In this document: in pieces, positions 1 through 42,086 of the stretch
How the letters are laid out: each line of letters opens with the position of its first letter
How positions within the stretch are numbered: position 1 is the stretch's first letter
Source: Schmidtea nova
Lineage: Eukaryota
Length of the DNA stretch: 42,086 nucleotides
Reading direction: 5' to 3'
Assembly: GCA_044892505.1 (NCBI GenBank)
Contig: CM097883.1
Location: 119,164,001 to 119,206,086 of the forward strand
Translations under genes and position numbers: made by a program
The notes under the pieces: generated by a model
The model's database searches: none
What the model saw: only the letters and a program-made list of their open reading frames with translations
What the model was told of the DNA's origin: nothing

Positions 1-479
1 AAGAAGGAAAAGCAAATTTCGAAAACTTAACGGAAAATGAAAATATTATTGATAATGAAGATAAAAATGTAGAGGATGACAACGATTCGGAATTCAGTGA
101 AGAAGAAGATGAAGACAATGAAAGTGTTGTTTTAATTGAAAGTGATTCTGACAGACAAGAAGAATTGGATAAAGAAGAGGAAGAGGATTGTGAGGCCATT
201 GTGTTGGAGATAGAAAGCAGTTTGGAAAATATCGATAAAATGATTGAAGAAAGTCAAGAGACGATAGCTGAGAATGAAAACAATGACCTTCAGCAATCAA
301 ATGCAAATGATGCGACAAACACCGATGTGTTGTGGAATGATAAACTAATCAATTTGGTAGTTGCTAGTAATCCCGTCATACCAGAAGTAACCAACACCCA
401 GAATGAGGAACATAGACCGATAATGACCAGGAGTAGGCTCAGGCGGCAATTGAGGAGACCAAATCAGCCGACAGATTAA
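1..479 (+). CDS. 3' end of an acidic low-complexity ORF entering from the left edge; product unknown
   Basis: Frame is open from base 3 to TAA at 477-479, is D/E-rich, ends RPIMTRSRLRRQLRRPNQPTD and is followed by AATAAA at ~502. No family recognised. Confidence 0.4.
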   Translation, partial: EGKANFENLTENENIIDNEDKNVEDDNDSEFSEEEDEDNESVVLIESDSDRQEELDKEEEEDCEAIVLEIESSLENIDKMIEESQETIAENENNDLQQSNANDATNTDVLWNDKLINLVVASNPVIPEVTNTQNEEHRPIMTRSRLRRQLRRPNQPTD

Positions 480-1268
480 TATTTCATAGTATTTTGTGTT
501 CAATAAAATGTATTATTTATTCACTAATGTTTTTGTTCATTAAAACTTTGTTATTGCTTTTCATTATAATATAAATTTGTCAGTTTAGAACGCTGGAAAT
601 TATATTTACAGCATTGTGTTTGAAAAACAAGAGGATAAAGCAAATTCAAACATTTATTTATAACTTTCAAGGAAAACAAACTAGGAAAAAAGAGTTAAGC
701 GAGTGTTGGGCTGGTAGAAGTGAAATTAAAATTTTGTTTTAATGCATCCAAAAATAGATTATCGCACACCCCCCCACCCTAGAAAATAGCACCACTGTCA
801 CTATTTCGCGATACTTCAACTACCGTCTTAACCCGAAAATAACACCATGGTGTTATGTTTGAATATAAGATCACTCTGGTGTTTTTTTCAAGTATAACAC
901 CATGGTGTTTTAAAATACTCTAATGTAATAACTTTTTTTTACATATTTTTAATATTAAAATAATAAAAAGTATTTCTTAAAATTTTATTATTATATATTC
1001 TTTTTTTTTATAAAATATCTTTTATAATTTTCAATTTTAAGTACTTTTAAAATTTTTCTTAATATAAGTTTTTAAGCTGTGTCCATTAAAGAAAATTGGA
1101 ACATTATAATAAAAAATGCAAATACTTAAACTTCATTTGAATATCTAGTATCAAATCCAATTCAAACTGTGGTAATGGTAGAAATTGATCAGTATTTTGG
1201 GATACATATGCTTGGTTAATTAGCATTATATTAATGTTTAAATATTAAATAAAAAACCATGGTGTTAT

Positions 1269-1889
1269 AGTAGAGTAGGGGGAGCGCCCAAGAACAGGAA
1301 CAGGCCCCCCTCCCCCCTAAAATTTTTTTTACCCCCCCAAAAAAAATTTTTTTTGTTTAAATGAAGTGAATTTTTTAAATTTTTTATTTTGTTTAAATTA
1401 AGTGAATTTTTTATTTTGTTTAAATGAAGTCAATTTTTTAATTTTAATTTTTTGTTTAAATGAAGTCAATTTAATTTATTATTTNNNNNNNNNNNNNNNN
1501 NNNNNNNNNNNNNNNNNNNNNNNNNNNNNNNNNNNNNNNNNNNNNNNNNNNNNNNNNNNNNNNNNNNNNNNNNNNNNNNNNNNNNNNNNNNNNNNNNNNN
1601 NNNNNNNNNNNNNNNNNNTAATTTATATTTAATTTTTTATTTTTAATAATTTATTTTTATTAATTTATTTTTAATAATTTATATTTATTTATTTTAATTT
1701 ATATTTAATTTTAATTTATATTTATTTTTAATAATTTATTTTTATTAATTTATTTTTAATAATTTATATTTATTTTTAATAATTTATATTTATTTATTTA
1801 TTTTAATTAATAATTTATATTTATTTTTAATTTATTTTAATTAATATTTATTTTTAATTTATTTTTAATAATTTATTTAAATTTAAATT
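1269..1889 (+). repeat. Left Polinton TIR (inner boundary uncertain because of gaps)
   Basis: Terminal AGTAG motif, C-tracts, about five copies of TTTTGTTTAAATGAAGTGAATTTT, then AT-rich tandem repeats. Mirrored at the right end. Confidence 0.85.
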
Positions 1890-2267
1890 NNNNNNNNNNN
1901 NNNNNNNNNNNNNNNNNNNNNNNNNNNNNNNNNNNNNNNNNNNNNNNNNNNNNNNNNNNNNNNNNNNNNNNNNNNNNNNNNNNNNNNNNNNNNNNNNNNN
2001 NNNNNNNNNNNNNNNNNNNNNNNNNNNNNNNNNNNNNNNNNNNNNNNNNNNNNNNNNNNNNNNNNNNNNNNNNNNNNNNNNNNNNNNNNNNNNNNNNNNN
2101 NNNNNNNNNNNNNNNNNNNNNNNNNNNNNNNNNNNNNNNNNNNNNNNNNNNNNNNNNNNNNNNNNNNNNNNNNNNNNNNNNNTTTAAAATAATAATACTA
2201 ATATTTCATCACAGTATAAATAATACAATAAAGTAGATAAAAACAAAAAGAAATAAAATACAAATAT

Positions 2268-5200
2268 TTATTGAAATAAATCATCTTCATCTTCGTCATC
2301 TTCTTGAATATCTTCATCTTCGGTAATTGAATCCCCCATAACTGTAAAACTTTCCCTACAATGTCCATAAGCAATACTTTTATTTTTCTCAACCCAAAGT
2401 CTCTTATCATCGAGGTTAGTAAGTGCAATTTTTGAAAACTTATTAGTAAAAATTTGATGATTTTTACTCACAAATCGAGACTGCTCTACTGAAACTATAG
2501 TATTATTTCTATAACAATCAAGATAAGACCGATGCTTCAGTTTAGTATCTTTCAAACAGACGCCTTTAGCCTTTAAACATTCCTTATCACCTAAAAGACT
2601 ATAACATTTAGGTCTAAGAAAAACCCATTCCTTATATTTATGACCCTTATTTTCGTCTTTAAACTTTCCTATAACAGAATCAAGTTTTTTCGAATATAAA
2701 GAATGACTAGGGTCGTAATTCGATGTATCCAAAAGACAATCTCTAACCATCGCAGGTAACAGAACATCTAACCTACAATTCTTAATCTCCAAGAAAAAAG
2801 AGTCAGTATCGCCTGCAACTATATTAATCTCACAGTTGAATTCATTGCGATATTTTTGCAATTCTTCATACTGGAGTTGATACATTCTAAGTTTAGATAA
2901 ATCCAGTACACTTTGGCCAATGTAGCTGGGTCTATCTAAACACACAGAGTCCTTATTAAGCAAGACAGAAATTAGATCATCATCAATCCTATAAGTTTTT
3001 CTAAAGGTAGGTTTTGATGTATATGTAATCAGTTTTGATGCTGAATTACAAAGTCGTAAATTGAGTCTTTTCTTAAGATTTTCGACAGTTTTTCCATAAA
3101 GACTATTATTTAAAAGTTTGTAATAGTTTTTATCTAAAACAAACGATGAAGCTGCCCTAAGTTCAGTGTTCGTATCAATATATTTTTTAAAGATGGGTTT
3201 CTGTTTGTACTGAACAGCCCGATGAACTCGTGTTATTTTAACACCCAAAGAAACAAAAAGCTTGAGAAGCCTCCAATGAACAACATAGTTGAACTTTGGA
3301 TAATGTGTTAACATTAACTTCTCAACTTTAGAATTGGGAGCACACATTTTCTCTGCTGCAACCGGAAAGTCATTTAATTTATCGTGAATTTCAACTGGGA
3401 TTACCAAGTCAACTTCAAATGTTACACCGATTGTTAAAAGTTCCAAGTCAGCATCCATCAAATTAATTAATTTATTTAATTTTTTCTCATCATTAATCCA
3501 TTTAAATTTACCACAAGGTAATTTTTGGCTTAAAGCCCAACCGTACAAATTATTAATGTCGATGTAAAGTAGTTCAGTCGTTTCGGAGGATACTACGTGA
3601 TGCTTGTTGACAAATGTCAAACCACCACGGATCCCCCCTTCGAAAAAATTATACATCTCCATATCCTGGAGCAATTCAATAGGTTCTTCCAAGGTAAGAA
3701 GTGCAGAAGCCCACGACATACCTGGAATACCCAAGAAATTCAACGGTTCTAACCTATTATGAGAAATTGACTTGGCTCTAAACTGTTGAAAGAAATCAGC
3801 AAGAAGAAAGACGTCAAGTTTTAAGTATATCATCATATAGTCACAAAGAGTTTGACAATTAGTTTCCCTCCAAATAACTAATGCCTTGTCGTATTCAGCC
3901 TGCTTAACACCCTCCCAGATTGGTGGTAATTCATATGTTTCATTCAAGACTTCTAACGATGTTGCAAAATCATAAGGAAAAATACCCTTACAATCAACAA
4001 TAGTCCCGGTGAATTCAGATCTAGTCAAAGGTAATGAAGTCAATGTTTTAACCGCATCATTTAAACTGGAGTTAATAAACTGACAAGAGTCAATGAATTT
4101 AATTGTTAAATCGCCGACTCTTGCAGACAAAGTAAGGAATTTTTCACTCGTAGTTGGAATACATGAGATTTTCCAAGTTGAAAAGTTTGTCAATCCATAT
4201 TTAAGAATATGGTGCATGTCATACCCTTTTAAATTATGAAACACAACCGGTAGTTCCTTACGAATCTGTCTAGTAAGATTGCATTTTAAGCAAGCAGCAC
4301 CCAAATATTCACCAGTGTAGTGATCATGGTCTCTGACTGGTTGTACTAAAGTTTTCCTACAGAGATAACAATTTGTAGATGATGCAAAAGATATTTTATT
4401 TTCAAAAGTCATAATAAGTGGTTTTTTGAAATTGTTTTTATAAAAAGGAAAAACAATTTCTTCACCTATATTATTAATTTCAGCAAGAAAATTAGTAACG
4501 CAATCAAGACCCAAGAAACTCTTGTAAATCTTTTCTCCAGTAAAGTTATTTACAAGTAAAAGACCGGCAGATATTGGGACATGTCTTTGAAAGTACTTAT
4601 CATCAGCAGGTAAGATTGCCTCAAAATCGGCGTAAACAACAAAAGGTGGAGTAATTGTTTTGCCCCAATTACTAAATGTCAAATAAGGATTTTTAGGCAA
4701 AGTATATAGAGTTGTGCCTAATTGATTTTTAGAACACAACTCTTGATGACGAACAAAAGAATCTTGATATCTAAACCCATTCAAGCAACGATGGTACCAT
4801 ATACTTTGAATACGAGTACCAGATATCGATTTATTGTCAAGATTTAAAAGCCTATCAAGATTGGTTACTGCTATATAATGAAAAGAGTCACCATTTTGTA
4901 AAAGAATCAAGTTAATAGGAATTCCGTCTACTACTTTCGACCTATGAATTATGTCAATACACGGATGTTTGAAAACTTCAGGCTTAGTGTCTAGAATTCC
5001 AGATTCATCATATGAAAGTACGTTAATCGCATATCCCGGGTTTTTAGCTTCAAACTTTGGGATATTGCAAAGACGCATAGGCAAATCAGAAGGACTAAAG
5101 TTAACATCAGAAAGATTGTAATTACTGATCCTATGTTTATTTTTACGGCCAGATATCTCATCATATTTAATAATTACCAAAACAGAATAGATAAAGCACA

Positions 5201-6245
5201 AGTCATCAGAATTCTGAACATTTACAACACAATGTTTTGATTTTAAAGATTCAGGAGTGTCAATACCACCGTAACCTATCAACCTACTTATCTCAGAAAA
5301 TTTGGTTAATATGAAATGAATTTCATTAATTTTATTAATTATCCAGTTACTACCTCTATTATTAATTAATGTAATTTTTTCATTAAGAATATTAATGCCA
5401 TCGTCTATAAAGGTATCTGTGACAGGTTTTGCAGAGTTAGAAATAACTATAGTTTGAAAAGCACCATCTTTTTCAAACTCAACTTCGATGCAAAATTGAA
5501 TTTTAACCGTTCCCATGGTTTCAATTACATTATTTAATTTATTAATTAAATTATCAGGTACAAACATGCTTTTTAAATTCAAGTTAGTGACAATCATTTT
5601 AACTATAGCATGTGATTTATTTAAATCAAATTTAACAACAGGTAAAATGGAGCCACCAACCTGTACTTCAGGAACTAAAGAGTATTTATAGTCAGAAATT
5701 TTATCAAAAGAACCACCAATTTGAATATTATCGATAGGATCAAAAGAGTCTACAACCACAAAATCAGAAAGATTATTTAAATCAAGAATGTTATCAGGAA
5801 TGATATCATTATCAAGAATGGTATCAAGAATGTTATCAACAGGAATGGTATCATTATCATCATCATCATCAGAAATTACAACTATATCTGAAGGAACAAC
5901 CGAATGAACAACTGAAGAAATATCATCAGAAAGATCTGACTTGTTAATTTTGACTGGGATTGGACTATTTACATTACATTTTCTTTTAATCGGTAATTTA
6001 AAAATTGATTTTTTAGATGTTTTAAATTGATCTAAATGATCGCAATGAGTATTGTAAAATTCAATATACGAAGAGGACGAAGTAGATTTGCAAAAAGGAC
6101 AAATGTAGTAAGTTTTACAGTTATGAGGGTATGCATAATATTTTTCCATTATTTCATGGCATTTTACATCATGAATTGTGGAGTTGCAATATTTTTGATA
6201 TAAATTGCCTATAATATTTAAAAATAATATAAAAATAATGATCAA
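2268..6245 (-). CDS. POLB: Protein-primed family B DNA polymerase with an N-terminal extension and an endonuclease VII-like Zn module
   Basis: Exonuclease motifs YADFEA, FHNLKGYD and YLKLDV. Polymerase motifs DINNLYGWA, KLLNNSLYGKT and AGDTDS. CYLC..DHDHYTG..AACLKCN insert. The ORF-track start is TTG; the first ATG is at 6149 and the true start may be spliced. Confidence 0.97.
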   Translation of the reverse strand: MIIIFILFLNIIGNLYQKYCNSTIHDVKCHEIMEKYYAYPHNCKTYYICPFCKSTSSSSYIEFYNTHCDHLDQFKTSKKSIFKLPIKRKCNVNSPIPVKINKSDLSDDISSVVHSVVPSDIVVISDDDDDNDTIPVDNILDTILDNDIIPDNILDLNNLSDFVVVDSFDPIDNIQIGGSFDKISDYKYSLVPEVQVGGSILPVVKFDLNKSHAIVKMIVTNLNLKSMFVPDNLINKLNNVIETMGTVKIQFCIEVEFEKDGAFQTIVISNSAKPVTDTFIDDGINILNEKITLINNRGSNWIINKINEIHFILTKFSEISRLIGYGGIDTPESLKSKHCVVNVQNSDDLCFIYSVLVIIKYDEISGRKNKHRISNYNLSDVNFSPSDLPMRLCNIPKFEAKNPGYAINVLSYDESGILDTKPEVFKHPCIDIIHRSKVVDGIPINLILLQNGDSFHYIAVTNLDRLLNLDNKSISGTRIQSIWYHRCLNGFRYQDSFVRHQELCSKNQLGTTLYTLPKNPYLTFSNWGKTITPPFVVYADFEAILPADDKYFQRHVPISAGLLLVNNFTGEKIYKSFLGLDCVTNFLAEINNIGEEIVFPFYKNNFKKPLIMTFENKISFASSTNCYLCRKTLVQPVRDHDHYTGEYLGAACLKCNLTRQIRKELPVVFHNLKGYDMHHILKYGLTNFSTWKISCIPTTSEKFLTLSARVGDLTIKFIDSCQFINSSLNDAVKTLTSLPLTRSEFTGTIVDCKGIFPYDFATSLEVLNETYELPPIWEGVKQAEYDKALVIWRETNCQTLCDYMMIYLKLDVFLLADFFQQFRAKSISHNRLEPLNFLGIPGMSWASALLTLEEPIELLQDMEMYNFFEGGIRGGLTFVNKHHVVSSETTELLYIDINNLYGWALSQKLPCGKFKWINDEKKLNKLINLMDADLELLTIGVTFEVDLVIPVEIHDKLNDFPVAAEKMCAPNSKVEKLMLTHYPKFNYVVHWRLLKLFVSLGVKITRVHRAVQYKQKPIFKKYIDTNTELRAASSFVLDKNYYKLLNNSLYGKTVENLKKRLNLRLCNSASKLITYTSKPTFRKTYRIDDDLISVLLNKDSVCLDRPSYIGQSVLDLSKLRMYQLQYEELQKYRNEFNCEINIVAGDTDSFFLEIKNCRLDVLLPAMVRDCLLDTSNYDPSHSLYSKKLDSVIGKFKDENKGHKYKEWVFLRPKCYSLLGDKECLKAKGVCLKDTKLKHRSYLDCYRNNTIVSVEQSRFVSKNHQIFTNKFSKIALTNLDDKRLWVEKNKSIAYGHCRESFTVMGDSITEDEDIQEDDEDEDDLFQ

Positions 6246-6310
6246 AATTATGATAAAAATTATGATAAAAATATTATGATAAAAATATTATGATAAAAAT
6301 TATGATAAAA
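6245..6310. repeat. Tandem 13-15 bp AAAAT(AT)TATGATA repeats in the divergent promoter region
   Basis: About five copies visible between pPolB and the 6444 gene. Confidence 0.8.
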
Positions 6311-6443
6311 TATCAATGATGTATATCAAGTGTGTATACACACATTCAAAATATCGTAATATATATTTATTGATTATGATTGGTCAAAATAATTTAAAAA
6401 TTACTATATAAACGACTTATAAAATTAAAATAATCATTAAAAA

Positions 6444-6972
6444 ATGTATCAACTGAAAAGTAAGATTAATTAATTTTAAATGATTATTTTTTAATTTATT
6501 TTTTCTAGAATCGAAAAGAATGACAAAACAAGAAATAATGAAGATTATTCTTGAGGAAAATCCTATTTCTTCATCTAATTTGGCATTGAATTCACCAGTT
6601 CAATTCATGCAATACTCGATGGAGTATTTGAAATATCCAATCAAATATTCATTTAAAGTAATTAATTAAAAATTATAAAAATCTAATTAATATTATTTAC
6701 AGGAACCTGTTACATTGAAACAATGTCAATTCAATATTCAGGTTGGAAAAATCGGGGAAACTGATAGAAAGAATCTATCTGAAATTTTAATGCTAATAAA
6801 TAAAGATATTCAATTCAACGAGGAATTCACATATATGAACTGTAAAAAAGAAACAGATTTAGGCAAATTAGATGATAATTCAATGTATCAAATTCAAATT
6901 ATCTTACAAGGATTTAAACAATCTGAAAACGTGATAAAGCCTATATGGAAAATTACTGATTTTCATGAATAA
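6444..6972 (+). CDS. Three-exon 144-aa protein, join(6444-6459,6509-6657,6703-6972); possibly an OB-fold ssDNA-binding protein
   Basis: GTAAG..TTCTAG (49 nt) and GTAAT..TTACAG (45 nt) introns join into one open frame, MYQLKKSKRMTKQEIMKII...IKPIWKITDFHE. TATATAAA at 6405 lies upstream. The function is a guess from the C-terminal beta-strand pattern. Confidence 0.7.
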
Positions 6973-7029
6973 ACTCTTGTTTAATTTATTTGTTCTTTAT
7001 TTATTTTTAATAATTGATTTTTATAATAA

Positions 7030-7230
7030 ATATATTTTAAAATATATAAATTTATAAAATATATTTATTATAAAAATTAATTAAATTCATAAAATGTAAA
7101 AATATATTTATTATAAAAATTAATTAAAATCATATAATGTAAAAAATATATTTATTATAAAAATTAATTAAATTCATAAAATGTAAAAATATATTTATTA
7201 TAAAAATTAATTAAAATCATATTATATAAA
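7030..7230. repeat. AT-rich tandem repeat (~45-bp unit)
   Basis: Repeated AAATATATTTATTATAAAAATTAATTAAA..CATAAAATGT units. Confidence 0.75.
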
Positions 7231-7234
7231 AAAT

Positions 7235-7456
7235 CTAATTGATAATAATAGTTTCATCAATATATAAATACTTACATTTAAGTTTCGTTGTCATAATATT
7301 GCTTGGTATAATTTTCTTTGTCATTGTCATAATATTGCTTGGTATAATTTTCTTTGTCATTGTCATAATATTGCTTGGTATAATTTTCTTTGTCATAATA
7401 TTGCTTGGTATAATTTCCTTTGTCATAATATTATTTGATATAAATTTCATTGGCAT
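7235..7456 (-). CDS. Small repetitive basic peptide (73 aa, IIPSNIMT(MT)KK repeats); a 5'-UTR intron at 7516-7469 is likely
   Basis: 27/33-bp in-frame tandem repeats. A GTAAGT donor and TTTTCAG acceptor lie just upstream of the ATG. Confidence 0.45.
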   Translation of the reverse strand: MPMKFISNNIMTKEIIPSNIMTKKIIPSNIMTMTKKIIPSNIMTMTKKIIPSNIMTTKLKCKYLYIDETIIIN

Positions 7457-7764
7457 TATTTCAAAAATCTGAAAAGAAAAATTAATAAATATTCATAAAA
7501 AATTAAACTTACTTACTTAAGTTTGCGTGTTGTTAAAAATGTCGTTTATTTAAACGAAATTATTTTTAAATTAATGTAATTTAAAATTAATTAAATATTT
7601 ACAATATGTAATTTAAAATTAATTAAATATTTACAATATGTAATTTAAAATTAATTAAATATTTTACAATATTATTTTCAAATATAATTTAACAAATTCA
7701 AACATAAAAATTCCATAAATAGAAAAAGTCGTTTTATAATAAAAGTCGTTTTATAATAAAAATT

Positions 7765-8144
7765 TTATTTCATATATTTTAGCCAAGCTAAACAATGTTG
7801 CCCACAGGTTTTTGTCATTGGATTTTGATACCGAATTCTGTTATATTCTATTGGTTTTAACATTGACGATAATTTTTTCAATAATATCGGTGGATAATAA
7901 AATCCCATTGGATCAAACACGTATATTTTATCGGGTTTATTATAAATTGCAAGCCAATGTTCACCTTTGAGATTTGATGATTGAGTATTGACAATCAATG
8001 CTTTATTCACATCTATATACGGTATTTTATCTAGAGGAAAAACTCCTAGAAATTCCGATCCAATCAATTTTCTAGCAATCTGATCTACCTGAATTGAACT
8101 AAAATCAATAAAATTTAATTAATTAAAAATAAATCTTACTTCAT
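7765..8144 (-). CDS. PRO: Adenain-like (C5-type) cysteine maturation protease, join(8144-8140,8098-7765), 112 aa
   Basis: Catalytic motifs GEHWLA, FDPMG and QNPMTKTCGQHC. Removing a 41-nt GT-AG intron restores the typical N-terminus MNSIQVDQIARKLIGSEFLGVFPLD. Confidence 0.93.
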
Positions 8145-8221
8145 TTACTTTTTTAATTAATTAAAATTAGTTTATATTAAACCAATAATTTTCAATTAAA
8201 TCAACAATGTTTGAGCAGAGC

Positions 8222-9448
8222 TCAAACCAGTATTGTTCGATTAGCTGTAATTTGTAATTCCTTTTCAAAAACTCCATATACAATTACAGAAACTGATTCA
8301 GTCAATGGTGTACCAAATTTAATATCAAGTCTTAGATTACCTTGTTGTGGTAATTGACTTTGATTTAGGTCAAAATCTGGAGCCAAAACGAAGGTGAAAA
8401 AAGGATATTTACTTTTCCAATCTGCTAAAGTAATACCGCAATTCATACTCTTATTCAGGTAACCAAGGTTACGGACAATAGATTGCATATAACTAGTACT
8501 ACAAATATCATTTTCAAAATCTTGAGAATATTTTTCACGATAATCACTTCCTTTCGATAAAGTTAATGATTTGACATTAAAATGATCGTAAATAGAATAA
8601 GTTTCAGTAAAAGAACCACTATGTCTTTTATTTCCTTGAAACGCTACAAGAATAAAGTTTGGTAATCGTCTATCTCCAAAGATTTGTTCCTTATAAAATG
8701 AAGAAGAACCCATTGGCAATGAAAATTCTACAACTTCCTTATTTCTTATTGGGTAAATTGCATTTCTTGTACTAAGTCCAATTTGATGCCCAGCATAAAC
8801 TGATGGTTCTACTCGAACTCTTCTAACCATTAATTTTGCCTCTAATAATTCAATTATAGGTTCAATTTTTGTACATGTTAAACTATTGGATGGATTTGAT
8901 CTCGTCAATTTAATTTGAACACTAACACCAGGTAATAAATACTTGGGTTGTTCCATGAAATCGAAATGTAATGGAGAACAAATTGAAAATGGTTTTGATT
9001 TTGCAATCCATGCTTTTCTAGTAAGATCATGGTCATTGTATCCCATTGGAGTTAAAGATGTGTGTTTTGTATCACTATTGTAGTTGAGAATAGTTTCAAT
9101 CATGGCTTTGTGTGTAAATGTATCATTTCCTCCTTCAACTTTAGTAGAATTGAAAATTAATTCGGCTTCTTTAAAAAGAGTTTGGAAAAAGAAATTGTTG
9201 GGAGTAACATCAGCATCCAATCCTAAATTTTCACCCGATTTGTTTACAACTTTGACCTGAAGAGATAGTAAAGTATCGTTCAAATCTAAATATTCAGTTT
9301 GAGATCCATTGATGTAAAATTGAATAGATGATGTCCCAGCATCTGTAATTGAATTTGTTGGGTAAATATCTTCAAATGCACCATGTTCAATTACTGCTTG
9401 TGGAGATGGTCTATCAAAAAGACATAATTCAGATTTTGCACTAATCAT
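8222..9448 (-). CDS. PY: Double jelly-roll major capsid protein (Polinton PY)
   Basis: 408 aa with the characteristic start KSELCLFDRPSPQAVIE, YLDLNDTLL, MEQPKYLLPGV and C-terminal GNLRLDIKF. Confidence 0.92.
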   Translation of the reverse strand: MISAKSELCLFDRPSPQAVIEHGAFEDIYPTNSITDAGTSSIQFYINGSQTEYLDLNDTLLSLQVKVVNKSGENLGLDADVTPNNFFFQTLFKEAELIFNSTKVEGGNDTFTHKAMIETILNYNSDTKHTSLTPMGYNDHDLTRKAWIAKSKPFSICSPLHFDFMEQPKYLLPGVSVQIKLTRSNPSNSLTCTKIEPIIELLEAKLMVRRVRVEPSVYAGHQIGLSTRNAIYPIRNKEVVEFSLPMGSSSFYKEQIFGDRRLPNFILVAFQGNKRHSGSFTETYSIYDHFNVKSLTLSKGSDYREKYSQDFENDICSTSYMQSIVRNLGYLNKSMNCGITLADWKSKYPFFTFVLAPDFDLNQSQLPQQGNLRLDIKFGTPLTESVSVIVYGVFEKELQITANRTILV

Positions 9449-9852
9449 TTTTCAAATATTGTTCCATATCCTTTCATTCTTTTGTTTATATGTTTCTTCA
9501 TATTTCTTTTTCGTTTAAGAATTCCGCCATTTTGTTTATTTTCAGTTTTATTTTCGTTAAACACATCAGTCACTTTACTAATTACTTGTGGCAAATGATG
9601 AATCACATCGGGCAATGAGTCTTTAATTTCAGAAATGGCATTGGATTTTAGTGCAGGTAAAATCTTTGAATTATTATTTAACACATCATTGGCAGTTTTC
9701 ATACCAAAATTTCCAATACGTCTAAGAATTGGTAATGCAAATCTACCTATCGTTTTCAACCAACCAGTTCCATATTGTTTACCTACAAAATACGGTAATT
9801 CTCCACCTGATTGGCTGTTGCTATAGAAACTGATAATATCTGGATTATTCAT
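9445..9852 (-). CDS. Conserved small Polinton virion-type protein (135 aa) with QxGG/QxGxG motifs and an amphipathic segment
   Basis: QSGGELPYFVGKQYGTGWLKTIGRFALPIL resembles the small ORF usually found beside the MCP in animal Polintons. Basic C-terminus. Its stop overlaps the MCP start (ATGA). Confidence 0.75.
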   Translation of the reverse strand: MNNPDIISFYSNSQSGGELPYFVGKQYGTGWLKTIGRFALPILRRIGNFGMKTANDVLNNNSKILPALKSNAISEIKDSLPDVIHHLPQVISKVTDVFNENKTENKQNGGILKRKRNMKKHINKRMKGYGTIFEK

Positions 9853-9856
9853 TTAT

Positions 9857-10867
9857 TTAACGGAAATGTAATGTCAAGTAAGTTTTGTCTTCTTTTGCAA
9901 ATTTAACTATTTTTCCACTGTCATCACGAATATTGATTTCAATATTGTTTATATATGTGGAACTGACCGGTAAATACATTGGATTTTTCTCAACAATTTG
10001 AACCAAATCACCCTTTTTATGTTTTTCAACCCAAACACATTTCAATAGGGGAACTGACATGTCACCAACAAGAATTGGTTGAATAATATTCGTATAGATG
10101 AACATTTGCTGATGAAGTTTTAAAACTTGTGGATAATATACGCCATCAATAATTTTGTCAAAGAATTCTTGTTCAACTAATCCTAACGAATTTGCTAAAT
10201 TCCTACTAAATTTTACACTAGTTATATCATCTTCAAGAATTAATTTAATTAATTTTCCTTCTTTAATATCAATCACTTTAAATGGATGTGGATAAAAAGT
10301 TTCAATTTGATCAGATAATTCAGTAAGATTATTTATTATTAAATCGTCTTTGAAATTATCTGTGTATTCAACAGGAAAAGTATAAGTTATAGTAAACCGT
10401 ATAGTATCATCAAGTTTTTTATTTTCATTTGCTGGAATTTTAATTTTGTTTAATTCATCATTAAATGTCACAGTTTTTTCTTGAAACCCTAATTTTTTAG
10501 CTTCATCAACACTATCAAATATTATTTGAAATGGAAAATATTTACAATTTACATTTAAAATATTGCCATCAATATACATTAAATAATAATTAGAATCGTG
10601 ACTTATATCATATTCTTTCTTTTGTTGGTTAAAATTGAAATATTCATAACTAGAATGTAATTCATTTCTAATAAATTTTATACTTGAACTATTATAAAAT
10701 GGAAATTCATTGTACACAAAAGTAAAATCCATAAGAGCAACTTCCCAACTACCATCCAAATAAATTGGGTTTTGATATTCAACATTGAATTTTCCAGCTT
10801 TATTATTGGGATGTGTCAATGGACAAGAATTGCTTGGTAAATTAACATAAAAATCTTTTTTAATCAT
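9857..10867 (-). CDS. PX: Minor capsid protein/penton (PX), copy 2, with large central insert
   Basis: FYVNLPSNS..NKAGKF..WEVAL at the N-terminus; IYTNII.P..VGD..VPLL..YLPV..IEINIRDDSG..LTLHFR at the C-terminus. Confidence 0.9.
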   Translation of the reverse strand: MIKKDFYVNLPSNSCPLTHPNNKAGKFNVEYQNPIYLDGSWEVALMDFTFVYNEFPFYNSSSIKFIRNELHSSYEYFNFNQQKKEYDISHDSNYYLMYIDGNILNVNCKYFPFQIIFDSVDEAKKLGFQEKTVTFNDELNKIKIPANENKKLDDTIRFTITYTFPVEYTDNFKDDLIINNLTELSDQIETFYPHPFKVIDIKEGKLIKLILEDDITSVKFSRNLANSLGLVEQEFFDKIIDGVYYPQVLKLHQQMFIYTNIIQPILVGDMSVPLLKCVWVEKHKKGDLVQIVEKNPMYLPVSSTYINNIEINIRDDSGKIVKFAKEDKTYLTLHFR

Positions 10868-11897
10868 TTATTTTACGAAAATGTAGAGTCAAATGAGTCT
10901 TTGTATCTTTTGAAAATTTAATTAATTTTCCACTGTCATCACGAATATTGATTTCAATGTTGTTTATAGTTGATGTTGAAATCGGCAAATACATTGGATT
11001 CTTTATTTCAATTTGTACAACTTCGCCTTGGTCATATTTCTTGATCCAAATTGATTTTAGGAGGGGAACTCGTACATCTCCAACAGTTACTGGTTCAATA
11101 ATGTTGCTGTAAATGAACATTTGCTGATGAAGTTGTAAAATTTTGGGGATTTTTACACCAATTATTTCTGTATCAGTATATGTTTGTTTCTGTAGACCCA
11201 GAGATTTGGTTAAATTTGAATCAAAAGTAATTTTTGAAATATTATCCTGAAGAATAATTTTAACCAATTCATTATTGACAAGTTTCAATTCTTTAAATGG
11301 AGATGGATTAATTTTCATTAAATATCCTTGTAATTCCGGTAATGACGTTATGAATAATTCATCTTGAAAATAATAATCATTAACAGTTTTAATGTCATAA
11401 TTTATTAAAATTCCAAATTGTTCAAGACTATTATCATTCGTGAATTTTGGTAATTTTAAACGACAATGGTCATTTTCACTTATAATTGTGGTATTTGTCA
11501 ATATAAAACTTTTTGCATGTTCAAGATCTGGAAATGTAATTTTAAATGGAACATGTGGACAAACAATCACTAAATAATTATATTTTTCAATAAATACATC
11601 AGTGTCTGAACTAGGTTGAGAAACTATAACTTGAATTGTTTTATTTTGATTATTAATTCTCAAATAACTAATTTCTTGAATTTCTCTTTTAGTTTCAATT
11701 TGAATAAAAGAATTACTATAATACGGGAACAAATTATACACAAAAGTAAAATCAATCAAAGCAACTTCCCAATCGTCATTACTATTTAAATAAATCGGAT
11801 TTTGAAATTCTACATTAAAATTACTAGCTTCATTATTAGGATAAATAAGAGGACATGCATTGCTAGGCAAAATCATATAAAACTGGTTTTCTTTCAT
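10860..11897 (-). CDS. PX: Minor capsid protein/penton (PX), copy 1, with large central insert
   Basis: Same terminal motifs (FYMILPSNA, WEVAL, VGDVRVPLL, IEINIRDDSG, LTLHFR) with a different central domain. Confidence 0.9.
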   Translation of the reverse strand: MKENQFYMILPSNACPLIYPNNEASNFNVEFQNPIYLNSNDDWEVALIDFTFVYNLFPYYSNSFIQIETKREIQEISYLRINNQNKTIQVIVSQPSSDTDVFIEKYNYLVIVCPHVPFKITFPDLEHAKSFILTNTTIISENDHCRLKLPKFTNDNSLEQFGILINYDIKTVNDYYFQDELFITSLPELQGYLMKINPSPFKELKLVNNELVKIILQDNISKITFDSNLTKSLGLQKQTYTDTEIIGVKIPKILQLHQQMFIYSNIIEPVTVGDVRVPLLKSIWIKKYDQGEVVQIEIKNPMYLPISTSTINNIEINIRDDSGKLIKFSKDTKTHLTLHFRKIND

Positions 11898-11902
11898 AAT
11901 AT

Positions 11903-12988
11903 TTATTTAATCAATTGTTTTTCAGATATCCAACTTGGAGTTTCATAGCCATGCCATTTAACGTAATATTGTTTATATTTCCCATCAGTTTTGGTTTTTA
12001 AAATCTTTTGAATTCTAAAAACTGTGGGAGCTGGAATAACTTGAAGTTCTTGTTCGTAGAATTTACCCTCGATTACATTGTTTTCATGATCGGAAATAGT
12101 ATACATGACAGGATTTTGATTAGTATCAACATTTGAGATTTGATATACTTCATCACTCCAATTACTATCAAAATTTTTGATGAATGGAGAAGCACTGATT
12201 TTACTCATTCTCACATAATCACCTACTTTATATTTCGGTTTTTTATTAATTGATTTTAATCTATCTTTTATCCATCCATCAAAATTATTATTTGAATATA
12301 CATCGATAGGTTTCATTTTATTTAATCCCGAATGCGGTGAACGATTGTAACTGGAAATAATTTTCGGTAAAACATTTATCCATGTTTTGTTACCTTGATA
12401 CACAAAAAACTTTTTCAAACGATCTCTTAAAGTACGATTTAATCTTTCAACATGAGCAGCTTTGAATTGATAAAATACAGAATAATGATTGATTCCTTTA
12501 ATCACTTCTTTTACTTTGCTGTTATAAAACTCTTTTCCTAAATTAAAATTAATTAATTTTTAAAAATTTAATTTATTACCCAAATCAGTTTGTAAATTAC
12601 GTGGCTTCCCATCTTTAAATAAAGATTCAATAGCCTCAGCCATTTCATTAGCAGATTTAGTTTTTGTTGGAATAGCTCGTGCATAACGGCTAAAAACATC
12701 AATACAAGTCAAGATATATTTGTAACCCTTGTTAATTTTAGAATAAGGAATCATTTCCATCAAATCCATTTGCCATAAATCGTTACCCCCAAAAGTTTTA
12801 TATTTCCGTGTAGGAAATCTTTTCAACATTGGTTTATTTAAACTATATGCCAATTGATCAGATAACCATTTCTGAGTTTCATTCTTTGAACTTTTTATTC
12901 TTTTTGCCAATTTTTTGACTGAACCAAAACCATCGGGATCTTTTGGGTTTGTCCATATCGTTTTTATATTCTTCATGATTTTCTTCAT
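11903..12988 (-). CDS. INT: Retroviral-type (rve) DDE integrase with C-terminal chromodomain, join(12988-12580,12537-11903), 347 aa
   Basis: Catalytic WQMDL, TDLG and VERLNRTL. A 42-nt GTAAT..TTTAG intron restores TDLGKEFYN. SH3-like KYKVGDYVR and chromodomain YYVKWHGY..SWI. Confidence 0.95.
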
Positions 12989-13050
12989 TAATACAACAAT
13001 TTGTTAAAATATTTAAATCTATATTATGTTTATTCGGTTCAGAAATTTTA

Positions 13051-13380
13051 TTACCCATTTCTTAAAGATGAGATTGCGCTTATTGCTGATAATACTATTG
13101 GAATTAATGTACCGAGAAACCCACCCTTTTGTTTATATATTATTTTTCGCATAAGATTTCTATTTTTGGTATTCACTAATGATAAAAGTGAATTTTTATG
13201 TTTTTGTAGTTCAATTTTCTTTGATCTACTAATATTTACATTACCATGAACAATATTAAAAACGATTTCAAGTAAATCATCAATAACAAAGGGTGGGAAA
13301 GCTTGTAAAATTATCATTCGCTTATTTGTTGGAGCTTTAACCAAAGCATTAAAATACGGTAAACTACGTTCAAATTTCAT
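13051..13380 (-). CDS. Conserved small Polinton protein (PW-like) ending QKGGFL plus a hydrophobic tail
   Basis: NIVHGNV and KQKGGFLGTLIPIVLS match a recurrent small ORF of animal Polintons; the exact family name is uncertain. Confidence 0.75.
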   Translation of the reverse strand: MKFERSLPYFNALVKAPTNKRMIILQAFPPFVIDDLLEIVFNIVHGNVNISRSKKIELQKHKNSLLSLVNTKNRNLMRKIIYKQKGGFLGTLIPIVLSAISAISSLRNG

Positions 13381-13410
13381 GATTAAAATTTTTGTGTATA
13401 TTTATTTCGT

Positions 13411-13596
13411 TTATAATTTTATCCACTTCTTTACTTGTTTCTTTCTTTTACCAATCTTTTTGACAACTTTTTTAACTAATTTTGATTTTCGATCAACTTT
13501 TTTAAGAAGTTTTTGATCAACTTTTTTAAGTAGTTTTTGATCAGCTTTTTGAATAGCTTCTTTATTTAACTTGACAATTACTTTTTTAAATGACAT
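13411..13596 (-). CDS. Very basic Lys-rich 61-aa protein; candidate genome-condensing core protein
   Basis: ATG-initiated, QKLLKKVD repeats, packed between the ATPase and PW-like genes. Confidence 0.6.
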   Translation of the reverse strand: MSFKKVIVKLNKEAIQKADQKLLKKVDQKLLKKVDRKSKLVKKVVKKIGKRKKQVKKWIKL

Positions 13597-13617
13597 TATT
13601 ATTTCTTTTATTTATTT

Positions 13618-14241
13618 TCAATTTTGTTTATAAACCGTGACTCCATTTTCGTTAAATATATCCGTTCGGATACGTAAATCATCAGGACATTGTTGAGTAA
13701 AATCAAAGAATAAATATCCATGAGGAACTTTAGTAGCATCTTGAAATGAATTAATTAAAAATTTCCTATCATTAGGGTAAGCTTGTCTTGCTAGAAAATC
13801 AATAATTGTAGCATCTCTTGGGTTTTTGAATATAACCAAGTATTGAACATTTAAATTACGAGTTCTGTGACTACGACCTTGATGAAATAAATTTTGAGTA
13901 ATGAAAATTACAGTAACTCCTAAATGTCTACTAATTTTTGTGAATAAATTATTAAAATCTTTTTCTTTATTTGCTTCTTGGTACAAATCATCGATAATTA
14001 TAACATCGCCTTGTCGTAATCTAGATGACCAGTTTTTATCAAACCCTTTTATAATTGTCATTTTTAATTTGCAGAATTGATCTTGAGTCAGTCCATGTTC
14101 TTCATCAGCTCCCCGATGCCAGTAAATTTTATTGAATTTAGATTTAAACATTTTTGATTGCAACAATTTACATACAAATAATGTTTTTCCACTACCACTT
14201 GGGCCCACTATTTGATAAACTGCATCATTTCTTAATTCCAT
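13618..14241 (-). CDS. ATP: A32/FtsK-HerA-like genome packaging ATPase
   Basis: Walker A GPSGSGKT, Walker B IIIDD, then ISRHLGVTVIFITQNLF and PHGYLFFD. Confidence 0.95.
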   Translation of the reverse strand: MELRNDAVYQIVGPSGSGKTLFVCKLLQSKMFKSKFNKIYWHRGADEEHGLTQDQFCKLKMTIIKGFDKNWSSRLRQGDVIIIDDLYQEANKEKDFNNLFTKISRHLGVTVIFITQNLFHQGRSHRTRNLNVQYLVIFKNPRDATIIDFLARQAYPNDRKFLINSFQDATKVPHGYLFFDFTQQCPDDLRIRTDIFNENGVTVYKQN

Positions 14242-14301
14242 TTTTAATTAATTAATTATTAATTAATTTAATATTGTTTATATTTATTCAATTTTATAAA
14301 A

Positions 14302-14784
14302 ATGATAAGTAATATTAATTATATGGGCAAGTGTTTAGTTCCAAACATGATATTTCCTGTTGGGAAACCCCAGCAAGTTATAGATAGGAGTGGGAAGTAC
14401 CCTATTTTATTTTTCAGATCGGGAAAATGTCGTGTAATGGGTTGTAAGCAACCGTTAAAACCAGATGATTTGAAATATAAAATTTCCGATTTAAAAATTC
14501 AATCGATCACTATAACATTGGATATGGGTAAATCCATAAATTTATACGAATTGCAAAATAAAACAGAGTGCTGGTACGAACCCGAAATATTTCCAGCTTT
14601 AAGATTAATAAATTATAACCCGATTTGTATTAATATTTTTTCAAGTGGAAAAGTTGTAATATTAGGAATTAAAACATTGGATTATTTTAATCAAGTAAAT
14701 GAAATTAAAAATTATATTAATTCATTAATTAATAATGAATTAATTGATGAAAAATATCTCGATTTATTATTTAATTTTGTTTAA
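14302..14784 (+). CDS. TATA-binding-protein (TBP)-like protein inside the Polinton
   Basis: C-terminal repeat KIQSITITLD..INLYEL..YEPEIFPAL..INIFSSGKVVILGIKT matches the TBP pattern IQN..YEPELFPGL..LIFxSGKVVLTGAK. A shortened N-terminal repeat reads ISNI..LFFRSGKCRVMGCK. Confidence 0.85.
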   Translation: MISNINYMGKCLVPNMIFPVGKPQQVIDRSGKYPILFFRSGKCRVMGCKQPLKPDDLKYKISDLKIQSITITLDMGKSINLYELQNKTECWYEPEIFPALRLINYNPICINIFSSGKVVILGIKTLDYFNQVNEIKNYINSLINNELIDEKYLDLLFNFV

Positions 14785-14819
14785 ATACATTGTTATTTTA
14801 CAAATCCATATTTTTGAAA

Positions 14820-15205
14820 ATGTCTAAAAGTAAGTATTATTTTTAATTATCTATATTATTAATATTTTTAATTTAGCTTATTTATTTGAAGTGGTCCTGA
14901 AGAAAATTCAAGAATTATATCCAAAAATAAAAGATTCTTTGGATTATTGTGCGCCAGAGTTATTGGTTCATAAGATATATAAGCTTACTGGGATCAATAT
15001 CGAACAATTGCTCGAGATTCACTACGATATGGTGCTAGGAGCTGGAGTCAAGTGCGTTGAAAATTGCATAGTTTGCAATGATTCACTAAGAGTATCCTGT
15101 GTAAATGGATGTGCATGCTGTCATGATTTTAAAAGAGATCATTCGGTGCATATCTTAATGTCAGAAATGCGTAAAGCATATTATAACGACATTTATAATT
15201 TATAA
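14820..15205 (+). CDS. Two-exon Cys/His-rich 112-aa protein, join(14820-14829,14877-15205); probable Zn binder
   Basis: A 47-nt GTAAGT..TTTAG intron gives MSKTYLFEVVLKKIQE...; Cys cluster KCVENCIVC..SCVNGCACCH..H..H. Confidence 0.7.
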
Positions 15206-15808
15206 TAAAGTTTTGTGATTTAGTTGTTCTTTATTTTTATTTCAAAGTTTGTTCTTATTAATTTACTATTTTATTGTATTATTTACACTGTGATGAAATA
15301 TTAGTGTTATTATTTTAGAAATTTTTCTAAGNNNNNNNNNNNNNNNNNNNNNNNNNNNNNNNNNNNNNNNNNNNNNNNNNNNNNNNNNNNNNNNNNNNNN
15401 NNNNNNNNNNNNNNNNNNNNNNNNNNNNNNNNNNNNNNNNNNNNNNNNNNNNNNNNNNNNNNNNNNNNNNNNNNNNNNNNNNNNNNNNNNNNNNNNNNNN
15501 NNNNNNNNNNNNNNNNNNNNNNNNNNNNNNNNNNNNNNNNNNNNNNNNNNNNNNNNNNNNNNNNNNNNNNNNNNNNNNNNNNNNNNNNNNNNNNNNNNNN
15601 NNNNNNNNNNNNNNNNNNNNNNNNNNNNNNNNNNNNNNNNNNNNNNNNNNNNNNNNNNNNNNNNNNNNNNNNNNNNNNNNNNNNNNNNNNNNNNNNNNNN
15701 NNNNNNNNNNNNNNNNNNNNNNNNNNNNNNNNNNNNNNNNNNNNNNNNNNNNNNNNNNNNNNNNNNNNNNNNNNNNNNNNNNNNNNNNNNNNNNNNNNNN
15801 NNNNNNNN

Positions 15809-16380
15809 CCAAAAATAAATTTANNNNNNNNNNNNNNNNNNNNNNNNNNNNNNNNNNNNNNNNNNNNNNNNNNNNNNNNNNNNNNNNNNNNNNNNNNNNN
15901 NNNNNNNNNNNNNNNNNNNNNNNNNNNNNNNNNNNNNNNNNNNNNNNNNNNNNNNNNNNNNNNNNNNNNNNNNNNNNNNNNNNNNAAAATAAATAAATAT
16001 AAATTAAAATTAAATATAAATTNNNNNNNNNNNNNNNNNNNNNNNNNNNNNNNNNNNNNNNNNNNNNNNNNNNNNNNNNNNNNNNNNNNNNNNNNNNNNN
16101 NNNNNNNNNNNNNNNNNNNNNNNNNNNNNNNNNNNNNNNNNNNNNNNNNNNNNNNNNAAATAATAAATTAAATTGACTTCATTTAAACAAAAAATTAAAA
16201 TTAAAAAATTCACTTCATTTAAACAAAATTAAAAATTAAAAATTCACTTAATTTAAACAAAATAAAAAATTTAAAAAATTCACTTCATTTAAACAAAATT
16301 TTTTTTTTTTGGGGGGGGTAAAAAAAAATTTTTAGGGGGGGGGGTCTGTTGCTGTTCTTGGGCGCTCCCCCTACTCTACT
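15809..16380 (-). repeat. Right Polinton TIR (inner boundary uncertain because of gaps)
   Basis: Reverse complement of 1269 onward, with a few substitutions and homopolymer-length differences. Confidence 0.85.
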
Positions 16381-18411
16381 TGTTATATTTGAATTTTTCT
16401 TCAATGTTTTAAAAATTCAAAATTTTTTAAAAACTCAAATACAACACCATGGTGTTATTTTCGGATTAAGACGGTAGTTATTGCGTGTTTTAAAAAATCA
16501 AGTTTACCTATAGATTAAAAAGTTTTATGGATTTTCAAGTAAACATATTTTTAAAAAAGTGCTGCACTTTATTTAAGTCTTATTATTGATTTTTAAGTGC
16601 AAAATAGTTATTTTTGGGCACAAATCATCGTTTTTCATAGGGATACACAGATCTTGATAATAAGTGCAAATACTTATAAAATACAGTGCTCCAAAACATA
16701 AAAATCGATATTATTACAAAAGTGTTAAATCAACTTGCGCAGATCGGATTTACACACGAAAAATACACAAGAATTGAATGGGGAAGATCACTGCTTATAT
16801 ATAGAATACGAAATGCATGATCAAAGAATAAAATCGGTATTACAATAAAGAGAGTATTTCAATAATGATTTATTAAAAATTTTAGAAGAAATCTCCATTG
16901 AAATGTCGGTAAAATAACAGAGATTAAAATGAAAATAGAATTAAAATTAAATTTGATTCTTTTAATCAATCTATTAAAGTGGATGCACACATGATTTAAT
17001 CGAGTTAAAAATAAATATTAAAAAAACAAATAAAGTAAATTGTACAATTAAATTTACAGAAAATAAATAAATAATCATTTTTCAAAATACATAAATTAAA
17101 TATTAAAATAATTATATAAATTAAATTAATAATATTCTTATTTTACAAACATAATGTGTAGGCTTCATTTAGAATTAGTATAAATAGGCGCTGAGAAATC
17201 ATAATTCTAGCTCACTTACTTACTTGCCGCGGACAAACAATTCTACTTGTATTTTTGTTTAATTCTACAAAACAGCACTAGTAATTGTATTTTGTTATTC
17301 AAGTGTAAGGCGTAATTAGACGATTTTACTTAATAAACATTTGAAATATGATTTTAATTTTTATTCATGGTTTGTTCAATTTGATTTTCCTTTAACTTAG
17401 TCAAATAATGGTTGTGAAACCGGTTTCCCAAAGCAGCTTTAGTCCTACCATTCACCAGGCGAATTCAAGGTTTAAGCCTTGGTATATAATAATTAAAAAG
17501 GTAAATTTGAAGTCATTCAAGAATAGGCTTAAGCAGCCTGGTGGATATAAGCATGATGATTATTTTGATGTTTTAGGATAAATAAGTGGGATCTGAAATA
17601 GGATAGATATAAAATTAGGAATTTATCACTCCAAATGACCGTAAACTGGATATGTGCGTAAGTCTTTCTATCGGCAGCAGGAACCCGAAAGAGAATACAA
17701 CGAGTAGTTTGGCAACAAAGCTCACCTGCTCACTAGATTCTCACCAAGTACAGTACCATCATAGTTTGCCAAGGAGTAACTATAGGTATACGAGTAAATC
17801 AGTTAACATTTATGATGGGGTGAGTTGTAGTTATCCCTAGACTAATAATAATTTTGTAGCAACCAATAACGCGAATATAAAGAATACCTGCAAACACACA
17901 TACCATCATCATAAATAACCTTATCTTGAAACTGCAATTTTGACACATTATTACGTAGTATGCTTGTTTAATTAAGTATTTATTCCTTAAAAAATATATA
18001 TTTTGAAAGAATAAAACTTATCAAGAAAATACAATTAATTTATTTGTTTAAATAAACTAATAATACACAAAGGTATGCCGTAACTAACTCGTTTAAATTC
18101 AGTACATGCGACAGAACTTTAACCAAAATTATTTTAAACAAAACAGATAAGTTAAGTTGTACAAACTTTGGAATTATAACTATAATAGATTAATCTAAAA
18201 AATAAACAATTTTATTTATACAATAAAGGTCAGTGGTTACAGAAAAAGCTGGGTATTATTAACCGATATCATACACTAAGACTACCAAATTTCTGAAATC
18301 TGACGCTGATTTACTATATTTATAAAAATAGATCACAATAAAAATTATAACAAAATGTTATCACAAAATCAACAAATTAAATTTGACATTTTATCAATTA
18401 ACGTGATTCTA

Positions 18412-18717
18412 TTATAAAGCTTTAACTTCTTTCCCAGTTTTTTCCAGCGCAGTTTGAATTTCTGCTTTTGACAGAGTGCTAACAACTGTCACAGTCTTAG
18501 AAGAAACGTCAGTTTCCACTGACACAACTGCATCTAAATTGTTAATATTAAACATTTATTTAACAAAAATATTATATATTTTACCTCCCAATTTTCCAAG
18601 CACTTTCTTAGCGGCGTTTGCGCACGATTCACAAGTCATGGCAACATTGAATTTATATGTCTATAAAATAAATATTAATATCAGAATTATATAATGAAAT
18701 ACTTGAACTGTTGACAT
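18412..18717 (-). CDS. ATOX1: Copper chaperone ATOX1/ATX1 (HMA domain), join(18717-18703,18660-18585,18533-18412), 70 aa; absent from the ORF track
   Basis: Spliced product MSTVQTYKFNVAMTCESCANAAKKVLGKLGDAVVSVETDVSSKTVTVVSTLSKAEIQTALEKTGKEVKAL, with MxCxxC and KTGK motifs. GT-AG introns of 42 and 51 nt. Confidence 0.92.

Positions 18718-42086: not shown

Follow-up and report, generated by a model that had tools for sequence, protein, structure and literature searches.

How does a Polinton of the animal type activate its capsid genes, and does it need a helper virus to do so? The question is raised by a 42,086-nucleotide stretch of Schmidtea nova contig CM097883.1 (positions 119,164,001 to 119,206,086; hereafter the window), which holds a 15.1-kb, beta-adintovirus-like Polinton at 1269..16380. 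One of its genes encodes a small relative of the TATA-binding protein (TBP), here called mini-TBP. We propose, with a probability of roughly 0.6, that mini-TBP is an element-encoded late-gene switch, predicted to bind the sequence TATAAAC and working like the vTBP of herpesviruses. A literature search found no pairing of TBP with a TATAAAC box in Polintons; in PMC8502044, TBP occurs only as a label in a figure legend, and the viruses drawn there come largely from datasets other than animal ones.

The element has the ends of a Polinton/Maverick, that is, terminal inverted repeats (TIRs) and a 6-bp target-site duplication (TSD). The TSD, previously described as perfect, is indeed TGTTAT on both sides (1263..1268 and 16381..16386, forward strand), a match expected by chance at ~7e-4. 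The left TIR (1269..2236) contains two N gaps and the right TIR (15266..16380) three; these are all five gaps of the element, and 2183-15331 is gap-free. Because both the outer arms and the inner ends pair (2185-2236 with 15266-15317, 94% complementary), each TIR is reckoned to be ~1 kb long, much of it N. The outer arms show 205 identities in 212 aligned columns, with 7 mismatches and 14 gap columns. Thus, the high TIR identity reported in the first-pass annotation stands, but at 96.7% it falls short of 100%.

With the introns taken out, no stop codon interrupts the eleven in-frame segments of the core genes (10,353 nt in all), which together with the TSD and TIRs bears out the earlier description of an intact Polinton with open genes. 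Zero stops in 10.4 kb limits post-insertion decay to less than ~0.5%, provided that the locus is a single copy, and the element is likely young or recently integrated. Alternatively, the assembly may have merged several similar copies into one intact consensus interior, the locus itself being older or damaged. The gapped TIRs are a sign of a short-read scaffold, the TIR mismatch of 1.65% per arm, if it reflects age, predicts ~9 stops where none is observed, and sequencing runs from the same organism contain only 0.69–0.84 of the sampled words. None of the 8 runs listed was of RNA, which carries no weight on expression, and a share of 0.06 in a second organism was set aside. We consider this reading doubtful, given the matching TSD and flanks that together make up a small inverted-repeat element; the TIR differences, moreover, may predate insertion or be homopolymer errors. 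The matter concerns the age of the locus, not the promoter system.

Six GT-AG introns of 41–49 nt and 86–95% A+T are predicted, and splicing would yield products of 144, 112, 343, and 112 residues. Collinearity with relatives backs these short introns, and with them the earlier suggestion that the element relies on host splicing. Damage was considered as the source of a 42-nt insert in the integrase gene and rejected: its ends are GT-AG, it contains an in-frame stop, and the codons on either side line up with those of all six relatives shown. Intact vertebrate Mavericks are intronless in their core ORFs, according to Barreat and Katzourakis (PMC8097293), whereas here introns are predicted in the integrase and protease genes.

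The genes from polymerase to ATPase, apart from the two accessory genes taken up last, are as follows; all lie on the reverse strand. The protein-primed DNA polymerase B, pPolB, occupies 2268..6170. Its 1300-aa open frame, counted from the first Met as the putative start, has exonuclease and polymerase motifs, shares 54% with the pPolB of the relative L010, and contains an EndoVII/HNH-like insert and Cys/His motifs that look vOTU-like by eye only. No Pfam polymerase family was matched, PF03175 being absent at E 0.1; a divergent PolB unlike PF03175 is a beta adintovirus trait. An adenain-type protease of 112 aa follows at 7765..8144 (predicted intron 8099-8139; PF00770). The 408-aa product of 8222..9448 is a candidate major capsid protein (MCP) by its position, its size, and 133 homologs; it has no Pfam, NCBIfam, or PDB match. 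A conserved 135-aa ORF (9445..9852), with homologs in 5 of 55 metagenomic loci, sits between penton and MCP in the PW/Cupiennin position. Two pentons (minor capsid proteins), as claimed earlier, are present: penton 1 (335 aa, 9857..10864) and penton 2 (345 aa, 10860..11897), 45% identical to each other. The N- and C-terminal penton motifs fit the Polinton PX alignment in Fig. S2 of PMC4028283, and the MCP candidate is one gene away; MCP and penton profile searches of the PDB gave nothing credible.

The rve integrase with a chromo-like tail (343 aa, 11903..12976; PF00665, E 3e-9) is collinear with uninterrupted relatives across its predicted 42-nt intron (12538-12579). Overlapping its 5′ end is a 59-aa ORF (12879..13058) that starts MGN and has a Cys pair. 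This pattern recurs in L005, L008, L010, L013, and L056, so the earlier gene list, which overlooked it, was incomplete. Next come a 109-aa protein with an adenovirus pX-like C-terminus in the GasderminX position (13051..13380; PF05829, E 1e-5), a Lys-rich 61-aa peptide that is a candidate core protein (13411..13596; L010 has a similar one in this position), and an A32/FtsK-type packaging ATPase (207 aa, 13618..14241; PF04665). Pfam cut-offs are reached by the integrase, the protease, the ATPase, the pX-like tail, and the TBP.

The element has in common with Polintons, Mavericks, and beta adintoviruses (Starrett et al., PMC8502044) pPolB, rve integrase, ATPase, adenain, a candidate hexon, penton, and the pX-tailed protein, and it keeps the beta adintovirus order integrase-penton-X-hexon-adenain. 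The definition of that group includes an OTU domain in PolB, GasderminX, and Cupiennin; here, the pX tail is supported by Pfam and the OTU-like motifs by eye only. It differs from them in mini-TBP with a matching box, predicted introns in the integrase and protease genes, and two pentons.

The mini-TBP gene (14302..14784, forward strand; 160 aa) has no upstream TATAAAC. Its product passes the Pfam TBP threshold and is modelled with a TBP fold, so the earlier claim of an own TBP-like factor holds. The model (pLDDT 91.8) resembles the two-repeat β-saddle of cellular TBP (PF00352) at Z 12.6–12.9; on yeast TBP residues 66–240, it gives Z 12.6 and an rmsd of 2.9 over 145 residues. Retained are three phenylalanines, the Asn69 equivalent, and the C-lobe glutamates that in TBP bind TFIIB (PMC7221094). 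Unlike cellular TBP, mini-TBP is ~30 residues shorter, has polar changes on its DNA face, and lacks the N-lobe helices in the model, where residues 1–80 are without helix at pLDDT >90. Missing with them is the helix H2 surface used by TFIIA, TAF1, Brf, and Mot1. Cellular TBP has four intercalating phenylalanines; mini-TBP has Pro at the Phe99 equivalent. In simulation, loss of a loop Phe could weaken DNA bending (PMC5809078).

Across 22 mini-TBP proteins, E93, E95, F38, F97, and F113 are invariant, as is the proline at the fourth Phe position (22/22 each), and relatives are 43–72% identical. Asn6, Arg44, and Met46 occupy DNA-facing positions of the N-lobe and are near-invariant, the N-lobe residues having been mapped onto TBP by spacing and by eye, without residue-level superposition. 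The N-lobe Phe pair of TBP reads base pairs 7–8 (PMC3142196), and the residue pattern suggests that mini-TBP is remodelled where TBP reads TATA positions 7–8. For TATA position 7, the Bucher matrix counts C in 2 of 389, and TATAAACG reached 27% activity in plant protoplasts (PMC10005294), both in keeping with the proposed switch. The TBP-like proteins of Nucleocytoviricota match the fold (best E 5e-8, at most 21% identity to mini-TBP). They are diverged at the TFIIB site and often paired with a viral TFIIB (PMC7221094), whereas the mini-TBP glutamates are invariant; in the element, we recognised neither a TFIIB gene nor any further candidate transcription factor. The TBP tree does not assign the window protein to any supported subgroup, and the full-length TBP of the distant Polinton L058 forms a long branch; thus, no order of events follows from it. 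L058, L050/L055, and the mini form may be stages of TBP reduction.

The first-pass annotation stopped short of a promoter signal and overlooked the TATAAAC boxes. TATAAAC lies 32–104 nt ahead of 10 of 15 gene starts in the element. On the forward strand, a box at 6407..6413 is 37 nt before the start of the single-stranded DNA-binding protein (SSB)-family gene. The others are on the reverse strand: 8170..8176 (32 nt before the protease), 9484..9490 (42 nt, MCP), 9947..9953 (within the penton 1 coding sequence, 101 nt before the 135-aa ORF), 10962..10968 (within that of penton 2, 104 nt before penton 1), 11971..11977 (within the integrase 3′ end, 80 nt before penton 2), 13131..13137 (79 nt, 59-aa ORF), 13409..13415 (35 nt, pX-like gene), 13626..13632 (a palindromic site, 36 nt before the basic peptide), and 14276..14282 (41 nt, ATPase). 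Boxed genes are those for capsid, packaging, core, protease, and SSB; TBP and polymerase are unboxed. The element contains 11 copies of TATAAAC and the 27 kb of flank a single one; TATAAA is followed by C at 11 of its 50 occurrences in the element versus 1 of 102 in the flanks, and none of 20,000 random placements reached 10 boxed starts. Three boxes in the window sit inside TATATAAAC, equally a canonical TATA. The motif TATAAA(A)CGA was dropped in favour of TATAAAC, as 8 of 100 shuffles reached its 5 matches. An initiator signal ~30 nt behind the box is weak, with CA at 7 and 6 of 43.

Relatives have the box in the interval −60 to −18 ahead of the ATPase (11/12), MCP (4/6), and pX-like (5/9) genes; at the protease site, an exact TATAAAC occurs in 2 of 8 only. 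The TBP gene has none (0/44), 16 of those 44 being preceded by a canonical TATAWAWR, and integrase starts have none either (0/8). Positions 20–60 nt ahead of an ORF account for 73 of 123 TATAAAC versus 7 of 54 TATAAAG. In ten relatives, box strand bias is 74 to 2, and spacing peaks at 30–39 nt (49/98). The penton Ile-Asn is encoded as ATA AAC in 7 of 7 genes, these codons making up 21% and 19% of usage. TBP clusters of at least 2.5 kb have the box in 15 of 19 cases, and L056, retrieved through its ATPase alone, contains both mini-TBP and boxes. The pattern is absent from two distant Polintons, L058 and L057; these two related contigs are the negative controls, L057 being partial with TBP not seen, and L059 was uninformative. 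IMG/VR scans with TBP, MCP, and ATPase profiles found no relative.

The analysis shows how the element is laid out, where the boxes lie, which fold and residues its TBP has, and what the clade conserves; from this, we infer binding, TFIIB recruitment, timing, splicing, and activity as follows. This coding-intact Polinton would have two transcription classes. The early class, mini-TBP, polymerase, and probably the Cys-rich gene, would be read by host TBP/TFIID. Mini-TBP would then bind the TATAAAC boxes and, by way of the glutamates kept in its C-lobe, bring in Pol II and TFIIB of the host, the TBP–TFIIB contact being one that depends on DNA; it would evade control by TFIIA, TAF1, and Mot1 because the N-lobe helices are lost. 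The capsid, penton, core, protease, ATPase, and SSB genes would be switched on together, and the host spliceosome would process several of the transcripts.

The same box could be a deliberately weak TATA read by host TBP, with mini-TBP as a decoy or repressor that sits on the boxes or titrates TFIIB, silencing the provirus or host genes. Host-type TBP does bind a box with C at position 7, going by the title of PDB 1QN3, and the 27% activity of TATAAACG in plant protoplasts (PMC10005294) is partial function. Mini-TBP is also short of one intercalating Phe and both N-lobe helices. Its DNA-facing N-lobe changes, however, are near-invariant among such dissimilar proteins, a pattern more readily explained by altered specificity than by decay, and a TBP gene that is box-free in every case has the layout of an early activator. 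A decoy is therefore unlikely.

Since mini-TBP and the box co-occur within one clade, shared descent alone suffices to explain their correlation, which counts against the proposed switch. The box might then be a clade-wide late promoter for another reader, such as a paralog of TBP in the host, a different protein of the element, or a helper giant virus as in virophages, and the role of mini-TBP would be unrelated. We regard such another reader as very unlikely: nuclear Pol II is indicated by introns of spliceosomal type and by a box spacing like that of TATA, L058, with an ordinary full-length TBP, is box-free, and the element itself offers no second recognised factor.

The proposed mini-TBP switch has a counterpart in the vTBPs of beta- and gammaherpesviruses (ORF24, UL87, BcRF1), which are likewise virus-encoded, have polar DNA-face changes, and use a variant TATA, the TATT box, for late genes (PMC12529657). 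ORF24, however, is a multidomain protein of 752 aa in which none of the four Phe is lost; it acts as part of a six-protein complex and binds Pol II directly, and it is modelled as incompatible with TFIIB, whereas mini-TBP retains the TFIIB site. The TATT box differs at position 4 and the Polinton box at position 7. Mini-TBP, at only 160 aa, is thus not a large multidomain TATT reader, which leaves the proposal that it works like one unaffected; it would converge with vTBP along a different route.

We give an even chance to a broader proposal, that a widespread Polinton clade has the smallest known viral late-transcription system: a 150–160-aa TBP derivative that shed its regulatory lobe, came to prefer TATAAAC, and makes use of the host's TFIIB, so that protein and box form an orthogonal TBP–TATA pair. 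If so, it would be the missing switch from dormant provirus to virion production in helper-independent nuclear Polintons; vertebrate Maverick virions have not been seen, according to PMC8097293. With the factor named, its box defined to seven bases, and ten starts predicted, the proposal is open to binding and reporter assays. The box may serve as a sequence marker for late genes and overlooked small ORFs, and a natural TBP without the TFIIA/Mot1 surface would be a tool for initiation studies.

The accessory gene set, called atypical at first pass, largely characterises a clade, whose members share the TBP-like gene, the 144-aa gene, and the 59-aa ORF. Of 55 metagenomic loci, 23 have the TBP-like gene next to core genes of a Polinton, and L010 carries the core set together with TBP, the SSB-family gene, two pentons, and the basic peptide. 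Only two genes are left without a clade explanation. One is a 73-aa repeat-derived ORF (7235..7456, reverse strand; predicted 5′ UTR intron 7469-7512). The other is the Cys-rich ORF (14820..15205, forward strand; 112 aa; predicted intron 14830-14876), for which none of 7 candidates scored, no Pfam, PHROGs, or NCBIfam family was matched, and the metagenomic loci gave no match.

The 144-aa gene (6444..6972, forward strand), described earlier as spliced, has two predicted introns (6460-6508 and 6658-6702) whose removal gives the product. It probably encodes an SSB, with a possible T7 gp2.5/Enc34-type OB fold. This assignment comes from a model of the relative P0147, not of the window protein; the top four structural matches of that model are T7 gp2.5/Enc34/ASFV CP312R-type SSBs (Z 6.7–7.3, below 8, with 104–113 residues aligned at <10% identity; next match Z 5.2). 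The family has no convincing Pfam or PDB sequence match, and an Atlas search was empty. SSDBP is labelled on two adintovirus maps in Fig. S2 of PMC8502044, so the SSB gene class is already known. As a replication gene that has a box, the SSB-family gene is an exception to the late class.

The element at 1269-16380 is an intact Polinton and so belongs to a known class. What makes it interesting is a system shared across its clade, a mini-TBP together with the motif TATAAAC, which opens Polinton gene control to direct testing. The claimed target-site duplication is borne out: TGTTAT is repeated at both ends, with a chance of match of about 7e-4. The terminal inverted repeats (TIRs) had been called nearly identical, which holds for 205 of 212 aligned columns in the outer arms, with 14 gap columns. 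Their inner ends pair at 2185-2236 and 15266-15317. All five N gaps lie inside the TIRs, so that no coding lesion, a concern raised in the first-pass annotation, can hide in them. Pfam matches cover the integrase, protease, ATPase, pX-like tail and TBP, and the polymerase gene carries polymerase motifs. The two pentons are 45% identical to each other, and both agree with the Polinton PX alignment in PMC4028283 (Fig. S2). The MCP candidate, of 408 aa, is assigned from its position and 133 homologs only. Polinton-1_SM (14,867 bp) is close to the element in size.

The genes are open, as claimed, with no stop in eleven core segments (10,353 nt). Since 5.4% of substitutions would create a stop, decay is below about 0.5%, if the interior represents one copy. 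Taking the TIR mismatch as age, about 9 stops would be expected, versus the 0 seen. Either the TIR differences are older than the insertion or are assembly noise, or else the interior is a collapsed consensus. Of the eight runs listed, five contained half or more of the words sampled: four come from one organism, and one is a soil metagenome.

When all 7-mers in 273 upstream windows were counted without a preset motif, TATAAAC ranked first, with 53 occurrences versus 2.3 in shuffled sequence. The element holds 11 occurrences at 10 sites, and the 26,974 nt of flank hold one. The box precedes 10 of 15 gene starts, a figure equalled by none of 20,000 random placements. The starts lacking it are those of TBP, polymerase, integrase, the Cys-rich gene and the repeat peptide (7235-7456, minus strand). 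Among relatives, it precedes the ATPase in 11/12, MCP in 4/6 and the pX-like gene in 5/9, versus 0/44 for TBP and 0/8 for integrase. For the pentons, the protease and the 135-aa gene between penton and MCP, the box lies farther upstream, within the preceding gene; the box-bearing penton codons are ATA AAC in 7/7, and the site before the protease is exactly TATAAAC in only 2/8. In contig L050, ATAAAC stands ahead of the ATPase and pX-like genes. Upstream of the repeat-peptide gene, at 7729-7755 (minus strand), are two tandem TATAAAACGAC variants and one AATAAACGAC.

For the TBP-like protein, 26 close homologs and 55 metagenomic loci were identified. A core Polinton gene is present at 23 of these loci, 4 have the SSB-family gene alone, and the remaining 28, all short contigs, have neither. 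After clustering at 80% identity, 19 clusters reach 2.5 kb or more, and 15 of them have the box; the other four are L058 and three contigs without virion genes. L056, a contig retrieved without use of TBP, carries both mini-TBP and boxes. The pattern is absent from the two control contigs, L057 and L058, a small control in which co-occurrence is confounded by descent. That TATAAAC is instead read by an unrelated reader seems to us improbable. L058, a distant Polinton, encodes an ordinary two-repeat TBP (11568-12122, minus strand; 185 aa; Pfam E 1e-36). L056-L059 are Polinton-like contigs deposited within bacterial MAGs, probably as eukaryotic contamination.

That the element has its own TBP-like gene (14302-14784, plus strand; 160 aa) is upheld by the Pfam match and by the predicted fold. 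The model (pLDDT 91.8) has no predicted helix within its first 80 residues, and 145 of its residues can be overlaid on yeast TBP 66-240, with Z 12.6 and rmsd 2.9. Residues were mapped through alignments, spacing and the yeast contact list in PMC12529657 (Table 1), with the flanking yeast residues and the numbers E186/E188 taken as standard background. The family retains, in yeast numbering, Asn69, Phe116, Phe190, Phe207 and both stirrup glutamates. It changes Phe99 to Pro, Val71 to Asn, Val122 to Arg, Thr124 to Met, Asn159 to Ser and Leu205 to Asn. According to PMC3142196, the two Phe residues of the N-lobe insert at base pairs 7-8, exactly where TATAAAC leaves the consensus. In PMC7221094, TFIIB is ascribed to the C-lobe glutamates, while TFIIA, TAF1, Brf and Mot1 are ascribed to the surface of the N-lobe helix. 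Both sites have diverged in the viral TBPs studied there, whereas mini-TBP keeps the TFIIB site. By eye, L050 and L055 show an intermediate form, with the Pro change and a seemingly retained first N-lobe helix.

With a probability of roughly 0.6, we infer that mini-TBP is an early product: it would be made early and would nucleate host Pol II complexes at TATAAAC boxes, from which the virion module would be transcribed. A role as decoy or repressor is unlikely, though less so than an unrelated reader. Among the matches listed from the open literature (in one case the top 8 of 243), no paper describes a Polinton mini-TBP/TATAAAC system. An element labelled TBP in PMC8502044 may be related.

The accessory set, described as atypical in the first-pass annotation, is for the most part a trait of the clade: 23 of the 55 TBP loci carry core Polinton genes, and L010 has nearly the full gene set, two pentons included. 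The family of the 144-aa gene (6444-6972), with its predicted introns, has 110 representatives. The predicted fold of one relative (pLDDT 96) has gp2.5-type SSBs as its top four structure matches, at a middling Z of 6.7-7.3. L015 and L030 have two copies of the SSB-family gene per contig, often immediately upstream of mini-TBP. A 59-aa MGN ORF is conserved and overlaps the start of integrase. No homologs of the Cys-rich gene were found in Pfam, PHROGs, NCBIfam or the metagenomic loci. By eye, L010:222-719 is a ubiquitin-conjugating-enzyme-like ORF. L010:9591-10055 belongs to a 154-aa family located after the protease in several loci, with a box in 5/10 and no counterpart among the window ORFs.

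Six GT-AG introns are predicted in the element, in line with the proposed reliance on host splicing, and collinearity with relatives agrees. The host sequence is AT-rich, and predicted introns are 41-49 nt. The integrase junction is uninterrupted in all six relatives listed, with which the flanking codons are collinear. The protease intron has identical position and phase in L010, shares its donor with L034 and is missing from seven other relatives. All seven SSB-family genes inspected contain a short AT-rich GT-AG stretch, placed elsewhere than in the window gene. Thus, short introns appear to be a shifting trait of the clade, in contrast to intact vertebrate Mavericks, which are intronless (PMC8097293).

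Arms at 818-862 and 16435-16479, 93% complementary, belong to a ~0.5-kb element enclosing the Polinton, with TA at its apparent ends; it resembles a Tc1/mariner-type MITE. Decayed fragments of related Polintons lie at 21402-22144, 24463-24708 and 34217-34654 (identity to the intact element: pPolB 48-63% and 58%, MCP 58%). Judged from these sequences, the family has inserted in this region more than once. Remnants of a receptor-like ORF and of hAT-like transposases, recognized by eye at 23069-24046 and 36469-38381, gave no Pfam match at E 0.01 in the frames scanned. A diverged tandem duplication of ~1.6 kb occupies 25140-28484, and a dispersed repeat of 200-250 bp recurs at 19232-19432, 30367-30614 and 33980-34226.

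Follow-up and report, generated by a model that had tools for sequence, protein, structure and literature searches.

A Full-Length Polinton in the Schmidtea nova Genome

The window, a stretch of 42,086 nucleotides of Schmidtea nova DNA (GCA_044892505.1, contig CM097883.1, positions 119,164,001 to 119,206,086), contains a full-length Polinton/Maverick element of 15,112 bp at positions 1269-16380. The element has long terminal inverted repeats and AGTAG termini, with the AG...CT end structure of Polintons, and is flanked on both sides by the 6-bp target-site duplication TGTTAT. Its composition is 70% to 90% AT. It represents family A, for which more than 1,500 copies were found, and which is co-resident in this genome with 2 other Polinton families, here called B and C. 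The following features were identified:

2268-6208, minus strand: main exon (3,941 nt) of the DNA polymerase gene (pPolB), opening with a Cys/His motif and matching Pfam DNA_pol_B_2
6209-7275, minus strand: predicted phase-1 intron of pPolB (1,067 nt) with GTAAGT donor and TATAG acceptor, holding the antisense 144-aa gene
6444-6972, plus strand: 144-aa gene of unassigned function, antisense inside the pPolB intron, exons 6444-6459, 6509-6657, and 6703-6972
6460-6508, plus strand: first predicted intron of the 144-aa gene (49 nt) in codon 6, 48 to 49 nt in 12 copies
6658-6702, plus strand: second predicted intron of the 144-aa gene (45 nt), 45 to 46 nt in 15 copies
7276-7468, minus strand: predicted first coding exon of pPolB, with ATG at 7456 and 60 codons of tandem repeats
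7469-7516, minus strand: predicted intron of 48 nt within the pPolB 5' UTR, with its 3' end 12 nt upstream of the ATG and an alternative donor at 7512
7765-8144, minus strand: adenain-type cysteine protease, exons 8144-8140 and 8098-7765
8099-8139, minus strand: predicted 41-nt protease intron in codon 2, phase 2
8222-11897, minus strand: putative major capsid protein (9448-8222), a 135-aa ORF and 2 penton-like paralogs, all uninterrupted
11903-12988, minus strand: retroviral-like integrase (rve, weak chromodomain), exons 12988-12580 and 12537-11903
12538-12579, minus strand: predicted 42-nt phase-1 integrase intron, located in the codon for the Gly that follows the second catalytic Asp
13051-14241, minus strand: protein-X-like ORF, small basic ORF and A32-like packaging ATPase, uninterrupted
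14302-14784, plus strand: TBP-like gene, uninterrupted
14820-15205, plus strand: Cys-rich 112-aa gene with 2 exons
14830-14876, plus strand: predicted phase-1 intron of the Cys-rich gene (47 nt), 47 to 53 nt in 17 copies

The polymerase was identified as a protein-primed family B DNA polymerase (PF03175, E 1e-18) and the integrase by a match of exon 1 to PF00665 and alignment with full-length homologs, while the packaging ATPase and the protease matched PF04665 and PF00770 above the curated cut-offs. The capsid and penton ORFs gave no matches in Pfam, PDB-sequence, or phage searches and were presumptively labeled from their position; they were kept at the expected place in all relatives. Scans of viral contigs returned no relative. 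In this virus-like Polinton, 7 AT-rich GT-AG segments, located in the genes for the integrase, the protease, the DNA polymerase, and the small proteins, are likely to be real host-type introns.

Seven Segments Resembling Spliceosomal Introns

The 6 short GT...AG segments described in a first-pass annotation were all present, with the positions and lengths that it had given. Their GC contents were 5% to 15%, as compared to mostly 23% to 35% in the coding flanks. As the annotation had also claimed, removal of the coding introns restored the frames, in that the exons summed, in length, to whole ATG-to-TAA frames of 347, 112, 144, and 112 aa for the integrase, the protease, the 144-aa gene, and the Cys-rich gene, respectively. 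A strict scan for intron-like segments at positions 2200-15320 recovered 6 segments versus a mean of 0.08 to 0.15 and a maximum of 2 in 3 sets of 200 block shuffles, a control that is generous since the scan criteria were chosen after the segments had been seen.

The segments have the GT...AG ends and pyrimidine-rich 3' ends of U2-type introns, and their sizes resemble those of nearby host introns, which were confirmed to be 42 and 51 nt in an ATOX1-like gene (HMA domain) and 54, 62, and 45 nt in a DHODH gene (Pfam DHO_dh). Furthermore, position and phase were conserved while the inner sequence varied freely in the protease, the Cys-rich gene, the integrase (families A and C), and pPolB. Among copies, the integrase, protease, and Cys-rich segments varied in length in any phase with their ends kept. 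We consider it very probable (about 0.9) that the segments in the integrase, the protease, the polymerase, and the 2 accessory genes are ordinary introns that the host spliceosome removes from nuclear Pol II transcripts.

The explanation that these segments are unspliced AT-rich insertions or intergenic DNA, with genes that start downstream or are dead in these copies, has in its favor the high AT content of the whole element and the 145 copies that read through the integrase segment in frame. It is nevertheless highly improbable, as families A and C reached high copy numbers with the integrase segment in every copy examined, the protease exon contains no ATG near the conserved start in any family, and conservation across families and samples is seen in the GT and AG ends but not in the inner sequence. 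The comparative evidence that the 6 short segments and the long pPolB segment are likely spliceosomal introns, as predicted from the DNA, is strong.

Two other origins were considered. Assembly error was ruled out, as the integrase segment was found between exact flanks in 1,561 copies and no copy lacked it. An introner origin was rejected, since the 6 short introns have only splice motifs and AT richness in common and no repeat family was listed among them.

A Predicted Old Intron in the Protease Gene

The codon-2 intron of the protease was common to families A, B, and C and to 7 of 7 metagenomic relatives from other samples in which the protease was present, at protein identities of 47% to 57%. 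Its length was 37 to 47 nt across families and metagenomic loci, where 5 distinct intron sequences were seen, and 39 to 70 nt among the family A copies; in family B it was identified in 29 of 30 loci. The predicted intron is old, judging from this distribution, and predates the families of this host.

The sharing of the intron with such distant relatives from other samples also means that it does not represent an adaptation to this host. The proposal in the first-pass annotation of nuclear Pol II transcription with long co-adaptation to the host spliceosome is therefore retained in its first part, which follows from the introns being spliceosomal, and abandoned for the protease intron in its second.

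A Probable Later Intron in the Integrase Gene

The integrase intron was present in families A and C and absent from family B and the outside relatives. The sequence was continuous across the site in 60 of 60 family B loci (from 2 source searches that overlap), in all 22 metagenomic loci covering the site, and in 158 of 178 database integrase proteins, the other 20 of which lacked the motif. A search for processed copies of family A without the intron gave no matches. The predicted introns of the integrase and of the 144-aa gene are the lineage-specific ones in the element. For the integrase intron, a later gain at an AG/GT-type site is likely, in the lineage from which families A and C descend. 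The tree does not group A and C as sisters, so that the scenario of a single gain rests on a shared two-residue deletion and a higher pairwise identity. When a distant integrase was used to search the same genome, only family B was returned.

It had been suggested that retention of this intron, by yielding a dead, truncated integrase, could act as an integration switch, which, if regulated, would restrict integration to particular tissues or stages. In favor of this, the intron is located in the catalytic loop, its retention would bring a stop in most family A copies and a frame shift in family C, and introns reportedly mark the latency genes in a giant endogenous virus (10.64898/2026.10.09.758095). 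However, a stop or a frame shift is expected from any AT-rich intron, and the stop at position 12560 was absent in 145 matches versus 1,561, or about 9% of copies, for which reason a conserved stop was rejected as the basis of a switch. The intron was 41 to 45 nt long among copies, with GT in 50 of 50 and AG in 48 of 50, and 44 nt long in family C; a subfamily had a weaker GTTAG donor. No inner motif was conserved, and family B and all outside relatives have spread without this intron. We regard such a switch as quite improbable and, as far as the DNA indicates, production of the integrase requires the predicted splicing and nothing points to regulated retention.

Predicted Introns in the Small Genes

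Homologs of the 144-aa gene were identified in families B and C and in metagenomic loci. The homologs in families B and C were continuous at the second intron, while the first intron is without homology support and is directly followed by an ATG at position 6520. In 4 sets of contigs, apparently derived from DNA, that were aligned to positions 2200-7015, no GT-AG joint was seen at either intron of this gene among the 15 joints listed of 287, which is uninformative either way. In an atlas search, the family B homolog of the protein resembled viral proteins with a score of 0.90, which is a weak lead. For the Cys-rich gene, phase and acceptor of the intron matched in families B and C at protein identities of only 21% to 34%; the atlas search with this protein gave no match above 0.76.

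A Predicted Upstream Exon and Long Intron in the Polymerase Gene

The first-pass annotation described the capsid, penton, and ATPase genes as uninterrupted, and pPolB as uninterrupted after its first ATG. This holds for the ATPase and for the putative capsid and penton genes, but the polymerase gene very probably contains, ahead of the first in-frame ATG, the 1,067-nt intron, which the annotation had missed and which would split a conserved Cys codon. The 48-nt intron, for which a 5' UTR location had been noted, was indeed present at 7516-7469 and is reinterpreted as a leader intron of the pPolB transcript; it occupied the same position in family B.

The donor and acceptor of the long intron were kept in 30 of 30 loci, and the upstream repeat exon was open and in phase 1 in 29 of 30, although its length varied from 109 to 295 nt (36 to 99 codons). 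Families B and C showed the same donor and acceptor context, and family C contained 4 further predicted introns of 43 to 47 nt; the repeated introns in its pPolB leader accompany tandem exon repeats. When read from unspliced DNA, the junction encodes Gly in all 3 families, whereas 12 of 12 other homologs have Cys. A profile-free HMMER search with the pPolB N-terminus gave 25 short homologs; 19 of these were retrieved, and 11 were included in the alignment. A search among proteins of similar length gave no match.

It is also conceivable, but unlikely, that the short introns are real while the repeat ORF at 7456-7235 forms a small gene of its own, with pPolB starting at the ATG at 6143 or in another, unseen exon. 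The repeat ORF ends at its own stop at 7235, the Cys/His motif of the outside homologs directly follows the Met with no repeat leader, and repeat units in multiples of 3 keep the frame under either model. Against this, the region upstream of 6143 shows conservation at the protein level and can be aligned with the coding region of a homolog. Moreover, the donor is located at the same Lys-then-T position in the 3 families, where it donates the base that gives the conserved Cys codon, and the residues beyond the donor are not conserved between families.

We also note that the long intron would need to be recognized by a spliceosome for which nearby host introns are mostly 42 to 62 nt.

Predicted Consequences of Splicing for Gene Expression

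If the segments are ordinary introns, splicing would be obligatory: it would supply the start codon to the protease and the Cys-rich gene, restore the active-site loop of the integrase, and join the upstream repeat exon to pPolB over the 1-kb intron in which an antisense gene is nested. The introns would be of mixed age, the protease intron being old and the integrase intron a later gain. Since the element replicates from DNA to DNA and no reverse-transcription step erases introns, those once gained would remain in place, and selection would keep the splice sites only.

A compatible but rather doubtful addition is that selection maintains the start-proximal introns for their effect on expression, in that they make the viral messages look host-like, aiding export or escape from a silencing that targets intronless foreign transcripts. 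Four of the 7 introns are at most 16 nt from a start codon, and the codon-2 position of the protease intron is unchanged among proteins that are only 47% to 57% identical. In human cells, intronless mobile elements are reportedly silenced by HUSH (PMC8770142), and planarian Polintons are described as piRNA targets (PMC8532177). On the other hand, the ATPase, capsid-like, penton-like, and TBP-like genes lack introns, and only an exact deletion can remove an intron that parts the ATG from the remaining gene, so that its persistence needs no benefit.

More speculatively, a whole clade of animal Polintons may use a spliced, adenovirus-like expression programme, with an ancient codon-2 protease intron kept across hosts, pPolB starting in a variable upstream exon that is spliced over a nested antisense gene, and intron-free genes for the capsid and the ATPase. 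Splicing might then be a selected layer of control that separates the enzymes of replication, integration, and maturation from the structural genes, and the co-resident families would record the gain of an intron in a viral catalytic site.

Comparison With Known Systems

In adenovirus, the E2B messages receive their start codon from a distant upstream exon. These messages, for the polymerase and the preterminal protein, resemble the present case in that the protein-primed polymerase and the protease are related, but differ in that the upstream exon is here a variable repeat of 36 to 99 codons and the junction splits a conserved Cys codon. Adenovirus itself is described as transcribed by nuclear Pol II with splicing (PMC7851563).

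Vertebrate and nematode Polintons share with this element the terminal inverted repeats, the 6-bp target-site duplication, the pPolB, rve integrase, A32-like ATPase and adenain-like protease genes, and a size of about 15 kb. Reports on these elements state that no introns were seen in intact vertebrate Polintons and that in nematodes introns are confined to cargo genes, the core genes having none (Barreat and Katzourakis 2021, PMC8097293; Widen et al., 10.1101/2022.07.12.499685). The usual description of intronless core genes does not apply here, where the integrase, the protease, and pPolB carry predicted introns. A search of the searchable literature returned no description of intron-bearing Polintons of this kind.

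Integrated Polinton-like elements with intron-type insertions are known from dinoflagellates, whose Maverick-polinton-like proviruses carry introners, described as copies of active introner transposons that are mostly younger than the integration (Gozashti and Corbett-Detig, PMC11957031). In contrast, the introns described here are not copies of one another, are fixed in families, and include one that is common to distant relatives. Punuivirus, an endogenous giant virus of Chlamydomonas, is likewise a DNA virus integrated in its host, and some of its genes contain host-like spliceosomal introns, which are described as absent from the virulence and virion programme (10.64898/2026.10.09.758095). 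It differs from the present element, with its predicted introns, in being a giant virus with RNA-validated introns and a demonstrated link to latency.

Polinton surveys call an element intact if its ORFs lack introns, and they employ prokaryotic gene callers on the premise that these viruses have none (PMC8097293, PMC10120064). Elements such as this one would be scored as broken in such surveys or be assigned truncated polymerases and proteases. Obligate splicing would also mean that the element is transcribed in the nucleus of the host, and would make it less plausible that this lineage follows a virophage-like cycle in a cytoplasmic giant-virus factory. Finally, with 3 families in one genome that differ by single introns, the gain of an intron by a viral gene could be dated and tested.

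It was also noted that similar letters occur on both sides of the integrase intron in family C. A tandem duplication around AG/GT is a possible origin, but the same letters are the splice consensus.

Intron-like segments in the Polinton genes

The six short introns proposed in the first-pass annotation lie in a full-length element, referred to here as the family A Polinton. The features are:

1269-16380, complete Polinton (15,112 bp); its ends read AGTAG, its inverted repeats are long and its target-site duplication is TGTTAT
12579-12538, minus strand, segment in the integrase gene
8139-8099, minus strand, segment in the protease gene
6460-6508 and 6658-6702, plus strand, first and second segments in the 144-aa gene
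14830-14876, plus strand, segment in the Cys-rich gene
7516-7469, minus strand, segment annotated in a 5' UTR
7275-6209, minus strand, predicted intron of the protein-primed DNA polymerase (pPolB) gene
6208-2268, minus strand, main exon of pPolB, with the first in-frame ATG at 6143

Pfam matches in the element included pPolB, an rve integrase, an adenain-like protease, an A32-like ATPase, a protein-X-like ORF and a TBP-like gene. Other ORFs are presumed from gene position to encode capsid and penton proteins, and sequence searches with these ORFs gave no match.

All six segments were located as annotated, with GT-AG ends and 5% to 15% GC, and the lengths of the surrounding exons summed to whole frames. 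A strict scan for intron-like segments, with criteria picked post hoc, identified 6 segments in the element versus at most 2 in any of 600 shuffles. The host, an animal, has AT-rich DNA and its introns are short, and the claimed similarity in size was upheld by a nearby ATOX1-like gene (42 and 51 nt) and the DHODH gene (54, 62 and 45 nt). Among solved structures, entry 6uy4 gave the best match to a DHODH exon of the host; it is apparently a flatworm enzyme, a weak hint that the host may be a flatworm.

Family A is very large: the integrase segment was present between exact flanks at 1,561 places and absent from none. In 50 loci, it was 41 to 45 nt long, with GT in all 50 and AG in 48. Among 19 longer copies, we recovered the segments of the Cys-rich gene in 17 (47 to 53 nt), the 144-aa gene in 12 (first) and 15 (second), the protease in 12 (39 to 70 nt) and the UTR in 6 (48 to 63 nt), the remaining cases being truncated copies or segments missed by the strict anchors. 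One copy had a mutated donor. The segment lengths shift regardless of reading frame while the ends are kept, which is the pattern expected of introns. We estimate a probability of about 0.9 that the six segments, together with a previously missed segment in pPolB, are introns; the original observation is confirmed and extended.

A predicted large intron in the polymerase gene

The pPolB gene had been described as uninterrupted after its first ATG, which leaves aside the start of the gene: a large intron is predicted upstream of this ATG, from a donor at 7275 to an acceptor at 6209. A conserved motif starts directly behind an AT-rich stretch with AG at its end in family A, in two further Polinton families of the same genome, B and C, and in one more (fourth) polymerase fragment. 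The motif start is located 5' of the first in-frame ATG, and the 15 residues preceding that ATG aligned with coding sequence from a metagenomic homolog. In the window, a repeat ORF with its start at 7456 runs up to a phase-1 donor, GTAAGT, at 7275, which fits the phase of the acceptor at 6209. Across 30 loci, including the window, this repeat exon was 109 to 295 nt long, and in 29 of them it was open and had the right phase; both the donor and the acceptor were kept in all 30, with intron lengths of 997 to 1,465 nt. The corresponding count in a more divergent set was 12 of 13. The distance from the same donor context to the acceptor, obtained for 3 of 5 family B loci and one family C locus (L149), was 1,066 to 1,074 nt and 334 nt, respectively. 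Without splicing, the junction codon is Gly in families A, B, and C, a position at which all 12 other aligned homologs carry Cys; the donor-side base yields a Cys codon, and this Cys is the first in a Cys/His motif.

The predicted intron would place the 144-aa gene antisense within it. The 48-nt UTR segment would then be the leader intron of the polymerase. Short introns were also found at the polymerase 5' end of a metagenomic locus (L246), and family C has four additional introns of 43 to 47 nt upstream in the leader. This leader (L149:8059-8538, plus strand) comprises an ATG exon of 3 nt and three exons of 60 nt each, which seem to have multiplied via tandem duplication of exon plus intron. 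A weak match to endonuclease VII, below the cut-off (PF02945, E 1.6e-04), was noted within pPolB (4300-4520, minus strand; residues 584-624, counted from the ATG at 6143).

Distribution and age of the probable introns

Family B shows about 70% DNA identity to family A and often forms palindromic two-arm derivatives. Its integrase was continuous in 60 of 60 loci (overlapping sets). In the family C integrase, L149 contained a 44-nt intron at the identical base position, as did 10 of another 12 stretches, the site being outside the coverage of the other 2. All three families have the protease intron in codon 2, phase 2 (for B, in 29 of 30 loci), with inner sequences that are unrelated, and the Cys-rich genes of B and C contained a phase-1 intron with a matching acceptor at protein identities of 21% to 34%. 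At the second intron site of the 144-aa gene, the one compared, the B and C homologs were continuous.

A metagenome scan with the integrase 3' half as the query identified 25 loci, many of them redundant. Introns in homologs elsewhere, raised in the first-pass annotation, were found for the protease and not for the integrase: all 7 loci with a protease had the codon-2 intron (37 to 47 nt, 5 distinct sequences, 47% to 57% protein identity), and the integrase junction was uninterrupted in all 22 loci covering the site. Of 178 database integrases, 158 were continuous at the motif and the remaining 20 lacked the motif, in a data set where gene calling favours intronless genes. The intron of the protease is therefore old, and that of the integrase is derived. 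In a tree of 40 integrase 3' halves, the branching of A, B, and C was not settled inside one clade that includes intronless relatives. The integrase intron may have been gained twice, in A and in C, or gained and then lost in B, but a two-residue deletion common to A and C favours a single gain for these two families.

Proposed mechanism

The segments themselves, the way in which they are conserved and where they occur were observed directly. Host Pol II would transcribe the element in the nucleus, splicing would be constitutive, the integrase intron would have been gained at an AG/GT-type site, and the introns may persist because replication proceeds without an RNA step. It had been suggested that retention of the integrase intron, with a stop at 12560 truncating the enzyme, could serve as an integration switch. 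This idea is weak and unsupported, since the stop was missing in 145 matches (approximately 9%, a rough figure because these were matched with shorter flanks than the 1,561) and family B has spread without the intron. The introns could possibly aid expression.

Published accounts describe intact vertebrate Mavericks (PMC8097293), nematode Polinton core genes (10.1101/2022.07.12.499685) and protist endogenous viruses (PMC10120064) as lacking introns. Published exceptions are dinoflagellate elements with introners (PMC11957031), cryptophyte PLVs with group I introns (PMC12220804) and an endogenous giant virus with spliceosomal introns (10.64898/2026.10.09.758095). Spliced Polinton core genes were not described in passages selected by keyword from PMC11296320, PMC9004415, 10.1101/2023.08.22.554363, PMC8502044, PMC5718144, PMC11244446, and 10.1101/2024.03.25.586562, nor elsewhere in our literature search; such exons may be described in Repbase entries, in the founding papers from 2006-2007 or in supplements.

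Other features of the elements

The TBP-like gene (14302-14784, plus strand) is conserved in families B and C and in metagenomic relatives, and may direct Pol II promoters of the Polinton itself. A 59-aa ORF with a Met-Gly start and a Cys-Cys pair (13058-12879, minus strand) overlaps the integrase start in a different frame, with similar ORFs in family B as well as in three metagenomic loci. A metagenomic relative encodes a 166-aa ORF (L234:722-225, minus strand), presumably resembling a ubiquitin-conjugating enzyme.

The Polinton was inserted in the interior of a small element, whose inverted repeats are 45 bp long (818-862 and 16435-16479). Decayed polymerase-like and capsid-like pieces of other Polintons and a broken series of transposase-like ORFs were located at 21300-22100, 24313-24585, 34214-34555, and 36469-38381.

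Many young palindromic family B elements (L101-L104, L135-L140; for example G000:C3:79.49-79.51 Mb) contain two inverted arms (ATPase to capsid-like gene) that are 99.5% identical, with one protease gene between them and no polymerase. In other B-related copies (L141-L146), two TBP/Cys-rich arms flank the protease and polymerase, which suggests that the two are complementary defective forms. A Bcl-2-family gene (PF00452, E 1.5e-07) was identified in one family B element (L142:4042-4488, minus strand).

Follow-up and report, generated by a model that had tools for sequence, protein, structure and literature searches.

A reduced TATA-binding protein encoded by Polintons and a conserved YATAAAC(A/G) box before their virion genes: a candidate late-transcription system

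Proteins with the TATA-binding protein (TBP) fold are encoded by several DNA viruses. ORF24 of KSHV, one of the TBP mimics of the beta/gamma-herpesviruses, is large, belongs to a complex of six factors and makes direct contact with Pol II; its model is reported to be incompatible with TFIIB (available text of PMC12529657). The TBPs of nucleocytoviruses, as far as the available part of PMC7221094 describes them, have lost N-lobe regulator signatures, for which an escape from Mot1/BTAF1 was proposed; these viruses mostly encode their own TFIIB, and the first of the two TFIIB-contacting glutamates is conserved in about 40% of them. TBP is not among the eight core genes given for vertebrate Mavericks in the accessible text of PMC8097293 and PMC8502044. 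Whether a Polinton switches from a silent transposon to a particle-forming virus, and by what means, is an open question, and the papers searched are silent on Polinton promoters in their accessible parts.

Here we describe a TBP-like gene of a Polinton/Maverick element in a stretch of 42,086 nucleotides from Schmidtea nova (the whole stretch analysed, called the window below). In common with the herpesvirus mimics, the Polinton system would combine a virus-encoded TBP fold, a polar DNA face, a non-canonical box before structural genes and host Pol II, while the box itself differs, being TATTWAA in herpesvirus late promoters (PMC12529657, available text) and YATAAAC in the Polinton. Unlike ORF24, the Polinton protein appears to be a stand-alone protein of 150-160 aa that keeps the TFIIB glutamates. 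It may be likened to the herpesvirus late system by analogy but is not a member of it, being small, alone and equipped with the TFIIB face; the herpesvirus matches in a viral fold search were weak (E about 0.01), and no sequence-level kinship was seen. Nucleocytovirus TBPs, which resemble it in the loss of the N-lobe regulator signatures, matched the fold at E 5e-8 with an identity of at most 21%; the Polinton family differs from the nucleocytovirus TBP and TFIIB pairs in keeping the first glutamate (E93) in 147 of 158 rows and in having no TFIIB gene recognised in the element. Compared with cellular TBP/TRF (PF00352; human 1cdw/7egb, yeast 1ytb, archaeal 1mp9), it has the two-lobed saddle, three of the four intercalating Phe residues and the C-lobe E-P-E stirrup, whereas the N-lobe helices H1 and H2 are absent, the F99 position is probably occupied by Pro, the DNA-facing set is polar and family-specific, and the proteins form a separate clade.

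The original prediction had named this gene the best candidate for an undescribed system. That stands for its structure, distribution and promoter, of which no account was found in the available text of papers on Polintons, Mavericks and adintoviruses (PMC8502044, PMC8097293). It does not stand entirely for its name, since Starrett et al. 2021 (PMC8502044, accessible part) have "TBP" as a gene label in the legend of a figure, a label that may or may not denote this family; the searchable part of the supplement of that paper contained no TBP match. Term searches returned no TBP or promoter motif in the accessible text on nematode Polintons, coral polintoviruses, vertebrate Mavericks, 2026 PLV preprints, cryptophyte PLVs and entomopoxvirus PLVs, with subscription journals, Repbase and preprint supplements outside the scope. 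Within the literature searched, this one label is all that was found in print on a Polinton TBP.

The element (family A, 1269..16380) had AGTAG...CTACT termini and was flanked by the 6-bp TSD TGTTAT at 1263..1268 and 16381..16386 (both +). The left terminal inverted repeat probably extends over 1269..2236 (+; arms at 1269-1636 and 2185-2236, with N stretches inside) and the right one covers 15266..16380 (-; arms at 15266-15317 and 16006-16380, also with N stretches inside). The long TIRs with AG...CT ends, the 6-bp TSD and the joint presence of pPolB, a retroviral-type integrase, an A32 ATPase and an adenain protease identified the element as a Polinton/Maverick. As predicted, the TBP-like gene (14302..14784, +, 160 aa) lay inside the TIRs with its own ATG and an uninterrupted, intronless frame. 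Head to head with it was the A32-like packaging ATPase (13618..14241, -; Pox_A32 E 1.1e-6), followed on the same strand by a small basic ORF (13411..13596), a pX/mu-like core protein gene (13051..13380; Adeno_PX E 1.1e-5) and the rve integrase with a chromodomain (11903..12988), which was split into two frames by a break near 12560-12580 that looks by eye like a putative short GT-AG intron. Two putative minor capsid (penton) genes (10860..11897 and 9857..10867, both -, 45% identical to each other), a conserved 135-aa gene for a putative pVII-like core protein, a name that is tentative (9445..9852, -), and a putative major capsid protein of 408 aa (8222..9448, -) came next. The 408-aa and the 336/345-aa ORFs are conserved and stand at the places expected for the DJR major and single jelly-roll minor capsid proteins; with no Pfam match for any of them, the assignment goes by position and size, together with conservation for the major capsid protein. 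The penton-like gene (9857-11897) was a tandem duplicate in family A and in locus L040 and single in family B (the second Polinton family of the source genome, described below), and each copy kept an embedded box of the kind described below.

The remaining genes of the element were the adenain-like protease (7765..8144, -; Peptidase_C5 E 1.9e-5), whose 5' end probably lies behind a short intron, a small conserved gene without an assigned function (6520..6972, +, with a predicted 45-nt intron at 6658-6702), homologues of which were found near the TBP gene in 7 of 64 metagenomic loci, and the 1293-aa protein-primed DNA polymerase B with an endonuclease VII/HNH-like insert (2268..6149, -). The pPolB family PF03175 matched relatives of 60-96% identity. 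Many of the matches in the source genome were inverted pairs about 10 kb apart, which suggests palindromic polymerase-only derivatives; in one case (L162/L163, C3:118,282,043-118,296,000) two polymerase genes lay in a 6.1-kb inverted duplication of 99.9% identity. Downstream of the TBP-like gene was a Cys-rich gene (14820..15205, +, with a predicted 47-nt intron at 14830-14876), and a homologue 30-47% identical occupied the same place in family B. A part for this gene in the TBP system had been suggested, and the searches lent it no support: the protein had no Pfam match and no tblastn match in the 64 metagenomic loci. Short (~45-nt) GT-AG introns were thus predicted in four Polinton genes, namely the 6520 gene, the Cys-rich gene, the protease (near 8090-8139) and the integrase (near 12560-12580), whereas vertebrate Maverick genes are reported as intronless in the accessible text of PMC8097293 and PMC8502044. 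Besides the TBP-like gene, the ORFs of this 15-kb element were either assigned or small. No TFIIB match was found among the element ORFs scanned at the Pfam level, which a remote homologue could escape, and none of the 6 PF00382 matches in the source genome lay inside the window.

The assignment of the protein to the TBP fold, for which a structure search had been proposed, was borne out. The Pfam TBP model (PF00352) matched in two stretches at E 6.1e-17 and 61.7 bits, against a curated cut-off of 22.9, and 35 TBP-containing PDB sequences were matched. The AlphaFold2 model built from a 27-row alignment had a pLDDT of 91.3 and the two-lobed saddle fold in this prediction, with an N-lobe of five strands and no helix; helices occurred only from residue 81. 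Of the 44 Foldseek matches against the PDB at E <= 0.001, all those listed were TBP entries, and the best structural alignment (VIA) placed residues 1-144 on human TBP 164-337 with a Z of 12.8 and an rmsd of 2.6 A over 144 residues. The YEPE stirrup of the C-lobe, both intercalating Phe residues F97 and F113, and the SNI and LFFRSGK motifs were all present as described in the original prediction. Its account of the N-lobe was correct for the helices, both H1 and H2 being gone, and overstated for the stirrup, which was shortened and not absent. Basic helix H2 was replaced by a linker of 19 residues in place of 32, and the family median was 20.5 residues against 32 in cellular TBP. The loss was graded within the family: basal members keep H1 and a shortened H2, and the clade of the window has neither. 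Relatives of the ORF began at the same M-x-x-N-I-N-Y position. This shared Met, and the variation of the upstream open frame among copies (161-196 aa), led us to reject an in-frame upstream extension that would restore the N-lobe.

The residues at the two functional faces of the protein were strongly conserved among 158 dereplicated rows. The two C-lobe glutamates at positions C.L3.2 and C.L3.4, defined as TFIIB contacts in the available part of PMC7221094, were kept (E93 147/158, E95 155/158), and the N-lobe basic helix, described there as the surface for TFIIA, TAF1, Brf1 and Mot1, was lost, which together fit the earlier description of a stripped-down viral TBP. Intercalating Phe was nearly invariant at three positions (F38 152/153, F97 157/158, F113 155/156), and the first N-lobe Phe of the canonical four (yeast F99) was absent. 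Its place is most likely taken by the almost invariant Pro23 (143/147), because members that keep H1 have 29 residues from Asn4 to the Pro, as from N69 to F99 in cellular TBP; the register of this assignment differs between two alignments, the larger of which uses a Pro three residues earlier. Yeast residue numbers, apart from those of I194, V203 and L205, were mapped through the plant TBP row of the alignment. The substitutions of DNA-facing residues were V71 to N (N6, 118/139), V122 to R (R44, 152/154) and T124 to M (M46, 156/157), together with N159 to S/T at residue 68 (155/157) and V161 to T/S at residue 70 (156/157). Three more substitutions, I194 to R (R101, 131/158), V203 to C (C109, 130/158) and L205 to N (N111, 154/156), fell on exactly the positions changed in the altered-specificity yeast mutant TBPm3, whose numbering is taken from the available text of PMC1636458. 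This pattern argues for a DNA-facing surface that is rebuilt and conserved rather than decayed.

The gene was not confined to one copy. In the source genome, all 150 scored matches to the TBP-like gene were full length, 99-100% identical and free of stops; because these were the best 150 of 18,919 candidates, the set favours intact copies and its size is a lower bound. The ATPase adjoined in 29 and the Cys-rich gene in all 30 of the copies examined. The second Polinton family of the same genome (family B) carried the TBP gene at 48-58% identity, head to head with the ATPase in 7/7 and 10/10 loci examined. Outside the source genome, 26 relatives were found by word search and 120 clusters at E <= 1e-10 by a full scan, some of the latter being canonical TBPs. 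Among the 64 metagenomic loci, five (L090-L094) were canonical two-lobed TBPs and were left out of the family, and 59 were family members: 31 had a Polinton hallmark neighbour, 23 of the other 28 shared another neighbour gene with those, and the last 5 were short contigs without such a link. Scans of IMG/VR yielded no TBP-family or close Polinton loci, the GTDB scan gave no match, and in the ESM Atlas only TBP-family clusters were matched.

The phylogeny and the substitution rates, both proposed as checks, agreed with this distribution. In a midpoint-rooted tree of 102 rows and 145 columns (76 family rows after thinning and 26 canonical-like ones, with host TBP exons left out as partial), the family formed one side of a branch with an SH-aLRT of 98; the tree does not place the donor lineage. 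At least four TBP-family loci of the host (L095-L099) were recognised, comprising a canonical TBP with introns, a duplicated paralogue and two divergent TRF-like genes that have none; these genes encode canonical two-lobed proteins, and the two TRF-like proteins grouped with plant TBP in the same tree. Pairwise dN/dS was 0.12-0.60 in all 44 pairs with dS of 0.1-1.2 (from 1,225 pairs, which are not independent), and 0.24 between families A and B. The sequences thus indicate a conserved Polinton gene family under purifying selection and not a decaying retrocopy, as the screen for homologues in a second Polinton family and 59 metagenomic loci also suggests. Of the outcomes that the original prediction had listed as refuting it, none that can be judged from sequence was observed.

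Alignment of the upstream regions of Polinton genes revealed an eight-base element, YATAAAC(A/G). In counts dereplicated for four gene sets, ATAAAC was present at -60..-20 from the ATG of the ATPase in 18/19, of pX in 9/10 and of the capsid gene in 6/8, at positions from -31 to -56, and of the TBP gene in 2/41; 300 mononucleotide shuffles gave means of 0.4-1.4 and maxima of 4-5 over the four sets (0.4-0.7, with a maximum of 4, for ATPase, pX and capsid), and the opposite strand gave 0 for these three late genes. Within 130 nt, in counts not dereplicated, it was found for the integrase in 11/14, penton in 11/12, pVII-like in 7/7 and protease in 6/10, the distance being about -100 for the penton and pVII-like genes. 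The base before ATAAAC was T or C in 63/67 and A in one, and the base after it was A or G in 65/67. The related words ATAAAT and ATAAAA occurred before late genes in 4/19 and 1/19, near the shuffle level. Elements whose ATPases are only 37-40% identical had the box in common; the one ATPase without it (L087) is 26% identical and its start call is doubtful.

Many of the boxes were embedded in the coding sequence of the gene upstream. The I-N dipeptide at the box was encoded by ATA AAC in 10/10 penton and 7/7 pVII-like cases, against 3/60 of the other I-N dipeptides, and capsid I-N-V codons contained the box in 3/5. The YKQ-type words of the ATPase read ATAAAC in 15/16, for which the control is weak, 4/10 other such words doing likewise. 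This codon choice points to a box fixed even at synonymous sites inside upstream genes. In the window, TATAAAC preceded the ATPase, the basic ORF, pX, both pentons, the pVII-like gene, the capsid gene and the protease. The TATAAACA form stood in the 60-bp spacer of the head-to-head pair, 40 nt ahead of the ATG of the ATPase (14275..14282, -). Further copies were embedded in genes: in the C-terminal YKQ codons of the ATPase, 35 nt from the small basic ORF that follows (13625..13632, -); in the C-terminus of the integrase, at a distance of 79 nt from the first penton-like gene (11970..11977, -); in I-N-N codons of penton, at 100 nt both from the second penton-like gene (10961..10968, -) and, at another site, from the 135-aa gene (9946..9953, -); and in I-N-K codons, at 41 nt from the major capsid gene (9483..9490, -). 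A TATAAACG box lay 34 nt before the pX-like gene (13408..13415, -), TATAAACT about 30 nt before the likely protease start at 8144 (8169..8176, -), and AATAAACA at -45 from the integrase (13027..13034, -), with a TATAAACA further upstream of it (13130..13137, -). The small gene starting at 6520 had TATAAACG about 112 nt upstream (6407..6414, +), and the polymerase and TBP genes of the window had no positioned ATAAAC box upstream. The ATPase box was kept in 29/29 family-A copies with an ATPase and in 15/15 family-B-type copies with a start found, 13 of these at -35/-36. The motif put forward earlier as the cognate one, TATA-CGAC, did not hold up: TATA-n-CGAC occurred four times in the element and twice outside it and not at matching places in family B, and of the four sites that at 6407 alone coincides with a TATAAAC box, so that the earlier motif caught the conserved element in part.

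Related Polintons had boxes before further genes. A conserved gene of about 155 aa followed an ATAAAC box in three distant elements (L040 9591-10055, L069 5870-6355, L079 6495-6959); it has an acidic motif near its N-terminus and looks nuclease-like by eye, the L040 copy had no Pfam match, and the gene was absent from the ORF list of the window. Accessory genes of such elements (L040 222-719; L079 7052-7912 and 8996-9397) encoded a ubiquitin-conjugating (E2) domain, a KilA-N protein and a phospholipase A2-like protein. The gene for the phospholipase A2-like protein had its ATAAAC box at -35.

The TBP gene itself often had a different upstream signal. A canonical TATAWAW stood at the usual distance before it in 22/41 (shuffle mean 6.5, maximum 13) and was missing in 19/41. 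The TBP gene of the window also lacked it at that distance and had an off-position GATAAACT 87 nt upstream. TBP genes without the canonical TATA (upstream regions in L031-L058 and L054-L075) often shared TTGTTTTA(A/C) about 50 nt upstream, and many of the same regions had ATTGG/CCAAT and TCAT(A/T) elements, a candidate alternative early promoter.

A third, unrelated Polinton-like lineage, with a DJR capsid (PF21738) and an rve integrase, was found by a Pfam A32 search of the source genome and served as a control with the same host and base composition. Leaving aside one copy's insertion site, a family-A element with its own TBP, the family HMM detected no TBP in the four loci of this lineage (best E 0.75), and ATAAAC was present in 2/29 upstream windows of 130 nt and in none at -60..-20; the four loci are related and their ends not mapped, so the independent contrasts of gene and box are few. 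The loci (L154/L155 3268-13616, L156/L157, L158/L159 and L160/L161, at C1:252.70-252.72 Mb and others) contained the capsid, integrase, A32 ATPase, protease, polymerase and an HTH/zinc-finger gene. AT-rich TATA/TAAA signals abutted the ATG of these genes and may belong to another transcription system. The insertion of one copy into a family-A Polinton might point to a way of life as a satellite or with dependence on a helper. Five distant virophage-like ATPases from IMG/VR, which are weak controls, had no TBP and the box in 0/5.

We propose that the viral TBP, made early, reads YATAAAC(A/G) and recruits host TFIIB and Pol II to the virion genes, and give this reading a probability of roughly 0.6. 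Host TBP would transcribe the viral TBP gene early, since 22/41 relatives carry the canonical TATAWAW that it could read. Judging from its distance to the ATG, the box would be the core promoter of each virion gene, embedded in upstream coding sequence. The viral TBP is the likely reader of the box because the non-canonical C lies in the 3' half, which is the half contacted by the N-lobe in cellular TBP (available text of PMC1636458), because the N-lobe is the rebuilt lobe, and because the three TBPm3 specificity positions are also replaced. The rebuilt N-lobe would then read the C-containing half, and the protein would be expected to prefer YATAAAC(A/G), for example TATAAACA, over TATAAAAA. 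Through its intact stirrup the C-lobe would dock host TFIIB and hence Pol II, host TFIIB being the probable adapter in view of the retained glutamates and of the lack of a recognised TFIIB gene among those of the element. A complex prediction of the protein with the second-cyclin-repeat exon of host TFIIB (L119) scored 0.00, with an uncertain partner fold and the alignment left unused, and so speaks neither for nor against this docking. Loss of H2 would free the viral TBP from Mot1/BTAF1, TAF1 and TFIIA, and a single gene would thereby switch a 15-kb integrating virus from early to late expression. Against this reading count the varying distance of the box from the start codons, the missing canonical TATA at the usual distance before the TBP gene of the window, and the probable loss of one of the four intercalating Phe residues: TRF2, which lost such a Phe, does not bind TATA according to the available text of PMC10005294. 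The broader claim, that a mini-TBP without the host regulatory surface and with a DNA face re-coded for YATAAAC(A/G) forms, with host TFIIB/Pol II, the smallest known late-transcription system of a DNA virus, serving all virion genes in a widespread clade of animal-type Polintons, stands in our judgement at about even odds.

Part of the evidence could be read otherwise. Cellular TBP keeps 27% activity on TATAAACG in plant protoplasts (PMC10005294, available text), and a C(-25) variant box was crystallised with wild-type TBP (1qn3, among the Foldseek PDB matches), so that host-type TBP tolerates TATAAAC and a viral-only reading is weakened; the box might then be a deliberately weak TATA for host TBP, and the viral TBP, whose TFIIB face is conserved while several DNA contacts changed, a decoy titrating TFIIB or a repressor on early or host promoters. 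We regard this as unlikely. A decoy needs no invariant, newly polar DNA-facing surface, host TBP alone leaves the C requirement unexplained given that ATAAAT and ATAAAA are not enriched before late genes, and the TBP gene of the same elements uses canonical boxes. Of the two roles left open by the original prediction, recruiter or decoy, the first is favoured because a matching promoter element exists. Slightly less likely again is a viral TBP that reads the box with the help of viral partners, such as the Cys-rich or 6520 gene, or through an adapter other than TFIIB, be it Brf1 with Pol III or a direct contact to Pol II, in the manner of the multi-protein herpesvirus late complex. The Cys-rich gene follows the TBP gene in both source-genome families, homologues of the 6520 gene lie near TBP in the 7 metagenomic loci mentioned, and the same glutamate also contacts Brf1/Brf2 (available part of PMC7221094); against this, the Cys-rich protein went unmatched in the metagenomic loci, both TFIIB glutamates are kept, unlike in most large-virus TBPs, H2, which Brf1 needs too, is gone, and the predicted GT-AG introns point to Pol II.

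Two further explanations would detach the box from the TBP gene or make the gene a recent host copy. The forkhead consensus is RYAAAYA, and TATAAA and CATAAA are variants of the poly(A) signal; ATAAACA fits the former, and many of the boxes are found towards the 3' end of the gene before them. We nevertheless hold a host forkhead site or a poly(A) signal variant to be improbable, since strand and distance are strict. GTAAA[CT]A occurred in 0/23, 0/11 and 0/8 late windows, and the base before ATAAAC is nearly always T or C, with a single A. A poly(A) signal is at odds with the box before the ATPase in 6/6 head-to-head layouts (the window, family B, L044, L073, L084, L085), where no co-oriented gene lies upstream, and with boxes as far as 100 nt within coding sequence, since cleavage at such sites would leave a shortened mRNA. 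The remaining idea, that the element recently captured a retrocopy of host TBP which is now decaying, could appeal to the intronless frame and the seemingly truncated N-lobe, and has in our view a negligible chance: the family is set apart in the tree from the TBPs of the host and of other cells, an orthologue about 50% identical sits in the second family, dN/dS is well below 1, and over a hundred relatives have the same deletions.

If the proposed reading by the viral TBP is true, the protein would be an example from nature of a TBP with altered specificity and an intact TFIIB face; it could teach how TATA is recognised and would be a candidate for an orthogonal transcription tool. A late factor of its own, with a box to match, would imply that the element runs an autonomous nuclear gene cascade without a helper virus. 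With the gene and the 8-bp element named, Polinton gene regulation becomes directly testable, and the box may serve as a simple marker for annotating Polinton virion genes.

Outside the element, the window contained dispersed repeats at 19232-19366, 25092-28443, 30483-30621 and 33383-34504, probably remnants of related elements; the fragment at 34214-34504 was similar to the N-terminus of the Polinton polymerase. An ORF at 23069-24034 encodes a hydrophobic 321-aa protein that resembles a seven-transmembrane receptor by eye, and four consecutive ORFs at 36502-38381 resemble, again by eye, a fragmented hAT-type transposase.
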